Shown: positions 1 through 64,000 of the stretch, piece by piece
Position numbering within the stretch: the stretch's first letter is position 1
Layout: every line of letters begins with the position of its first letter
From: Acutalibacteraceae bacterium
GTDB taxonomy: Bacteria > Bacillota > Clostridia > Oscillospirales > Acutalibacteraceae
Direction of reading: 5' to 3'
NCBI GenBank assembly: GCA_045537915.1
Contig: JAZSQK010000010.1
Location: 5,717 to 69,716, forward strand
DNA: 64,000 nt
Translations under genes and position numbers: made by a program
The notes under the pieces: generated by a model
What the model saw: the letters and a program-made list of their open reading frames with translations, nothing else
Database searches by the model: none
What the model was told of the DNA's origin: nothing

Positions 1-601
1 AGAACTTAACATCCTCGTACTCGGTTTCAGGAGCAGCAGCTGCAGGAGCCTCTGCACAAGCGGCAGCGGCAGGAGCAACAACGGGATTCTCCATAAGGTT
101 TCTCACGTCACGCTCAATAACTCTTCCGTTAGGACCTGTAGGTGTTGCAAGTGACGCATCAACACCGGCTCTCTCTGCGAGTTTCTTTGCTCTGGGAGAA
201 ACAGCAGCGCCATCTGCACTTGCAGTTGTTGCAACCGGTGCAGGTGTTGGAGCTGGGTCAGGGGCGGCTTCTGCTTTAGGTGTGGGAGCAGCCTCTGCTA
301 CAGGCGCAGGAGCAGCCTCCTCGGCAGCAGCGCCATCAGGACGAAGGGCAGAACAATCATCTCCCGGATTTCCTATAGCGCAAACGTTAACAAGGCAAGG
401 TACCTCTTCTCCGTCGCCGAAGAAAATCTCGAGCAGAGTTCCCTCTTCGGTAGATTCACATTCAAAACTAGCTTTGTCGGTTTCGTATGTAAAGAGTATA
501 TCTCCAACCTTTACAGCGTCGCCGACCTTCTTTTCCCAATTTCCGATAATACAGCTTTCAACAGTTATACCGGCCTTGGGCATGATTACAGCATTTGCCA
601 A
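1..601 (-). CDS. Dihydrolipoamide acyltransferase (E2 of a 2-oxoacid/acetoin dehydrogenase complex), N-terminal part. The 3' end runs off the window.
   Basis: My own reverse translation; the ORF has no stop in the window, so it is absent from the ORF track. (TTG)ANAVIMPKAGITVESCIIGNWEKKVGDAVKVGDILFTYETDKASFE is a lipoyl domain with the ETDKA lipoyl-lysine. An Ala/Pro linker follows, then VSPRAKKLAERAGVDASLATPTGPNGRVIERDV, a peripheral-subunit-binding domain. AAGGAGG lies 7 nt upstream of the TTG at 601. Confidence 0.8.
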   Translation of the reverse strand, partial: MANAVIMPKAGITVESCIIGNWEKKVGDAVKVGDILFTYETDKASFECESTEEGTLLEIFFGDGEEVPCLVNVCAIGNPGDDCSALRPDGAAAEEAAPAPVAEAAPTPKAEAAPDPAPTPAPVATTASADGAAVSPRAKKLAERAGVDASLATPTGPNGRVIERDVRNLMENPVVAPAAAACAEAPAAAAPETEYEDVKF

Positions 602-837
602 AACAATTCCTCCTTAATTGTCGATAACTAAACTACATAGTTACCCAATCTATTACACTTTAATTATACTACTAGTTAAAAATTTGTCAATCACTTTTTG
701 AAAAATGAGCAGATTGTCCAAACCGCAAAGAAAATGAGGTTTTTGCTATGTTTACTTTTTAAAATTTTACGCTCTTTTTAGGGGTAAAACTGTTGACTAT
801 AGCCTCTCGTCAGGTTACAATAAAGTCAGGTGATACT

Positions 838-1827
838 ATGTTAACTCGGTTGCAGGTTTGTATTAGTGACTGCCTTGACCCATACGAAAATCTGGCTTTG
901 GAAAAGCAGCTTTTTGATACCGTTGAAAACGACTGCTGTATTCTTTATTTATGGCAGAACAAGGACACGGTAGTTATTGGTAAGAATCAAAATCCCTGGG
1001 CAGAATGTAAATGCTCTCTTCTTGAAGAGGAGGGTATACGTCTTGCTCGTCGTCTTTCGGGCGGAGGCGCAGTTTTTCACGACCTTGGAAACCTCAATTT
1101 CACCTTTATCTGCCACTCTGAAAACTATGACCTTGCCCGTCAGATGTCGGTTATTGCAAATGCCTGCAGTCTTGCCGGAATAGATACCGAGCTTTCAGGG
1201 CGGAATGATATTCTTGCAAACGGCAGAAAATTTTCAGGCAATGCATTCTATAAATCAAACGGGCGTTCCTATCATCATGGCACCATCCTCATTGATGCCG
1301 ACACCGAAAGAATGTCCCGTTATCTTACTCCCTCAACCGCAAAGCTTGAAGCAAAGGGGGTAAAATCGGTTCGGTCACGGGTGGTTAATCTCAAGGAGTT
1401 CTCCCCTACCCTTACGGTCGATAAAATGAAGCAGAATATGATCCTTGCATTTGGAAAGGTCTACCAGCTCGAGCCTATAGTAATAAACACAATAGATAAA
1501 ACTTCCGTTTCACTTAAGGCAGCAGAGTTTCAAAGCTGGAAATTCGTTTACGGAACCCCTATTCCCTGTACTTTGTCCTGTGAAAAACGTTTTGACTTAG
1601 GAACGATAAATCTCAGGCTGCAAATAAAGAGCGGAGTTATTGAGGCTCTGGAGGTCTACACCGACGCTATGGACCACGAGTTGCCCGACAAAATTAAGGC
1701 AGCTATTTTAGGGGTTGCCTTTGACAGAGGTTCTGTTTTGGCCGCTCTGACAGAAAAACTTCCCGCCGATTATACCAAGGCTATATCCGAGCTTCTGCAA
1801 AACGAATTATCCTTAAAAAACACTTGA
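838..1827 (+). CDS. lplA: Lipoate-protein ligase A
   Basis: LYLWQNKDTVVIGKNQNPWAEC, RRLSGGGAVFHDLGNLNFTF, GRKFSGNAF and HHGTILIDAD are LplA/BPL_LplA_LipB motifs. Start trimmed from the ORF-track 793 to the ATG at 838 (MLTRLQVCI). Confidence 0.85.
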   Translation: MLTRLQVCISDCLDPYENLALEKQLFDTVENDCCILYLWQNKDTVVIGKNQNPWAECKCSLLEEEGIRLARRLSGGGAVFHDLGNLNFTFICHSENYDLARQMSVIANACSLAGIDTELSGRNDILANGRKFSGNAFYKSNGRSYHHGTILIDADTERMSRYLTPSTAKLEAKGVKSVRSRVVNLKEFSPTLTVDKMKQNMILAFGKVYQLEPIVINTIDKTSVSLKAAEFQSWKFVYGTPIPCTLSCEKRFDLGTINLRLQIKSGVIEALEVYTDAMDHELPDKIKAAILGVAFDRGSVLAALTEKLPADYTKAISELLQNELSLKNT

Positions 1828-1867
1828 CACTAGGCCCAAAATATAATACAATTTGACCATACGCCAC

Positions 1868-1954
1868 GCCGCTGTGGTGGAATAGGCAGACACAAGGGAC
1901 TTAAAATCCCTCGTTGGCGACAACGTACCGGTTCAAGTCCGGTCAGCGGCACCA
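1868..1954 (+). tRNA. tRNA-Leu (anticodon UAA), class II with long variable arm, encoded CCA
   Basis: Acceptor stem GCCGCTG/CAGCGGC. Anticodon loop CTTAAAA within GGGACTTAAAATCCC. Long variable arm, T-arm GGTTCAAGTCC, 3' ACCA. Confidence 0.9.
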
Positions 1955-1962
1955 AAGCATTC

Positions 1963-2011
1963 AAACCCGAACCTACAACCTATCGGTGAAACGTTCGGGT
2001 TTGTTGTTTTC
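1963..2011 (+). terminator. Hairpin plus T-rich tail downstream of tRNA-Leu
   Basis: AAACCCGAAC (1963-1972) pairs with GTTCGGGTTT (1993-2002), followed by GTTGTTTTC. Confidence 0.55.
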
Positions 2012-2082
2012 TTAAAAGATGTTAAATAGCCTTTGTTTGTGTCAGTACAGAGTTAGTCGCTCTGCACTGCCACTTCTTTGTT

Positions 2083-2310
2083 TCAATGAATTTTCGAACA
2101 TATTTCTATAAGCATATGTATATGGTCAGGACACGCCTCGGCTTCTATTATATTTACACCTTTTTGTTCACATAATTTCCTTAAGATTTTTCCTATGTCT
2201 GTTTTTATCTCTTTGTATATTGCTTGTCTGCAATATTTAGGCGCAAATACAATATGGTATTGACATCTCCACTTAGTATGTTCTAAACTATTTATGTCCT
2301 TCTCTTTCAT
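2083..2310 (-). pseudogene. tnpA: Truncated IS200-type Y1 transposase TnpA (75 aa; C-terminal part missing)
   Basis: MKEKDINSLEHTKWRCQYHIVFAPKYCRQAIY...ACPDHIHMLIEI matches the HUH (HIH) N-terminal two-thirds of IS200 TnpA. It stops right after the HUH motif, before the region that should carry the catalytic Tyr. AAGGAGG lies upstream of the ATG at 2310. Confidence 0.75.
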
Positions 2311-2430
2311 GCCTAGGACCTCCTTGGTATATTTTGTTGGGTTGGCGAACCTCAACTTCAATATACCAAGGAGTTTTTATTATGTCCATAGCTAAAGCTC
2401 TTTTGCCCACTGGCAGAGCCAGTGGTTCTT
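2083..2430 (-). mobile_element. IS200/IS605-family element remnant: 5' UTR structures plus a truncated tnpA
   Basis: Contains the truncated Y1-transposase ORF. A 13-bp inverted repeat CTCCTTGGTATAT (2320-2332) / ATATACCAAGGAG (2361-2373) covers the SD. A CCACTGG/CCAGTGG hairpin lies at 2407-2425. Confidence 0.7.
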
Positions 2431-2440
2431 ATACGAAAAG

Positions 2441-2474
2441 ATAAACGGCAAACGGAATTCCGTTTGCCGTTTAT
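2441..2474 (-). terminator. Rho-independent terminator at the end of the long minus-strand array
   Basis: Perfect palindrome ATAAACGGCAAACGG-AATT-CCGTTTGCCGTTTAT, followed on the minus strand by CTTTTC. Confidence 0.7.
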
Positions 2475-2492
2475 TATTTACTTTAAGTAGTA

Positions 2493-3755
2493 TTAGAAAA
2501 GTATTACAAGGAATTGTGATACAAGAACAACTGCTATCAGGGCTATCGGATAGGTTGCAGCATAAGCAGCGGCAACATCCTCTGTTCCTGCGGTTTTGAT
2601 AAGTGTTCCGAGGGCAGGTGTGCTTGTCATGCCACCGGTAATTGAACCGAGGTTGTTAAGCAGACTGAGCTTAAGCACATATTTTGCAAACAGATATCCG
2701 ATAATCATCGGAACTATAGTCATTACTATTCCGTAGACAAAGTACATCGGGTCAAAGTTTGCTACAAACTCTGCGCCTCCGGGAATTCCTGCACCAACGA
2801 GGAACAGCACAAGTCCTAATTCTCTGAAAAGTTTGAGGGTGCTCTGATTTGGCATAATGCTCACCGAGCCTACACGTCCAAAGTGTCCGAGGATGAGGCT
2901 TACAAGCAGACAGCCGCCCGTTGTGGTCAGCGAGAAACAGGTTCCGCTAAGTCCTTGGTTTGAGAGAGGTATCTTTATCTGACCTACAAATGTTCCAAGC
3001 ACTGCGGCAAGTGAAAAGGCCGCTATGCCCATATGGTCAAGTTCGAAAAGCTTGGCTACTACTTTTGCTTTATCATCTTCCTCCTTGACTACAAGTTTTG
3101 CTCTTTCTTCATCCATATTAGCTTTGCTGAGCTTAGGAATTATCTGAACAAAGAGGACAACTCCTATTACGCCGAAGATATACGCTATACCGTGGCCAAC
3201 CGAAACAAGACCTGTAAACTCCGGGGCAACGGTTGCCTTTGCTGCCGAAAAAGCAGGTGTTGATGTCAGTGAACCTGACAGCAATCCTACTATCATTGCT
3301 ACAAAGCCGTCCTGGCTTTCTATTGTTGCGCCATAGCCAACCAGTTCGCCTGCATAAATACAACCAGCTGCAGAAAGTCCGCCGGCGATAATGATTATAA
3401 GACCAAGCAGCACATAGGACTTAAAGTTCTTTTTGAAATTGCCAAAAAACTTTGGTCCTGCAATATAGCCTACAGAGGTCACAAAAAGCACAAGTCCGAG
3501 GCTTTCGATTATTGAAAGTCCGCCAGAGAAGTCATAGGGTTTTGCAGAGCCGCTAAAAAGAAGCTCTCCTCCATCCCCTATTCCAAAGAAAAGGGCTCCG
3601 AAGACAAGGGCTATTATAAAAACCCCTGCATCTCCAAGAGAAATGCCCTTTATTGTAATTCTTCCAAGGGCGTATCCTACAAAGAGGACCGAGAAAGCCA
3701 CAAATAAAAGGGTTGAAATATTACTTATAGAAATAACACCATTAAAAAGACTCAT
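2493..3755 (-). CDS. AAE-family (AspT/YidE/YbjL/SucE-like) anion transporter, short form; candidate succinate/C4-dicarboxylate exporter
   Basis: 420 aa and highly hydrophobic, with two homologous halves. The N-terminal GRITIKGISLGDAGVFIIALVFG is typical of the Asp-Al_Ex duplication. The central loop is only about 30 charged residues. Last gene of the mdh-fumC-hdr-flx-frd array. Confidence 0.6.
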   Translation of the reverse strand: MSLFNGVISISNISTLLFVAFSVLFVGYALGRITIKGISLGDAGVFIIALVFGALFFGIGDGGELLFSGSAKPYDFSGGLSIIESLGLVLFVTSVGYIAGPKFFGNFKKNFKSYVLLGLIIIIAGGLSAAGCIYAGELVGYGATIESQDGFVAMIVGLLSGSLTSTPAFSAAKATVAPEFTGLVSVGHGIAYIFGVIGVVLFVQIIPKLSKANMDEERAKLVVKEEDDKAKVVAKLFELDHMGIAAFSLAAVLGTFVGQIKIPLSNQGLSGTCFSLTTTGGCLLVSLILGHFGRVGSVSIMPNQSTLKLFRELGLVLFLVGAGIPGGAEFVANFDPMYFVYGIVMTIVPMIIGYLFAKYVLKLSLLNNLGSITGGMTSTPALGTLIKTAGTEDVAAAYAATYPIALIAVVLVSQFLVILF

Positions 3756-3776
3756 TTAAAAAGACTCCTTTTCGCC

Positions 3777-5375
3777 TTAAACCTTACGGGTATAGTCGGG
3801 AAGCAGCTTGGGCGATACGGTTGCAGTTTCGATTCCTGCAGACTTAATCTGGTTTTCAAACTCTTCAATATGTGAAAGGGTAAGTTTGCCTACCTTTACA
3901 TTTTTAGCCTTGGCAGCCGCATTCATACCTGCGCTTCTGCCGAAAACGATGATATCAAGAAGAGAGTTGCCCATAAGGCGATTTCTTCCGTGAATTCCTC
4001 CTACCGCTTCTCCTGCTACAAACAGATTTTCAACATTTGTAGTCATACAGTCAGAGCCGATATCAAGGCCGCCGTTCTGGTAGTGGAGTGTGGGGTAAAC
4101 AAGAATGGGCTCCTTACGAATGTCGATTCCGTATTTTTCAAACATTCTCCACATTGCAGGAATTCTCTTCATAATGGTTCCCTCTCCGCCGATCTTTTCA
4201 ATCATAGGAGTATCAAGCCATACGCCCTTGCCGTTGCCGGTTTCTACGCCGTTGTTTCTCTCGTTACATTCACGGATAATTGAGGCTGCAGAAACATCTC
4301 TGGTTTCGAGCGGATGCATAAACACCTCGCCCTTTTCATTAACCAGCTTTGCGCCCAGAGAGCGAACCTTCTCGGTAACAAGCGCACCGAAAATCTGCTC
4401 TGGATATGCAACACCTGTAGGATGATACTGCAGAGTTTCGGCATAAAGCAGCTTTGCGCCTACCCTGTAGCCAAGAACAAGGCCGTCAGCCGTTGCGCCG
4501 TAATGGTTAGAAGTCGGGAAGCCCTGATAGTGCATACGTCCTGCGCCGCCCGTTGCAATAATAACCGTTTTAGCTTTTGCAACAAGCAGTTCCTTGGTTT
4601 CCATATTCATAAGCACTGCGCCGGCAGCATTGCCGTTTTCATCCAAGATAAGCTCAACCGCAGCAGTAAAATCAACTACCGGAATATTGCGGTTAAAGAC
4701 CTCATCACGAAGGGTTCTCATTATTTCGGCACCCGAATAGTCCTTTGCGGCGTGCATACGCTTACGGGAGGTTCCTCCGCCGTGGGTTGTAACCATTGTG
4801 CCGTCGGCATCCTTATCGAACTCAACCCCTAAATTGCTTAGCCACTGAATTGCCTCTGGAGCATCGCAAACAAGCTTTGACAAAAGCTCTCTCTTTGCGG
4901 CAAAGTGACCGCCTCCGAAGGCATCTACAAAGTGGATTGCGGGAGAATCATTGGGCTTGTCGGCCGCCTGAATGCCGCCCTCGGCCATCATTGTGTTGGC
5001 ATCGCCTATACGAAGCTTGGTAACGATCATTACGTCTGCTCCGGCTTCGTTTGCCTCAATAGCAGCCGATGCGCCTGCTCCGCCGCCGCCGATTATAAGA
5101 ACATCGGTTTCATAATCGGGCGCCGAAAGGTCAACGCTTTCGGCAGTAATGCGGCTATGCGCCTGAAGAATTTCGGCTAGCTCCTTCGGCACCTTTTCTC
5201 CCTTGTTGGCGCCGATTTTAAGGACATCAAATTCTTCCTTTTTGTAGTCCGGATGGAAAGCCGCAAGAAGATCTTCCTTCTGCTTTGCTGTCATTCGGTC
5301 GGGCTCAAGAGCAATATTTTTTTCTCTTGCCGCTTCAACTGCAGCAATAGATTTCTGAAAATTTTCCGAATACAT
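3777..5375 (-). CDS. Soluble fumarate reductase/succinate dehydrogenase-type flavoprotein (FrdA/TfrA-like)
   Basis: DVLIIGGGGAGASAAIEA dinucleotide fold, LQYHPTG, LVTEKVRSLGA, TLHYQNGGL and LFVAGEAVGGIHGRNRLMGNSLLDIIVFGR match FAD_binding_2/succ_DH_flav_C motifs. About 90 aa of N-terminal extension. Confidence 0.75.
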   Translation of the reverse strand: MYSENFQKSIAAVEAAREKNIALEPDRMTAKQKEDLLAAFHPDYKKEEFDVLKIGANKGEKVPKELAEILQAHSRITAESVDLSAPDYETDVLIIGGGGAGASAAIEANEAGADVMIVTKLRIGDANTMMAEGGIQAADKPNDSPAIHFVDAFGGGHFAAKRELLSKLVCDAPEAIQWLSNLGVEFDKDADGTMVTTHGGGTSRKRMHAAKDYSGAEIMRTLRDEVFNRNIPVVDFTAAVELILDENGNAAGAVLMNMETKELLVAKAKTVIIATGGAGRMHYQGFPTSNHYGATADGLVLGYRVGAKLLYAETLQYHPTGVAYPEQIFGALVTEKVRSLGAKLVNEKGEVFMHPLETRDVSAASIIRECNERNNGVETGNGKGVWLDTPMIEKIGGEGTIMKRIPAMWRMFEKYGIDIRKEPILVYPTLHYQNGGLDIGSDCMTTNVENLFVAGEAVGGIHGRNRLMGNSLLDIIVFGRSAGMNAAAKAKNVKVGKLTLSHIEEFENQIKSAGIETATVSPKLLPDYTRKV

Positions 5376-5387
5376 AAACTTTCCTCC

Positions 5388-6062
5388 TTACTTCTCGATT
5401 TCTCTGGTATTATAGAGTTCTTTCATCTCATCTATCGGCTTGTTCATAAGAGCCTCAATAAGCTCATTAAAGTCGCCGTTTTTGATTTCCTTTACTCTAT
5501 CCTCAAGATGTCCGCAACCGGGCGCAAGATATTTGCCGTTGATTCTTCTGGCAAGCATTGCAACCTGAGGGTGCGAAATTCCTGCTGGGCATCTCGCTGA
5601 GCAAACGCCGCACATTACACAGTCAAAGGACTCCTCTGCGCACTTTTCAAAATCTCCACGCTGAGCATAGGCTATGTACTGCATAACGTTAAGCTTCTGT
5701 GTGCAGATCTTTGTACAGGCGTTACAGCCTACACAGGCATAAATTTCGGGATAAAGCTGCATCATAACCGTCTCGGTTACAGGAATTTTTTCAATGTCAT
5801 AAACCTGCTTTACAAGGGGGAAGAAGGGCAATGTTGCAATATACATATTGTCCTCAACCTTGGTCTGACAAGCAAGACAGGCCTTAAGCTCTCTGTCCCC
5901 TTTTATGCGATAAACAGTGGCACAGGCACCGCAGAAGCCGTTACGGCAACCGCAACCACGCACCAGCTGATATCCGGCATATTCCATAGCGGTCATAATC
6001 GTTAAATTTTCGGGCACTTCATACTTCTTGCCGAAAAGAAAAATGTTAACCATTTTTTCCAT
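5388..6062 (-). CDS. SdhB/FrdB-type iron-sulfur subunit (2Fe-2S plus two cubane-cluster motifs)
   Basis: CGCRNGFCGACATVY...C (plant-type 2Fe-2S as in SdhB), CVGCNACTKIC and CVMCGVCSARCP. Confidence 0.7.
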   Translation of the reverse strand: MEKMVNIFLFGKKYEVPENLTIMTAMEYAGYQLVRGCGCRNGFCGACATVYRIKGDRELKACLACQTKVEDNMYIATLPFFPLVKQVYDIEKIPVTETVMMQLYPEIYACVGCNACTKICTQKLNVMQYIAYAQRGDFEKCAEESFDCVMCGVCSARCPAGISHPQVAMLARRINGKYLAPGCGHLEDRVKEIKNGDFNELIEALMNKPIDEMKELYNTREIEK

Positions 6063-6074
6063 ATTACCTCTCCT

Positions 6075-6908
6075 TTAATACTCACTGGGAAGTTCTTCCA
6101 GCTCATCACAGCGGAAAACAGGTCCGTCTTTGCAAACATATTTAGAACCGACGTTGCATCTGCCGCACTTACCGACTCCACACTTCATTCGAAGCTCAAG
6201 AGTTGTGTAAACATTGGTTTTCTCAAAGCCGAGCGCTACAAGTCCCTCTAAAGTAAACTTTATCATTATAGGCGGTCCGCAAAGCACTGCAACCTTGTCG
6301 GTATCAAAGCCGAGTTCCTTTACAAAGTTGGGAACAAAGCCTACATGTCTGTCCCAGCCCTCCTGAGCATTATCAATAGTCAGGTGGACATTAACTCCCG
6401 CATCGGTCGACCATTCCTCAATTATTTCCTTGTAATCAAGAAGGTCGTCCTTGCTTCTTGAGCCGTATACTATATCGATTTTACCGTAACGGTCACGGTA
6501 GTGACGGCAATAGTTAATTACCGAACGAAGAGGCGCAAGGCCCACGCCACCCGCAATGAAAAGCAGATTTTTACCTGCGAACACATCATCAACAGGGAAA
6601 GGCTTTCCGTAGGGTCCTCTGATTGTAATCTGCTGACCTACCTCTGCCTGATGTAACCACTCGGTAACGCAACCGCACTTCTTTATGGAGAACTCCATAA
6701 ACTCTTCGTTTGTCGGAGAGGAGGTTATAGAGAACATTGCCTCGCCCACACCGGGTACCGAAAGCATAGCGCACTGACCTGGCATATGGTCGAATGCCTT
6801 TTTGCCGTCGGTTGTGACCACTCTGAAGGTTTTAATGTCAGGAGTGTCTATTCTGACATCAGTAATGACGCCAATCTTTGGAATTAAGGTTTCGTCGTAG
6901 TTATTCAT
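6075..6908 (-). CDS. flxA: FAD/NAD(P)H-binding oxidoreductase with C-terminal 2Fe-2S (FlxA / AsrB / hydrogenase-gamma / PyrK-like)
   Basis: FRVVT...PGQCAML (FAD barrel), LLFIAGGVGLAPLRS (NAD fold), CGPPIM and CGVGKCGRCNV...C cluster. Start trimmed to the ATG at 6908, which overlaps the upstream stop (ATGA). Confidence 0.7.
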   Translation of the reverse strand: MNNYDETLIPKIGVITDVRIDTPDIKTFRVVTTDGKKAFDHMPGQCAMLSVPGVGEAMFSITSSPTNEEFMEFSIKKCGCVTEWLHQAEVGQQITIRGPYGKPFPVDDVFAGKNLLFIAGGVGLAPLRSVINYCRHYRDRYGKIDIVYGSRSKDDLLDYKEIIEEWSTDAGVNVHLTIDNAQEGWDRHVGFVPNFVKELGFDTDKVAVLCGPPIMIKFTLEGLVALGFEKTNVYTTLELRMKCGVGKCGRCNVGSKYVCKDGPVFRCDELEELPSEY

Positions 6909-7930
6909 TTTCCAAGACCTCCAAGCTTCTTCATTACTTTTACTATATTCATAGAAATAGGACACCTTGAAAGGCAACGTCCGCAGCCCACACAGCTAAA
7001 CAGTCCGTCATTATTTTCGGGATAATAAACAAGCTTATGCATAAAGCGTTGACGGAAACGCTCCATCTGTGTATTTCGGTTGTTTCCGTGTGCCATTCTT
7101 GTAAAATCGGAATACATACAGGAATCCCAACATCTGTAGCGGATAACTCCCTTGCCTGTGTTGAAATCCTTAATGTCATAGCACTGGCAGGTAGGACAGA
7201 CAAAGGTACATGTTCCGCAACCGAGACAGGCTTCGGACAGCTCATTCCATTCAGGCGCATTAAAGAACTTATTTGTCTTACCGCCGCCGAAGGAATCTGT
7301 CTTAAGGTCCTTAAGAGGCAGTTTTTCCATAATGGCGGAAATTTTCTTTTTCATATTATCTGCGGCATTTTCAGAGCATTCCTCGGTAATATCCGAGAGT
7401 GTCTTTAAAAGGGCCTCTCCCTTTTCGGTATTAGCCTTTAAAAACAGTTCGCTTTCATTTTTCCATACGCTGATATCCCCTGCAGGTTCGGCAGGGTCAA
7501 TGCCGAAGGTTTTACAAAAACAGGTTTCGGCAGGTTTTGAACAAGCGACCGACACGAGTATGCCGTGTTCTCTCCTTGCCGCATAAAAGCTATCGACCGG
7601 CTCACTAAGGAACACTCTGTCGAGTATATCAAAGCTCTTTACATCACAGGCTCTGATTCCGAAAATCACAAAATCCTCGGTAGCGCTTCTTGTGTCGATA
7701 ACCTCGATATTTTTTCCCGAAGTCTTGAATTCCATCAGGTTTTCGGTCTGGGGGAAGAAGAAATCCTTGGGACTTCTTACGGTATTGAGGGCATTGCTCC
7801 AGGTTGTGCCCTCCTCCCACTTTTTGAAGGCGGCGGTGCCGTCATTCTGGTCTACAGGAAGATAAAGGGTGGCACTCTCGGCAATTCTTTCAAAAAGAGT
7901 ATTTACAGAGTCAAGAGAACATTTACGCAT
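6905..7930 (-). CDS. flxB: Fe-S protein, FlxB / AsrA / sulfhydrogenase-beta-like
   Basis: CLGCGTCTFVCPTCQCYD and CVGCGRCLSRCP motifs. Start trimmed to the ATG at 7930 (MRKCSLD), overlapping the flxC stop (ATGCGTAA). Confidence 0.65.
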   Translation of the reverse strand: MRKCSLDSVNTLFERIAESATLYLPVDQNDGTAAFKKWEEGTTWSNALNTVRSPKDFFFPQTENLMEFKTSGKNIEVIDTRSATEDFVIFGIRACDVKSFDILDRVFLSEPVDSFYAARREHGILVSVACSKPAETCFCKTFGIDPAEPAGDISVWKNESELFLKANTEKGEALLKTLSDITEECSENAADNMKKKISAIMEKLPLKDLKTDSFGGGKTNKFFNAPEWNELSEACLGCGTCTFVCPTCQCYDIKDFNTGKGVIRYRCWDSCMYSDFTRMAHGNNRNTQMERFRQRFMHKLVYYPENNDGLFSCVGCGRCLSRCPISMNIVKVMKKLGGLGK

Positions 7931-8921
7931 CGGTATTCCTCCTCTCAAAAGCCTCGCCGGGTTCGATATCCTCGGTGGTATAGTCGACAAGCGGCGCTCT
8001 GGAGCCTACCTCGGCTCCAGCCTGATATTCTCCGTAAAATTCATTTATATCCTTAATAAACTTGCGGTTTAAAAGATGTAGAGGAATATTCTGCGGACAA
8101 ACTCTTGAACATTCGCCACAGTCGGTACAACGTCCCGCAACATGATAGGCTCTGATAATATGGAACATCTTTTCTTCAAAGCTGTTTGCAGGAGATTTGT
8201 TTTCAACCCCCGAATCAGCGTTTCCAAAGACACACTTTTCGCAGGTACAGGCAGGACATACGTCACGACAGGCATTGCAGCGGATACAGCGTGAAAGCTC
8301 ATTCTGCCAGAAGGCAAATCTTTCTTCCGCCGTCATTGCCTCAAGTTTTGCAACCTCGTCAAAGCGGTTTGAATCCAGAATCTCGCCCTCCTCGCCGAGC
8401 AGCTCGTCATAGGCGACATGCTTTTTGCTCTTGCAGTTTAGGCATCTTTCGGCAAGAACATCCTTTATATCAATCAGAACAGGCTCATCATCATAAAGGG
8501 TTGTAACAGAAAGTTTATCCCCTACCGATTCTATCGAAGAGATTCCCTCCCCTGCTACCGCCTTTACCTTTGCTATATCAACCATTCCCTCACAGCCAAC
8601 GCCGACGGCATAGACCTTTTCTCTGTCAAAACGGTGCTCGGTCAGAAGCTGATTAAAGCTATATGTATCGCAGGGCTTTAAGAAAACGAGTATCTTACCC
8701 TCTGTTTTCTGGGTTTTTGAAACGAGATATTTTGAGAAGTTTGCTCCGCAAAAATCGTTCCATACAAAATTTTCTCTGATTTCTTGCTCGGTAGTGAAAA
8801 CGGCGGGTGTAATATCGTAATCGAACTCGCCCTTACTCCAACCGAGAATAGCGGTCACGGTTCCCTCTTTGAGTAAAGAAACCGCCCTTTCAACCAGTTG
8901 TTCACGGGTTACTTTTTGCAT
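7923..8921 (-). CDS. flxC: Fe-S protein, FlxC-like (4Fe-4S dicluster C-terminal half)
   Basis: CIRCNACRDVCPACTCEKC and CTDCGECSRVCPQNIP. Lies between the mvhD-like and flxB-like genes, as in flx clusters. Confidence 0.6.
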   Translation of the reverse strand: MQKVTREQLVERAVSLLKEGTVTAILGWSKGEFDYDITPAVFTTEQEIRENFVWNDFCGANFSKYLVSKTQKTEGKILVFLKPCDTYSFNQLLTEHRFDREKVYAVGVGCEGMVDIAKVKAVAGEGISSIESVGDKLSVTTLYDDEPVLIDIKDVLAERCLNCKSKKHVAYDELLGEEGEILDSNRFDEVAKLEAMTAEERFAFWQNELSRCIRCNACRDVCPACTCEKCVFGNADSGVENKSPANSFEEKMFHIIRAYHVAGRCTDCGECSRVCPQNIPLHLLNRKFIKDINEFYGEYQAGAEVGSRAPLVDYTTEDIEPGEAFERRNTDA

Positions 8922-9343
8922 CTCAGGTCCTCCAATCTCTTGTTTTCTCCAAGACCTGCTACCGTCTTTACAAAGTCATTCATAGTGGCTGCAAATTTTG
9001 CGCCCTCTGCCGCAGAAACCCACTCAACACGGGTTCTTTCCTTCTCAATTCCGAGAAAATCAAGCATTGAGAAGAGGGCGGTCATTCGGCGGCGTGTATA
9101 GTAGTTGCCCGAGGTGTAGTGACAGTCTCCCGGGTGGCAACCGCAGATTATAACTCCGTCTGCGCCCCTCTGGAATGCCCTAAGGACAAACATTGGGTTA
9201 ACACGACAAGAACAGGGTACTCTGATTATCTTAACATCGGCAGGATAATTAAGGCGGTTGTTTCCTGCAAGGTCGGCTCCGGCATAGGAGCACCAGTTAC
9301 AACAAAAAGCAACAATCAAGGGCTTATATTCATTTACTTGCAT
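8909..9343 (-). CDS. mvhD: MvhD/FlpD-family protein (methyl-viologen-reducing hydrogenase delta subunit-like; FlxD)
   Basis: IVAFCCNWCSYAGADLAG, IRVPCSCRVNP and ADGVIICGCHPGDCHY are the FlpD signature. Start trimmed to the ATG at 9343 (MQVNEYKPL), overlapping the hdrA stop (ATGCAAGTAA). Confidence 0.85.
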   Translation of the reverse strand: MQVNEYKPLIVAFCCNWCSYAGADLAGNNRLNYPADVKIIRVPCSCRVNPMFVLRAFQRGADGVIICGCHPGDCHYTSGNYYTRRRMTALFSMLDFLGIEKERTRVEWVSAAEGAKFAATMNDFVKTVAGLGENKRLEDLRCKK

Positions 9344-11328
9344 ATTGCATCTACCTCCGCCATAATCTGTCGGCTTGCAAAGCCTCTGAGGTCCATCGCT
9401 CCCGAAGGACAGGCAACCGTACAAGCACCGCAGCCCTGACAAACAGCAGGATTAACCACCGCTACCCTTCTGGTCTTGGTTGTTCTGTCGGGCATACGGA
9501 AATCCTTATCCTCATAGGAAATAGCGCCGTAAGGGCAAACTCTTTCGCAAGAGGAGCAGCCGTTACACATAAGCTCATTACTACTTGCTATACAGGGGTT
9601 GCCCATAAGCTTATCCTTGGCAAGAAGTCCTATTACCTTGGATGCCGCAGCGCCCGCCTGAGAAACAGTTTCGGGGATATCCTTCGGTCCCTGACAGGCT
9701 CCCGACAGGAAAACTCCCGCAGTCGGACTCTCAACCGGTCTGAGCTTGGGGTGAGCCTCGGTAAAGAAGTCATTTGTATCCATACTTGCAGTCAGCATTG
9801 TGGCTAACGGACGGGCCGATTTATCGGGCTCTATAGCCGCCGCTAAGACCACCAGATCGGCATCTATATGGAGCTGCTTGTTATTAAGAAGGTCTGAAGC
9901 CTGAACCAAAAGCTTATCTCCCTGAGGAGTTACCTTTCCGACCATTCCCTTTATGTATTTTACGCCATACTCTTCAACTGCACGACGGTAAAACTCATCA
10001 AAGTTCTTACCCGGAGTTCTTACATCTATATAGAATACATAAACCTCGGTATCGGGATATTTATCCCTTGTGAGCATTGCGTGTTTTGCAGTATACATAC
10101 AGCAGATTTTAGAGCAATACTCCTTTCCCTTCTCGGCGCAGGAATCACAGCGTGAACCCACACACTGAACAAAGACTATTGTATGGGGGTGCTTACCGTC
10201 AGATGGGCGTACAAGCTTTCCTGCAGAGGGTCCTGCCGCATTCGTAAGACGCTCAAACTCGAGAGAGGTAATAACATCCTTCGACTGACTGTAGGCAAAC
10301 TCGTCAAATTTATCAAGGCTAATCGGATTAAAGCCTGTCGCAACCACGATGGCGCCGTATTTTTCCTCTATATACTCGTCCTTCTGGGTATAATCTATAG
10401 CCCCTGCGGTACAAACTCTGGCGCAAAGGCCGCACTTTCCGTTTTTAAGCATATTACAGGCGTTCGGGTCAATAGTAGCAACCTTTGGAACTGCCTGTGC
10501 AAAGGGAATATAGATTGCGCTTCGGTTATCCATACCGAGATTAAACTCGTTAGGAATTTTCTTCATAGGACATTTTTCAACACAGGCTCCGCATCCTGTA
10601 CAAACGTCCTCTTTAACATAACGGGCATTCTTCTTGATTGTAACGTCAAAGTTACCAACAAAGCCCTTTATTTCAGATACCTCACTATAGGAGAAAATTC
10701 TGATTTTCTCATTCTGCGCAACATCAACCATTTTAGGTGTGAGGATACATGCCGCACAGTCAAGGGTCGGGAAGGTTTTGTCAAGCTGAGCCATCTTTCC
10801 GCCGATTGTGGGCTTTGTTTCAACTATATCAACAGGAAAACCTGCATCGGCAATATCAAGTGCAGTCTGAATACCTGCAATACCGCCACCGATAACAAGC
10901 GCCCTCTTTGTTACGGGAGATTCTCCAGGTGTAAGAGGTGTGTTAAGGTTAACCTTTGCTATTGCGGCTCTTCCGAGTATGATTGCCTTTTCGGTACCTG
11001 TTGCAATATCCTTATGTACCCAGGAGCACTGCTCACGGATATTGGCAATTTCAACCATATAAGGATTGAGTCCCGCAGCAGCGGCAGTCTTACGGAAGGT
11101 TGCCTCGTGCATTCTCGGAGAGCAGGAGCAGACAACGATTCCCGTAAGCTTATGCTCGGCAACCGCTTCCTTTATCATATCCTGTCCTGCCTGAGAACAC
11201 ATATACTGATAATTGGTGGAAAAGACGACGCCCGGCTCGTTTTTCAAGGCTTCAGACACTGCCTGTACATCTACAGTACCCGCAATATTGCTTCCGCACC
11301 AACATACAAAAACACCAACTCTTTGCAT
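9334..11328 (-). CDS. hdrA: Heterodisulfide reductase subunit A-like flavoprotein
   Basis: VGVFVCWCGSNIAGTVD, ALVIGGGIAGIQTALDIADAGFPV...GGKMAQLDKTFPTLDCAACILTPKM, and several CxxCxxCxxxCP ferredoxin motifs. 664 aa. Confidence 0.9.
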   Translation of the reverse strand: MQRVGVFVCWCGSNIAGTVDVQAVSEALKNEPGVVFSTNYQYMCSQAGQDMIKEAVAEHKLTGIVVCSCSPRMHEATFRKTAAAAGLNPYMVEIANIREQCSWVHKDIATGTEKAIILGRAAIAKVNLNTPLTPGESPVTKRALVIGGGIAGIQTALDIADAGFPVDIVETKPTIGGKMAQLDKTFPTLDCAACILTPKMVDVAQNEKIRIFSYSEVSEIKGFVGNFDVTIKKNARYVKEDVCTGCGACVEKCPMKKIPNEFNLGMDNRSAIYIPFAQAVPKVATIDPNACNMLKNGKCGLCARVCTAGAIDYTQKDEYIEEKYGAIVVATGFNPISLDKFDEFAYSQSKDVITSLEFERLTNAAGPSAGKLVRPSDGKHPHTIVFVQCVGSRCDSCAEKGKEYCSKICCMYTAKHAMLTRDKYPDTEVYVFYIDVRTPGKNFDEFYRRAVEEYGVKYIKGMVGKVTPQGDKLLVQASDLLNNKQLHIDADLVVLAAAIEPDKSARPLATMLTASMDTNDFFTEAHPKLRPVESPTAGVFLSGACQGPKDIPETVSQAGAAASKVIGLLAKDKLMGNPCIASSNELMCNGCSSCERVCPYGAISYEDKDFRMPDRTTKTRRVAVVNPAVCQGCGACTVACPSGAMDLRGFASRQIMAEVDAICK

Positions 11329-11342
11329 TAGTCCTTTCCTCC

Positions 11343-11729
11343 CTACTTAGTATATTTTCTGAACATGCTGACAAGCAGCTGTTGAGGTGTATCCCCATCA
11401 ACAATCTCAGGTATATTGTCGGCAGTTAAATGATTTTCGCCCTGTTTTCTTACTGCGGCAAGGCGGACTGCCTCAACCAGCTTTGCAGGTTCGACACCTC
11501 TGGGGCATCTTTCAATACATGCAAAACAGGAAAGACATTTATATAACGACTCTGATTTAAGCAGAGGTTCAATATCGCCGCTTTCGACCATATTTACGAA
11601 CTGATGAGGATGGTATTCCATCTCGTCATATGCGGGACAGGTTGCCGAACACTTTCCGCAGCGCATACATTTTCTGGGATTAACTCCGCTTATGCGCACA
11701 ATTTCTTCCTGAAGATACTTATTTTCCAT
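11343..11729 (-). CDS. hdrC: Heterodisulfide reductase subunit C-like (2x 4Fe-4S)
   Basis: CMRCGKCSATCP and CLSCFACIERCP. 128 aa. Overlaps hdrB by 11 nt. Confidence 0.85.
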   Translation of the reverse strand: MENKYLQEEIVRISGVNPRKCMRCGKCSATCPAYDEMEYHPHQFVNMVESGDIEPLLKSESLYKCLSCFACIERCPRGVEPAKLVEAVRLAAVRKQGENHLTADNIPEIVDGDTPQQLLVSMFRKYTK

Positions 11730-12513
11730 TTGTATCCTCCTTTACACCGAGGGCCTGTGCCAAAAGCTCGGTAAAATATACAACCGGAATGTCTGTGCCG
11801 TTTTTAATAAGGTTAAAGCGGCAAAGAGGACATGCGGTTATTATCATTTCGGCGCCCTGTGCCTTTGCATTTTCAACTACTGCATTGCTGTTCTTTTTAG
11901 CAAGTTCAGGGCTCTCTGTAGATATGTATCCGCCGCAGCATTCGTTGCGTCTTGCATAGATTACTGCCTCGGCGCCGAGCGCTCTGATAAAATCCTCCAT
12001 AATGGTAGGATTTTCGGGGTCGTCCATCTTCATAACACCGCTCGGTCTTAAAAGCAGGCAGCCGTAATATGCTGCGATTTTTTTGCCCTTAAAGGAATTT
12101 ACAACCCTTTCTTTAAGGGTATCAAAGCCAACCATATCACGGAGCATTTCGAGATAATGTAAAACCTCGGTCTGACCGTTATATTCTGCCTCATCAGACA
12201 TATATCTGTTTACCTTGTCGGCAAACTCTTTGTTATCTGACAAGGCATAATTTGTCTGCTTTATTACATTGTGACAGGCCGAGCATACCGTAACAAGCGG
12301 CTGTTCCTTATCATATGCAGCTTTAAGCGCACGAACAGATGAAAGCTTTGTTGCTATCTCGTCTGTAGCGGTTGTAAACACACCGCCGCAGCACTGCCAA
12401 TTTTCAATTTCTTCCAGAGTAACACCCAGAGCCTCTGCCGATTTACGAGCATAGATATCAAGGTCTTTAGCCTTATTCTTAAGGGTGCAGCCCGGAAAAT
12501 AACTAACCTTCAT
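11719..12513 (-). CDS. hdrB: Heterodisulfide reductase subunit B-like (two CCG domains)
   Basis: Two Cys-rich CCG motifs (WQCCGGVF...CSACH and NECCGGYIS...ACPLC). Confidence 0.85.
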   Translation of the reverse strand: MKVSYFPGCTLKNKAKDLDIYARKSAEALGVTLEEIENWQCCGGVFTTATDEIATKLSSVRALKAAYDKEQPLVTVCSACHNVIKQTNYALSDNKEFADKVNRYMSDEAEYNGQTEVLHYLEMLRDMVGFDTLKERVVNSFKGKKIAAYYGCLLLRPSGVMKMDDPENPTIMEDFIRALGAEAVIYARRNECCGGYISTESPELAKKNSNAVVENAKAQGAEMIITACPLCRFNLIKNGTDIPVVYFTELLAQALGVKEDTNGK

Positions 12514-12527
12514 TAGATTACCTCCGA

Positions 12528-13904
12528 TTACGCCATCTCTTCGGGATGGAAAACTTCATCAAATCTCTCGGCAGTTAAAAATCCGAGTTCAACACAGGCC
12601 TCTTTGAGAGAAATATTATCCTTAAAGGCCTTTTTTGCTGTCTTAGCGGCATTTTCATAACCGATATAGGGGTTAAGCGCCGTAACAAGCATTAAGGAGT
12701 TGTGCAGATTATGGTGCATCTTCTCCTTATTCGCCTTAATTCCCACCGCACAATTCTTATTAAATGAGGTTATTGCCTCAGCCAAAAGTCTTGCTGACTG
12801 GAGGAAGTTGTAAATGCATACAGGCATAAATACATTCAGTTCAAAATTGCCCTGAGAAGCCGCCAGGCCGACCGCAACATCGTTACCCATTACCTGAACC
12901 GCAACCATAGTTACCGCTTCGCACTGTGTGGGATTTACCTTGCCGGGCATTATAGAAGAACCGGGTTCGTTCTCGGGAATAAATATCTCGCCGAGTCCGT
13001 CACGTGGACCTGATGCTAACCAACGGATATCGTTTGCTATCTTCATCATATCGCAGGCGAGAGCCTTGATTGCGCCGTGGGCAAAAACAAGCTCATCCTT
13101 TGAGGTTAATGAATGGAATTTATTTGCCGCAGTTATAAAGGGCTTTCCTGTGATTTTTGCAACCTCTGCCGCTACCCCTGTATCAAAGCCGTCGGGCGCA
13201 TTAAGTCCGGTTCCGACAGCAGTTCCACCGAGGGCAAGTTCATAAAGAGGCTCTATAGAGCGCTTTACAAGCTCGATATCCTTCTCTAAACTTGAACGCC
13301 AACCGCTTATCTCCTGGCTGAACTTTATGGGTGTTGCATCCTGCAAATGTGTTCTTCCGCTTTTTACTATTCCTTCATTCTCAGCCTCAAGTCTTTTAAA
13401 GGTTTGGATAAGCTCCTTTGCCGCAGGAATAAGCTTATCCTCCAGAATAAGCACAGCAGCAATATGCATTGCGGTTGGGAAGGTATCGTTTGAGGACTGG
13501 CTCATATTTACATCATCGTTAGGATGAAGAAGCTTTTTGCCTAATATCTGATTACCTCTGTTGGCGATAACCTCGTTGGCATTCATATTGGACTGGGTTC
13601 CCGAGCCTGTCTGCCAGACAACCAGCGGAAAATGTCCGTTCAGTTTGCCCTCTCTTATTTCGTCACAGGCAACCGAGATTGCCTTCATTTTTTCCTCGGT
13701 CATCTTTTCGGGACGAAGGGCGTGATTGGCAATAGACGCCGCCTTCTTAAGAATTCCGAATGCATTGATTATTTCGGCCGGCATGGTTTCGATTCCAACG
13801 CCGATTTCGAAGTTTTCGTGGCTTCTCTGTGTCTGAGCCGCCCAAAGACGATCTGCGGGGACCTTCATTTCTCCCATTGAGTCATGTTCGATACGATATT
13901 CCAT
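12528..13904 (-). CDS. fumC: Class II fumarate hydratase
   Basis: GSSIMPGKVNPTQCEA lyase-1 signature. MEYRIEHDSMGEMKVPADRLWAAQTQRS N-terminus. 458 aa. Confidence 0.95.
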   Translation of the reverse strand: MEYRIEHDSMGEMKVPADRLWAAQTQRSHENFEIGVGIETMPAEIINAFGILKKAASIANHALRPEKMTEEKMKAISVACDEIREGKLNGHFPLVVWQTGSGTQSNMNANEVIANRGNQILGKKLLHPNDDVNMSQSSNDTFPTAMHIAAVLILEDKLIPAAKELIQTFKRLEAENEGIVKSGRTHLQDATPIKFSQEISGWRSSLEKDIELVKRSIEPLYELALGGTAVGTGLNAPDGFDTGVAAEVAKITGKPFITAANKFHSLTSKDELVFAHGAIKALACDMMKIANDIRWLASGPRDGLGEIFIPENEPGSSIMPGKVNPTQCEAVTMVAVQVMGNDVAVGLAASQGNFELNVFMPVCIYNFLQSARLLAEAITSFNKNCAVGIKANKEKMHHNLHNSLMLVTALNPYIGYENAAKTAKKAFKDNISLKEACVELGFLTAERFDEVFHPEEMA

Positions 13905-13922
13905 TTATTGTAACCTCACTTA

Positions 13923-14864
13923 TTAAAACTGAATACTGTTGATTACCTGCTTGAGACTCTCTGCGCTCTTGTGTAAAGCGGCAACTTCACTGTCGTTTAG
14001 CGGAAGCATTACCTTGCCGTTAACCGTCTTATTTCCCACAACGGTCAAAAGGCTAAGACAGACATCGTCTATTCCGTACTCACCGTGAAGCATGGTTGAA
14101 ACGGTCAGGGTGGTATCAAGATTGCTGAGCAGACATTTGCAAACGTGGCAAACCGACACCGATACTGCGTAATAGGTGGCTCCCTTGCGCTGAATTACAC
14201 GGGCGCCCGATTTGCGAACGTAGTTTTCAACCTCTTCGATATCAAAATTAGGATATTCCTCATCTGTTACAACTGCTTTGCTGAAATCTGTTATCGGAAC
14301 ATTCGAAATGTTGGCAATAGACCAGGGAATAAATGAGGAATCGCCGTGCTCTCCAAGCACATATGCGTGAACATTCTTCTGGTTGACCGAATAGTATTCA
14401 GCTACCCTTGCACGAAGCCTTGCGGTATCCAGAATGGTTCCCGAACCGATTACACGGTTTTCGGGAATTCCCGAGCATTTGCAAAAAACATATGTGAGAA
14501 CGTCAACGGGATTGCTTACTATTATGTAGGTTGCATCAGGTGCGTGTTTTACTATCTGAGAGGCAACCGCTTTAATTACGTTTACATTGGTCTGGGCAAG
14601 GTCAAGCCTTGACTGGCCCGGCTTTCTGGCAAGACCCGAAGTAATAATAACTATGTCTGAATTTTCGGCATCCGCATATGTACCTGCATAAACAAAGGTG
14701 GGATTGCAGAAAGGAACACCCTGTCTGATATCCAGAGCCTCTCCCAAGGATTTTTCTTCATTTATGTCGATCATAACTATTTCGGAGGCAATTCCCATAA
14801 TGGTCAAGGTGTAGGCAATGGTTGAGCCTACGCTTCCCGAGCCGACTATTGTAATTTTATTCAT
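13923..14864 (-). CDS. mdh: Malate dehydrogenase (LDH-like MDH subfamily)
   Basis: KITIVGSGSVGST Rossmann fold. The substrate-discriminating position reads GLARKPGQSRLDL, with Arg as in MDH (PRKPGMSR) rather than the Gln of LDH. GEHGDS active-site His. Confidence 0.75.
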   Translation of the reverse strand: MNKITIVGSGSVGSTIAYTLTIMGIASEIVMIDINEEKSLGEALDIRQGVPFCNPTFVYAGTYADAENSDIVIITSGLARKPGQSRLDLAQTNVNVIKAVASQIVKHAPDATYIIVSNPVDVLTYVFCKCSGIPENRVIGSGTILDTARLRARVAEYYSVNQKNVHAYVLGEHGDSSFIPWSIANISNVPITDFSKAVVTDEEYPNFDIEEVENYVRKSGARVIQRKGATYYAVSVSVCHVCKCLLSNLDTTLTVSTMLHGEYGIDDVCLSLLTVVGNKTVNGKVMLPLNDSEVAALHKSAESLKQVINSIQF

Positions 14865-14899
14865 ATAAAAACCTCTTTTCTTTTTGTATGGTTTGTTTT

Positions 14900-16072
14900 T
14901 TAAAAATAACTTACATTTACCCTTTTACCCATTTGCTTAAGACATAATGCAAGTTCATCCACTAAATTCATTTTAATTATAAAGGTTATTGGCAGGTCGG
15001 GACTTTGATGTGCAGGATTAACCGCAGTTCCGACAAAAATCTTTATATCTGTGGCTTCCTCAAACAACAACCTGCACATACGGGAGGCTCCGTCATCCTG
15101 AACACTCCAGTTTTTGTACTCGATATTGTCGGCAAGATAATCCTTGGCAAGTTCAAGCACCCTGTTTACAGTAATAATTCCCTCTGTCACAAGGTCAACT
15201 CCCTCGATGGTTGCAACCGGAGGCATACCCGACTCGCTGAAATCAAGAGATGCCTTTAAGGGTTTATTGAGATACCTTGCCGCAATCGACGAGGTTGTTC
15301 CGCCACAGACTATATACTTACCCTTTTGAGCAAAGAACTGCGCCATCATGCGATTGGTGTCCTCGTGGTCGGCAGGAGGTCCGAAAAGCATATTCATAGG
15401 CAACCTGTTTTTGACCCTTATAACACAGGCGGTCGCATCATCTCCGGGTGTGTACCCGTATAGTCTGTCGCACTCATCTATAAGATTGGTTGCCAGAACC
15501 TTTGCGGTGTGATTATCTTTAGCCAGGCCCTGAGTATACTTTGCGATCTCTTCCCGTCTCCAACCGAAATTGAAGCTTCTGCCTATACCCGCATGAGAAC
15601 AGCCGTCTGTTATTGCAACAATAACATCCTCTTCCTTAAGTTCAATCTGAGAGCAGAAAACAGGTTTTCCGCAGATAATCTCTTTTGTTTTAGGATAATC
15701 CCAGACCTCGCCGTCACGTATGATTATTATCTCGGGATTGTCGTACTGAAATATCTGGGCTGTTTTATTGTTCTTTAAATGTATTACTGTAAAGGTTGAA
15801 TATGCGACTCCACGGACAGAGCATACAGGCAGTATTTCATCAATTGTTGAAATACATTCCTCCAGAGATGCCCCCTTCGCAATCATCGAAGAAAGGGTTT
15901 TTGAGGTTAAGGTTGCAAGGACATTCGCCTTTACTCCGCTGCCCAGACCGTCGCAAAGCACGATAATCTTTGAGTTTTCATCGGTCTCAAGGATATCGAT
16001 ATTGTCGCCGCAAAGCTTTTCGCCGTAATGAAGTATGCTTTTATATCCGATTTCAACACATAAATCACTCAT
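14900..16072 (-). CDS. PP2C/SpoIIE-family serine phosphatase with an additional ~190 aa C-terminal domain (HfsC-like partner of sensory hydrogenases)
   Basis: GEKLCGDNIDIL...VLCDGLGSGVKANVLA...ITDGCSHAG matches the SpoIIE/PP2C metal-binding Asp motifs. Overlaps the hydS stop by 8 nt. Confidence 0.7.
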   Translation of the reverse strand: MSDLCVEIGYKSILHYGEKLCGDNIDILETDENSKIIVLCDGLGSGVKANVLATLTSKTLSSMIAKGASLEECISTIDEILPVCSVRGVAYSTFTVIHLKNNKTAQIFQYDNPEIIIIRDGEVWDYPKTKEIICGKPVFCSQIELKEEDVIVAITDGCSHAGIGRSFNFGWRREEIAKYTQGLAKDNHTAKVLATNLIDECDRLYGYTPGDDATACVIRVKNRLPMNMLFGPPADHEDTNRMMAQFFAQKGKYIVCGGTTSSIAARYLNKPLKASLDFSESGMPPVATIEGVDLVTEGIITVNRVLELAKDYLADNIEYKNWSVQDDGASRMCRLLFEEATDIKIFVGTAVNPAHQSPDLPITFIIKMNLVDELALCLKQMGKRVNVSYF

Positions 16073-17741
16073 CTGCCGCAGACTCCTTCAGTTTTGAAAG
16101 CTTAACCTTTGTCTCGGCAACGGTCTCTCCCAAAAGGGATGCTACCTGCTGAACCATATTCATATGCAGCTCAAGCACCTCATCGGCCGTTTGCGCCGTC
16201 ATATGACCGATTTTTTCTTTCTCTTCCCTCTCGTTTTCATCGTCGGTAACGTCCCTGATAATTCCAATGATAAGGTGGGAAGCTTTATCATAGATTACAG
16301 TGCGCTCTACATATTTGTTATATCGGTCAAGATATACCCGTTCATTACGGGCAAACCTTTTGTTTTCCAAGGCGTTTATGAAAACCGTAGGGTCAAGAAT
16401 TCTCATTACCTCTGAACCTATTACTTCAGAAGCAGAAGCAATGTTCAGAATTTTTTTTGCAGCCTCATTTATCTGACAAACCTCAAGGCTTTCGTTTAAA
16501 AGTATTATTCCGTCGGGGAAATTTTTAATAATATTGTTTGAAAAGCTTTCATTGTTTCCTTTTAAAAGGGGTAAACACATTGAAATATCAGCCTTACCCT
16601 GACATACTGCCTCGGCCTTTTGTCTGCAGGTGTCGTAACCGCAAATTCCGCAGTCAAGCTGTTTTTCCTTTTCTACTCTTCCCATCTGAGAGAGAACCTT
16701 TTCAATTTCTTTTGCCGACGGTGTAGCCCGTTTAAGCAGAGTTTTATTAAACTGCTTTTTTATTCCATCAGTTTGGGCATTATATATCTTTAAATTATCC
16801 TCTGATGCAGAGTTTAATATTTTTAAATAATCCTCTACAGGTTTTGAAGCGTATTTTTTCTCCATAGCGTGACTGCCTATACATCCGCCTTCGCACGCCC
16901 ACATCTCAATAAAGCAATTATTCACGCTGTTATTTTCTATTTCACAAAGGGCGGCAATGCAGTCTTCTATTCTGTCAAGAGAGATGTATGTAAACTTTTG
17001 AGGTTTATCTTCCATCGACTTTATAATTCCGCCCGAAGTAGCCATCAGACGTTCTTTTGCGCCCTTTTGGATATCGCTTTCGGGGCTAAGCTTTATGTTT
17101 GCTTCACCCAGCAAGGCCGAAAGCTCCCCAAAGGTAATCGCCGCATCGACGGCCCCGCCGCATTCCTGCAGTTCGTCCTTTGCGGCTATGCAAGGGCCTA
17201 TGAAAACAGTCTTTGCATCAGGATATCTCCTCTTTATATCGGTACAATGAGCCTGCATAGGCGAGACAACCTGAGCAAGATATTTTTGATTTTCCGGAAA
17301 ATACTTCCTTATAAGAAGATTCACAGAGTGGCAGACCGAGGATATTACAATACCGCTTGTTTTCTCGCAAAGTGTTTTTTCATATTCAGCCTTAACCATT
17401 GCTGCGCCGACAACAGTTTCCTCGACCTCAAAGAAGCCCAGTTTTTTAAGGGCATTTTCCATTGAGCTTATGCCCACCGAATAATTTGCGATAAAGGCGG
17501 GAGATATACTGGCTATTACAGGGGCATCCCCTTGTAACAGACCCTTTACCCTCTCTACATCGTTTGCAACCTCTTTTGCGTTCTGTGGACAAAAGGTTAC
17601 GCATCTGCCGCAGATTATACAGTCTTTATAGTTTATGTACGCCTGATTTGAAGCAAAGCCTATTGCTTTTACAGGACAGTTCCGAATGCACTTATAACAG
17701 TCTTTGCAGTTTGATTTTTTTGTAGTCAAACAAATAGACAT
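16065..17741 (-). CDS. hydS: Putative sensory [FeFe]-hydrogenase (group C, HydS/HfsB-like) with C-terminal PAS domain
   Basis: N-terminal CKDCYKCIRNCP/CIICGRCVTFCP ferredoxin motifs. H-cluster motifs are altered as in HydS: SSVCHSV (instead of TSCCP), GPCIAAKDE and EMWACEGGCIGS. An extra Cys cluster CGICGYDTC...C...C is followed by a PAS-like ~110 aa. Confidence 0.8.
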   Translation of the reverse strand: MSICLTTKKSNCKDCYKCIRNCPVKAIGFASNQAYINYKDCIICGRCVTFCPQNAKEVANDVERVKGLLQGDAPVIASISPAFIANYSVGISSMENALKKLGFFEVEETVVGAAMVKAEYEKTLCEKTSGIVISSVCHSVNLLIRKYFPENQKYLAQVVSPMQAHCTDIKRRYPDAKTVFIGPCIAAKDELQECGGAVDAAITFGELSALLGEANIKLSPESDIQKGAKERLMATSGGIIKSMEDKPQKFTYISLDRIEDCIAALCEIENNSVNNCFIEMWACEGGCIGSHAMEKKYASKPVEDYLKILNSASEDNLKIYNAQTDGIKKQFNKTLLKRATPSAKEIEKVLSQMGRVEKEKQLDCGICGYDTCRQKAEAVCQGKADISMCLPLLKGNNESFSNNIIKNFPDGIILLNESLEVCQINEAAKKILNIASASEVIGSEVMRILDPTVFINALENKRFARNERVYLDRYNKYVERTVIYDKASHLIIGIIRDVTDDENEREEKEKIGHMTAQTADEVLELHMNMVQQVASLLGETVAETKVKLSKLKESAADE

Positions 17742-17786
17742 ATCCCGTTACATCCTTTCAAGAAATAAAGCTAATCTTTTCACAGA

Positions 17787-18038
17787 TTATAATTTTGCCA
17801 ATACCTCTTTGTTGAAGAACTCCTCAGCTGTGTCGGGCGATACCGAATGAAAGTTATCGTCAACCGAAACGCAAACGCCCTCCTGACATCTTCCCATGCA
17901 GAAAGTGCCGCCAAGATCCACCTGTTCTTCAAGCTTATGCTGAGCAATTAAATCCTTAAGCTTTTCGACCACCTGTCTGGAGCCTTTTACGTGACAAGAG
18001 CTTCCGATACATACAGTAATTTTCATTTGATAATTCAT
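17787..18038 (-). CDS. Thioredoxin-like [2Fe-2S] ferredoxin (NuoE/HfsA-like)
   Basis: KITVCIGSSCHVKGS...GGTFCMGRCQEG has the four Cys in the NuoE-type spacing. 83 aa. Confidence 0.7.
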   Translation of the reverse strand: MNYQMKITVCIGSSCHVKGSRQVVEKLKDLIAQHKLEEQVDLGGTFCMGRCQEGVCVSVDDNFHSVSPDTAEEFFNKEVLAKL

Positions 18039-18112
18039 CCTTTCAAATAGGGTTTATCGAATTAAAGACAATTAACTACAGGATTAGAGGTAAAACCACC
18101 CCAATTATTAAA

Positions 18113-18141
18113 ATTATACAGCATAAAAGCCCTAATATCAA
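18113..18141 (-). promoter_or_regulatory. Sigma-70-type promoter for the 2Fe-2S/hydS array
   Basis: Minus strand reads TTGATA-17 nt-TATAAT (complement of 18136-18141 and 18113-18118), about 75 nt upstream of the ATG at 18038. Confidence 0.55.
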
Positions 18142-18274
18142 TATAAAAAAACGCTAATTGTTATTTTTTTAACATTTTTTAAAGTTTTTCCGTAATATTC
18201 TCTTTGATTTTGGTATAAATGTTTAGTAGGGCAGATTTCCCGTCCTGTTTTAAGCTAACTTTTCTTGTTTTTTA

Positions 18275-18316
18275 CAGTAAAAATTCAACACCGTTCGGAT
18301 AATACCGAACGGTGTT
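18275..18316 (-). terminator. Rho-independent terminator after the mrp-like gene
   Basis: AACACCGTTCGG / CCGAACGGTGTT 12-bp stem, followed on the minus strand by GAATTTTTAC. Confidence 0.7.
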
Positions 18317-18323
18317 TTCTGTT

Positions 18324-19169
18324 TTACAGTTTTATATTTTCTTCTACAATATCTGCCGCATTATCCATATAGCCCTGGTCAAACTTTTCGAACTCTCCCT
18401 TATCGGCAAGTTCGGCAAGTTTTACATCAATAGGAACACTTGCAAGAAGCAAGGTCTCGAGCTCTTCGGCAATAGATTCGGTCTTTCCTTCTCCGAAAAT
18501 ACGGAACTCGGCGCCGCAATCAGGACAGCAGACATAGCTCATATTCTCCACAATTCCAAGAACGGGAACATCCATCATAGCCGCCATATTGTAGGCCTTT
18601 TTCACTATCATTGAAACAAGGTCCTGCGGAGAGGTTACGATGACTATTCCGTCAATCGGCAGGGATTGGAAAACGGTAAGCGGAACATCACCTGTTCCTG
18701 GAGGCATATCAACAAACATATAATCAATATCTCCCCAAACGACATCGGTCCAGAACTGAGTTACCGCTCCTGCGATAACTGGGCCTCTCCAGACAACAGG
18801 GGTTTCTTCTGTTTCCAAAAGAAGATTTATTGACATTATCTTTATTCCACCGTCTGTTTCCTTAGGCAAAATTCCAAACTCGGTCGCCTCGGCCCTACCC
18901 TGAAGGCCAAACATTTTAGGTATTGACGGACCTGTGATATCGGCATCAAGTATACCTACCTTATAGCCCTTTCTTTTCATAAGAACGCTGAGCATAGCGG
19001 TAACCAGTGACTTTCCTACGCCACCCTTTCCGCTTACAACGCCGATAACCTTTTTTACGTTACTGTTCACATTTGACTCGGCTTTTTGGGGCTTTGTGCT
19101 ACCTGCCTTTGAACAACTCGAGCAGTCGCCGCTGCAAGAGGTATCGTTACATTTTCTTTCTTCTGCCAT
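18324..19169 (-). CDS. Mrp/NBP35/ApbC-family Fe-S cluster carrier ATPase
   Basis: VVSGKGGVGKS deviant Walker A, DMPPGTGD, and a CCPDCG Cys pair. Confidence 0.85.
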   Translation of the reverse strand: MAEERKCNDTSCSGDCSSCSKAGSTKPQKAESNVNSNVKKVIGVVSGKGGVGKSLVTAMLSVLMKRKGYKVGILDADITGPSIPKMFGLQGRAEATEFGILPKETDGGIKIMSINLLLETEETPVVWRGPVIAGAVTQFWTDVVWGDIDYMFVDMPPGTGDVPLTVFQSLPIDGIVIVTSPQDLVSMIVKKAYNMAAMMDVPVLGIVENMSYVCCPDCGAEFRIFGEGKTESIAEELETLLLASVPIDVKLAELADKGEFEKFDQGYMDNAADIVEENIKL

Positions 19170-19231
19170 TTTTCATTCCTCCGAGGATATAAAATTCATT
19201 GTAACTATTATAACCCCAAGCTAAAGGATTT

Positions 19232-20161
19232 TCAATTGTTATTGTTAAAAACCGTTTCTATTTTTTTAGAGGCTCCCTCGGGAGAATAGACAAATCGGTC
19301 TATGTGGTCCCCGTTGTAAAAATAATTTATCTCTTTTGGATAATAAGAATCAAAGCTATCAATTATTATCAGCTTTATCTTCATCTTATCGGGAATTATA
19401 TTTTTTATGTAGACCGAAGTGCTTTGTCCTACATATACATCCCCTCTTGCTTCGGCAAGTCCCGCAAGATTGGGCGCAAGTTCTATGAATACGCCGTAAC
19501 TTTCAACGCTTCTTACAACCCCGTAGACCGTCTGTCCCTGTGAAAACCGAGCAGCATTTTCCTCCCAGGTGCCAAGCAGCTCCTTATGAGAAAGGGTAAT
19601 TCTCCCGTCCTCTATCTGTTTTATTATTACCCTTATATCATCTCCGACATTAAAACGGTCTTTTGGATGGGATATTCTCGATACCGAAATTGAGTCTATT
19701 GGAAGCAGGGCAATATTTCCGCAGCCGATATCGCAAAAAGCGCCAAAGTTTTCAAGATGGGTTACTCTTGCTTCTATTATATCTCCGACTCTGTGGTTTT
19801 CCAAAATATAACTGCGGCAAAGCTCCTGAGCGTGAGAACGGGAAAGAAGGGCATATTCCTTGCCTAAAGCATCTGTCCTTATCTCCTTTACCGTAAAGCA
19901 GACCGACTTGCCTACACGGGATATAAGGGCTATATCCCGTGTTTTGCCCTCCCTTATTCCGATAGCCCCCTCTTCTCTGGGTATTATTCCTTTCATTGAG
20001 CCGAGATTTACAAAGAGGTTATGCTCGTTGTCGCACATATAGGCCGTAGCCTCAAGGATTTCGTTTTTTTCCTTAGCCTCCTCGAGCATCGTTTTAGTAT
20101 AGTTACCTCTCTTATTAGCGGATATCTCTCCCAGACGGCCTTCGGGACAACAGACCTTCAT
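19232..20161 (-). CDS. S1 RNA-binding domain protein
   Basis: Repeated S1-like segments (GDIIEARVTHLENFGAFCDIG; GQTVYGVVRSVESYGVFIELA). Start chosen at M25 (AAAGGAAAGG upstream); the start is uncertain. Confidence 0.6.
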   Translation of the reverse strand: MKVCCPEGRLGEISANKRGNYTKTMLEEAKEKNEILEATAYMCDNEHNLFVNLGSMKGIIPREEGAIGIREGKTRDIALISRVGKSVCFTVKEIRTDALGKEYALLSRSHAQELCRSYILENHRVGDIIEARVTHLENFGAFCDIGCGNIALLPIDSISVSRISHPKDRFNVGDDIRVIIKQIEDGRITLSHKELLGTWEENAARFSQGQTVYGVVRSVESYGVFIELAPNLAGLAEARGDVYVGQSTSVYIKNIIPDKMKIKLIIIDSFDSYYPKEINYFYNGDHIDRFVYSPEGASKKIETVFNNNN

Positions 20162-20355
20162 TATTATCAACCTTTCCTTTAACATAAATCTTAAGTCGGT
20201 AAGCGAAGCCGCAACGGATTCGACTCTCGCCAACCTAACGACAGGCTTTTTCTGTCACACTAAAGATATATGCCAGAAAAAAAAGAATAATGATTGATTA
20301 AAGCGTAAAAAACTGTGAATGATATTTGTAAAAAGTTCTTGCGGTGGGAAGGTAA

Positions 20356-21276
20356 ATGACGGTTATTATTCTTTGTGTATTTTCGTTTGTGATCATATAT
20401 GCTATCGCCTCTCTTATAGCGCTTAAGGCGGCCACAGGCAGATCACGCCCCAAAAAAAGCTCGGCGCAGCTTCCTCTCTTTGATGCAGATACAGCCTTCA
20501 AAAACCAGTTTGAAAGCGGCGCTGAGTATATGAAATCCCTAGGCTATGAGGAGTGGTTTACAGAGAGCTTTGACCGATTAAAGCTTTACGGCAGATTTTA
20601 TAAAAACGGCGATTCCAAACGAACAATGGTACTTTTTCACGGCTTTCGTTCGAGCGGAGAGCACGATTTTTCCTGCGCCGTATCAACCTATCTTGAAAAG
20701 GGTATGAATCTTCTTATCCCCGACCAGAGAGCCCACGGCAAAAGTGAGGGTAGCTATATCGGATACGGGGTGCTTGAGAGGTACGATGTCCTTAAATGGA
20801 TAGAGAAGATAATTGATGAGCTTGGGGAAGACTCCATAATATACCTCAGTGGAATTTCGATGGGTGCTTCGACCGTTTTGATGGCTTCGGGACTGAATCT
20901 TCCCGATAATGTAAAGGGAATAGTTGCAGACTGCGGCTTTACCTCCCCCGAAGAGATTATTAAAAAGGTTATGAAAAAGGACCTTCATATACCCGTCTTT
21001 CCGCTTTATTACACAACCCGTTTTTTAGCAAAGCTTTCGGCTCATTATGATTTTTCCTACTCAACGGTTGATGCTCTTAAAAACTGTAATATACCCGTTC
21101 TTTTTGTTCACGGTAAAAGCGATGCCTTTGTTCCCATTGATATGAGCCTCAAAAATTTTGAAAACTGTGCCTGTCAAAAGCGCTCGGTCTGGGTCGACGG
21201 CGCAGATCACGGTTGCTCCTTTCTTATCGACAAAAACCGTTATATAACCGAATTCGAAGAGTTCTTTAAAATATAA
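20356..21276 (+). CDS. Membrane-anchored alpha/beta hydrolase
   Basis: N-terminal TM helix, HGFRSSGEHDF, nucleophile elbow GISMGAS, C-terminal HG...D. Confidence 0.7.
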   Translation: MTVIILCVFSFVIIYAIASLIALKAATGRSRPKKSSAQLPLFDADTAFKNQFESGAEYMKSLGYEEWFTESFDRLKLYGRFYKNGDSKRTMVLFHGFRSSGEHDFSCAVSTYLEKGMNLLIPDQRAHGKSEGSYIGYGVLERYDVLKWIEKIIDELGEDSIIYLSGISMGASTVLMASGLNLPDNVKGIVADCGFTSPEEIIKKVMKKDLHIPVFPLYYTTRFLAKLSAHYDFSYSTVDALKNCNIPVLFVHGKSDAFVPIDMSLKNFENCACQKRSVWVDGADHGCSFLIDKNRYITEFEEFFKI

Positions 21277-21278
21277 AA

Positions 21279-21306
21279 AACAGACCTGGACAGGTCTGTT
21301 TTTTAC
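21279..21306. terminator. Bidirectional terminator hairpin between convergent genes
   Basis: AACAGACCTG-GAC-AGGTCTGTT, flanked by A-run and T-run. Confidence 0.7.
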
Positions 21307-21312
21307 GTTTTA

Positions 21313-22230
21313 TTATCTTAAAAATCCGTTTACTATCTGCTCTTCAGCCTGGCTTTCGGTAAGTCCGAGAGTCATAAGCTTAATAAGCTGTTCTCCTGCG
21401 ATCTTTCCTATTGCCGCCTCGTGAATAAGTGAGGCTTCGGCGTGGTTTGCCAAGATTTCAGGCACTGCGCTGACCGAGGCAGAGTCCATAATAATAGCAT
21501 CACATTCGGTATGTCCCGAGCAGACATTGTTTCCGTTCACATGGGACACAAAAAGCTGTTTTGAATTATCCTTTGCAACCGAGCGGGAAATCACATGAGT
21601 ACTTGAATTCTCGCCGTCGAGGTCAACGGTAAATCTCGTTTCGGCATACTGCTCGCCGTGTGTCATTATCTTTTCGCCGACAACAAGGGTTGCTCCCTTT
21701 TTGAGCTTTGCATGAGTTTCCCTTATTGTACTGTCAACGCCTTTTATCTGGGCGGTTTCCATTTCCATATAAGCGTTTTCGTCGAGCTCGACAATGGTGG
21801 TCGGGTTCATTATATTTTTACCCTTTCCGTCACCCTCGCCGTAATGCTTTTCAATATACTTAAGTCTTGCATTTTTTTGGAGGTAAAAGGCGTGAATTCC
21901 GCTATGCTCACTCGACTCATCTCCGCCATTGTGAATTCCGCAACCTGCAACGATAGTAATATCGCAGTCCTCGCCGACGTGAAAATCATTATAGACAAGC
22001 TCTTTTAGTCCTGTCTGGGAGAGCAGCACGGGTATGTGAACGCTTTCATTTTTTGTTCCCGCCTTGATGTAAATATCTATTCCGGGCTTGTCCTCTTTTT
22101 TAACTATTTCGATATTTTCAGAGGAGTTTTTGCCGTGGAGCGCACCGTTTATACGAAGGGAATAAGCACCCTGCGGTACCTCATGGATACCCGCTACCTG
22201 TTCTAACAGATTCTTCTGTATAGCGTCCAT
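21313..22230 (-). CDS. SufB/SufD-family Fe-S assembly protein (short form)
   Basis: C-terminal HEAAIGKIAGEQLIKLMTLGLTESQAEEQIVNGFL is the SufBD signature. Adjacent to sufC. Confidence 0.75.
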   Translation of the reverse strand: MDAIQKNLLEQVAGIHEVPQGAYSLRINGALHGKNSSENIEIVKKEDKPGIDIYIKAGTKNESVHIPVLLSQTGLKELVYNDFHVGEDCDITIVAGCGIHNGGDESSEHSGIHAFYLQKNARLKYIEKHYGEGDGKGKNIMNPTTIVELDENAYMEMETAQIKGVDSTIRETHAKLKKGATLVVGEKIMTHGEQYAETRFTVDLDGENSSTHVISRSVAKDNSKQLFVSHVNGNNVCSGHTECDAIIMDSASVSAVPEILANHAEASLIHEAAIGKIAGEQLIKLMTLGLTESQAEEQIVNGFLR

Positions 22231-22231
22231 T

Positions 22232-22942
22232 TTATTCTCCCTCCTGTACAAGACGGCAACCCGAATTCACAAGAATTCTCGGAAGAATCTCGTCCTTTGT
22301 GCCAATCTTATCTATCTCTCCGCCTTTAAGGAGGATTATCTTATCGGCGATATTAAGTATTCTCTCCTGATGAGAGATTATCATTATACTGCCGTGATTG
22401 CGCTCATACATTTTTTCAAAAACCTTGATAAGACTGTTGAAGCTCCAAAGGTCAATTCCTGCTTCCGGCTCATCAAAAATAGAAAGCTTGGTGCCTCTGG
22501 CATTTATCATTGCAATCTCTATTCTTTTAAGCTCGCCACCTGAAAGAGAGGCATCAATCTCACGATTAATATAGTCCTTTGCGCACAGACCAACCTGCGA
22601 AAGATATTCACAAGCGGCGGCGGCTGAAAGCTTTTTACCCGATGCAATCGATATAAGGTCTAGCACGGTTATGCCCTTGAACCGAACAGGCTGCTGAAAG
22701 GCAAAGCTTATACCCGAATTTGCACGGTCGGTTATAGACATATCGGTAATATCCACCCCGTCAAGATAAATCTTTCCTGTGGTTGCGGGAAGAATTCCTG
22801 CTATTACCTTGGCAAGAGTTGACTTACCGCTGCCGTTAGGACCGGTAATTGCAATAAATCTTTCATCAATTTCAAGGTTAATGTTTTTAAGTATCTGTAT
22901 ATCCCCTACGCTGTATGAGATATTTTCAAGTTTTAACATCAA
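22232..22942 (-). CDS. sufC: SufC-like ABC ATPase
   Basis: GPNGSGKST Walker A, LSGGELKRIEI signature, SIFDEPEAG Walker B. Confidence 0.85.
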   Translation of the reverse strand: MMLKLENISYSVGDIQILKNINLEIDERFIAITGPNGSGKSTLAKVIAGILPATTGKIYLDGVDITDMSITDRANSGISFAFQQPVRFKGITVLDLISIASGKKLSAAAACEYLSQVGLCAKDYINREIDASLSGGELKRIEIAMINARGTKLSIFDEPEAGIDLWSFNSLIKVFEKMYERNHGSIMIISHQERILNIADKIILLKGGEIDKIGTKDEILPRILVNSGCRLVQEGE

Positions 22943-22960
22943 TTTCCTCCGTGGAAATAA

Positions 22961-24319
22961 TTATTTTTTGAGCTCGGCCAGTATCTCCTTACCGCAATCG
23001 ACAATTGCCTCTGCAACTCCCGACTTATAGCGTGAGGTTCTTGCTTCATAGCCGCCCTCATCAAATGCAGCTTTTACGGGGAAATATCCCTCGTATCCGT
23101 TTGTAAGGCCGCAGGGCATTATCATATCAAAGCCCTCAGTATCCTTAATTTTTACGCCGACCTCTGTAAAAGGCTCGCCGGGTATTCCGACAAGAACGAC
23201 ATTACCGAGCCTGATTCCCGACATGCCGAGATTAAACTCATAGGGTCCGTGCTCAAGGTCGCACATGCGAATGGCCTCAGCAACGACCGTTGTAAGCTGC
23301 ATAGCCTTATACGGTATCTCGTCATCTTTTCCTGCCTCGTGAAGCTCCTTGTATTTTCTGGCTAAGGGCATATCGGCAGGGTCGGGCACATTTGCGGGAA
23401 CGGTTACGGTCTTCTCTATCATATCGATAGAATCAACATCGACATACTCGACCTTATCGTAGACCTGAAGAACAGTTCCTGCAAGAGCACGTCCGACAAA
23501 TCTCGCCATTCCGGGACTCTTCATCTCATTATCAAAGCTGATTTCGGTGTCGTTCATATCTCCGCCCGAGGGATGAACATTGGTAGAGCCTACATCGCCC
23601 TGTGCTCCGGGAATAAAGATGCACTTTACTCCGTCAAGAGCCTTGTCAAGTGTCTTGTACATCCAGTGCGGCCAGTCGGCAGAAATCATCTCTCCGTTAA
23701 CAGTATCTGCATGAACACCGTAGTTTACTATTACAACATCCTCTGCGCCCTCTCTTGTAAAGCGAAGCACGTGAACTCTCTGGTCGAGCTCACCGATAGG
23801 ACCTACTATGTTCGGGTCATTAATTGGAGGGCAGGTAAAGGTTGAGCCGTCCTTCATTCTGTAGCGGCGGATATAAGCCACTCTTTCCGGCGCCCATCCT
23901 GTAGCATAACCCATCTTTGCGGGTTTTAAATCATTAAGCGCTAAAATAGATGCATCTACCATACGCTCAGCGACAAATCGGGAATATTTATTGATAACCT
24001 CATTTTTGCTACCGTCAAGAGTAGAACCCACATCGGCGGCGGTATGGCTATGGGTTGCGTTAATGAAAATATTTCCACTCTCAACACCTGTTGCCTCTGC
24101 AATTTTTTCAATGCAAAGCTTTATGTAAGAGGTTTTGAGGGTGCAGACATCAACGCTCAGAATAAGTATCTTCTTGCCGTCACACTCGAAAGCGATACCG
24201 CTGATATTAGTATCGTCCAAAAATCCCTTTGCAAAACGGGGAATATAATATCCCGCAACGCTAATTCCAAGCGGCGGATTAATATTTACCTTTGAAAAAC
24301 CTACATATAACTTATTCAT
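22961..24319 (-). CDS. Conserved hypothetical protein, possibly neutral/alkaline ceramidase-N-like hydrolase
   Basis: The N-terminus VGFSKVNINPPLGISVAGYYIPR...ATHSHTA resembles ceramidase_alk-type domains. Recognition is from memory only. Confidence 0.4.
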   Translation of the reverse strand: MNKLYVGFSKVNINPPLGISVAGYYIPRFAKGFLDDTNISGIAFECDGKKILILSVDVCTLKTSYIKLCIEKIAEATGVESGNIFINATHSHTAADVGSTLDGSKNEVINKYSRFVAERMVDASILALNDLKPAKMGYATGWAPERVAYIRRYRMKDGSTFTCPPINDPNIVGPIGELDQRVHVLRFTREGAEDVVIVNYGVHADTVNGEMISADWPHWMYKTLDKALDGVKCIFIPGAQGDVGSTNVHPSGGDMNDTEISFDNEMKSPGMARFVGRALAGTVLQVYDKVEYVDVDSIDMIEKTVTVPANVPDPADMPLARKYKELHEAGKDDEIPYKAMQLTTVVAEAIRMCDLEHGPYEFNLGMSGIRLGNVVLVGIPGEPFTEVGVKIKDTEGFDMIMPCGLTNGYEGYFPVKAAFDEGGYEARTSRYKSGVAEAIVDCGKEILAELKK

Positions 24320-24389
24320 TTTTATTTCTCCTTTATCGAATTTAAACTATTTTTCCTTGAAACATATTATAATGATTTCAATTGAAAGA

Positions 24390-24413
24390 GACAAATTTTA
24401 CAAAAAATTTGTC
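24390..24413. promoter_or_regulatory. Perfect 10-bp inverted repeat (candidate operator) overlapping the -35 of the 22961..24319 gene
   Basis: GACAAATTTT-ACAA-AAAATTTGTC. On the minus strand TTGTCT-17 nt-TATAAT follows. Confidence 0.4.
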
Positions 24414-24547
24414 GCAAAAAGAAAGATTTTGCCGCAAAACAGGCCTGTCTTGCCTAGCCTATTCAATTATAATACACAAATAATTTAAATGCAATATCCA
24501 AAGGTTGATAAATTGGGCTAGTTTTAAAATAAATTGACCTATTTACA

Positions 24548-24580
24548 CGGAAAAAGAGGAGTCCCAAGCGGACTCCTCTT
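24548..24580 (-). terminator. rplL terminator
   Basis: AGAGGAGTCC/GGACTCCTCT stem followed by TTTTT on the minus strand. Confidence 0.8.
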
Positions 24581-24606
24581 AAATGTAGCATTAAATAATA
24601 ATTTAA

Positions 24607-24984
24607 TTACTTAAGCTCAACAGCTGCGCCAACCTCTTCGAGCTTAGCCTTCATAGCGTCAGCCTCATCCTTAGCAACTGCTTCCTTAAGGGTCTTGGGA
24701 GCGCCGTCAACGAGAGCCTTAGCCTCAGCAAGTCCAAGACCGGTGATCTCACGAACTGCCTTAATAACCTTAATCTTCTCTGCGCCTGCGTTTGCGAGAA
24801 CTACGTCAAACTCAGTCTTCTCCTCAGCAGCTGCTGCGCCGCCTGCTACGGGAGCTGCTACTGCTACAGCAGCTGCTGCAGATACGCCAAACTCCTCTTC
24901 TACTGCCTTTACGAGCTCAGAAAGCTCAAGAACGGTAAGAACTTTAAGTTCTTCAATGATAGCTGTTACTTTCTCAGATGCCAT
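24607..24984 (-). CDS. rplL: 50S ribosomal protein L7/L12
   Basis: [34 protein letters not shown]...[30 protein letters not shown] upstream of the ATG at 24984. Confidence 0.95.
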
Positions 24985-25039
24985 TGTAATTTCCTCCAAT
25001 AATAAATTTAGTTTTGATTTTTAATAATTTGTTTGCTGA

Positions 25040-25549
25040 TTATTCAGCTGCAGCTTCGCCGTTTTTATCAACGATAGCCTGTACGGCACGTGCGAAGGAT
25101 GCCATAGGTGCCTGGAAAGCACCGAGAACGGTTGCGAGAAGAACGTCTCTTGAGGGAAGCTTTGCGAGAGACTCAACCATAGCAACATCAATAGCTTTAC
25201 CGTCGAGGTAACCAGCCTTGATCTTGAAATTGTCGTGAGCGTCTGCGAACTTCTTAAGAATTCTTGCAGCTGCAACGTGGTCGTCCTTAGAGATTGCAAT
25301 TGCTGTTGTGCCTTCGAGAACCTCGCCCATAGACTCGAGCTCAGTACCGTTAATAGCACGTTTTAAAAGGGTATTCTTGACTACAGAATAGTCAACTCCT
25401 GCCTCACGAAGCTCCTTACGGAGAACTGTATCGTCGGCAACGGAGGTACCGGAATAGTCAACAACAACTCCGGCAACGGAATTTGAAAGCTTGTCAGAAA
25501 GCTGGGCAACGATTGCCTGCTTAGCTTCAAGGACCTTTGCGGTCGGCAT
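25040..25549 (-). CDS. rplJ: 50S ribosomal protein L10
   Basis: MPTAKVLEAKQAIVAQL...DYSGTSVADDTVLRKELREAG. GGAGGTG SD. ORF-track N-terminal extension removed. Confidence 0.95.
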   Translation of the reverse strand: MPTAKVLEAKQAIVAQLSDKLSNSVAGVVVDYSGTSVADDTVLRKELREAGVDYSVVKNTLLKRAINGTELESMGEVLEGTTAIAISKDDHVAAARILKKFADAHDNFKIKAGYLDGKAIDVAMVESLAKLPSRDVLLATVLGAFQAPMASFARAVQAIVDKNGEAAAE

Positions 25550-25762
25550 AATTTTCACCTCCGAAAAATGTAGGAAAAGTCTTCTTTTCCAAATAATAAA
25601 ACCTGTCCCCCGAAGACAATAGAGGACAGGCATAAACATCACTTAAAAAGTTTGTTTAGGAACCTCGGTAGGCGTTAAATCCTTATCGCAAATGCGACCT
25701 ACTGTCTTCGGCTATGACATAATAACACACATACTGTGCTTTGTCAACTAATTTTTTCTTGA
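25550..25762 (-). promoter_or_regulatory. Long structured 5' leader upstream of rplJ, in the position of the L10 autoregulatory leader
   Basis: 213 nt non-coding gap with hairpins (for example CCTGTCC...GGACAGG at 25603-25631). Assignment is by position only. Confidence 0.35.
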
Positions 25763-26458
25763 TTAATTGCCGTATTTAGAGGTAGCCACCTTAATTCCGG
25801 GGCCCATTGTTGTAGCAATTACGCAAGACTTGATATACTGACCCTTTGCAGCGGCAGGCTTTGCCTTTGCAATAGCGGTCATAAGGGTGTCGATGTTCTC
25901 AACAAGCTTATCCTTACCGAAGGAAGCCTTTCCTACGGGGCAGTGGATAATGTTTGTCTTGTCAAGACGGTACTCAATCTTACCTGCCTTTGCTTCGGCA
26001 ACAGCCTTAGCAACGTCAGGTGTAACGGTACCTGCCTTAGGAGTAGGCATAAGTCCACGAGGTCCGAGAACCTTACCAAGACGTCCTACCTGTCCCATCA
26101 TGTCAGGAGTTGCAATAACTACATCGTAATCGATCCAGCCTTCGTTGGCAATCTTTGCGATGAGCTCTTCTGCTCCTACATAATCTGAACCTGCCTCTTC
26201 GGCAGCCTTAGCCTTATCGCCCTTTGTAAGAACGAGGGTTCTTACCTTTTTACCTGTTCCGTTGGGGAGAACTACTGCTCCTCTGACCTGCTGGTCAGCG
26301 TGACGTGAGTCAACGCCCAGACGAACGTGAATTTCTACAGTCTCGTCGAACTTTGCGGTTGCACTCTTTACAGCAAGCTCACAAGCATCGCCGAGATCGT
26401 AAAGCTTACCTGTTTCGATAAGCTTTGCGCTTTCGTTATACTTTTTTCCGTGTTTCAT
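25763..26458 (-). CDS. rplA: 50S ribosomal protein L1
   Basis: MKHGKKY...[14 protein letters not shown]...[13 protein letters not shown]. Confidence 0.95.
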
Positions 26459-26516
26459 TGTTAATATCCTCCCAATAAGTGGTTAAATCGGAATTTTCCT
26501 CCCACGAGAGAGCCAA

Positions 26517-26942
26517 TTAGTCGACGACTTCAATGCCCATGCTGCGAGCGGTACCGGCTATCATAGACATAGCGGTTTCAATGCTTGCTGCATTAAGGTC
26601 GGGCATCTTCTGCTCGGCGATCTTCTTAATCTGCTCACTGGTGATCTTTGCAACTTTGTTCTTGTTCGGTACGCCCGATCCGCTCTCGATGCCGCAAGCC
26701 TTCTTAATAAGGACTGCTGCAGGCGGAGTCTTGGTGATGAAGCTGAACGAATGGTCTGCATATACGGTAATAACTACCGGAATAAGAAGACCTACGTCAT
26801 TCTTAGTGCGTTCATTGAATTCCTTTGTGAACGCCATAATGTTGACGCCGTGCTGTCCCAGTGCCGGACCAACCGGGGGAGCCGGAGTGGCTTTGCCGGC
26901 CGGAATCTGCAGTTTGATGTAACCAATAATTTTCTGAGCCAT
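26517..26942 (-). CDS. rplK: 50S ribosomal protein L11
   Basis: [55 protein letters not shown]-track extension removed. Confidence 0.95.
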
Positions 26943-27094
26943 TTTTTGCACCTCCAATATTCGTGGTAACAGTGTTTTTACACCTGGCGGAACGGTCGTA
27001 TACCCGCTCCTCCCACCGTGATACCCTTTTGGGTATCGGCGGCAAAAATGCCGCAAGGTAATAAAGCAGAATTATCTGCGTATTACTGTTTTTA

Positions 27095-27625
27095 TCAGTC
27101 AGCCTTAGCTATCTGATCAAGCTCAAGCTCAGCAGGTGTTTCTCTGCCGAACATTGAGATGTTGACATTGACGCTTCCAGCGTCGGTATCAACTCCGGTA
27201 ACCGTTCCCGAATAGCCGCTCAAGGGGCCGTCTATAATGTTTACACGGTCGCCGACCTTGTATCCAACCTCTACGCTACGCTTATCAACACCGATTGAAG
27301 CAACCTCCTCATCGGTAAGCGGCACAGGCTTGGATCCGGGGCCGACAAATCCCGTAACACCGTGAATATTACGGACAACATACCAGGAATCATCGGTTAC
27401 TATCATCTTTATCATAACATAACCGGGGAAAATCTTTCTCTCATATTCCTTTGTTGTTCCATTATCCTTTACTTCGGTAACAGTTTCGGTAGGAATTCTT
27501 ATATCAACTATAAGATCCTGCATTTTTCGGTTTTCTACCATCTTTTCAAGGTCAGATGCAACCTTGTTTTCGTAGCCCGAATAGGTATGAACTACATACC
27601 ATCTTGCTTCATTTGTTCCTGACAT
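27095..27625 (-). CDS. nusG: Transcription termination/antitermination factor NusG
   Basis: ARWYVVHTYSGYENKV (NGN) and a C-terminal KOW (GDRVNIIDGPLSGYSGTV). Confidence 0.95.
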   Translation of the reverse strand: MSGTNEARWYVVHTYSGYENKVASDLEKMVENRKMQDLIVDIRIPTETVTEVKDNGTTKEYERKIFPGYVMIKMIVTDDSWYVVRNIHGVTGFVGPGSKPVPLTDEEVASIGVDKRSVEVGYKVGDRVNIIDGPLSGYSGTVTGVDTDAGSVNVNISMFGRETPAELELDQIAKAD

Positions 27626-27642
27626 ATCAAGCCTCCGTCAGA

Positions 27643-28320
27643 TTAGGCTATTGAGCTGATGAGCTGCATCAGCAAACCTAAGCCCCAATCCAAAAGCCAA
27701 ATGAACACGCCGACCAATGCGCTGAGAATCAGAACGATAAGTGTGTTCTTTGCGACATCACGAATGCCGGGCCATACGATCTTCTTGACCTCACTCTTGT
27801 AGTCACGAAGGAACTGGATGAATCTCTGAATTATTGTGCGCTTTCCCTTGTTTTCTCTAACGAAAATAAGGTCATCTACAAACAGATGAGCAGCACCTGC
27901 AGCGAACGCAGCAAACAGAGCAATTGAGATTGCGAGCGGCGCCCAGGTATAAGCAACCGAGGTAACCGATTCAAAAGGTCTGTAGTCGACAAAAGTAGCC
28001 GGACTGTTTAGTGCTATAACCAGCATATAAACAGCATCAACGACTGCTACTACAGGAGCGGCATATCTCATTCCCTTAAACTTAAAGGTAAGCGCTGCGA
28101 AAAGAACAGAGAAAAGGGTCAAAAAGAAGCAGAACCAAATGTGCGCAGATTTGAAAAGTCCGCCGATACCCTCAATGTTACCTCCGAAAGCAAGCTGAGC
28201 GCCTACGATTTCGTAAGCTGCCTCGGCTACTATGGTAACGAAAGGCACGAAGAAGAGGACTAAAGCTGCCGCAGAAAGTGCGATAGCCAAAATCTGACAA
28301 GCTTTATTGATAGCCTTCAT
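27643..28320 (-). CDS. secE: Preprotein translocase SecE with a ~160 aa multi-TM N-terminal extension
   Basis: The C-terminal FLRDYKSEVKKIVWPGIRDVAKNTLIVLILSALVGVFIWLLDWGL is a canonical SecE. The preceding ~160 aa contain about 4-5 hydrophobic helices. Confidence 0.8.
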   Translation of the reverse strand: MKAINKACQILAIALSAAALVLFFVPFVTIVAEAAYEIVGAQLAFGGNIEGIGGLFKSAHIWFCFFLTLFSVLFAALTFKFKGMRYAAPVVAVVDAVYMLVIALNSPATFVDYRPFESVTSVAYTWAPLAISIALFAAFAAGAAHLFVDDLIFVRENKGKRTIIQRFIQFLRDYKSEVKKIVWPGIRDVAKNTLIVLILSALVGVFIWLLDWGLGLLMQLISSIA

Positions 28321-28332
28321 ATTTTAACCTCC

Positions 28333-28482
28333 TTACTTTGTTTCCTTGTGAACTGTGTGTTTTTTGCAGAACCTGCAGTACTTATTCATCTCAAGTCTGT
28401 CAGGATCATTTTTCTTGTTTTTCATTGTGTTGTAGTTGCGCTGCTTGCACTCTGTACAAGCGAGTGTAATTTTAACTCTCAT
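28333..28482 (-). CDS. rpmG: 50S ribosomal protein L33
   Basis: [59 protein letters not shown]. Confidence 0.95.
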
Positions 28483-28684
28483 GACGGCACCTCCCGTTTT
28501 ACGGAAATAATTTGTGTTCATCGGTTTGTCGTCCGACGAACCGGTTGGCCTCCCTCAGACGAAGCTTCACATACACAACCTTACACCACATATTGCAGTA
28601 TCAGGGAAAACACATACTGTATGTTGTTAGCCTCGCTTTGAACCGAATTCTTTGCAAAAAAAAAGAACCCACAGAGGTAGAATG

Positions 28685-28713
28685 ATTATATCACAAACTA
28701 CCACTGGGGTCAA
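28685..28713 (-). promoter_or_regulatory. Sigma-70-type promoter upstream of rpmG-secE-nusG
   Basis: Minus strand reads TTGACC-17 nt-TATAAT, which implies a ~195 nt 5' UTR. Confidence 0.5.
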
Positions 28714-28738
28714 GTATTTTTTTGTAAATTATTTTACA

Positions 28739-29221
28739 CTATTTATGATATCTTGCGCCCTCGTTTATTTTAAACCCTCTGTATATCTGCTCTAAAAGCA
28801 TAATTCTGAACAGCTGGTGCGGAAAGGTCATCTGCGAGAAGGAAATTTTAAGATTTGCCCTTTGTTTAACCGATTCGTGCAGACCGTAAGAGCTTCCTAT
28901 AATAAATGTAAAGCTCCCGACTCCGTCATTTGTCTTTTGCTCTATAAGCCTTCCGAATTCGTTGCTGTCGGTCTGTATGCCCTCGATGCACATAGCAACG
29001 GTGTAAGAGCCCTGTTCGATTCTTTTAATTATTCTCTCGGCTTCGCTCTTGAGGGCGGCCTCAATTTGTGAGGCTGACGGCGCCTCCGACAAGCGTTCTG
29101 GCTCAAGCTCGACTATTTCAAGCTTAGCGTATCCCGATATTCTCTTCTCATATTCTGCCGACGCTTCTCTGAGATATTTTTCCTTCAGTTTGCCGAGAGA
29201 GATTATCTTTATTTTTATCAC
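28739..29221 (-). CDS. rlmH: 23S rRNA (pseudouridine1915-N3)-methyltransferase RlmH
   Basis: SPOUT-type 160 aa protein. IKIISLGKLKEKY...FIIGSSYGL...SFSQMTFPHQL. Confidence 0.85.
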   Translation of the reverse strand: MIKIKIISLGKLKEKYLREASAEYEKRISGYAKLEIVELEPERLSEAPSASQIEAALKSEAERIIKRIEQGSYTVAMCIEGIQTDSNEFGRLIEQKTNDGVGSFTFIIGSSYGLHESVKQRANLKISFSQMTFPHQLFRIMLLEQIYRGFKINEGARYHK

Positions 29222-30015
29222 AGATTTATCATCCTTCCGTTGTGCGGCGGCGCTACATATAATATATAGTCATTATCCTTTGCCCCTGCATCGACAAGAG
29301 CCGCTCTGACCGCCGACTCTGCCTTCTCGGGCGTGTTGTTTTTCTCTGACAGATGGGCAAGTACAAATCTTCTCGTTCCGTTTTTAAAGAGCCTTGCCGC
29401 AAGCTCTGCGCTTACCGCATTCGAGAGGTGTCCCTCCTCTGAGCTTATTCTAAGCTTAAGCTCGGGCGGATAGGGTCCGAGTCTCAGCATTACGGGATCG
29501 TGATTTGCCTCGAGCATTACAAGATTGCAGCCGCAAAGGCTTTCAAAGACCTGCGGTGTGACCTTTCCGAGATCGGTGCAGACCGCAACCTTAATATCCT
29601 CGGATATGCCGACCGTATATCCGCTTGAGCCCTTAGCGTCGTGGCTTGTAGCAAACCTTCTTATATTGAACCCACATAGCTCATATTCATTTATTTCGTC
29701 TATGTAAACCCTCTCTGTGCTGTCCTCAATCGCCTTTTGGAATTCGAGCGCATATACCGTGTCCCTTGAGGCAATAACAGGAACCTTTATTTTCTTTAAA
29801 AGGGACCTGAGCCCCTTTATATGATCTGTATGCTCGTGGGTAATGAGCACTCCTTTTATATTTTCTAAAGGTATTCCCTCTGCAGACAGAGCCTCTTTTA
29901 TTCTTTTAAAGGAAACGCCGACATCAACAAGTAACCCGCCCGAAGCGTTTCCTATATATGTACAGTTCCCGCTGCTTGATGAGAACATAGGCAAAAACTT
30001 TGCCAAGGCCGACAC
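29218..30015 (-). CDS. MBL-fold metallo-hydrolase (YycJ/WalJ-like)
   Basis: HEHTDH (HxHxDH) motif. GSSSGNCTYIG-type N-terminus. Start ambiguous (GTG at 30015 or ATG at 29988). Confidence 0.75.
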   Translation of the reverse strand: MSALAKFLPMFSSSSGNCTYIGNASGGLLVDVGVSFKRIKEALSAEGIPLENIKGVLITHEHTDHIKGLRSLLKKIKVPVIASRDTVYALEFQKAIEDSTERVYIDEINEYELCGFNIRRFATSHDAKGSSGYTVGISEDIKVAVCTDLGKVTPQVFESLCGCNLVMLEANHDPVMLRLGPYPPELKLRISSEEGHLSNAVSAELAARLFKNGTRRFVLAHLSEKNNTPEKAESAVRAALVDAGAKDNDYILYVAPPHNGRMINL

Positions 30016-30063
30016 CCCCTTTAAATATGATTACAGGGAAGGGACAAGCCCTTCCCCTGCTTT

Positions 30064-31350
30064 TTAGTTTGCTTTCAGAGTTACCGTACCGTCGGGAACA
30101 GAAATTCTTTTTATATCAGCGCCTAGCGCCGAGAACTTTTCGACCACCATTTCATAGCCTCGGTCGATATAATCGATAGAGTCAATTTCGGTCCGGCCTT
30201 CTGCGATAAGACCTGCGATTATCATTGCAGCGCCGGCACGAAGGTCGTTAGCCGAAACCTTTGCCGCTTTCAGTCCTTTGACCCCCTTGATAACGGCGGT
30301 CTTTCCGTCAACCTTGAAATCAGCGCCCATAAAGGTAAGCTGCTCGGCATAGCGGAAACGGCTGTCCCAAACCCCTTCGGTTACAACGCTTGTCCCCTCG
30401 GCTATTGCGAGTAGGGTGGCGAACTGGGGCTGCATATCGGTCGGAAAGCCGGGATGAGGCATTGTTTTAACATTACAGCTTGACGGTCTGCCGCTCATCT
30501 TTACCCTGACAAACTCGTCGCCCTCTTCAACCGTAGCGCCTGCCTCACGAAGCTTTGCGGTAATGGACTCAAGGTGCTTGGGAGTAACCGAGCAGATTGT
30601 AACATCCCCTCGGGTTGCGGCTGCGGCTACCATATATGTTCCTGCTTCTATCTGGTCGGGAATAATGCTGTATGTGGTTCCGCTTAAGTGCTCGACTCCA
30701 CGGATTTTAATAACCGAGGTTCCGGCGCCCATTATATCTGCGCCCATACTGTTCAGGAAGTTTGCGAGGTCAACTATATGCGGTTCTCTGGCGGCATTTT
30801 CAATAACCGTCATTCCTCTTGCCCTTGCCGCAGCAAGCATAATATTTACCGTTGCGCCTACCGAGACCATGTCGAGATAGACACTGCTTCCGCCAAGTCG
30901 TTCGGCTCTGGCCTCAACCATACCGCTGTCGATTCTTACCCTTGCGCCAAGAGCCTCAAAGCCTTTTATATGCTGGTCTATGGGACGAAGTCCGATATCA
31001 CAGCCTCCGGGAGGGGCAACCTTTGCCCTTCTGCAGCGTCCGAGCAGAGCGCCAAGGAAATAAGAAGAGGCTCTCATTCCCTGTGTCATTTCTTTATTTA
31101 CAATATAAGAATGAACCCCCGTTGGATCTATCTCAAAGGAGGTTCTTGTAAGTCGACGAACAGAAGCGCCCAAGACCTTAAGGGCACTGAGTATTGCATT
31201 GACATCCGAAATGTCAGGAACATTTTCAATTATACAGGGACTGTCAGCCAATAAAACTGCCGGTAATATGGCAACGGCTGCATTTTTTGCGCCGCTGATA
31301 TCAACCCGTCCGCAAAGACGGTTGCCGCCGTTTACAACAAATTTTTCCAA
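30064..31350 (-). CDS. murA: UDP-N-acetylglucosamine 1-carboxyvinyltransferase
   Basis: VNGGNRLCGRVDISGAKNAAVAILPA, and the GGCDIGLRPID active-site Cys loop. TTG start. Confidence 0.95.
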   Translation of the reverse strand: MEKFVVNGGNRLCGRVDISGAKNAAVAILPAVLLADSPCIIENVPDISDVNAILSALKVLGASVRRLTRTSFEIDPTGVHSYIVNKEMTQGMRASSYFLGALLGRCRRAKVAPPGGCDIGLRPIDQHIKGFEALGARVRIDSGMVEARAERLGGSSVYLDMVSVGATVNIMLAAARARGMTVIENAAREPHIVDLANFLNSMGADIMGAGTSVIKIRGVEHLSGTTYSIIPDQIEAGTYMVAAAATRGDVTICSVTPKHLESITAKLREAGATVEEGDEFVRVKMSGRPSSCNVKTMPHPGFPTDMQPQFATLLAIAEGTSVVTEGVWDSRFRYAEQLTFMGADFKVDGKTAVIKGVKGLKAAKVSANDLRAGAAMIIAGLIAEGRTEIDSIDYIDRGYEMVVEKFSALGADIKRISVPDGTVTLKAN

Positions 31351-31516
31351 TTCGGCACTAACCCTTCTGATTTAATAATACCAATCAATAATTAGTATAC
31401 CCACATTACATATCACACCACATATTATATACTCAAAGGATAACATTGTCAAACCAAATTTTCTGTAGCTTTTTGCTGTATTGTGACAAAACCTTTATTT
31501 TATTGCTTTCAGTATA

Positions 31517-31545
31517 TTGACTTTTACATTTTACAAGTATATAAT
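31517..31545 (+). promoter_or_regulatory. Sigma-70-type promoter for the esterase gene
   Basis: TTGACT-17 nt-TATAAT. Confidence 0.6.
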
Positions 31546-31579
31546 TTAAAAAATATTGTAAAGAATTGGGTGATTCTTT

Positions 31580-32572
31580 GTGCTAAAATTAAATCAGCTT
31601 TTTACAGATCATATGGTAGTTGCCGCAGGAAAACCGATAAGGGTTTTCGGCACCGGAAAGGGTCATATTTGCGTTAAGTTTTGTTCAAACACCGCCGAAT
31701 GTATTTCAAAAGAGGACTCCTGGCTTGTTGAGCTTCCTGCAATGGAATACGGCGGCCCCTATGAGATGGTGATAACCCTTGATGACCAAAAAATTGTCCT
31801 TAAGGATATCTATGTCGGAGAGGTGCTTCTTTTGGGCGGACAGTCCAATAATCAGATGAAGGTTATGGACAGCACAAAGGAGCGTCATCTAATAGAAAAT
31901 AATTCCTTGCTTCGTTTCTTTATGCTTTTAAGAATTGAAGATGAGGAGCTTGTTCATCCCGAAGACGGTTGGGTAACCGGTGACGGTCTGCTTGACGGAT
32001 GGCCGCTGCTCGGCACCTTTATGGCCCTCGAGATTTACAAAAGAAAAGGAATTGCAGTCGGTCTTATAGGCTGTTATCAGGGTGCTTCGAACGTAGAATC
32101 CTGGTTGCCTGAGGAAATTTGTAATCTTCCCGAATTTCAGTTGCCACTAGACCAAAAAACTCCCGGTCATACACCGGGCCACCCTTATAGCGCATGGAAT
32201 GTTAATGGCAGACTTTATAATTTTATGTTTAAAAAGATTATTCCCTACCCGATCTCAAATGTTATCTGGTATCAGGGTGAATCAGACTCTTCGGTAGCCG
32301 AAGCAGAAATTTACGACAAAGAGGTTGCCGCTCTGATAAACCGTTGGAGGACCGACCTTTTGCAGCCTGAGTTGCCCTTTATAGTTGTACAAATACATAA
32401 TCACCGCAACGATGACGGTTGGAAAGGAATTCAGGCGGCCCAGCTGCGTGTTCCTGACCTTGTTTCAAACACAAAGACTGTTGTGTCAGGCGACCTTTGT
32501 GAAACCGACGATATACATCCTCAGTCAAAACACGCCCTGGCGCTTCGCATTGTCAACACCCTCGAATATTAA
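31580..32572 (+). CDS. SGNH/sialate O-acetylesterase-like carbohydrate esterase
   Basis: LLLGGQSNNQM (GQSN block) and VIWYQGESD block. GTG start. Confidence 0.65.
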   Translation: MLKLNQLFTDHMVVAAGKPIRVFGTGKGHICVKFCSNTAECISKEDSWLVELPAMEYGGPYEMVITLDDQKIVLKDIYVGEVLLLGGQSNNQMKVMDSTKERHLIENNSLLRFFMLLRIEDEELVHPEDGWVTGDGLLDGWPLLGTFMALEIYKRKGIAVGLIGCYQGASNVESWLPEEICNLPEFQLPLDQKTPGHTPGHPYSAWNVNGRLYNFMFKKIIPYPISNVIWYQGESDSSVAEAEIYDKEVAALINRWRTDLLQPELPFIVVQIHNHRNDDGWKGIQAAQLRVPDLVSNTKTVVSGDLCETDDIHPQSKHALALRIVNTLEY

Positions 32573-32579
32573 AAATATT

Positions 32580-32612
32580 ACGGTCCGAACAAAGATGTTC
32601 GGACCGTTTTTT
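32580..32612. terminator. Bidirectional terminator between convergent genes
   Basis: CGGTCCGAAC-AAAGAT-GTTCGGACCG followed by TTTTTTAT. Confidence 0.75.
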
Positions 32613-33978
32613 ATTTACCAATAAGTTCTCTTGCCTGTTTTATCTGTCGTTCTACCGACTCTACCGCTGTTCCACCCTCGCTTGTTCGTCTGAAGGTGCA
32701 GTTCTCAAGGTTTATCGCATCGTAGATATCTTCATCAAAAAGCTCGGAAAACTTTTTGAATTCATCGAGAGAAAGCCTTTCAAGAACCGTGTTATGCTCA
32801 ATACAGAAAGCCACAAGCGTTCCCGAAATTTTATAAGCGCTTCTGAAGGGAAGTCCCTTTTTGGTCAGATAATCGGCAACATCGGTTGCATTTATAAAGC
32901 CGCCTGCCGCCGCATCACGCATTTTTTGTTCGTTGACACTCATAGTCTTTATCATTTGCTCAAAAATGGGCAGACATTGCTTTACGGTATCAAAGCTGTC
33001 GAAAACAGCCTCCTTATCCTCCTGCATATCCTTATTATATGCGAGGGGCAGTCCCTTAAGCATTGTCAGCAAGGTTACGAGATTTCCGTATACTCTGCCC
33101 GTCTTGCCACGCACCAGCTCGGCAATATCGGGATTCTTCTTCTGGGGCATAATAGACGAGCCTGTAGAATAGGCATCATCAAGCTCTATGAATTTAAACT
33201 CAAAGCTGCACCAGAGAATAATCTCCTCACTAAAACGGGAGAGGTGTGTCATAAGCAGGGCACAGGCTGAGCCTAGCTCTACCGCAAAATCACGGTCGGA
33301 AACTCCGTCAAGACTGTTCTCACTTATCCCGTCCATCGAGAGCAGCTCTGCCACTCTTCTTCGGTTGGTGGGGTAGGTTGTTCCCGCCAGCGCGCAGGAG
33401 CCGAGGGGAGAATAATTCATACGGGCGACGGCATCTTCCAGTCGACCGATATCCCTTAAAAGCATCTGGGCATAGGCCATAAGATGATGACCGAAGGTTA
33501 TGGGTTGAGCCCTCTGAAGATGGGTATATCCGGGCATTACGGTTGCCTTATACTCTTCTGCCGTATCGCAAAGCGTGTTTATAAGGGATTTTACAAGTCC
33601 TATTATTTCCTCGGTTTCATCTCTGAGATAAAGCCTTACATCAAGGGCAACCTGGTCATTACGGCTTCTTGCGGTATGAAGCTTTTTGCCGACATCGCCT
33701 ATTCTTTTTGTCAGCTCGGCCTCAATAAACATATGTATATCCTCGGCCGTCATATCAAACTCAAGCCTTCCGCCCTCAAGGTCGCAAAGAATTTCGCCGA
33801 GTCCGTCTATAATCTTGGTTGCATCCTCACTCGAAATAATGCCCTGTTCACTAAGCATTGTCGCATGAGCAATCGAGCCGCCGATATCCTGTTTATACAT
33901 ACGGCAGTCTACCCTTATAGATGAATTGAAATCGTTTACATTTTGGTCAAGCTGCTTCGTAAAGCGACCAGCCCACAT
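32611..33978 (-). CDS. argH: Argininosuccinate lyase
   Basis: MWAGRFTKQLD...GYTHLQRAQPITFGHH...GSSIMPQKKNPD. Confidence 0.95.
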   Translation of the reverse strand: MWAGRFTKQLDQNVNDFNSSIRVDCRMYKQDIGGSIAHATMLSEQGIISSEDATKIIDGLGEILCDLEGGRLEFDMTAEDIHMFIEAELTKRIGDVGKKLHTARSRNDQVALDVRLYLRDETEEIIGLVKSLINTLCDTAEEYKATVMPGYTHLQRAQPITFGHHLMAYAQMLLRDIGRLEDAVARMNYSPLGSCALAGTTYPTNRRRVAELLSMDGISENSLDGVSDRDFAVELGSACALLMTHLSRFSEEIILWCSFEFKFIELDDAYSTGSSIMPQKKNPDIAELVRGKTGRVYGNLVTLLTMLKGLPLAYNKDMQEDKEAVFDSFDTVKQCLPIFEQMIKTMSVNEQKMRDAAAGGFINATDVADYLTKKGLPFRSAYKISGTLVAFCIEHNTVLERLSLDEFKKFSELFDEDIYDAINLENCTFRRTSEGGTAVESVERQIKQARELIGK

Positions 33979-34153
33979 TTTTTCTCCCAAAAAAATCACC
34001 TTTTAAAAATGTTTTTACTTCTTAAAATCATTATATACTTTTATTTCTCTCTTGTAAATAAATATTTAGTCAAAAATAATACTTCTATTTTCAATTGTTA
34101 TTTGGTATAATAAATAATAATGCAATTTTTACGCCTTAAAGGAAGTGAGCAAG

Positions 34154-34909
34154 ATGTTTGTAACGGTTGACGGTTTAAAGATAAATTACACCGACGAGGG
34201 ACAAGGTATTCCCGTATTATTACTGCACGGATGGGGCTCTTCCAATACTGTGTATACAGGTATCATAAATACCCTTAAGGACCGTTGCCGTCTTGTTGCT
34301 CCCGATTTTCCCGGTTGTGGCGGGTCGGACACTATGAGCCAGCCTTGGAATCTCGAAAATTATGCCGACTTTGTTTTAAAATTTATGGCGGCTGTTGGTC
34401 TTGAAAATCCTATTATGTTCGGTCATTCCCACGGCGGCAGGGTTACACTCTATATGACCGCAAAGGGCATGGTGGCTCCGCCAAAGATAGTTTTGCTCGA
34501 TGCGGCAGGGCTGATACCCCAAAAAAGCGCAAAGCAAAAGTTCAGGGCCAAAAGTTTTAAGGCTATAAAATCGGTGCTGACGCTCCCCATAATAAAGAAC
34601 TACTCAGCCGACCTTCTTGATAAAGCAAGAAAACACTACGGCTCGGCCGACTATAACAATGCTCCCGAGGTGCTGCGAAAAACACTTGTTTCCCTCGTCA
34701 ACACCGATATCAGAGAGCTTCTGCCAAACATAAAATGTCCCTCTCTTCTCATCTGGGGCGAAAACGATACTGCGACCCCCCTTTCAGATGCAAAAATAAT
34801 CGAAAAGCTTATCCCCGACGCTGGGCTCTGTGTTATAAAGGGCACAGGTCACTATTCCTTCTGCGAGAGGCCTTTTGAGGTTCACGCAATACTAAACAGT
34901 TTTATCTGA
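34154..34909 (+). CDS. Alpha/beta hydrolase
   Basis: VLLLHGWGSS and GHSHGG nucleophile elbow. C-terminal GTGHYS. Start at the ATG at 34154 after AAAGGAAG. Confidence 0.75.
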   Translation: MFVTVDGLKINYTDEGQGIPVLLLHGWGSSNTVYTGIINTLKDRCRLVAPDFPGCGGSDTMSQPWNLENYADFVLKFMAAVGLENPIMFGHSHGGRVTLYMTAKGMVAPPKIVLLDAAGLIPQKSAKQKFRAKSFKAIKSVLTLPIIKNYSADLLDKARKHYGSADYNNAPEVLRKTLVSLVNTDIRELLPNIKCPSLLIWGENDTATPLSDAKIIEKLIPDAGLCVIKGTGHYSFCERPFEVHAILNSFI

Positions 34910-34922
34910 GGAGTAACAGGGT

Positions 34923-36500
34923 ATGATATTAGAAATCTTGTGGTTAGCGCTCGGTCTTTTGGCAGCCTTTTTAAATCTTGTCCGTCAGTTCCAGATGCTT
35001 CAGCAAAACTCCTATTTTGCCTCCCGTTATCACGGTTGGCTTAAATCCTCTTTCTCGCCCCTTACTTCTATTGTAAAAGGGGCTGTCTTCATACTTATAG
35101 TATGGGCGGTATTTTTCGGCAACGAGACCTTTTCGGCAAGTATGTTGCTTTTTTCGGTGCTCGGCCTTTATTTTGGCTGGAAGGGCTTTTCAGAAAATTC
35201 CCGTTCGATAAAAATGCTGGTCTATACAGCTCGAGTAAAGAGAATGTTCTGCTTTGCTCTCGGTCTTTTAGCCGCAATCGGCACGGTCGGTCTTTTAACA
35301 GAAAAGGTTATCCAACTGTCCTTTTACACAGTTTTCTATCTTCTTCTCATTTTCCCCGAGGCACTTTGTCTTGTCACACTCTTTGCTTTAAAGCCTCTGG
35401 AAAAAATGATTGCCAACCGATATGTTAAGGATGCAAAGAGGATTCTGCGGTCGGTTCCCTCACTAAAGGTAGTCGGTATTACCGGTTCCTACGGAAAAAC
35501 AGGCACAAAATATATTCTCTCCAAAATACTCAGTGAAAAATACAATGTTCTTCATACCCCTGAAAGCTTTAATACTCCGATGGGTGTTGTACGCACCGTT
35601 CGGGAGTCAATGAGAGCCGACACAGAGATTTTTGTATGTGAAATGGGAGCAAAGAAAAAGGGCGATATAAAGGAGATTTGCAATATCGTCCATCCCGATT
35701 ACGCTCTTATTACCTCGGTAGGTCCTCAGCATCTTGACACCTTCGGTTCAATCGAAACGGTAGCTGCAACAAAGTTTGAACTTGCCGATTCTGTAGCAGA
35801 TAAAGCAAATGTTTTTGCAAACGGCGATAATGAAATAATTAAAGAGAAAGTGCAGAATACCGATATTTTCCTCTACGGCACAAAGTCGACACTCTCCTTC
35901 CGAGCCGAAAGCATAAAGGGCAGCCGAAACGGAGCAACCTTCGACCTTGTTTTAGGAGAAGAAAGAATTTCGGTTTCTACAAAGCTGCTCGGCAAACACA
36001 ATGTTCTCAATATCGTAGGCGCCGCCGCCCTCGCATATAAGCTTGGGGTTGATATAAAGGATATCGCCTTTGCAATATCAAGGCTTACCCCCACCCCACA
36101 TCGACTCGAAATGAAATCCTCGATGGCAGGTTCACTGCTTATTGACGATGCATATAACGCAAACCCCGAGGGCTGTCTGGAAGCAGTAAATGTTCTCGGC
36201 TCCTTTACAGGCATGAAAAAGGCAATTATTACCCCCGGACTTGTTGAACTGGGAGAAAAGGAATATGAATGTAACAAGGCTCTCGGTGCCGCTGCTGCAA
36301 AGGTCTGTGATAAAATCATTCTGGTCGGAAAACAGCGCTCGGTACCCCTTGCAGACGGAGTTCGTGAACAAGGCTTTAATGAGGATAACCTCTTTGTTGC
36401 AGATTCATTTAAAAATGCTATGGAAATCTATTCGCAGTTTGCCGATAGCAATACTGTCGTGCTGCTTGAAAACGATCTTCCCGATAATTATTTAAGCTGA
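34923..36500 (+). CDS. murF: Mur ligase (MurF-like UDP-MurNAc-tripeptide--D-Ala-D-Ala ligase) with a ~170 aa membrane N-terminal region
   Basis: VVGITGSYGKTGTK P-loop at about residue 187, EMGAKKKGDI and DDAYNANP. Located immediately upstream of ddl. The N-terminus is strongly hydrophobic. Confidence 0.75.
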   Translation: MILEILWLALGLLAAFLNLVRQFQMLQQNSYFASRYHGWLKSSFSPLTSIVKGAVFILIVWAVFFGNETFSASMLLFSVLGLYFGWKGFSENSRSIKMLVYTARVKRMFCFALGLLAAIGTVGLLTEKVIQLSFYTVFYLLLIFPEALCLVTLFALKPLEKMIANRYVKDAKRILRSVPSLKVVGITGSYGKTGTKYILSKILSEKYNVLHTPESFNTPMGVVRTVRESMRADTEIFVCEMGAKKKGDIKEICNIVHPDYALITSVGPQHLDTFGSIETVAATKFELADSVADKANVFANGDNEIIKEKVQNTDIFLYGTKSTLSFRAESIKGSRNGATFDLVLGEERISVSTKLLGKHNVLNIVGAAALAYKLGVDIKDIAFAISRLTPTPHRLEMKSSMAGSLLIDDAYNANPEGCLEAVNVLGSFTGMKKAIITPGLVELGEKEYECNKALGAAAAKVCDKIILVGKQRSVPLADGVREQGFNEDNLFVADSFKNAMEIYSQFADSNTVVLLENDLPDNYLS

Positions 36501-36513
36501 GAAGGAGTATTTT

Positions 36514-37701
36514 ATGAAAACCACCGTTGCGTTTATCTTTGGTTGCCGCTCGGTCGAGCACGAGGTGTCGATCATTTCTGCCGTTCAGGCTATGAGGGCT
36601 GCCGATAAGGAAAAGTATGACATCATTCCTATTTACGTTTCTAAAAACGGGGAAATGTATACGTCATCTGAAATGTTTGAAATAGAGCCCTTCAGAGATA
36701 TGAAGGCTCTTATCGCATCCGCTTCTCCCGTTACCCTTATAAAACAGGGTAATGATGTTGTAATGCATTATCTCGACTCAAAGCTCTTCTCAAAGAAAAA
36801 GGACATTATTATAAATGTAGCATTTCCTGTTGTTCACGGAACCAACTGTGAGGACGGCACACTTCAGGGCTACCTTGAATTTTTAGGACTTCCCTATGTC
36901 GGCTGTGATGTTCTCTCTTCTGCTGTTGGAATGGATAAGGCGGTATTCAAGTCGGTTCTAAAAGATGCGGGGCTTCCCGTTCTCCCCTGTATTACCTTTA
37001 AGGCCAGAGAATATTCAGAGGATAAAGAGGCGATAATTGAAAAGTGTGAAAAGGAATTCGGCTATCCCGTTATCGTAAAGCCTGTCAATCTTGGCTCCTC
37101 TGTAGGAATTTCAAAAGCCGTCGATAAAAATGCCCTCTTAGATGCTATTGACCTTGCAGTTTCCTTTGCTGATACGGTACTGGTTGAACACGCCGTATCT
37201 GCTATCCGTGAAATTAACTGCTCGGTTTTAGGCGATACTGACTCCTGCGAAGCCAGTGTCTGCGAAGAGCCCTTTATGAACGATGAAATTCTCTCCTATG
37301 AGGATAAGTATACCTCTAATTCAAAGGGCGGTTCAAAGGGTATGGCATCTCTGCAAAGAAAGATACCCGCAGATATAAGTGAGGAAAAGAGCAACGAGAT
37401 AAGAGAACTTGCAAAAAAGATATTTAAGGCTATGGGCGGTTCGGGTGTCTGCCGTATCGACTTTATAATTGATACCGAGACCGACGCCGTATATGCAAAC
37501 GAGGCAAACACCATACCCGGTTCGCTTTCCTTCTATCTATGGGAGGCTACCGGTATGAAATACAGTGAACTTATTGACCGCCTTATCTCACTTGCCTTCA
37601 GGCGAAACCGCAACCGTGAGAATCTGACCTTTACCATAGATACAAACATTCTTTCGGGCGTTTCTTTCGGTGCCAAGGGTTCGAAGGGAAGTAAACTGTA
37701 A
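36514..37701 (+). CDS. ddl: D-alanine--D-alanine ligase
   Basis: FGCRSVEHEVSIISA, HGTNCEDGTLQGYLEFLGLPYVG, ATP-grasp GSSVGISK, EANTIPGS. Confidence 0.9.
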   Translation: MKTTVAFIFGCRSVEHEVSIISAVQAMRAADKEKYDIIPIYVSKNGEMYTSSEMFEIEPFRDMKALIASASPVTLIKQGNDVVMHYLDSKLFSKKKDIIINVAFPVVHGTNCEDGTLQGYLEFLGLPYVGCDVLSSAVGMDKAVFKSVLKDAGLPVLPCITFKAREYSEDKEAIIEKCEKEFGYPVIVKPVNLGSSVGISKAVDKNALLDAIDLAVSFADTVLVEHAVSAIREINCSVLGDTDSCEASVCEEPFMNDEILSYEDKYTSNSKGGSKGMASLQRKIPADISEEKSNEIRELAKKIFKAMGGSGVCRIDFIIDTETDAVYANEANTIPGSLSFYLWEATGMKYSELIDRLISLAFRRNRNRENLTFTIDTNILSGVSFGAKGSKGSKL

Positions 37702-38867
37702 TGACCGCCCTGCTTTTAAAGCTTTTTATAAAAAAGGACGAAAACCACCCCGACTACAGAGCCCGGTGCGGTAACCTTACGGGTATAGTTGGTATTTTTT
37801 GCAACCTCTTTCTCTTTGTAATAAAGCTTACGGTTGGAGTTTTATCCTCCTCTATTTCAATAACAGCCGACGCCCTTAACAATCTTTCGGATATGGGCTC
37901 ATCGGTCGTAACTATGCTCGGTTTCCGCCTGGCCTCCAAGCCTGCTGATCCCGACCACCCCTACGGTCACGGAAGATTCGAATATGTTTCGGCATTTATC
38001 GTTTCGGGGCTTATAATTCTTGTTGGATTTGAGCTTCTGAAAAGCTCGGTGGACAAAATACTCCATCCGCAGCAGCTTGAATTTACCCTCTGGTCTGTAA
38101 TTATTCTTGTCTGCTCGGTTGTCGTAAAGCTCTGGATGTTCCTCTTTAACCGCAAGATAGGAAGAAAAATTGATTCAGACGCAGTTCTCGCAACGGCGGC
38201 CGACTCGAGAAACGACGCTCTTACTACAACCGCCATTCTCGCCTCTGTAGTAATTATGATGCTGACAGAAATAAACCTAGACGCTTATATCGGACTTCTA
38301 ATTTCTCTGTTTATTCTCTGGTCGGGCTTCAAGACAGCAAAGGACACCCTTGATCCGCTTCTGGGTGAGGCGCTTGACTCAGAAACCGCAAAGGAATTGG
38401 AACGGGAGATAATGTCATTTGACGGTTTTCTGGGGGTTCACGACCTTATTGCTCACAATTACGGTCCGGGCAGAAGCTTTGCCTCTGTTCATGTAGAGGT
38501 CCCAAGCAACACCGATATAGTAAAGTGCCACGAGCAGATAGACCTCTGCGAAAAGCTTGTCTTTGAGCGCACAGGCGTTCATCTTACAATTCATATGGAC
38601 CCTGTTGAGACCGATAATGAAAAACTAAATCTTGCAAAATCGGTAATCGCCGAAAGGATAAAGGAAATACATAGCTCTCTGACTATACACGATTTTCGTA
38701 TGACACCAAAAAGCGATGAGCGCACAAATCTCATTTTTGATGTTGTCATCCCCGCCGATTTGAACATAAAAAACTCCGAGCTCAAGACAAAAATTGAAGC
38801 TATAGCAAAACAGATAGACCCCACCTATTGCTGTGTTATTGAGTTTGATATTGATTTTGTAAAATAA
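37701..38867 (+). CDS. Cation diffusion facilitator family transporter
   Basis: ITADALNNLSDMGSS...DHPYGHGRFE...AADSRNDALTT are CDF signatures. C-terminal cytoplasmic domain. Confidence 0.85.
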   Translation: MTALLLKLFIKKDENHPDYRARCGNLTGIVGIFCNLFLFVIKLTVGVLSSSISITADALNNLSDMGSSVVTMLGFRLASKPADPDHPYGHGRFEYVSAFIVSGLIILVGFELLKSSVDKILHPQQLEFTLWSVIILVCSVVVKLWMFLFNRKIGRKIDSDAVLATAADSRNDALTTTAILASVVIMMLTEINLDAYIGLLISLFILWSGFKTAKDTLDPLLGEALDSETAKELEREIMSFDGFLGVHDLIAHNYGPGRSFASVHVEVPSNTDIVKCHEQIDLCEKLVFERTGVHLTIHMDPVETDNEKLNLAKSVIAERIKEIHSSLTIHDFRMTPKSDERTNLIFDVVIPADLNIKNSELKTKIEAIAKQIDPTYCCVIEFDIDFVK

Positions 38868-38930
38868 AGAAAGCCAAAAGCAAAAATTTGACTATCATAA
38901 ATGTCGGTAGTTTCGATTTGGATAAAATTT

Positions 38931-38960
38931 AAGCCGTGTGAATAATCACACGGCTTTTTG
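38931..38960. terminator. Bidirectional terminator
   Basis: AAGCCGTGTG-AATAAT-CACACGGCTT followed by TTTG. Confidence 0.7.
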
Positions 38961-39710
38961 TTATGCGTATTTTATTGGAGAAAAGTGAAAGGCTACGACC
39001 TTTATTTCGGGGAAGGCTTTTCTCATTTCCTCGCATAGCGGTTCTATTACAACATCCTCGGTATTGAAGTGTCCCGCATCGATAAGGGTTATCCCCGCCT
39101 CATGCGCCTCCATAAAGACATTATGCTTTACATCTGCGGTAACGAAGGCATCTGCTCCAGTTTTTAAAACATCGCCGAGCATACTGCCGCCCGAACCCGA
39201 ACAGACAGCCACCCTTTTTATAAATGAGGACTCTCCGACATATTTCGTCACTACAGACAGTTTTTCGCCGACAAATTTCGCAAACTCATCGCTTGTCATT
39301 GCCTCGCAAAGCTCACCTGTTCTGTAGGCAAAGCCCTCCGAATCCAAAACCTTTTCGACACTCTTTAGCCCTAACACATTGCAAAGGATATCATTTACTC
39401 CGCCGTCGGCCTGATCTAGATTTGTGTGCGCAGATATTACCGAAATTCCGTTTCTTATAAGTCTGTAAACGAGGGATTGCTCGGTAACCGATTTAAGTGG
39501 GTCGAAAATTACAGGATGGTGGGTAACGATGAGGTTTGCGCCTAGTCTTACCGCTTCGGTTACAGCCTCATCGGTTAAGTCCAGGCAGACAAGTATTCCC
39601 TCAATCCTTTGCCTCCCATCGCCGACAAGAAGACCTACGTTATCATATTCGAGGGCAGATGAAAAATCATACTTTTCATCTAAAAAATCATAAACATCGT
39701 AAACTATCAT
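38961..39710 (-). CDS. Nif3-like dinuclear metal centre protein
   Basis: LIVTHHPVIFDPLKS...ISAHTNLD... Confidence 0.85.
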   Translation of the reverse strand: MIVYDVYDFLDEKYDFSSALEYDNVGLLVGDGRQRIEGILVCLDLTDEAVTEAVRLGANLIVTHHPVIFDPLKSVTEQSLVYRLIRNGISVISAHTNLDQADGGVNDILCNVLGLKSVEKVLDSEGFAYRTGELCEAMTSDEFAKFVGEKLSVVTKYVGESSFIKRVAVCSGSGGSMLGDVLKTGADAFVTADVKHNVFMEAHEAGITLIDAGHFNTEDVVIEPLCEEMRKAFPEIKVVAFHFSPIKYA

Positions 39711-41398
39711 TTCTTAAACGAATCCTTTAGTGCTACCGTACGGTTGAAAATAAGATTGTCTGCTGTTGAATCCTTATCAAGACAGAAATAGCCCTGACGC
39801 ATAAACTGGAAGCCGTCACCAACCTTGGCGTTAGCGAGGGAAGCCTCTAACTTACAGCCCGAAAGAACGGTTAAGGACTCGGGATTCAGGTTATCAGCAA
39901 AAGAGGAAACTCCCTCCTCGTCAGACGGGTTTTCTACATTGAAAAGCCTATCATAAAGACGGACGGTAGCGTCTACAGCATGGTCGGCAGATACCCAGTG
40001 GAGCGTTCCCTTGACCTTTCTTCCGTCAGGGCTTTCTCCGCCGTAGGATTCGGGGTCATAGGTTACGTGAACACAGGTAATGTTACCATTCTCATCCTCT
40101 TCGTGAGAGGCGTATTTTACAAAATAGGCGCCCTTGAGTCTAACTTCCTTTGTTGGACAAAGTCTGAAATACTTTCCGGGAGGATCGAGCATAAAGTCGT
40201 CCTGTTCGATAAAAAGATTTTTCGAAAAGGTAACGGTTTTATTTCCAAGTTCCGGCTTATTGGGGTTAATCTCGACCGAAATTTCCTCGCACTTGCCGTC
40301 AGGATAGTTGTCAACGACCACTTTTAATGGACGAAGTACCGCCATAGCCCTGTCGGCATTAAGATTTAAATCATCACGTACACAGGACTCAAGAAGTGCA
40401 TAATCAATAACGCTGTAAGCCTTGCTGACACCGATTTTTTCAACAAAACTGCGGATAGCGGCGCTCGGGTAGCCTCTTCTTCTCATACCGCATATGGTAG
40501 CCATTCTCGGATCATCCCAACCCGAAACCAGACCGTCGTTAACGAGCTTTAAGCACTTTCTCTTCGACGTGAGAGTGTAGTTTACATTCATTCTCGCAAA
40601 CTCAATCTGACGGGAGGGCTCGGCAAGCTCTAACTTCTCTAAAAACCAGTTATAAAGGGGTCTGTGGTTTTCAAACTCCAGAGAGCAGAGCGAGTGGGTA
40701 ACCCCCTCTTTAGTATCCGAGAGAGGATGAGCAAAGTCGTACATAGGATAAACGCACCATTTATCCCCTGTTCTGTGATGGGAAACCTTCATAATTCTGT
40801 AGATTATGGGGTCACGCATATTGATGTTTGAGGATGCCATATCAATCTTTGCACGAAGTACCATAGCTCCGTTTTCAAACTCACCTGCGGTCATTCTTGC
40901 AAAGAGGTCACGGGACTCCCCGATAGGTCTGTTTCTGTAGGGGCTCTCCTTACCCGCTTCGGTCAGGGTTCCCCTCATTTCTCTTATCTCATCGGGAGTA
41001 GACTCATCAACATAGGCAAGGCCCTTATCAATAAGCTTATAGGCGCACTCGTGGATAAAATCGAAATAGTCGGAAGCAAAGTAGACGTTATCCCACTTAA
41101 AGCCGAGCCACTCGATATCCTCCTTAATGGCATCGACATACTCAACGTCCTCTTTTGTGGGGTTGGTGTCGTCAAGGCGGAGATTACATTTGCCGTTATA
41201 CTTTTCGGCAGTACCGAAATCTATGCAAATAGCCTTGGCGTGACCGATATGAAGATATCCGTTAGGCTCGGGCGGAAAACGGGTCTGAACCCTGTTGTAG
41301 ACACCCTCGGCTAAATCCTTATCAATAAAATCGTAAATAAAATTGGAGGGGGCAAGAGCTTCCTCTGCGCCTTCTTCTCTTATAATTTCTTCTGCCAT
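39707..41398 (-). CDS. glnS: Glutamine--tRNA ligase
   Basis: RFPPEPNGYLHIGHAK (HIGH) and LTSKRK (KMSKS-like). 563 aa. Confidence 0.9.
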   Translation of the reverse strand: MAEEIIREEGAEEALAPSNFIYDFIDKDLAEGVYNRVQTRFPPEPNGYLHIGHAKAICIDFGTAEKYNGKCNLRLDDTNPTKEDVEYVDAIKEDIEWLGFKWDNVYFASDYFDFIHECAYKLIDKGLAYVDESTPDEIREMRGTLTEAGKESPYRNRPIGESRDLFARMTAGEFENGAMVLRAKIDMASSNINMRDPIIYRIMKVSHHRTGDKWCVYPMYDFAHPLSDTKEGVTHSLCSLEFENHRPLYNWFLEKLELAEPSRQIEFARMNVNYTLTSKRKCLKLVNDGLVSGWDDPRMATICGMRRRGYPSAAIRSFVEKIGVSKAYSVIDYALLESCVRDDLNLNADRAMAVLRPLKVVVDNYPDGKCEEISVEINPNKPELGNKTVTFSKNLFIEQDDFMLDPPGKYFRLCPTKEVRLKGAYFVKYASHEEDENGNITCVHVTYDPESYGGESPDGRKVKGTLHWVSADHAVDATVRLYDRLFNVENPSDEEGVSSFADNLNPESLTVLSGCKLEASLANAKVGDGFQFMRQGYFCLDKDSTADNLIFNRTVALKDSFKK

Positions 41399-41400
41399 AA

Positions 41401-43053
41401 TTAAAGCTCCTTTATTGCAGAATCTATTCTCTTAATACACTCGTCATAGCCCAACACCTGCATTATACTGCAAAGGTCGGGGGTATTTCTTCTGCCTGTA
41501 ACAGCAAGGCGGAGAACGGTGGATAAATCTCCTGCGCTGCCCTTATAGGCCTCCTTGTTTGCCTTATATTCCTTAGTATCGGCGGCAAAGCCAAGCGGTA
41601 CACAAAGCTCTTTTATTCTGCCGAACCATTCTTCCTTAGTATCCTCGGCTTTGTATACCTTTTTATACTCCATAAGAAAGGCTTTTGCATCGGCAGCGGC
41701 TATATTTTCGGGCAACTCGAAGCCCTGCTCATAATATTCGGGATAAAAGTATGCGCAATATGCCTTCGCCTCGTTCCACTTTGCTATGTCCTTACGGGGC
41801 TTGGGTACATCACGGTCGATTGCGAATACCTTTTTGGTGTATTCGATATCCCTTGTTAAAACACCGTAAAACTCGCCATCAAACTCTTTCGCCCAATCGC
41901 AAAGCTTCTCTACAACCGTTTGGCTGTTCATTTTTGAAACTATATTCTTTGAAACATCATTTAACTTATCGTTATCGAAAAGGGCTCCCGAAACCGACAT
42001 TTTTTTAATATTGAACTTAAATTTCTTGTAAGATTCATCGGGGTTGGCTCGGCGCCAATCCTCAAACTCACTTGAGGCTACCGTCATAAGATATTCAATA
42101 ACGCTTAAAGCATCGTAGCCCTCCTCGGCAAAATAATGAACTGCCGCCTCGGGATCCTTACGCTTTGATATCTTTCTCTTAGCTCCGTTATCAAGCTTCA
42201 TAATGGGGGCAACGTGACAGAACTTGGGCACCTTGAAGCCAAGCAGCTTGAAAAGCTGAATGTGCTTGGGAACACTAGAAATCCACTCATCTCCCCTTAT
42301 AACGTGGGTGGTTCTCATAAGGTGGTCATCTACTGCGTGGGCAAAATGATAGGTGGGAATTCCGTCGGATTTTAAAAGGACAAAATCTTCATCATTTTCG
42401 GGCATTTCGACCTTACCCTTAATTCCGTCCTCAAAGAAAATTCTGTTTTCCTCTTTTCCGGGGGATTTCAGCCTGATTACATAGGGCTTTCCCTCATCAA
42501 TCAGGGCCTTTGCCTCATCGACCGTAATATTTCTATGAACGGCATACTCTGTGTGATAGCCTGTCCTTACCTTGTTCTTCTCCTGCTCAGCTCTGACCGC
42601 TTCAAGCTCCTCCGCAGTGCAAAAACAGGGATAAGCCAGTCCCTCTTTAATAAGCTTTTTCACATAGCACTGATATATCTCGGCACGCTTGCTCTGCTTA
42701 TAAGGGCCGTAGTTTCCCCTCTCTTCACTCGGAGTAACAAATCCCTCGTCGATATTTATCCCGAAACGGATAAGTCCGTTTATAATATCATCGATACCGC
42801 CCTCAATCTCACGCTTTTTATCGGTATCCTCTATCCTTGTGAAGAAAATACCGCCTGTTGAGTCGGCAGTTATTCGGTTAACAAGGGCCATAAAAAGTGT
42901 ACCAAGGTGGAGATAACCCGTAGGACTGGGGGCAATTCTGACCACCCTCGCACCCTCGTTAAGCTCCCTTACGGGATATAGGGCCTCATAGTATTCAGGT
43001 TCTTTTGTAATATTGGGAAGCAGAAGCTCCGCCATTCTTATTTGCTCGTTCAT
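41401..43053 (-). CDS. gltX: Glutamate--tRNA ligase (long form)
   Basis: RIAPSPTGYLHLGT (HIGH-like) and KISKRK (KMSKS). 550 aa. Confidence 0.9.
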   Translation of the reverse strand: MNEQIRMAELLLPNITKEPEYYEALYPVRELNEGARVVRIAPSPTGYLHLGTLFMALVNRITADSTGGIFFTRIEDTDKKREIEGGIDDIINGLIRFGINIDEGFVTPSEERGNYGPYKQSKRAEIYQCYVKKLIKEGLAYPCFCTAEELEAVRAEQEKNKVRTGYHTEYAVHRNITVDEAKALIDEGKPYVIRLKSPGKEENRIFFEDGIKGKVEMPENDEDFVLLKSDGIPTYHFAHAVDDHLMRTTHVIRGDEWISSVPKHIQLFKLLGFKVPKFCHVAPIMKLDNGAKRKISKRKDPEAAVHYFAEEGYDALSVIEYLMTVASSEFEDWRRANPDESYKKFKFNIKKMSVSGALFDNDKLNDVSKNIVSKMNSQTVVEKLCDWAKEFDGEFYGVLTRDIEYTKKVFAIDRDVPKPRKDIAKWNEAKAYCAYFYPEYYEQGFELPENIAAADAKAFLMEYKKVYKAEDTKEEWFGRIKELCVPLGFAADTKEYKANKEAYKGSAGDLSTVLRLAVTGRRNTPDLCSIMQVLGYDECIKRIDSAIKEL

Positions 43054-43109
43054 AACTACTCCTCTTACTCGGGTAAAAGAGCCGTCTTGATTAAAGACAG
43101 CTCTCTGAA

Positions 43110-43562
43110 TTACTTTTGCAACAGCTTGTTAAGCTCTTCCATAAAGGTGTTTATATCCCTGAACTGACGGTACACGCTTGCAAAACGAACATAGGCTACC
43201 TCGTCTATCTCGGAAAGTTTTTTCATAACAAGTTCGCCAATCTTCTCACTTGAAACCTCTCGGTCAAGGGAATTCTGAATCTCGCTCTCAATGTCATCAA
43301 TAGCCCTTTCAAGTGTTTCGAGAGAAACAGGCCTTTTCTCACAGGCACGAACCATACCGTTTAAGAGCTTCTCTCTTGAGAACGCCTGTCTGGTCTTGTC
43401 CTTTTTGATAACAATAATCGGAAGGCTCTCTATTATCTCGTAGGTAGTAAACCTCTTCTGACAGGATAAACACTCTCTTCTTCGACGGATGCGTTCGCCC
43501 TCATCTGTGGGACGGGAATCAATTACCTTGCTTTCTTCAAATGCGCAAAACGGACACTTCAT
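43110..43562 (-). CDS. nrdR: Transcriptional repressor NrdR
   Basis: [18 protein letters not shown]...[17 protein letters not shown] zinc ribbon plus ATP-cone. Confidence 0.95.
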
Positions 43563-43699
43563 AAACAAAGCCACCCCTATAAAAGTATATTATTAAAAAT
43601 ATATTAACATATTTTTCCCCTAAAAACAAGATTTTTGTATTGATAAAAGGAATAAATACTGCTAAAATAGGCTTATAAATCAACTTTGAGGTGAATATA

Positions 43700-44299
43700 A
43701 TGACTTTTCAGACCAAAAAACCCCTGCAGGGCGACACCGTTGCCGTTATGCACACCAATATGGGCGACATTAAAATAAAGCTTTTTGTAGACGAGGTCCC
43801 CAGAACAACAAAAAACTTCATTGAACTTGCAAAAAAGGATTATTATAACGGAATAATCTTCCACAGGGTTATAAAAGACTTTATGATTCAGGGCGGCGAC
43901 CCCACCGGAACCGGAATGGGCGGAGAGAGCATCTACGGAGAGAAATTTGAGGATGAATTCGATGCAAGACTCCATAATATAAGAGGCGCTCTTTCTATGG
44001 CAAACGCAGGGCCCAACACAAACGGTTCACAGTTCTTCATCGTTCAGTCGGGCGGAGAAATCCCCGAGCATCTTCTTTCCCAGATGGAAGATTTGAAGGA
44101 CAGAGGCTTCCCTGAAGATACCATCGAGGACTATAAGGCTCTCGGAGGCACCCCCTGGCTCGACTTCAAGCATAGCGTTTTCGGTCAGGTTTATGAGGGA
44201 ATGGATACGGTGGACAATATCGCAAATGTCCGCACAGGCCCAATGGACAAGCCCTTACACGATGTAGTGATAGAAGGTATTGAAATAATAGAGTTATAA
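43700..44299 (+). CDS. ppiB: Cyclophilin-type peptidyl-prolyl isomerase
   Basis: [27 protein letters not shown] and [15 protein letters not shown]. Confidence 0.9.
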
Positions 44300-44306
44300 T
44301 AATGAC

Positions 44307-44338
44307 AAAAGCGTAGCAGTTCTGCTACGCTTTTATTT
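44307..44338. terminator. Bidirectional terminator
   Basis: GCGTAGCAG-TT-CTGCTACGC flanked by AAAA and TTTT. Confidence 0.7.
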
Positions 44339-44815
44339 TACCCTTACAATGCTCGGCATAATTCCCTTCTCGGTTATATCAACAAGGGCAAAGCTTGTGT
44401 ACCCGAGGGTTCCCGAACCAATGGACCCCGGATTCACAAAATATATCCCGTCTGCATATTCTGTTTTAGCGGTATGTGTGTGTCCGTAGAGCACAAGGTC
44501 TGCTCCCCTCGCACTTGCGGCTGCGTAAAGCTTTTCCATCGACTGCTTAACATAGTAGGAATGACCGTGGGTAAAGAATATTTTTTTACCGTAAAGGGTT
44601 ATCATATCCTCGCTTTTGAAAAGTGTATGACCGTCACAGTTACCCTGGGCTATATGAAAGGTTCGGTCGGAATATATATACTGACAGTCCTCTATATCCG
44701 AAACGCAGTCCCCCAAAAAGAAAATATGCTTTACCTCGGGGTAGGCCTCTATTACCTTTTCAATCTCGCCCACCCTCCCGTGAGAATCCGATATTACAAG
44801 TATGTACACACTCAT
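44333..44815 (-). CDS. YfcE/MJ0936-family metallophosphoesterase
   Basis: ILVISDSHG, FLGDCV, THGHSY, YGHTH. Confidence 0.85.
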   Translation of the reverse strand: MSVYILVISDSHGRVGEIEKVIEAYPEVKHIFFLGDCVSDIEDCQYIYSDRTFHIAQGNCDGHTLFKSEDMITLYGKKIFFTHGHSYYVKQSMEKLYAAASARGADLVLYGHTHTAKTEYADGIYFVNPGSIGSGTLGYTSFALVDITEKGIMPSIVRVK

Positions 44816-44870
44816 ACCTCCCTGCCTTCAATCATATTATTTAGTATACCTTTAAAACGTGGTGATTTCA

Positions 44871-45053
44871 ATGAATAATAACGATTTCTCGAAAATACTA
44901 AACGGCGTTGATCCCGTAAACCTTATGTCCAAGCTAGATGATAAGGACAAAATGCTCTTTGATTCTCTGATGAAGGATAAAGCCGCAAGGGAAAAGTTTC
45001 TCTCCTCCGACGAAGCGCAAAAAATAATCAAAGAAATTCTTGGAGGCCAGTGA
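44871..45053 (+). CDS. Small hypothetical protein (60 aa)
   Basis: ORF only. First of three tightly packed small ORFs. Confidence 0.4.
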   Translation: MNNNDFSKILNGVDPVNLMSKLDDKDKMLFDSLMKDKAAREKFLSSDEAQKIIKEILGGQ

Positions 45054-45054
45054 T

Positions 45055-45408
45055 ATGTCCGACCTTACAGAGCAACTCTCCTCTATTCTCTCCGACCCTG
45101 CGGGAATGGAGCGGATAAAGGCGATGGCGCAGAGTCTTCTCTCCTCAAACAGCGGTCAGTCTGACCAAGCGGGGGAGCCAGATACTGTCCCCTCGCCCCA
45201 AACACCGCCGCAGCCAGACCTTTCGGGTATTGCTAATATGGCAAAAATGCTCGGCTCCCGTAAGGACGATAGCAGAGTAAATCTTCTTTTGGCACTCCGC
45301 CCCCATCTTTCACAGGAAAAACAGCTACGTGTAGATAAGGCGGTAAAAATGCTGCGGCTTCTTGACCTTGCGCCTCTGCTCAGTCAGGCGGGAATTTTTG
45401 AATTGTAG
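45055..45408 (+). CDS. Small hypothetical protein (117 aa), Pro/Ser/Gln-rich middle
   Basis: GGAGG 7 nt upstream. The start abuts the previous stop (TGATATG). Confidence 0.5.
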   Translation: MSDLTEQLSSILSDPAGMERIKAMAQSLLSSNSGQSDQAGEPDTVPSPQTPPQPDLSGIANMAKMLGSRKDDSRVNLLLALRPHLSQEKQLRVDKAVKMLRLLDLAPLLSQAGIFEL

Positions 45409-45423
45409 GAGGTATATTGCCTT

Positions 45424-45783
45424 ATGAGTGATTTTAGTAAGGAGGATTTTGAGCGGATGAAGCAGACGGCGGCAGAGCAGGTAATGCAGATGCACAAAAA
45501 CCGTCCCGATATGCCTCCATTTCCAAGCTTTGTCCGTGTGCCGACAAAGGACTCTCGCCCTTCTGAAAATTCCCCTTCGCCCTCTAACCATAGCGCATCG
45601 CAACAGAATGTAACCACCTCGGCTGTGCAAAAAAGCAGACTCAATTCCCTTTTAAAATACATAAATCTGCCCGAACTTGCAAAGAACAATGACTCTCTTC
45701 TGCTTTTGGGGCTGATTTTTCTTCTTTCTTCGGAATCGGCAGACGAAAAGCTTATTCTGGCTCTTGCATATATTTTACTTTAA
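45424..45783 (+). CDS. Small hypothetical protein (119 aa) with hydrophobic C-terminus
   Basis: AGGAGG SD. The C-terminal LLLLGLIFLLSS...LILALAYILL is hydrophobic. Confidence 0.5.
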   Translation: MSDFSKEDFERMKQTAAEQVMQMHKNRPDMPPFPSFVRVPTKDSRPSENSPSPSNHSASQQNVTTSAVQKSRLNSLLKYINLPELAKNNDSLLLLGLIFLLSSESADEKLILALAYILL

Positions 45784-45798
45784 ATGATTTTTTTCTTA

Positions 45799-45860
45799 AA
45801 AATTGTAGCCCGAAAGCGCTTATAAACGGCGCTGAAAAGGTTACAATTTTTTATCTTTTC
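45799..45860 (+). terminator. Compound hairpin plus T-run after the three small ORFs
   Basis: AAAATTGTAGCC...GGTTACAATTTT encloses AGCGC...GCGCT, then TTTTTATCTTTTCC. Confidence 0.55.
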
Positions 45861-46161
45861 CGACAAAAAATAAATCTTATGTAAACAGATAAAACCTTTA
45901 AAGTTATTAAGGTTTTCCACCGTTTAATTAACATTTTCGAGCTTAAAAGCCGATAATATGGCTGATTTTTTTCTAAATATGTTAATAACTCGGTTAATAA
46001 TGTTAAAAAATTCAACTTTTCAAAAGGTAATATAAAAACATTATGTAAAGCTATTAAGGTTTTGCGACGTCTTGACATTGACTACAAAAGCATTTACTTT
46101 CCTTTTATTTTAATGTATAATCTTTTTGGCGTCTACAAAAGGTCATTTAGGATGTGAAAAG

Positions 46162-46644
46162 ATGAAATTACTGATTCGGTCCGGCGCTCTGTTAGTACTT
46201 CTTTGTTGTTTGGTTATCACAACGGTCGGTTGTTCTTCCGATAGCAATCTCAGCGCAAAGACCATTGCGAACGAAATTAAAAGCTACTCTGCCGATACAA
46301 TTTCCTGGCAGGAGCTTTCGGCAACCCAGTTATCCTCTTACTTCGGTTTTACCGATGAGAATGTTGACGAGTACACAGTATATGTAAACGGTGCAGACGA
46401 CCATTTTGACATAATTGCCGCAGTGAGACCGGCACAGAGTGAGGATCATTCTAAAATAGTAGAGGGCTTTACCTTTGCGGTCAACAATGCTTCGGCAAAT
46501 TACAAGGCATCAAACACTACAGAATATAAAAAAATTTCCTCCGCTCTTATAAAAGAGGCCGACGGAATTCTTATTCTGGTTGCGCTGGATAGTTATGATT
46601 TGGTTAACGCCTATCTTAATGAAATCGGAGCTAAAAATCCTTGA
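46162..46644 (+). CDS. Lipoprotein, unknown function
   Basis: MKLLIRSGALLVLLCCLVITTVGCSS lipobox. Confidence 0.65.
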   Translation: MKLLIRSGALLVLLCCLVITTVGCSSDSNLSAKTIANEIKSYSADTISWQELSATQLSSYFGFTDENVDEYTVYVNGADDHFDIIAAVRPAQSEDHSKIVEGFTFAVNNASANYKASNTTEYKKISSALIKEADGILILVALDSYDLVNAYLNEIGAKNP

Positions 46645-46656
46645 TTTATTTAAAGT

Positions 46657-46690
46657 AAAAAGTGTGTGGATTTCTCCACACACTTTTTTA
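46657..46690. terminator. Bidirectional terminator
   Basis: AAAAGTGTGTGGA-TTTC-TCCACACACTTTT. Confidence 0.75.
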
Positions 46691-47149
46691 ATCTTTATAT
46701 TTTAAATCCTCTGTTTGCCAGTTTTCGAGTACTCCTGCCATTTCGGCGGCTATCCGTCTTGCGCCCTCAAGGTCGTGCTCTTTGTAATTTCCACACTCGG
46801 CAGCCGTAGCTCCGGGTATCTCGCCCTCGAAATCTGCCGCAAACTCCATAGACTGTCTTACTATTTCAATGGCTCTTTTGTAAGAAACAGTATCTCGGGT
46901 AAGAAAATAAAATCCCGTTCTGCAACCCATCGGCCCAACATATATTACCGATTCTGCCTCAGCGGTGTTTCTCGCATAGGTCGCAAAAAGGTGCTCTAAT
47001 GTATGGGCGGCGGCAATCGGCAGATAATCATTATTGTTAGGTTTTTTCATTCTTATATCATAGGTTATGATATCTCCGTCTATTCTTGATATATACATAC
47101 CCTTATCGAGTGTATCGTGGTTGACGGTGAAACTTGCTATCTTTTTCAT
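46688..47149 (-). CDS. luxS: S-ribosylhomocysteine lyase
   Basis: SFTVNHDTL...HTLEHLFATYARN...GPMGCRTGFY (HxxEH plus Cys metal ligands). AGGAG SD before the ATG at 47149. Confidence 0.9.
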   Translation of the reverse strand: MKKIASFTVNHDTLDKGMYISRIDGDIITYDIRMKKPNNNDYLPIAAAHTLEHLFATYARNTAEAESVIYVGPMGCRTGFYFLTRDTVSYKRAIEIVRQSMEFAADFEGEIPGATAAECGNYKEHDLEGARRIAAEMAGVLENWQTEDLKYKD

Positions 47150-47254
47150 AAGCGCTCCTAATCGTTGTTCACTAAATTTTATTGTATCATAAATTAGTTT
47201 CAATGTAAAGTTTTCATTTTTTGAATATTTTTCACAAAAGTTTTTAACTTTTAC

Positions 47255-47283
47255 TTGACAAATTGTGAATTATGTGGTATATT
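47255..47283 (+). promoter_or_regulatory. Strong sigma-70-type promoter (extended -10)
   Basis: TTGACA-17 nt-(TGg)TATATT. Confidence 0.7.
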
Positions 47284-47289
47284 AAAAAC

Positions 47290-47552
47290 ACAGAAAGAGA
47301 GATGAGTGAAAAAAATCTTAGGAAAGGAAAGGACTGATGCCCAGTGATTTGGGGAATCGAACCGAACTTAAAACTTAGAATCTGAATGAAAGAGGTGAGT
47401 CCAAAGTTCTATTAAGTCCATATTCCAAAAAACAGAATATTTCAAACAGGTGAGTCCAATGAAATAGTACCTTTCTTTTAAAATAGTGAAAGGAACAACG
47501 GTCCAATGTACAAATAAATTTTAACGACTGCGTTTATCGCAGTCGTTTTTTT
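47290..47552 (+). ncRNA. Candidate structured RNA: stand-alone sRNA or cis-acting 5' leader of the DUF2752/TM2 genes. Family not recognised.
   Basis: No credible ORF between the strong promoter and the intrinsic terminator AACGACTGCG-TTTAT-CGCAGTCGTT+TTTTTT (47523-47552). A 12-nt exact repeat AGGTGAGTCCAA occurs at 47393 and 47448, with a third GTCCAATG at 47501. Each copy is followed by a hairpin. Confidence 0.5.
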
Positions 47553-47588
47553 GTTGCAAACAGTCTGTAAATATGCTATTATTCAGAT

Positions 47589-47942
47589 ATGAAAAGAAAG
47601 ATTAGTTATCCTATACCAAAGCTTTGCTTTTTGGCAGCATTTATCGCTTTAGCGATTATTTTTTATTTTAATAATATCCCCTGTATAACCAAGACCGTTA
47701 CGGGCATTGATTGTATCGGTTGCGGTCTTACCCGAGCCTTTATCTCGCTTTTAAAGCTTGATATTGCCGCTGCTTTTTCCTACCACCCTGCCTTCTGGAC
47801 GGTGCCTATCCTTTTCGCCGAGCTTTTCTTTGATATAAGGCTTTTCGGCAAACCAAAGGTTGACCTTGCGCTTTTAGGTGTTTCGGTAGCGGCGCTTATC
47901 ATAACATATATTGTAAGGGTAATCCTTCCTTTAATTTTTTAA
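47589..47942 (+). CDS. DUF2752-family membrane protein
   Basis: The CIGCGLTRAF motif is typical of DUF2752. Several TM helices. Confidence 0.65.
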   Translation: MKRKISYPIPKLCFLAAFIALAIIFYFNNIPCITKTVTGIDCIGCGLTRAFISLLKLDIAAAFSYHPAFWTVPILFAELFFDIRLFGKPKVDLALLGVSVAALIITYIVRVILPLIF

Positions 47943-47961
47943 CTTTTTCGGAGGTTTCTTT

Positions 47962-48396
47962 ATGTATTGCAGAAATTGCGGTAAGCAAATGAATGAAAAT
48001 CAGGCTGTTTGCCTTGGTTGCGGAGTATCTAAAGGGGTCGGCTCTTCCCACTGCGCTAATTGCGGAGCCGAGATAAATCCCGCCGCCGCAATATGCCTTT
48101 CCTGTGGTGTTGCGGTTACAAAATCCGCAGGTAAGGATGCAAAATCCAAAATTATAGCTGCGCTTTTTGGGTTTATTCTGGGTGCATTCGGTGCGCACAA
48201 CTTCTACCTCGGATATACAGGCAAGGCAATCGCACAGCTTGTGCTTACAATTATTGGCTTTTTGACCTATTGCTTTTATATCGGTGTTTTCATTATCCTC
48301 GGGGTTAGCATCTGGACACTTGTCGAATCGGTAATGATACTAACCGGAAAAATAGCAACCGATGCAAACGGCAATCTGCTCAAAAACGATTTTTAA
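47962..48396 (+). CDS. Zinc-ribbon plus TM2-domain membrane protein
   Basis: Double zinc ribbon (CRNCG...CLGCG; CANCG...CLSCG), then the TM2 motif FGFILGAFGAHNFYLGYTGKAIAQL. Confidence 0.75.
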   Translation: MYCRNCGKQMNENQAVCLGCGVSKGVGSSHCANCGAEINPAAAICLSCGVAVTKSAGKDAKSKIIAALFGFILGAFGAHNFYLGYTGKAIAQLVLTIIGFLTYCFYIGVFIILGVSIWTLVESVMILTGKIATDANGNLLKNDF

Positions 48397-48412
48397 TCTT
48401 AAACAAATATAT

Positions 48413-48446
48413 AACGCCGATAGGAATTCCTATCGGCGTTTTTCTT
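48413..48446. terminator. Bidirectional terminator
   Basis: AACGCCGATAGG-AATT-CCTATCGGCGTT followed by TTTCTTT. Confidence 0.75.
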
Positions 48447-49432
48447 TAAAGCATTGTTTTACGGAGGGTTTGTCCGTCAAGTGCACTCAAATACGCAGGA
48501 GGTATATCAAATACCGTTTTACAGCCTATAGCGCCCTCATTTTTCATTCGTACAGCAGCTCTTGCATAGGCTACAATCACACTTGCCGTAAATTCGGGGT
48601 TGGAATCAAGCTTCAGACTATATTCAATAATGTGGTTATTGTTGCCAGAAAGTCCCGTCTTGCCGCTTCTTATAACAAAGCCGCCGTGGGCAATTCCCGA
48701 ATGGTCACGGTCAAGCTCCTCTTTAGATATAAAGTGAACAACCGTTTTGTAATCGGCAAAATAGTTGGGCATTGTCTTAATCTCCCTTTCTATCCTTGCC
48801 TTATCTGCTCCGTCTTTTGCGACAACAAAGCATTCTCTTAGATGCTTCTCCCCTGTTTTAAGCTCGGGATTTTTACCGCTTCTGACCGCCTCAAGAGCCT
48901 CTTCTATCGGTATTGTGTACTGCTTTGCATCAAGAACACCCTCTATTCTGCGAATAGCGTCACTATGTCCCTGGCTTACCCCCTTGCCCCAAAAGGTATA
49001 ATCCTTTCCGTCGGGGAGAATTGCCGATGCATAAAGTCTGTTTACCGAAAACATTCCGGGATCCCATCCGCAAGAAATAACGGCAATATTACCGCCCTTT
49101 CTTGCCGCAAAATCTACATTATCAAAATGCTCGGGTATTTTTGCGTGGGTGTCAAAGCTGTCTACAACATTAAAATGCTCTGCATAAAGAGGAGTCTGAA
49201 CAGGAAGGTCGGTTGCACTTCCGCCGCAAAGGATAAGCACATCAATCTCGTCCTTATGCTTTAATGCATCCTCTGCAGAATAAACCGGCACACCATCGGT
49301 CAGAAGCTTAACTGTTTTTGGATCTCTTCTTGAAAATACGGCAACCAGTTCTAGATCCTCATTCTGCCGCACCGCCGCCTCTATGCCACGGCCGAGATTT
49401 CCGTATCCCATAATTCCAATTCTTACAGTCAT
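48446..49432 (-). CDS. ddh: meso-diaminopimelate D-dehydrogenase
   Basis: RIGIMGYGNLGRGIEAAV N-terminus, 328 aa, matching the Ddh family as remembered from Corynebacterium. Confidence 0.8.
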   Translation of the reverse strand: MTVRIGIMGYGNLGRGIEAAVRQNEDLELVAVFSRRDPKTVKLLTDGVPVYSAEDALKHKDEIDVLILCGGSATDLPVQTPLYAEHFNVVDSFDTHAKIPEHFDNVDFAARKGGNIAVISCGWDPGMFSVNRLYASAILPDGKDYTFWGKGVSQGHSDAIRRIEGVLDAKQYTIPIEEALEAVRSGKNPELKTGEKHLRECFVVAKDGADKARIEREIKTMPNYFADYKTVVHFISKEELDRDHSGIAHGGFVIRSGKTGLSGNNNHIIEYSLKLDSNPEFTASVIVAYARAAVRMKNEGAIGCKTVFDIPPAYLSALDGQTLRKTML

Positions 49433-49562
49433 TAAACATCATCCTTTAAATCAACGTTCACTTTCATATTATAATACACATTTTTTAATATTTCCACTTT
49501 TTTATTATAAAAAGCAAAAAAGCTACCGATCGTAAACTCGATAGCTCTTTTCAATACTATTA

Positions 49563-50681
49563 TTAACCGACATTCCCGAGAAAATGTATATTCAACACCG
49601 TCTCGTCTCCGCCTTTATTATCCTGAATTGTAATGATATCTTTGCCGACACTTATCTTCCTGTCATTACAACCATAATCAATGTGTGCATCAAGCATTTT
49701 ATATCCCGAGCCGTCCTTTTGATAAATATAGTAATTAGGCTGACGATAAACCAGCAAACACTCACCTGCCATATCCATTGACTGTCCTCCCACCGGCACC
49801 GGATATTCTTCAAGTGTCCTTGTATCGTAAAAATAGTTGGCGGGAATCTTTGTTGCGTCAAAGAAGTCTTTTGTTCCAAGGAACATTATTATTCCATTAT
49901 TGTAAAATGTGTTGTGGCTGTAGGTATGTGAGGTTTGGTAGCTTGAAATCTTTTTTGTCTCGGTATCATAAAGGAACAAAACGCCCTTCCCGTCTATGGT
50001 TTCATTCCAAACAACCTTGCCCTGTGAGCTCCTTACCGCAAGATTATATAAATGTATGTTCTCCAGTCGGGCTATAACAGATTTGCTTTTACTTTCACAG
50101 TCATATGAATATAATGTTCCGTAAATTAAATCATTTTCGATACCCTCTTCGACAATGTAGTATACAACCCCATCCATTAAAGACGGAATTATAACCGAAG
50201 CCGCTTGCGGCGTAAAATGCTCAAGCAAAACAGCCTCTTCTGTCTTTAAGTTCATTACATAAACATCACATGCCGCACCCCACGCCTGTACATCGGTCCA
50301 TACAAGCCAATTTCCATCACAGCTTATCTGCTGAATATTTGCCTCGTCATAGCTACTGGTAAATAAAAGCTCGGTCTGCTTTGTATCTAAATCGTAAGAA
50401 ACAAGTTGTATGGCGTCTTTATATCCGGTTGGGTTATCCTTTACAGATACCGCCATATACAAGGTCCTCCCGCATAGCTCGGGCGAAAGTACTTTCTGAT
50501 ATGGAAGGCGCACTTCTAGGAATTTTTCATCTCTTTGAACCTCAGGAAACTGATATTCTACATTCGATATGTTCCCAGATGAAATATCATCAATATTATC
50601 ACTTGTAGAATTGCTGTTGTTTGCCGAACAGGCAGACAGTAGAAAGACAAACGATATAATACAAACCATAATTTTTTTCAT
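49563..50681 (-). CDS. Lipoprotein, probably beta-propeller-like, unknown function
   Basis: MKKIMVCIISFVFLLSACSANNS lipobox. Repetitive Tyr/Asp-rich beta-strand-like segments. Confidence 0.6.
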   Translation of the reverse strand: MKKIMVCIISFVFLLSACSANNSNSTSDNIDDISSGNISNVEYQFPEVQRDEKFLEVRLPYQKVLSPELCGRTLYMAVSVKDNPTGYKDAIQLVSYDLDTKQTELLFTSSYDEANIQQISCDGNWLVWTDVQAWGAACDVYVMNLKTEEAVLLEHFTPQAASVIIPSLMDGVVYYIVEEGIENDLIYGTLYSYDCESKSKSVIARLENIHLYNLAVRSSQGKVVWNETIDGKGVLFLYDTETKKISSYQTSHTYSHNTFYNNGIIMFLGTKDFFDATKIPANYFYDTRTLEEYPVPVGGQSMDMAGECLLVYRQPNYYIYQKDGSGYKMLDAHIDYGCNDRKISVGKDIITIQDNKGGDETVLNIHFLGNVG

Positions 50682-50803
50682 TATTCTGCGCCTCCTCTTA
50701 TGCGACTACAATATTACGCTATTTTTTTCTTCCTTTTTAAATTCTCATCAGCCCTTTCCTTTATCCATATTATAGCATTTTTATAAGCGAATAGCAATGC
50801 ATA

Positions 50804-50843
50804 AAGAACCCCCCGAAACCAAAAATGGTTTCGGGGGGTTCTT
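50804..50843. repeat. Palindromic hairpin, copy 1 of a 26-nt exact repeat
   Basis: CCCCGAAACCAAAAATGGTTTCGGGG at 50811-50836, identical to 53089-53114. Confidence 0.9.
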
Positions 50844-50850
50844 TTTAATA

Positions 50851-51034
50851 AATGAAGTATTTTGCCGAGGCAAAATATGAAGTAACTCTAAAGAGTTATG
50901 ATGTATTCCGCTCTTTGCTGAATATGAAGTGAAGTAAATCCCTCATACGCCCGTGGGCGTACTTCATATTGCGATAGCAATACTTCATATTCCGTATGGG
51001 ATACTTCATAAATCCCGTAAGGGATTTACTTCAT
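50851..51034. repeat. Array of 9-mer TATGAAGTA / TACTTCATA motifs interleaved with mini-hairpins
   Basis: Forward copies ((A/T)ATGAAGT[A]) start at 50851, 50876 and 50923. Reverse copies (TACTTCAT[A]) start at 50960, 50981, 51002 and 51027, spaced 21, 21 and 25 nt. GAAGTAAATCCC (50931-50942) is complementary to GGGATTTACTTC (51021-51032). Confidence 0.85.
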
Positions 51035-51113
51035 TCGCAGCTTTGCCGCAATACAGAGAACCGTCCCCTGTCTTTCCTGTCTTTGGGGAGGGCACAGAAA
51101 TCCTCCCCTACAT

Positions 51114-51938
51114 TTATAAATTCAAAAGTTCCTGTTTCTTTTGTTCAAACTCTTCAACAGTGATTATATTATTATCCAAAAGCTCCTTATATTTTTGAAT
51201 TTGGGTAAATTTATCATTAGTTTCTTCTGCTATGTTATTGCCAATAGAGTTTATATATTCATATTCTTTTTCAGGAAACCATTTTTCAAACAATGCATAG
51301 GCTGAGTAATCAATGGTTTTTTTAAGAGTTTTTTGGTTTTCTCTATAAAACAGTTCCAAATATCTTTCATCGTGATGCGTTGTGGACGTGAATGTTTTGA
51401 CCTCTCTTTTATGATTGCTTCCGATGATTGCTCCAGCGCCTCCTGCTAATATTCCGCCAACAACAGCACCTTTTAAATTAATGCCTCCACCGCTACTATA
51501 TGAATCGGTTGAATCCCACTCGCTACCTTTAACAATATAATAATCGATGTCGTTTCTATGGATTTTTATCAATTGAAAATCCATTGAATCGGAATATTTT
51601 CTTAAATCCGAAATATTTTTACAGAGTTCAAAAGAATTTTCACTAAATGTTTCTTCAGATGGAAAAAAATATAAAATATCATTTTCAAACCAACAATAAA
51701 ATTGATTGTTCTCCATATAAATCAAATCACAGTTCAAAGGAATGGAGATGTTTTTTCTAACACTTTCGTATCGTTCAGATAAATCGAGCCGTGTTTCGTT
51801 TATGGCGTTTTTTCTGATTCTGTTTTGTTCATTTTCAAGTCTTCGCTGCTCATCGGCCTTTTTTTGTTCTGAGATTTGATCAACTGCAGCGACTATACCT
51901 ATTATACAAACGATAATAAGAACTATATACCAACCCAT
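51114..51938 (-). CDS. Membrane protein with glycine-zipper segment and C-terminal SHOCT domain; unknown function
   Basis: N-terminal TM helix, charged coiled segment, GAVVGGILAGGAGAIIG glycine zipper. The C-terminal KYKELLDNNIITVEEFEQKKQELL is SHOCT-like. Confidence 0.6.
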   Translation of the reverse strand: MGWYIVLIIVCIIGIVAAVDQISEQKKADEQRRLENEQNRIRKNAINETRLDLSERYESVRKNISIPLNCDLIYMENNQFYCWFENDILYFFPSEETFSENSFELCKNISDLRKYSDSMDFQLIKIHRNDIDYYIVKGSEWDSTDSYSSGGGINLKGAVVGGILAGGAGAIIGSNHKREVKTFTSTTHHDERYLELFYRENQKTLKKTIDYSAYALFEKWFPEKEYEYINSIGNNIAEETNDKFTQIQKYKELLDNNIITVEEFEQKKQELLNL

Positions 51939-51961
51939 TTTTAATGGCCTCCTATGTTTTG

Positions 51962-52582
51962 TTAAGTAAGCTGAGGAAAGTTATAAAATCCTAAATCATA
52001 AAGGCAAATATCAACACTTGCTATTAGAAATGTATCTACTTGACTCATAAGATGATCGGCTTGAGTTATGAACATTTCTCTGCATGTTGATTTGTGAGAT
52101 TCATAATTTATATCTTCGTATTCAATGGAAAATTTGATATCATCTTTTAAAATGCTTTTGTCTATAGTCGCCTTAGCAAGATAGCCAACGATATCAATTT
52201 GCATAGCATAACTGATTTTTAAAGACGATGCGCCATCGACAAAATCCAAAAATATTAACGTTTCTGCTTTATTTAAACTAGTAGAATAATCGCCTAACAA
52301 ACTAAATCGAATTTGCCCGTTAGGCTGCAATTGAATGGTTAAACTCTCTGCGATGACGCTAGATAGTACATATGTATATTCATAGCTTCCGTTGGTAGAT
52401 GTGTATTTGCCGTTGGTTTTTACGAACTCACAAAGTTGTTCATATGGAGAAGCTTTCGATGGCTCCGAAACCGTTGAGCTTGTAGAACTTGACGTAACTG
52501 ATGGTTCCGAACTATTATCAGCGCACCCTATAAGGCATACCAACAATGCAAGAACCAATAATAAACAGGAAACTTTTTTCAT
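51962..52582 (-). CDS. Lipoprotein, unknown function
   Basis: MKKVSCLLLVLALLVCLIGCADNSS lipobox. Confidence 0.6.
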   Translation of the reverse strand: MKKVSCLLLVLALLVCLIGCADNSSEPSVTSSSTSSTVSEPSKASPYEQLCEFVKTNGKYTSTNGSYEYTYVLSSVIAESLTIQLQPNGQIRFSLLGDYSTSLNKAETLIFLDFVDGASSLKISYAMQIDIVGYLAKATIDKSILKDDIKFSIEYEDINYESHKSTCREMFITQADHLMSQVDTFLIASVDICLYDLGFYNFPQLT

Positions 52583-52693
52583 ATGAATAATCCTTTCTAT
52601 TTGTATTAAAATGTTATTAGTTAAATAATTATACTCAATATTTTGAGTATTGTCAAGATGTTAAGTATGATAATATTAAAATGGTGTTGGAAT

Positions 52694-52894
52694 ATGATTA
52701 GTTATAAACCATTTTATAGTACATTATTTAAAAAGGGTGTTACGGAATATCACTTGATTTTCAAACAGGGCTTTTCCGCAAACACACTGCATAGAATAAA
52801 AAAAGGTGAAGCAATAAGCACGAAAACACTTGATGCTCTTTGCTACACCCTAGATTGTTCTGTAAGCGATATAATTGAATTTGTAAAAGAATAG
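52694..52894 (+). CDS. Small XRE/Cro-C1-type HTH protein (66 aa)
   Basis: MISYKPFYSTLFKKGVTEYHLIFKQGFSANTLHRIKKGEAISTKTLDALCYTLDCSVSDIIEF is an HTH_26-like pattern. Start trimmed from 52643. Confidence 0.65.
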   Translation: MISYKPFYSTLFKKGVTEYHLIFKQGFSANTLHRIKKGEAISTKTLDALCYTLDCSVSDIIEFVKE

Positions 52895-53084
52895 CACTCA
52901 ATTTATTTTTTGTAAAAAGAGTGCTATTCTTTATTTATAATTGTTAATTAAAGATAAATCGTTTGACTCGATAAAAATCACAATTTAGAATCGAATACCT
53001 TATTCAAAAAGAGTGTTAGGAAGTCAAAGTTACCGACAAATAATTCATTTTTTTGCTATTTGATGGATAGGCGCATAGAAGCAA

Positions 53085-53118
53085 GAAAACCCCGAAACCA
53101 AAAATGGTTTCGGGGTTT
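53085..53118. repeat. Palindromic hairpin, copy 2 of the 26-nt exact repeat
   Basis: CCCCGAAACCAAAAATGGTTTCGGGG at 53089-53114. Confidence 0.9.
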
Positions 53119-53243
53119 TTGTAATCTTCGAAATAATACAGATTATCTCTTGGAGAACTGTCGGAGCGTTAAGAAAATAGTCCGGTGGACTATTTTTAGT
53201 TCCGACCGCAACGGCTATGCCGTGAGGACACCACAGTTGAACA

Positions 53244-53278
53244 TAAAAAAACAAGCCTCGCATATCTGCAAGGCTTGT
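53244..53278 (-). terminator. rplM-rpsI operon terminator
   Basis: ACAAGCCT...AGGCTTGT stem followed by TTTTTTT on the minus strand. Confidence 0.8.
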
Positions 53279-53297
53279 AAATAAATTTTGGAAACGA

Positions 53298-53696
53298 CTA
53301 ACGCTTCGAGAACTGAGGTGCACGACGTGCAGCCTTGAGTCCGTACTTCTTTCTTTCCTTCATTCTCGGGTCACGAGTGAGGAGTCCTGCCTTCTTGAGA
53401 GTAGAACGAAGTTCCTCGTCGTACTGGAGAAGTGCACGGGAGATACCGTGACGGATAGCACCAGCCTGACCTGTAACGCCGCCGCCTGCAACACGACAGA
53501 TAATGTCGAACTTGCCGAGGGTGTCGGTAAGGTTGAGGGGCTGACGAACGATGAGCTTTAAGGTTTCAAGTCCGAAATAATCGTCGATCTCACGGTCGTT
53601 GATTATAATCTTTCCTGTACCGTTGTAAACACGAACACGGGCAACAGAGCTCTTTCTTCTGCCGGTTCCGTAAAAATAAGGCTTTCCTTCAATCAT
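53298..53696 (-). CDS. rpsI: 30S ribosomal protein S9
   Basis: [17 protein letters not shown]...[19 protein letters not shown]...[24 protein letters not shown]. Confidence 0.95.
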
Positions 53697-53713
53697 TACT
53701 CTGTGCTCCTTTC

Positions 53714-54139
53714 TTATTCGATTACTTCGGGCTTCTGAGCGGCATGAAGATGCTCAGCACCCTTGTAGATGCGAAGTCTGGTTAAAGCCTTGCGGCCGAT
53801 TGTGGTATCGGGAACCATTCCCTTAACAGCAAGCTGCATTGCAAACTCAGGCTTGTTAGCCATAAGAGTTGCATACTTAACTTCCTTGAGGCTTCCGATA
53901 TAGCCGGTGTGATGACGGTAGAACTTTTTGTCAAGCTTCTTACCGGTAAGAACGGCTTTTTCTGCATTGATAACGATTACATGGTCTCCGCAATCAACAT
54001 GGGGAGTAAACTCGGGCTTACCCTTACCACGAAGAAGGTCGGCAACTCTGACAGCTGTGCGTCCGAGGGGCTTTCCTGCAGCATCGATCACGTACCACTT
54101 ACGCTGAACTTCAGCGGGTTTTGCCATAAAAGTGGACAT
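53714..54139 (-). CDS. rplM: 50S ribosomal protein L13
   Basis: [27 protein letters not shown]...YYRHTGY-like motif ([13 protein letters not shown]). GGAGGAA SD. Confidence 0.95.
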
Positions 54140-54353
54140 AGGTCTTTCCTCCAATAAATTTCTTTTTAAAGTGCTTGACTATTATAACAACCACAATTTC
54201 TTTTGTCAACATTTATTTAATATTTTTTTAAAATAACAAATTAGTTCTCTGTTTTCCTTTGATTTTCTCCAAATTTCTCGTTTTATCTAATTTATGATTT
54301 TTAAAAAATTTTGCAAAAAATATAGGTGGAATATAAATTCCACCCTTTAAAAG

Positions 54354-55187
54354 TTATTTTGCAATCAGTCCGAAATAAATCAGCACAAGCAGACCGAGTG
54401 CGATACGATACCAACCGAAGAAGGTAAAATCCTTTTTCTTGATATAACCCATAAGAAATTTAATAACAATTATCGACACGATAAATGCGGTTATCATTCC
54501 GACAGCGAGAATCACTGTTTCAAGGCCGCCTATATTAAATCCAACCTCGGCTATGTACTTAACTATTTTTAGCAGACTTGCGCCGAACATTACAGGTACT
54601 GCAAGATAGAAGCTGAACTCAGCAGAAACGGTTCTCGAAACGCCGAGCAGCATAGCGCCGAGAATGGTAGCGCCCGAACGGGAGGTTCCGGGAATCAGCG
54701 ACAGCACCTGAAAAGAACCGATGAGCAGAGCCGTTTTATAGGAAAGACCCTTAATGCAGGTGGTTTTGGGCTCACGGTTTTTATTTATTGCTTCTACAAC
54801 AAGGAACAAAACGCCATATATTATAAGTGTTGCCGCAACCGTCTTATAGTTGAAAAATTTTTCGTTAATCCAGTCGTCAAGCAGAATACCTATAACCGCC
54901 GCAGGCAAACAGGCAACAATTACCTTTGACCAGAGGGATATACTTTTTTTCTTTATATATCCGTTTTCCTTGGTTGTAAAGGGCCAGAGCTTGTTCCAGA
55001 AAATTACAACTACAGCCAGTATGGCTCCGAGCTGTATAACAACCTCGAACATTTCTTTAAACTCATCGCTTGTGCCGAGCTTTAAAAACTCATCAGCCAA
55101 AATAAGATGACCCGTACTGCTTATCGGCAGCCATTCGGTTATACCCTCAATTATGCCGAGGATTACAGATTTTATAATATCAAACAT
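54354..55187 (-). CDS. uppP: Undecaprenyl-diphosphate phosphatase
   Basis: EWLPISSTGHLIL and PGTSRSGATI motifs. Confidence 0.9.
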   Translation of the reverse strand: MFDIIKSVILGIIEGITEWLPISSTGHLILADEFLKLGTSDEFKEMFEVVIQLGAILAVVVIFWNKLWPFTTKENGYIKKKSISLWSKVIVACLPAAVIGILLDDWINEKFFNYKTVAATLIIYGVLFLVVEAINKNREPKTTCIKGLSYKTALLIGSFQVLSLIPGTSRSGATILGAMLLGVSRTVSAEFSFYLAVPVMFGASLLKIVKYIAEVGFNIGGLETVILAVGMITAFIVSIIVIKFLMGYIKKKDFTFFGWYRIALGLLVLIYFGLIAK

Positions 55188-55199
55188 AATATCACCCTT

Positions 55200-56621
55200 T
55201 TATTTAGCGCAAAGCTCCTTGTAAAGTCCAATATATGAACCGGCAGATGCATTCCAACTATTGTCGCACTCCATCGCCCTTTTTACAAGTATATTCCAAC
55301 CCTCTTTATCCTTATAACCCTCAAGCGCACGTTCGACCGCATACTTCATATCGTGTGCGTTATAGTTTGCAAAGGTAAAGCCGTTGCCTTTACCGTCGCC
55401 CGAGTCGGATATTGTGTCGTTAAGTCCGCCCGTCTTACGCACTATCGGAATAGTGCCGTACCGAAGAGCAATCATCTGGGCAAGGCCGCAGGGCTCACTC
55501 TTTGAGGGCATAAGGAAGATATCGGCACCCGCATATATCTTTCTTGCAAGGTCGGGGATAAAGCCGAGCTTAAAGGCAACCTTTTCGGGATGCTTTTTTG
55601 CCATTTCATAGAAAAAGGTTTCAAACTCCCAATCTCCCGAGCCGAGTATCGCAAACTGGACATCATTTTGCAGTAGCTCCTCAAAGACACACTTTACAAG
55701 ATCAAAGCCCTTGTGTCCGACAAGACGGGAAACAATTCCGATAAGGGGGGTATCTGCCTTTATGGGCAGTCCCATATATTTTTGAAGCTCCGCCTTATTT
55801 ACAGCCTTGTTTGAGAAATCCTCTGCGCTGTAACCTGCAAAGATATTTTTATCGGTTTCGGGGTTATAAACGACAGTATCTATTCCGTTTACTATTCCGC
55901 AAAGCTTATAGGTATATTCCTTAAGAATCGGGTCCAGTCCGTGTGAATAATAAGGATCAAGTATCTCCTTTGCATATGTGGGAGACACGGTTGTTACCTT
56001 TTCTGAGCACTGTATTGCCGCCTTCATCATATTTACGCAGCCGTCATATTCTATAAGCCCCACCGCTTCATTCGGGAGCCCCAGAACATCTCCTATAAGG
56101 TCGTGCCCGTACTTGCCCTGATACTGTATATTATGGATAGTGAAAACCGTTTTGATATTGGCATACATCGGCTCACTCTTATAGAATATATCGTGGAAAA
56201 CGGGTATCATTGCCGTCTGCCAATCGTTGCAGTGTATTATATCCGGAACATAATCTATGCATCTTATTGTTTCGAGTACCGCTCTGGAGAAAAAGGCAAA
56301 CCTCTCGGCGTCGTCATAAAAGCCGTAAAGAGAATCCCTCTTGAAATAGTACTGATTATCAAGCAGATAATATGTCACTCCGTCGTAACGGGCTTCAAAA
56401 ATTCCACAGTACTGTCTTCTCCAGGAAACAGGCACCGTTATGCTTGTTATAAAATTCATATTTGCCCTGAGCTCATCGGGAACCGACGAATAGAGCGGCA
56501 TTATCACTCTGCAGCCAACAAGTCTTCTGCGAAGCGCCTTGGGCAGTGCTCCCGCCACATCGGCAAGACCGCCAGACATCGCAAAGGGATAGGCTTCGCT
56601 TGTAGCATATAAAACCTTCAT
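55200..56621 (-). CDS. glgA: Glycogen synthase
   Basis: MKVLYATSEAYPFAMSGGLADV...(KTGGL-type SGGLADV)...PSKSEPCGLAQM. Confidence 0.95.
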   Translation of the reverse strand: MKVLYATSEAYPFAMSGGLADVAGALPKALRRRLVGCRVIMPLYSSVPDELRANMNFITSITVPVSWRRQYCGIFEARYDGVTYYLLDNQYYFKRDSLYGFYDDAERFAFFSRAVLETIRCIDYVPDIIHCNDWQTAMIPVFHDIFYKSEPMYANIKTVFTIHNIQYQGKYGHDLIGDVLGLPNEAVGLIEYDGCVNMMKAAIQCSEKVTTVSPTYAKEILDPYYSHGLDPILKEYTYKLCGIVNGIDTVVYNPETDKNIFAGYSAEDFSNKAVNKAELQKYMGLPIKADTPLIGIVSRLVGHKGFDLVKCVFEELLQNDVQFAILGSGDWEFETFFYEMAKKHPEKVAFKLGFIPDLARKIYAGADIFLMPSKSEPCGLAQMIALRYGTIPIVRKTGGLNDTISDSGDGKGNGFTFANYNAHDMKYAVERALEGYKDKEGWNILVKRAMECDNSWNASAGSYIGLYKELCAK

Positions 56622-56635
56622 TTAGTCCTCCGTAT

Positions 56636-57745
56636 TTAAACCGTTTCTTTCTTTCCTACTATTTTTTTAGTAATTCTTCCGTCGAGCTTTTTATCCTTTG
56701 TAATGGTTGCAAAGCGGTCGCAAACCATATAGCTTACCTCACTGCCGACACCGACAGTAGTGCCCTCCATAAGAATACTGTTCTCTACGACTGCACCTGC
56801 CGCTACTATAACATCTCTGAAAAGTATACTGTTTTTGACCGTGCCCTCAATGATACAACCGTCCGAAATAAGACAGTTAGCCGTCTTGGATTCTATTTCA
56901 TATTTGGCAGGCATATCGTCACGGCTGTTTGTATGGATAGGTCTTTCGGGATTGAATAAATCCTTTCTCACTTGGGACTCAAGCAGACTCATATTAGCCT
57001 TAAAGTAGCTCTCAAGTCCATCCATTACGGCGACGAAACCGTCATGGCGGTATCCGAATATACGGAGCTCTTTATATTTTGCGTGAATAATTCCGTGTGA
57101 AAAGCTGACAGAGCCTATATCATAGGCATCGTTTACAAGCTTTATAAGAAGCTCTCTTTTTATAATAATTACATCAAGGCCGTAGTTACAGGACTCATTC
57201 TCTTCAAAGCCGATACCTACTATTCTACCCTCATCGTCAAAGGTAAAATCCATTACATCCTGCTGACCATGAGGCTTCTTACCGTGGGCGTAAACCACAG
57301 TTATATCGGCTTTATTTTTATTATGGAATTTCTTGACCTTTTTAAGATCGATATTTGCTATAACATCGGTATCACAGAGGATAACATACTCCTCCTGAGC
57401 TTCTACAAGGCACTCCATAATTCCGTAAAGCGCCTCAACCCTTCCTTTGTAGACGGGCGCCTCGTTAGAGGCATAGGGCGGAAATATGAAAAGTCCCCCT
57501 CTTTTACGGTCAAGGTCCCAGGGCTTTCCGCTTCCCACATGGTTCATCAGCGAAAAGTAGTTAGCCTTTGTAATAAGGCCGACATTGCTGACACCTGCAT
57601 TTGTGAGGTTTGAAAGCATAAAGTCAACAAGCCTGTATCTTGCGCCGAAGGGCACCGACGCCATTGAACGAGCGGCGGTAAGGTCCTTGAGCAGAGCATC
57701 GTGAGAGTTGGCAAAAATAATACCTAAAACATTATTGGTTTTCAT
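56636..57745 (-). CDS. glgD: Glucose-1-phosphate adenylyltransferase regulatory subunit GlgD
   Basis: GlgC paralogue lacking the GGxGxRL motif (GIIFANSHDALLKDLT...). Located between glgC and glgA. Confidence 0.85.
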   Translation of the reverse strand: MKTNNVLGIIFANSHDALLKDLTAARSMASVPFGARYRLVDFMLSNLTNAGVSNVGLITKANYFSLMNHVGSGKPWDLDRKRGGLFIFPPYASNEAPVYKGRVEALYGIMECLVEAQEEYVILCDTDVIANIDLKKVKKFHNKNKADITVVYAHGKKPHGQQDVMDFTFDDEGRIVGIGFEENESCNYGLDVIIIKRELLIKLVNDAYDIGSVSFSHGIIHAKYKELRIFGYRHDGFVAVMDGLESYFKANMSLLESQVRKDLFNPERPIHTNSRDDMPAKYEIESKTANCLISDGCIIEGTVKNSILFRDVIVAAGAVVENSILMEGTTVGVGSEVSYMVCDRFATITKDKKLDGRITKKIVGKKETV

Positions 57746-58971
57746 TATATTCTGCCTCCCTCTTCAATATCTTCGGTAATCATTTTCTTGGCCGAAACTA
57801 CCGCATTTTTGCCGACCTTAAGGCCGTCTCCGATTACCGTAATGCCCCAGTCCTTAATATCCTTTATCTCTTCAGGGCTCTCTCCTACTACTGCGCCCTC
57901 TTCTATAACAGAATTTTCTGCTACTATTGAATATCTGACACAGGCTCCCTTTTTGATTACCGTTCCGGGCATAATGAGAGAGTACTCAACTACTGCCCCT
58001 TCTTCGACCGTTACATTTGAAAAAAGTATCGAAAAGTCAAGCTTTCCCGCAACACTGCAGCCGACCGTAACAAGAGAGTTTTCGACGTTTGCCGTATCGG
58101 TTATATGCTGGGGCGGCAGTCCCTTTGTCGAACAGTATATCGGCCAGGCATCATCATAAAGATTGAGGTCACTTCTGGGATTTAAAAGGTCAAGATTTGC
58201 GTCCCACAAAGAATCTATCGTTCCGACATCCTTCCAGTATCCGTCAAAACGGTATGCCATCATTTTCTGATTATCACAAAGCATTGCAGGAATTACATCC
58301 TTGCCGAAATCGTTTGAGGAGTCACTCTTTTGCTCATCCTCGCAGAGATATTTGCGAAGCTTATCCCAAGAGAATACATAAATTCCCATAGAAGCAAGGT
58401 TGCTCTTTGGCTCCTTGGGCTTTTCCTCAAACTCGTAGATAACGCCATCCTCTCTGGCGTTCATAATACCGAAGCGGGAGGCCTCCTCCATAGGAACCTC
58501 GATTACCGCAATCGTACAGTCGGCATCGGTTTCCTTGTGAAACTCTATCATTTCAGAATAGTCCATTTTATAAATATGGTCGCCCGAAAGTATAAGAACA
58601 TACTCGGGGTTATATCTCTCAATAAACCTTAAGTTCTGATAAATAGCGTTAGCCGTACCCTTGTACCAACCAGCATTGTCGGTATCTCTGTAGGGAGGAA
58701 GAATATGGACACCTCCGTTTACACGGTCAAGGTCCCAGGCCTTACCGCTTCCGATATAATCTGCCAGTTCAAGCGGCTGATACTGGGTAAGAATTCCGAC
58801 CGTATCAATACCCGAATTGGTGCAATTTGAAAGAGGAAAATCTATTATCCTGTATTTTCCGCCGTAGGGTACTGCCGGCTTAGCTATCTTTTTTGTAAGA
58901 ATGCCGAGTCTGCTTCCCTGACCTCCTGCCAGAAGCATTGCCACACATTCAGTTTTCTTCAAATCTCTCAT
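57745..58971 (-). CDS. glgC: Glucose-1-phosphate adenylyltransferase
   Basis: [40 protein letters not shown]. Confidence 0.95.
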
Positions 58972-59164
58972 CCCCGAATAGTTTATTATGGTTTATATAA
59001 TTGAAATGCATATCTCTATATATCATACCAAACCACTTTAGGTTTTTCAAGAGCGTTTTGTTAGTTTTCCAAAATAACGGTATAATTTTAGCGTGGTTTT
59101 TTGTGAATTTTATACATATTTTGTAGTTTTTCTACATTTTGCACCTAAATTCGTGGGCTTTTTT

Positions 59165-59204
59165 CAAAAAACTAAAACAGAACGGCTCGCAATATTGCGA
59201 GCCG
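59165..59204 (-). terminator. trpB terminator
   Basis: CGGCTCGC-AATATT-GCGAGCCG, followed on the minus strand by TTCTGTTTTAGTTTTTT. Confidence 0.75.
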
Positions 59205-59221
59205 AATCCTTTGTCCTTTGA

Positions 59222-60442
59222 CTAGCGAATTCCAAAGTTTTCAATAATGTAATCCATATCCTTGTCGCCTCTGCCCGAAAGGTTTATCAGTACAGAGCCA
59301 TGCTCCATTGTCTTTGCAAGCTTCATACCGAAGGCTACGGCGTGGGAGCTTTCAATAGCGGGGATTATTCCCTCAAGACGAGCGAGTTTATAAAATGCGT
59401 CGACCGTTTCCTCGTCGTTTATAACATCGTATTTTACCCTTCCGATTTCCTGTAAAAAAGCGTGTTCGGGGCCTGAAGAGGGGTAATCGAGTCCACTTGC
59501 AACCGAGTACACAGGGGCAGGCTCGCCCTTTTCGTCCTTGAGCATAATACTGTTAAAGCCGTGCATAATGCCCTCGGTTCCATATTTCAGACTTGCCGCA
59601 TGGTCGCCGAGCTTTTCCCCACGACCTAACGGCTCAACACCGTAAATATCAACAGGATCGTTAAGGAAGCCTGCGAAAAGTCCCGCCGCATTGGAGCCGC
59701 CTCCTACACAGGCGACAATAGCGCTCGGAAGATGGCCTGTCATCTCGATAAACTGTTCTCTTGCCTCAATGCCTACAACGCTCTGGAAATCACGGACCAT
59801 CATCGGAAATGGGTGTGGGCCTAAAACCGAGCCTATGCAGTAGATGGCGGTTTCATATTCCTTGCTGTATGCATCAAAGGCAGCGTCAACTGCCTCCTTT
59901 AAGGTCTGGAGTCCGTGTGTTACCTCGATAACGTTTGCGCCGAGTATCTTCATACGGGCAACATTAGGAGCCTGTTTCTTTATATCGACAGAGCCCATAT
60001 AAATATCGCACTCAAGACCGAAATAAGCGGCGGCGGTAGCAAGTGCAACGCCGTGCTGACCGGCTCCCGTTTCGGCTATGACCTTCTTCTTACCCATATA
60101 CTTTGCAAGAAGAGCCTCGCCCATACAGTGATTAAGCTTGTGTGCGCCCGAGTGGTTTAAGTCCTCACGCTTTGCATAAAGCTGAACCTTGCCGCCCAGA
60201 GCATCCGAAAGCCTTTCAAGATGAGTAACAGGGGTAGGTCTGCCCTGAAACTCCTTTCTGATTCTGCGGAGCTCGGCAATAAACTTCCTCGACTGGCAGA
60301 TTGAATAATAAGCCTCGGTTATCTCTGCCATTGCGGCCTTGAGCTTATCCTCGACATACACTCCGCCGTACCTTCCGAAATAACCGTCCTTATCGGGATA
60401 ATTGTTAAAATAGGTATCAAAATCTACATTATTTATTTTCAT
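59222..60442 (-). CDS. trpB: Tryptophan synthase beta chain (stand-alone)
   Basis: [23 protein letters not shown] (PLP-Lys), [15 protein letters not shown] 8 nt upstream of the ATG at 60442. Confidence 0.85.
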
Positions 60443-60529
60443 TTTTATTTCCTCCAAAAATTTTGTTTCAGCCTTTTAAATTTACCTGAAACGCCATCGG
60501 CCAACCAACAAAAACATAAAATCACCTTT

Positions 60530-60805
60530 ACAAAAAAATAAAATCTTATCCCAGACAATAGGGACAAGATTTGAAAATCCTGCGGTGCCACCCAAATTGA
60601 TGAAAAATCATCCGCTCTGCGCTGTACTATCATACAGCCCCACGATGTAACGGTCGTGCCCCGTCAACTGCTACTCAAACCATCGGTTTTTTCGGTTGCC
60701 CTCATAAGTCCATTCGCCAAAGGTTTCACTGCTGTCATCCCACCGCCGACAGCTCTCTTTGAGTTTCTCGCTTTAGTTACTACTCTCAATCACAGGTTTT
60801 TTCTT
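60530..60805 (-). promoter_or_regulatory. T-box riboswitch leader, Trp-specific (specifier UGG)
   Basis: The minus strand shows AGAGAG in stem I and GCGAAUGGAC with UGG (complement of 60710-60712). The T-box sequence AAUUUGGGUGGCACCGCAG is at 60579-60598. The terminator is AAUCUUGUCCC...GGGAUAAGAUU plus a U-run. Confidence 0.8.
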
Positions 60806-60812
60806 TTAATAC

Positions 60813-60841
60813 ATATTAGCACTTTAAAAATAAAATGTCAA
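60813..60841 (-). promoter_or_regulatory. Sigma-70-type promoter of the T-box/trpB unit
   Basis: Minus strand reads TTGACA-17 nt-TAATAT. Confidence 0.65.
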
Positions 60842-60851
60842 TAGGAAGTTA

Positions 60852-60896
60852 AGGGCCAAGGGAAGAGGGAAAAGGGAAAAGGGAAAGGGGAAAGGG
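60852..60896. repeat. Homopurine (GGGAAA[A])n tract A (G-rich on + strand)
   Basis: AAGGGAAGAGGGAAAAGGGAAAAGGGAAAGGGGAAAGGG. A 39-nt pure purine run (60858-60896) with six G3+ runs. Confidence 0.95.
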
Positions 60897-60912
60897 CCTG
60901 AGCTGACTTTTT

Positions 60913-61134
60913 TTATCTTTTAGGATAATTCATTCCTTTCGGCAATCCTAACAGATAGTCAGCAGAAACATTAAAAAATGAACAAAGCTCCCGTATATCG
61001 TTTAACGAGGGTTCTGCACTACCGGTTTCCATTCGTGAAATTTTCATCTGGTGCATGTTTAACTTTTCCCCAAGTTGTGTTTGAGTTAGATTTTTTTCTT
61101 CTCTTAAATATCTGATTTTTTCGTTAAATTCCAT
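60913..61134 (-). CDS. XRE-family HTH transcriptional regulator (73 aa)
   Basis: MEFNEKIRYLREEKNLTQTQLGEKLNMHQMKISRMETGSAEPSLNDIRELCSFFNVSADYLLG is a canonical HTH_3. AGGAG lies 9 nt upstream of the ATG at 61134. Confidence 0.85.
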   Translation of the reverse strand: MEFNEKIRYLREEKNLTQTQLGEKLNMHQMKISRMETGSAEPSLNDIRELCSFFNVSADYLLGLPKGMNYPKR

Positions 61135-61165
61135 ATTATTCATCTCCTACGAAAATAATATTAAC

Positions 61166-61209
61166 ATAAACGAAAACTGTTTATTGACTTTTAAACGAAA
61201 ATCGTTTAA
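61166..61209. promoter_or_regulatory. Two operator-like palindromes in the divergent promoter region
   Basis: ATAAAC-GAAAACT-GTTTAT (61166-61184) and TTAAACG-AAAAT-CGTTTAA (61191-61209). The second lies between a TTGACT (61184-61189) and a TAAAAT (61206-61211). Confidence 0.5.
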
Positions 61210-61234
61210 AATTGTTTTCAAGGAGTTGATTAAA

Positions 61235-61522
61235 ATGACAATACTTGAAGAGCTGTATTACGGGAATATATGTCCGGCAGTAAAATCCATAAAGAAAAAT
61301 AGCGAGTTTTCAAAAATTTTAGAGGAAATTGTTAATCTGGAAACAAGTTTTACTGATAAGTTTGATAATGAAGAAAAGAAAGACTTTGAAAAGTTTTGCG
61401 AACTAAATAGCGACCTTAATGACATTCGCAATCTTGCTGTATTTAAGAATGGTTTTCAGTTAGGCTTGGGCCTTGCCGTAAATGCATTTTTGGACGAGGA
61501 TGCAAATTTCGAAGATTTGTAA
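61235..61522 (+). CDS. Small acidic hypothetical protein (95 aa) divergent from the XRE gene
   Basis: AAGGAG 9 nt upstream. MTILEELYYGNICPAVKS... No recognisable catalytic motif. Confidence 0.6.
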   Translation: MTILEELYYGNICPAVKSIKKNSEFSKILEEIVNLETSFTDKFDNEEKKDFEKFCELNSDLNDIRNLAVFKNGFQLGLGLAVNAFLDEDANFEDL

Positions 61523-61541
61523 AAGCAAAGAGAACAATTTA

Positions 61542-61574
61542 TTCCTTTCCCCCTTCCCCTTTCCCTCTGCCCTT
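61542..61574. repeat. Homopyrimidine tract B, the inverted counterpart of tract A
   Basis: TTCCTTTCCCCCTTCCCCTTTCCCTCTGCCCTT. Its reverse complement is of the same GGGAAA type as tract A. Confidence 0.9.
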
Positions 61575-61610
61575 GCAAAACAAAAAGCCGTCTGCTCAAA
61601 GCAGACGGCT
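61575..61610 (-). terminator. rpsR terminator
   Basis: AGCCGTCTGC-TCAAA-GCAGACGGCT, followed on the minus strand by TTTTTGTTTTGC. Confidence 0.8.
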
Positions 61611-61623
61611 TTAGCTTTGCTTA

Positions 61624-61863
61624 TTAGTCGTTTACGTAAGGAAGAAGAGCTACCTGACGTGCACGCTTGATGGCAGAGGTGAGCTCTCTCTGGTGAGCTG
61701 CACAGGTGCCGGTTGCACGGCGGGGAAGAATCTTTGCACGCTCAGAAATGAACTTGCGAAGACGAGCTACGTCCTTGTAATCGATAACTTCAACACGGTC
61801 AACGCAGAAGTGACAAACCTTTTTATGAGGTTTTCTGCGCATGGGTCTATCCATTTTCTCCAT
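61624..61863 (-). CDS. rpsR: 30S ribosomal protein S18
   Basis: [12 protein letters not shown]...[43 protein letters not shown]. Confidence 0.95.
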
Positions 61864-61925
61864 TTTTAACGCCTCCTATTAAAATTTAGGGCAATATGAA
61901 CAGCGGTTGTCCGCTTAAAATTAAA

Positions 61926-62354
61926 TTAGAACGGCAAATCGTCATCGGCCCCGCCCGAGAGGTCGGTGAATTCGGATGCACCTGCGTTTGAGAACGAAGT
62001 GGGAGCCTCACCTGCAGGAGCTGCTGCTCCGTCACGCTTGGACTCTACAAACTGAACATTGTTTGCAACAACTTCAAAAGCAGTGCGGTTTTTGCCGGTT
62101 TCTTTATCGACATAACGACGGGTCTGAATAGAGCCCTCGATACCGATAAGACTTCCCTTCTGGAAGTACTTTGTTACGAATTCTGCAGTCTGGCGCCAGG
62201 CAACAATATTGATAAAATCAGCCTCTGCCTGCTCGCCTGCTTTATAGCGGCGTGAAACTGCGATGGAGAAGGTCGTTACCGGAATGTTGCTGGGTGTGTA
62301 ACGCAGCTCCGGATCTGCGGTAAGTCTTCCTGTAAGAACAACAAGATTGAACAT
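61926..62354 (-). CDS. ssb: Single-stranded DNA-binding protein
   Basis: MFNLVVLTGRLTADPELRYT...ADFINIVAWRQTAE. Acidic tail DDDLPF. Confidence 0.95.
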   Translation of the reverse strand: MFNLVVLTGRLTADPELRYTPSNIPVTTFSIAVSRRYKAGEQAEADFINIVAWRQTAEFVTKYFQKGSLIGIEGSIQTRRYVDKETGKNRTAFEVVANNVQFVESKRDGAAAPAGEAPTSFSNAGASEFTDLSGGADDDLPF

Positions 62355-62372
62355 AATTTTTTCTCCTCCGAA

Positions 62373-62654
62373 TTACTTTCTGACGGTCATTACACGAAGA
62401 ACGCCTTCGGTAATTCCGGCAACACGCTCAAGCTCTGCGGGGAACTCGGGAGCGCTTTCAAATGTTGTGAAAACATAGTAGCCTTCGGCTTCGTCGTTCA
62501 CGAGATAAGCAAGTCTGCGCTTGCCCCAATCGTCAACGTTTACGACTGTTCCGTTATCGGCAATAAGAGCTGCGAACTTATCCTTGAGTTCGCCTACCTT
62601 TTCCTCTCCTCCTGCTACGGAGAATACCATGCATGCCTCATACTTATTTGTCAT
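62373..62654 (-). CDS. rpsF: 30S ribosomal protein S6
   Basis: MTNKYEACMVFSV...VDDWGKRRLAYLV. GGAGGTG SD. Confidence 0.95.
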   Translation of the reverse strand: MTNKYEACMVFSVAGGEEKVGELKDKFAALIADNGTVVNVDDWGKRRLAYLVNDEAEGYYVFTTFESAPEFPAELERVAGITEGVLRVMTVRK

Positions 62655-62832
62655 TTCGTTGCACCTCCTTCTGGACATTAGGCCCTATATTTTTAATATA
62701 GAGCAAGGGGCTAAAGATAAAAAATTTCATTAGCACACGACATTATAACAGACTTTTTTATTAAAGTCAACCTTTTTTCAGTATTGAAAAATGTATACAA
62801 TAGTGCTATACTACACTAAAAGGAGTGATATT

Positions 62833-63597
62833 ATGCTCTTAACCATTGATATCGGAAACACAAATATTACACTCGGACTCTTTGATGACTCGATTCTTCA
62901 GATGACAGGAAGAATTGCCACCGATGCAAAAAAGACCGCCGACCAGTACGCCATAGAGATAAAGGATATTCTCTCGCTTCACGCTCAGAGCGTTGCCTCG
63001 GTTGAGGACTGCATAATCAGCTCGGTTTCTCCCGTTGTTGCCGCCTCGGTAAGCGCTGCGGTCGCCATTCTTTGCGATACCGTTCCCCTTATGCTCGGCC
63101 CCGGTGTCAAAACAGGGCTTAATATAAAGATTGATAACCCCGCTCAGCTCGGCGCAGACCTTGCCGCAGGGGCTGTAGGAGCATTGGCAGAATACACAAT
63201 GCCCTGTATAGTTATTGATATGGGTACCGCAACCACCATTTCGGTTCTTGATGAGGATGGAAACTTCCTCGGCGGCTCTATCTGTGCAGGAATGAATCTT
63301 ACTTTGAGCGCCTTAGCTTCGGGCACCGCCGCTCTGCCTTCAATCAGTATATCCAATCCCAAATCGGTGATCGGACATAACACGGTCGACTGTATGCAGT
63401 CGGGTATCGTTTACGGCACCGCCGCCATGCTTGACGGACTTATTGAGCGCATCGAGGAGGAGCTTGGTCAGACGGCTACGGTCGTCGCTACGGGCGGTCT
63501 TTCAAAGGACATTATAAACTACTGCCGCAAGGATATCATATATAATGAAAACCTTCTTCTTGACGGCCTTCGCATAATTTACGAGAAGAATAATTAA
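62833..63597 (+). CDS. coaX: Type III pantothenate kinase
   Basis: MLLTIDIGNTNITLGLF...IVIDMGTATT...VATGGLS. AAGGAG SD. Confidence 0.9.
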   Translation: MLLTIDIGNTNITLGLFDDSILQMTGRIATDAKKTADQYAIEIKDILSLHAQSVASVEDCIISSVSPVVAASVSAAVAILCDTVPLMLGPGVKTGLNIKIDNPAQLGADLAAGAVGALAEYTMPCIVIDMGTATTISVLDEDGNFLGGSICAGMNLTLSALASGTAALPSISISNPKSVIGHNTVDCMQSGIVYGTAAMLDGLIERIEEELGQTATVVATGGLSKDIINYCRKDIIYNENLLLDGLRIIYEKNN

Positions 63598-63634
63598 AAG
63601 GGCCGAGGGAAATGTGTCTGCGACACCATCCTTA

Positions 63635-63690
63635 CCCCCCTTTTCCCTTTCCCTTTTCCCCTTTCCCTTTTCCCCTTTCCCTTTTCCCTT
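63635..63690. repeat. Homopyrimidine (CCCTTT[T])n tract C
   Basis: 56-nt pure pyrimidine run with eight C3+ runs and a ~14-nt periodicity (CCCTTTCCCTTTTC). Confidence 0.95.
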
Positions 63691-63792
63691 ATTTAATCCT
63701 GCCGAAAGGCAGATTAAAATATTATGAACTGCACCAAAGGTTTCTTATTTGGGCAAAACGGAAATTAAAGAAATGATGCCTCGGCACATTTA

Positions 63793-63836
63793 CTTTTCCC
63801 CTTTCCCTTTTCCCCTTTCCCCTTTCCCCTTTCCCT
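63793..63836. repeat. Homopyrimidine (CCCTTT[T])n tract D
   Basis: 44-nt pure pyrimidine run with six C3+ runs. It ends 34 nt upstream of the next ATG. Confidence 0.95.
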
Positions 63837-63869
63837 AAAACCCTATGGGCAGTATCGGAGGTAGAATTT

Positions 63870-64000
63870 ATGAAAACAAAAAAACAAAATCTCTTTAGGC
63901 TGACTCTGGTCAGTCTGTTCATTGCCTTAATGATGGTAATGAACTTCACACCTATCGGTTATATTACTACGGGTCTCTTTTCAATTACCCTTATGACCAT
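63870..64000 (+). CDS. Membrane protein, N-terminal fragment; possibly an ECF-transporter S component. Runs off the window.
   Basis: GGAGG 8 nt upstream. MKTKKQNLFRLTLVSLFIALMMVMNFTPIGYITTGLFSITLMT resembles ECF S-component N-termini. Adjacency to coaX suggests pantothenate, but this is speculative. Confidence 0.45.
   Translation, partial: MKTKKQNLFRLTLVSLFIALMMVMNFTPIGYITTGLFSITLMT

Follow-up and report, generated by a model that had tools for sequence, protein, structure and literature searches.

GGGAAAN heptamer arrays at gene borders of an Acutalibacteraceae genome as putative arms of fold-back elements

What are the long purine and pyrimidine tracts that lie at gene borders within 3 kb of the window, i.e., the whole analyzed stretch of 64,000 nucleotides? 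A preliminary description had taken them for a lineage-specific intergenic repeat family with G-quadruplex (G4) or H-DNA potential. Recomputing the four tracts, full agreement was found for their positions and purine/pyrimidine runs:

60852-60896, plus strand: tract A, 5' (G-type) arm of element 1, tandem GGGAAAN heptamers
61542-61574, minus strand: tract B, 3' (C-type) arm of element 1, four C3+ runs
63635-63690, minus strand: tract C, expanded 3' (C-type) arm of element 2
63793-63836, minus strand: tract D, 3' (C-type) arm of element 3, 44 nt, six C3+ runs

Tract A contains seven G3+ runs and a 39-nt pure purine stretch (60858-60896), while tract C consists of pyrimidines over its entire 56 nt and includes eight C3+ runs. 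Allowing at most one mismatch, 17 matches of GGGAAANGGGAAA were found in the window versus 0.72 expected from shuffles. All 17 fell within tracts A-D. The genome-wide census proposed earlier yielded 12 tracts at 8 loci of the 1.62-Mb genome (G000). This family accounts for all purine/pyrimidine runs of at least 27 nt, the next longest run being 24 nt. An assembly artefact, named beforehand as a possible refutation, was dismissed, since independent assemblies of sister species carry orthologous tracts (D in G017; C in G012 and G024; B in G012, G017 and G043).

The tandem unit is the 7-nt GGGAAAN, arranged head-to-tail, and TRF gave a period of 7 for tracts A-D. Using a strict lag detector, 18 period-7 arrays were found in G000, none for periods 5, 6 and 8 and one for period 9; 14 of the 18 were located outside long open reading frames. 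The preliminary description had listed GGGAAA, GGGAAAA and GGGGAAA as units and overlooked the period. Two further defining features had also been missed, the inverted pairing with the G-rich tract first and the enclosed cassettes. In G013 the units are GGGAAAT/C, and arrays of G013, G017 and G019 show T or C at unit position 7, which makes the homopurine character incidental. G000 also possesses heptamer-armed elements built of A/T-rich words, their anatomy being unchanged.

Three elements at trpB, rpsR and coaX

Tracts A and B form an inverted pair, the two arms of one element enclosing an XRE-DUF6809 gene pair:

60557-60802, minus strand: T-box leader
60913-61143, minus strand: cargo gene 1, XRE-family HTH protein (PF01381, E 6.5e-15)
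61220-61522, plus strand: cargo gene 2, DUF6809 protein (PF20648, E 2.3e-23)
61584-61612, unstranded: bidirectional intrinsic terminator of the rpsF-ssb-rpsR operon (context), limiting read-through into element 1

The positions at gene borders agreed with the earlier description, the T-box leader, the -35 of the trpB promoter (60836-60841) and the rpsR terminator being the neighboring features, and the intergenic repeat family at gene-unit borders is real. Tract A terminates approximately 10 nt upstream of the -35 of the opposite-strand trpB T-box promoter. At 3 of the 7 T-box promoters of G000 such a tract was found just upstream of the -35, at the UP-element position. The two cargo genes are divergently oriented, and a separate promoter-like site at 61184-61212 belongs to the DUF6809 gene. 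Folding the A/B cassette (735 nt), both the MFE and the centroid structure were closed by a long predicted A:B arm stem (z -3.9). Since the cargo genes are divergent with promoters of their own and a strong terminator lies outside of tract B, read-through transcripts comprising both arms should be rare.

The A/B loop lacks a PF05635 open reading frame and holds PF01381 and PF20648 instead. None of the 29 DUF6809 loci elsewhere in the family was flanked by period-7 arrays, and G000 contains another XRE-DUF6809 pair without arrays. Therefore, arms as part of a travelling XRE-DUF6809 unit were ruled out. For comparison at strain level, exact-protein look-ups for DUF6809, CoaX and IVP gave no match, and a related-locus search with DUF6809 gave no relative. 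At the orthologous trpB|rpsR site, conservation of the outer junction of tract B, beside the rpsR terminator, extends to G012, G017 and G043. The elements of G024 and G017 carry non-complementary arms there. The arms of element 1 were probably inherited from an older empty hairpin, the state of G043, whose loop would then have captured the cassette.

Tracts C and D are the expanded 3' arms of two small elements after coaX, both free of cargo and of open reading frames:

63598-63612, plus strand: short 5' arm of element 2, AAGGGCCGAGGGAAA, two units, directly 3' of the coaX stop codon
63614-63626, plus strand: mini-hairpin GTGTC-TGC-GACAC between the arms of element 2
63695-63715, plus strand: coaX terminator-like hairpin AATCCTGCC-GAAA-GGCAGATT (context), position conserved across the genus
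63736-63846, plus strand: element 3, inserted into a conserved leader hairpin (loop region) that precedes an ECF S-component gene

Tract length varies between species: arm C comprises about 15 nt in G024, 22 nt in G012 and 56 nt in G000. Element 2 is absent in G016, G017, G018 and G043. Its mini-hairpin is of a type shared with other heptamer elements of G000. The leader hairpin hosting element 3 has its halves at 63724-63735 and 63847-63861, and the element itself combines a degenerate 5' part with a mini-hairpin (63778-63785) and the junction ACATTTAC. The word of tract D also occurs in G017 in a shorter run (about 30 nt versus 44 nt in G000), and seven sister genomes carry (CTATTCA/CTTTTCA)n at the orthologous position. 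Tracts C and D have only short partners and were mostly single-stranded in the folds.

Turnover within the genus and a survey across phyla

The tracts occur as inverted pairs, G-rich first and C-rich second, around small cassettes. Cargo-holding pairs of G000 are A/B, C47:4648/5546 (XRE and YpsA-like) and C47:47137/47591 (PF05635). The latter belongs to an element between dnaK and dnaJ (C47:47137-47619), where GGGAAAN arms surround a gene for a 23S rRNA intervening sequence (IVS) protein (PF05635, E 1.3e-41); the MFE and centroid folds of this insert were closed by an arm:arm stem (z -5.8). The orthologous dnaK|dnaJ spacers were all structured (z -4 to -11), with differing outer-helix words (GGGAAAG, AGGGCCN, ATGATGT, GGGAAGA, GGGATAAGG). 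This design of cargo-holding inverted pairs was also observed in G013, G017 and G019 and at the distant loci L104 and L114.

Orthologous sites were compared in 28 genomes of the genus. They form a series from plain spacers over empty hairpins with other 7-nt words to varied cargo genes, and the trpB|rpsR, dnaK|dnaJ and coaX| sites were each found in empty, hairpin-only and several cargo-bearing states. In support of the insertion hot spots suggested earlier, the tracts mark sites where genes are gained and lost. Minimal spacers were found in G004, G007, G008, G016, G020 and G021. Words free of G-runs form orthologous arms at the D site (CTATTCA) and at dnaK|dnaJ (AATGCAA, ATGATGT, ATGAAAT). 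Despite this turnover of word, length and cargo, the flanking proteins are 74-99% identical among species. Array length and even the word itself turn over between sister species with arm complementarity usually kept, and unrelated small genes come and go in the loops. Conserved GC mini-hairpins of the GCGAAGC type adjoin the arms. PF05635 cassettes occupy differing sites between genomes (dnaK|dnaJ, coaX|, upstream of rarA-like and ribF-like genes), and the IVP proteins of 16 cassettes were 53-90% identical to the G000 copy. Recent duplicate cassettes, by which a mobile unit could be defined, were not found; the two PF05635 cassettes of G010 are only about 70% identical, with unrelated arms. 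Near the elements, Rfam yielded only T-box, tRNA and 5S, the remaining matches being far below gathering scores.

The family is not restricted to one lineage as had been supposed. Exact matches of the 20-mer were present in Cyanobacteria, Gemmatimonadota, Steroidobacteraceae, Planctomycetota and others, in all at least 120 loci. Sampling by protein, 82 PF05635 loci from many phyla were collected, of which 55 had inverted arms. For the 53 loci scored for arm period and polarity, the best period was 7 in 44, and the 5' arm contained more G than C in 52, more C than G in none, with one tie. Within the same loci, the density of period-7 arrays was 0.79 per kb near the PF05635 gene compared to 0.063 per kb elsewhere. 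Sampling by repeat, the loci gave 18 G-then-C versus 3 C-then-G arrangements. A systematically longer 3' arm was considered and dropped (21 versus 22 in the protein-sampled loci). An excess of G.U-compatible arm mismatches on the sense strand, considered as a sign of RNA-level selection, was not significant (78 versus 55, p 0.056) and is confounded by strand-biased deamination. At L124, (TCAGTTA)n, the complement of TAACTGA, is located beside a GGGGAAA-type arm. The PF05635 gene is the recurrent passenger across phyla.

Proposed heptamer-armed fold-back elements and alternative readings

With confidence evenly balanced, we interpret the tracts as GGGAAAN-array arms of heptamer-armed fold-back elements, an intergenic class present in many phyla. 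On either strand, the anatomy is a 5' G-rich array, optional mini-hairpins and a loop, and a 3' C-rich array, with a 7-nt period, inverted pairing and fixed polarity. In silico folding predicts pairing of the arms. Arrays would lengthen and shorten via replication slippage. Upon transcription of a whole element, as for dnaK-dnaJ, the arms would form a duplex of 20-45 bp to be cut by RNase III, which is encoded in G000, and such cutting would leave the host transcript undisturbed. RNase III cutting of a heptamer-stemmed IVS in 23S rRNA provides an experimental precedent (Coxiella, PMC4990558). In their design, the GGGAAAN elements match these inserts cut from rRNA by RNase III.

A possible though rather improbable alternative is that the elements are functionless, i.e., neutral or selfish slippage by-products at pre-existing intergenic hairpins, with complementarity arising by intrastrand template switching (quasi-palindrome correction) and cargo captured during repair of loop breaks. 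The fast turnover between well conserved flanking proteins is in line with this, as are the independent over-expansion of one arm (56 nt of tract C versus a 15-nt partner), the arm combinations without complementarity, the DUF6809 cargo without specific link to the arms and the lack of an available transposase or reverse transcriptase. The six genomes with minimal spacers show that the elements are dispensable. However, the strict G-first polarity (52:0) and the 7-nt period across phyla require a further cause, the cross-phylum link is specific to one protein family, PF05635, and placement in essential operons with retained downstream genes is repeated.

We consider it unlikely that non-B DNA/RNA structure of the G-rich strand, either G4 or H-DNA, modulates transcription, replication or recombination at the gene borders. 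A similar structural role was suggested for GGGAATC/GGGGAYT repeats, and such heptamers fold into stable G4 in vitro, prefer four units, occupy matching intergenic positions and are transcribed, but Rehm et al. found no regulatory role for them (PMC4692102). All four tracts, with 4-8 G3+ runs, satisfy the G3+N1-7 x4 rule as noted previously; the mostly unpaired tracts C and D would leave their G-rich template strand free, and the tracts upstream of T-box promoters fit as well. Nevertheless, the G4 motif is not a conserved property. Orthologous sites swap GGGAAAN for the heptamers without G-runs listed above, which argues against G4 as the common denominator, the A/T-rich elements of G000 have identical anatomy, and for paired tracts the hairpin competes with G4. 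H-DNA as a family property had to be given up due to the variable seventh position (T or C in G013) and the mixed-word orthologous arms. The H-DNA mirror-repeat class was rejected, as purine/pyrimidine mirror symmetry is not conserved across the family.

Very unlikely in our opinion are arms serving as terminal inverted repeats (TIRs) of non-autonomous, MITE/REPIN-like transposable elements, moved in trans by a Y1/RAYT-type transposase recognizing the mini-hairpins. Inverted termini, empty and filled sites, PF05635 cassettes at varied sites and the GCGAAGC-type mini-hairpins beside the arms would suit such an origin, but the sole Y1 match of G000 is a fragment covering 66 of 121 profile positions:

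2077-2274 of the window (C63:7793-7990): Y1 fragment, profile match with in-frame TGA

Mobility driven by RAYT or a reverse transcriptase was discarded, with only this broken fragment present and RVT_1 not found in G000. No target-site duplications were seen, arm length and word vary at one and the same site, and the diverged G010 cassettes with their unrelated arms are no recent copies. The MITE class was dropped for the same lack of fixed TIRs, target-site duplications and near-identical copies.

Least probable are arrays acting as multi-site platforms for a protein reading 7-nt repeats, with the Avd-like PF05635 protein, a single-strand binder of cold-shock or S1 type and a factor near the promoters of T-box genes as candidates. 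The shared location of arrays and PF05635 genes across phyla, the tracts at the UP-element position and the PF05635 copy number (1 in plain-spacer G004, G007, G008 and G016, 7-10 in array-rich G013, G010, G019 and G005, an uncontrolled trend among related genomes) speak in favor, and S1, Csp or CsrA binders were proposed for TAACTGA repeats (MacGregor 2015, PMC4679880); dozens of unrelated words, however, sit badly with a single sequence-specific binder. A Rho/rut explanation of the C-rich arms and of the polarity was discounted, as no Rho RNA-binding domain was found in G000.

Returning to the fold-back elements, a wider and rather doubtful reading unites all heptamer-armed elements across phyla in a single class of insertion cassettes compatible with operons, and gives this class three linked properties. 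A dedicated mechanism would lie behind the universal G-first polarity and the strict 7-nt period, possibly the synthesis of repeats on the two 3' ends of a break at the hairpin loop or an activity partnered with the Avd-like PF05635 protein; the loops would be gene-capture sites; and the stems would be RNase III sites uncoupling the insert from the host transcript. If true, the intervening sequences of 23S rRNA would merely be the first-noticed special case.

Relation to known repeats and significance

Catalogues of bacterial tandem heptamer repeats go back decades, with STRR used as a cyanobacterial fingerprinting marker, and intervening sequences in 23S rRNA have been on record since around 1990. 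To our knowledge, neither has an accepted origin or function. G-rich heptamer repeats were published for Xanthomonas (GGGAATC) and Nostoc (GGGGA(C/T)T), G-rich just past stop codons, C-rich before starts and with 70-75 convergent inverted pairs per genome (Rehm 2015, PMC4692102). Like GGGAAAN, they have a 7-nt unit with a G3-4 run, arrays of at least about 4 units, a strongly intergenic location and length and sequence differences between close relatives (PMC4692102). In contrast, the word here is GGGAAAN, the host a small-genome gut Clostridia genus, and the pairs enclose gene cassettes. Cyanobacterial STRR/TAACTGA repeats are likewise intergenic tandem heptanucleotides of patchy phylogeny, often just upstream of starts; reports chiefly deal with direct repeats and do not focus on inverted pairing, polarity or enclosed genes (PMC4679880; STRR heptamers also in Mrazek 2007, as cited there).

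Likewise already published is the heptamer-stemmed, RNase III-cut IVS of Coxiella, with a 28-bp terminal stem cut inside by RNase III and GACAGAT heptamers, variable in number between strains, in the 5' arm (PMC4990558). S23p/IVP-type IVS of 23S rRNA are also cited there for Leptospira and others. Shared with our elements are terminal inverted repeats, a 20-45 bp stem around a loop, a stem partly made of variable-number heptamers, the PF05635 open reading frame in the loop (dnaK|dnaJ element only) and RNase III in the host. Unlike these IVS, the elements described here lie between protein-coding genes and not in an rRNA helix, A/B carries XRE and DUF6809, C and D carry nothing, and RNase III cutting is an analogy. 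REP/BIME/REPIN are similarly intergenic, palindromic, often within operons, strain-hypervariable and capable of forming stem-loops in mRNA. However, tandem 7-nt arrays of many words make up the arms here in place of one conserved 20-40-nt palindrome, and, unlike REP/REPIN-RAYT systems, G000 encodes no intact RAYT/Y1 transposase. In the literature, no paper linking G-rich heptamer repeats to heptamer-stemmed IVS was found.

The locus places both phenomena in one frame within a small gut Clostridia genome. Between GGGAAAN arms there is an IVS-protein gene (inside the dnaK-dnaJ operon), a regulator cassette unrelated to it, or no gene at all, and the sister-species series displays element states replacing one another at fixed sites. 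Any mechanism must meet the resulting rules: period 7 only, the G-rich arm always 5', PF05635 as preferred passenger, and an arm word that is free but usually complementary. In practice, arrays of this kind flag intergenic hot spots of extreme variability, with possible effects on MAG assembly and strain typing.

Heptamer arrays in the window and the genome

The four purine/pyrimidine tracts claimed in the preliminary description were re-located at exactly the same coordinates:

Tract A: 60852-60896, contains a 39-nt pure purine run
Tract B: 61542-61574
Tract C: 63635-63690, pure pyrimidine, 56 nt
Tract D: 63793-63836, 44 nt

Using a 13-mer pattern with at most 1 mismatch, 17 matches were found in the window, all within tracts A-D, with 0.72 expected from shuffles. 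The window corresponds to C63:5717-69716 of the studied genome G000 (1.62 Mb, 42.8% GC, 69 contigs). A census of this genome yielded 12 tracts of the GGGAAAN family at 8 loci. All purine/pyrimidine runs of at least 27 nt belonged to this family, the longest remaining run comprising 24 nt. The tracts are not assembly artefacts, which had been named as a possible refutation, since orthologous tracts occur in the independently assembled genomes of sister species.

Tandem Repeats Finder (TRF) assigned a period of 7 to all tracts. Employing our own strict lag detector (the arm statistics depend on our own detectors throughout), 18 arrays of period 7 were found in G000, none of periods 5, 6 or 8, and one of period 9. 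In the sister genome G013 the unit was GGGAAAT/G/A/C at dozens of sites; therefore, the family is GGGAAAN, and its proposed homopurine nature is not strict. The initial observation was confirmed, and its interpretation, which included possible G-quadruplex (G4) or H-DNA formation, was partly supported.

Neighboring arrays in G000 comprised three G-then-C arrangements, one C-then-C arrangement (C and D) and no C-then-G arrangement. The three G-then-C inverted pairs enclose different cassettes (ORF calls are our own):

Tracts A/B (element 1): divergent XRE (PF01381) and DUF6809 (PF20648) genes
C47:4648-5575 (arrays at 4648/5546): an XRE gene and a weakly YpsA/SLOG-like gene
C47:47137-47619 (arrays at 47137/47591): a PF05635 "23S rRNA intervening sequence protein" gene (E 1.3e-41), between dnaK and dnaJ, both named by reading their translations

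Other heptamer-armed elements of G000 use other words, e.g., AATGAAT, AATGCAG and AAGTAAT. Their common anatomy is an array, a GC mini-hairpin (GTGTGGCTTCGCCAC, GTTCCCnnGGGAAC, GTGCGAAGCAC), a core, a second mini-hairpin and the complementary array. An Rfam search returned no family for these elements. Near the other end of the window (2077-2274, minus strand) lies an IS200/IS605-type Y1 transposase fragment with an in-frame TGA, covering PF01797 positions 2-67 of 121. It represents the sole Y1 match in the G000 genome.

Turnover of arms and cargo at orthologous sites

The sites were compared within the genus, whose genomes are related to each other and in part incomplete. For the trpB|rpsR site of element 1, relatives with 94-99% identical TrpB were used:

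G043: element of ~170 nt, no cargo, degenerate GGGAAAG arms
G000: XRE-DUF6809
G024: a different XRE pair (33% identity), left arm GGGAAAN, right arm CCCNNGG-type
G018: an unrelated ORF of 183 aa, flanked by single-unit arms
G005, G012: a further, different XRE pair
G017: no cargo, left arm (AATGCAG)n, right arm CCCTTT

The arms A and B are probably the legacy of an older empty element like that of G043. Given the predicted cargo promoters (61184-61212 on the plus strand, a weaker one on the minus strand) and the bidirectional terminator at 61584-61612, most A/B transcripts should carry one arm only. Arrays were found at 0 of 29 other DUF6809 loci of the family; the arms thus go with PF05635 and with particular sites rather than with the cargo of the window. 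A second divergent XRE-DUF6809 pair of G000 (C34:19240-19862) is without heptamer arms. In both cases seen in this genome, DUF6809 was paired with an XRE gene. DUF6809 was multi-copy in 44 of 121 sampled family genomes, with a maximum of 7 copies. XRE-DUF6809 may constitute an uncharacterized two-gene regulatory or toxin-antitoxin-like module.

Only 7 T-box leaders were found in G000. At three of them a GGGAAAN array, whose C-rich strand is the sense strand of the T-box, ends 9-50 nt upstream of the -35 region (a post hoc observation, crude P ~3e-6):

trpB leader: window 60557-60802, minus strand
C35:74685-74913
C12:84200-84420

The array position beside the trpB T-box promoter is kept in G043, G018 and G024.

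The dnaK|dnaJ spacer was found in a minimal state, a plain hairpin of 65-69 nt (G007, G008), in an intermediate state of empty hairpins with the words GGGAARA, AGGGCCN, AATGCAA, ATGATGT and ATGAAAT, and in its largest state with inserts of 521-622 nt. The PF05635 gene in the insert is flanked by GGGAAAN arms in G000, G013 and G017 and by AGGGCCN-type arms in G019 and G010. All spacers are predicted to fold much more stably than their shuffled versions, with z from -4 to -11 and the outermost helix built from whatever word each of them carries. As the PF05635 proteins of this site are 57-90% identical compared to 74-94% for the flanking DnaK and DnaJ, their sequences suggest repeated occupation or fast evolution. 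A variant arm design was observed in the spacers of G041, G015, G011, G042 (loci L192, L197, L199, L200), G023, G022, G021 and G003. One side consists of a single heptamer (ATGAAAT or ATGATGT) alternating with differing GC mini-hairpins (tetraloop-like, GCGAAGC-type), the opposite side of the complementary heptamer alternating with other mini-hairpins.

Further PF05635 genes were observed at other sites. The G013 locus L353 (C13:14800-17600) holds tandem cassettes, of which the first copy is degraded and contains a stop codon and the second is intact, with similar CCCTT-rich arms after each copy and a rarA-like gene downstream. At this site upstream of rarA, G020 and G011 likewise have a PF05635 cassette, and G000 has an (AATTCTG)n arm. 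Another PF05635 gene of G000, the second and a divergent one (C47:19075-19356, minus strand; 69 bits), has no GGGAAAN tract near it; after it come repeated tatatcatca/tgatgatata motifs interleaved with small hairpins, beside a tRNA-like sequence.

Six genomes of the genus have a spacer of just 66-81 nt 3' of coaX, made up of a terminator-like hairpin and a conserved leader hairpin (ATGAACTGCACC...GGGCAGTATCGGAGG) and followed by an ECF S-component gene. Two cargo-less elements are inserted in G000:

Element 2: 63598-63690, between coaX stop codon and terminator hairpin; 3' arm is tract C
Element 3: 63736-63846, within the leader-hairpin loop; 3' arm is tract D

Element 2 has a 5' arm of two units (AAGGGCCGAGGGAAA), followed by a mini-hairpin (GTGTCTGCGACAC) and the 3' arm, which in the orthologues measures ~15 nt (G024) and 22 nt (G012). 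It is missing from the orthologous site in G016, G017, G018 and G043, and G010 carries a PF05635 cassette there (145 bits) with the arms GGGATAAG. At the site of tract D, G017 has the identical word in a shorter run, and (CTATTCA/CTTTTCA)n was found in G043, G018, G005, G024, G012, G022 and G014. In the predicted folds C and D are largely single-stranded, pairing only with short partners. The halves of the leader hairpin (63724-63735 and 63847-63861) lie immediately 5' of the RBS of the S-component gene. This hairpin is kept in ~25 genomes of the genus, found no Rfam match, and could be an uncharacterized regulatory leader, possibly pantothenate-related given its coaX neighbor.

Period, polarity and PF05635 beyond the genus

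At least 120 loci, with a GC content of 35-72%, contain the exact 20-mer GGGAAAGGGGAAAAGGGAAA; they come from Cyanobacteria, Gemmatimonadota, Steroidobacteraceae/Sinobacteraceae, Acutalibacteraceae, Planctomycetota and further groups. Close pairs among these loci were G-then-C in 18 and C-then-G in 3 cases. A sample of 16 genomes belonging to other families within the order of G000 gave no match to the 20-mer.

For a sampling not selected on the repeat, 80 loci were drawn by their PF05635 protein. Of 72 loci, 26 had strict period-7 arrays within 350 nt to the left of the PF05635 gene and 25 had them within this distance to its right. The same scan yielded none for periods 5, 6, 9, 10 and 11 and two to three for period 8. 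Array density was 0.79/kb near the gene versus 0.063/kb elsewhere in the same loci. Local alignment identified inverted arms in 55 of 82 PF05635 loci, and 7 was the best period in 44 of 53 scored, with a median arm length of 36 nt. In the 5' arm of these 53, G exceeded C in 52, C exceeded G in none, and one was tied (p ~4e-16). Because an inverted repeat reads alike on both strands, the G-first polarity belongs to the element itself and does not follow from how the gene is oriented.

Possible mechanism and relation to known heptamer repeats

Pairing of arm to arm was predicted in silico, and an RNase III gene is present in G000. Array length would change by slippage, and cargo genes may have been captured in the element loops. 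By analogy with intervening sequences (IVS), fully transcribed elements might be processed by RNase III. In the Coxiella IVS this enzyme cuts in a terminal stem of 28 bp, and the 5' part contains GACAGAT heptamers in strain-dependent number (Warrier et al., 2016; PMC4990558). G4 or H-DNA formation may occur at unpaired tracts, but orthologous arms do not conserve this property.

Heptamer simple sequence repeats (SSRs) predominate among long SSRs according to the work of Mrazek, as reviewed in a study of TAACTGA repeats (MacGregor, 2015; PMC4679880). For Xanthomonas and Nostoc, Rehm et al. (2015; PMC4692102) describe the heptamers GGGAATC/GGGGAYT, which form G4 in vitro with four units preferred, are biased toward intergenic positions, are transcribed without known function and occur as convergent inverted pairs (70-75 per genome); the sections consulted hold no mention of enclosed genes. 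Our literature search found no paper connecting heptamer SSRs in general with IVS-type cassettes. With these tracts a known, unexplained repeat class gains a new word and a new host, and the present analysis adds the cassette architecture, the series of orthologous sites and the rules of polarity and period.
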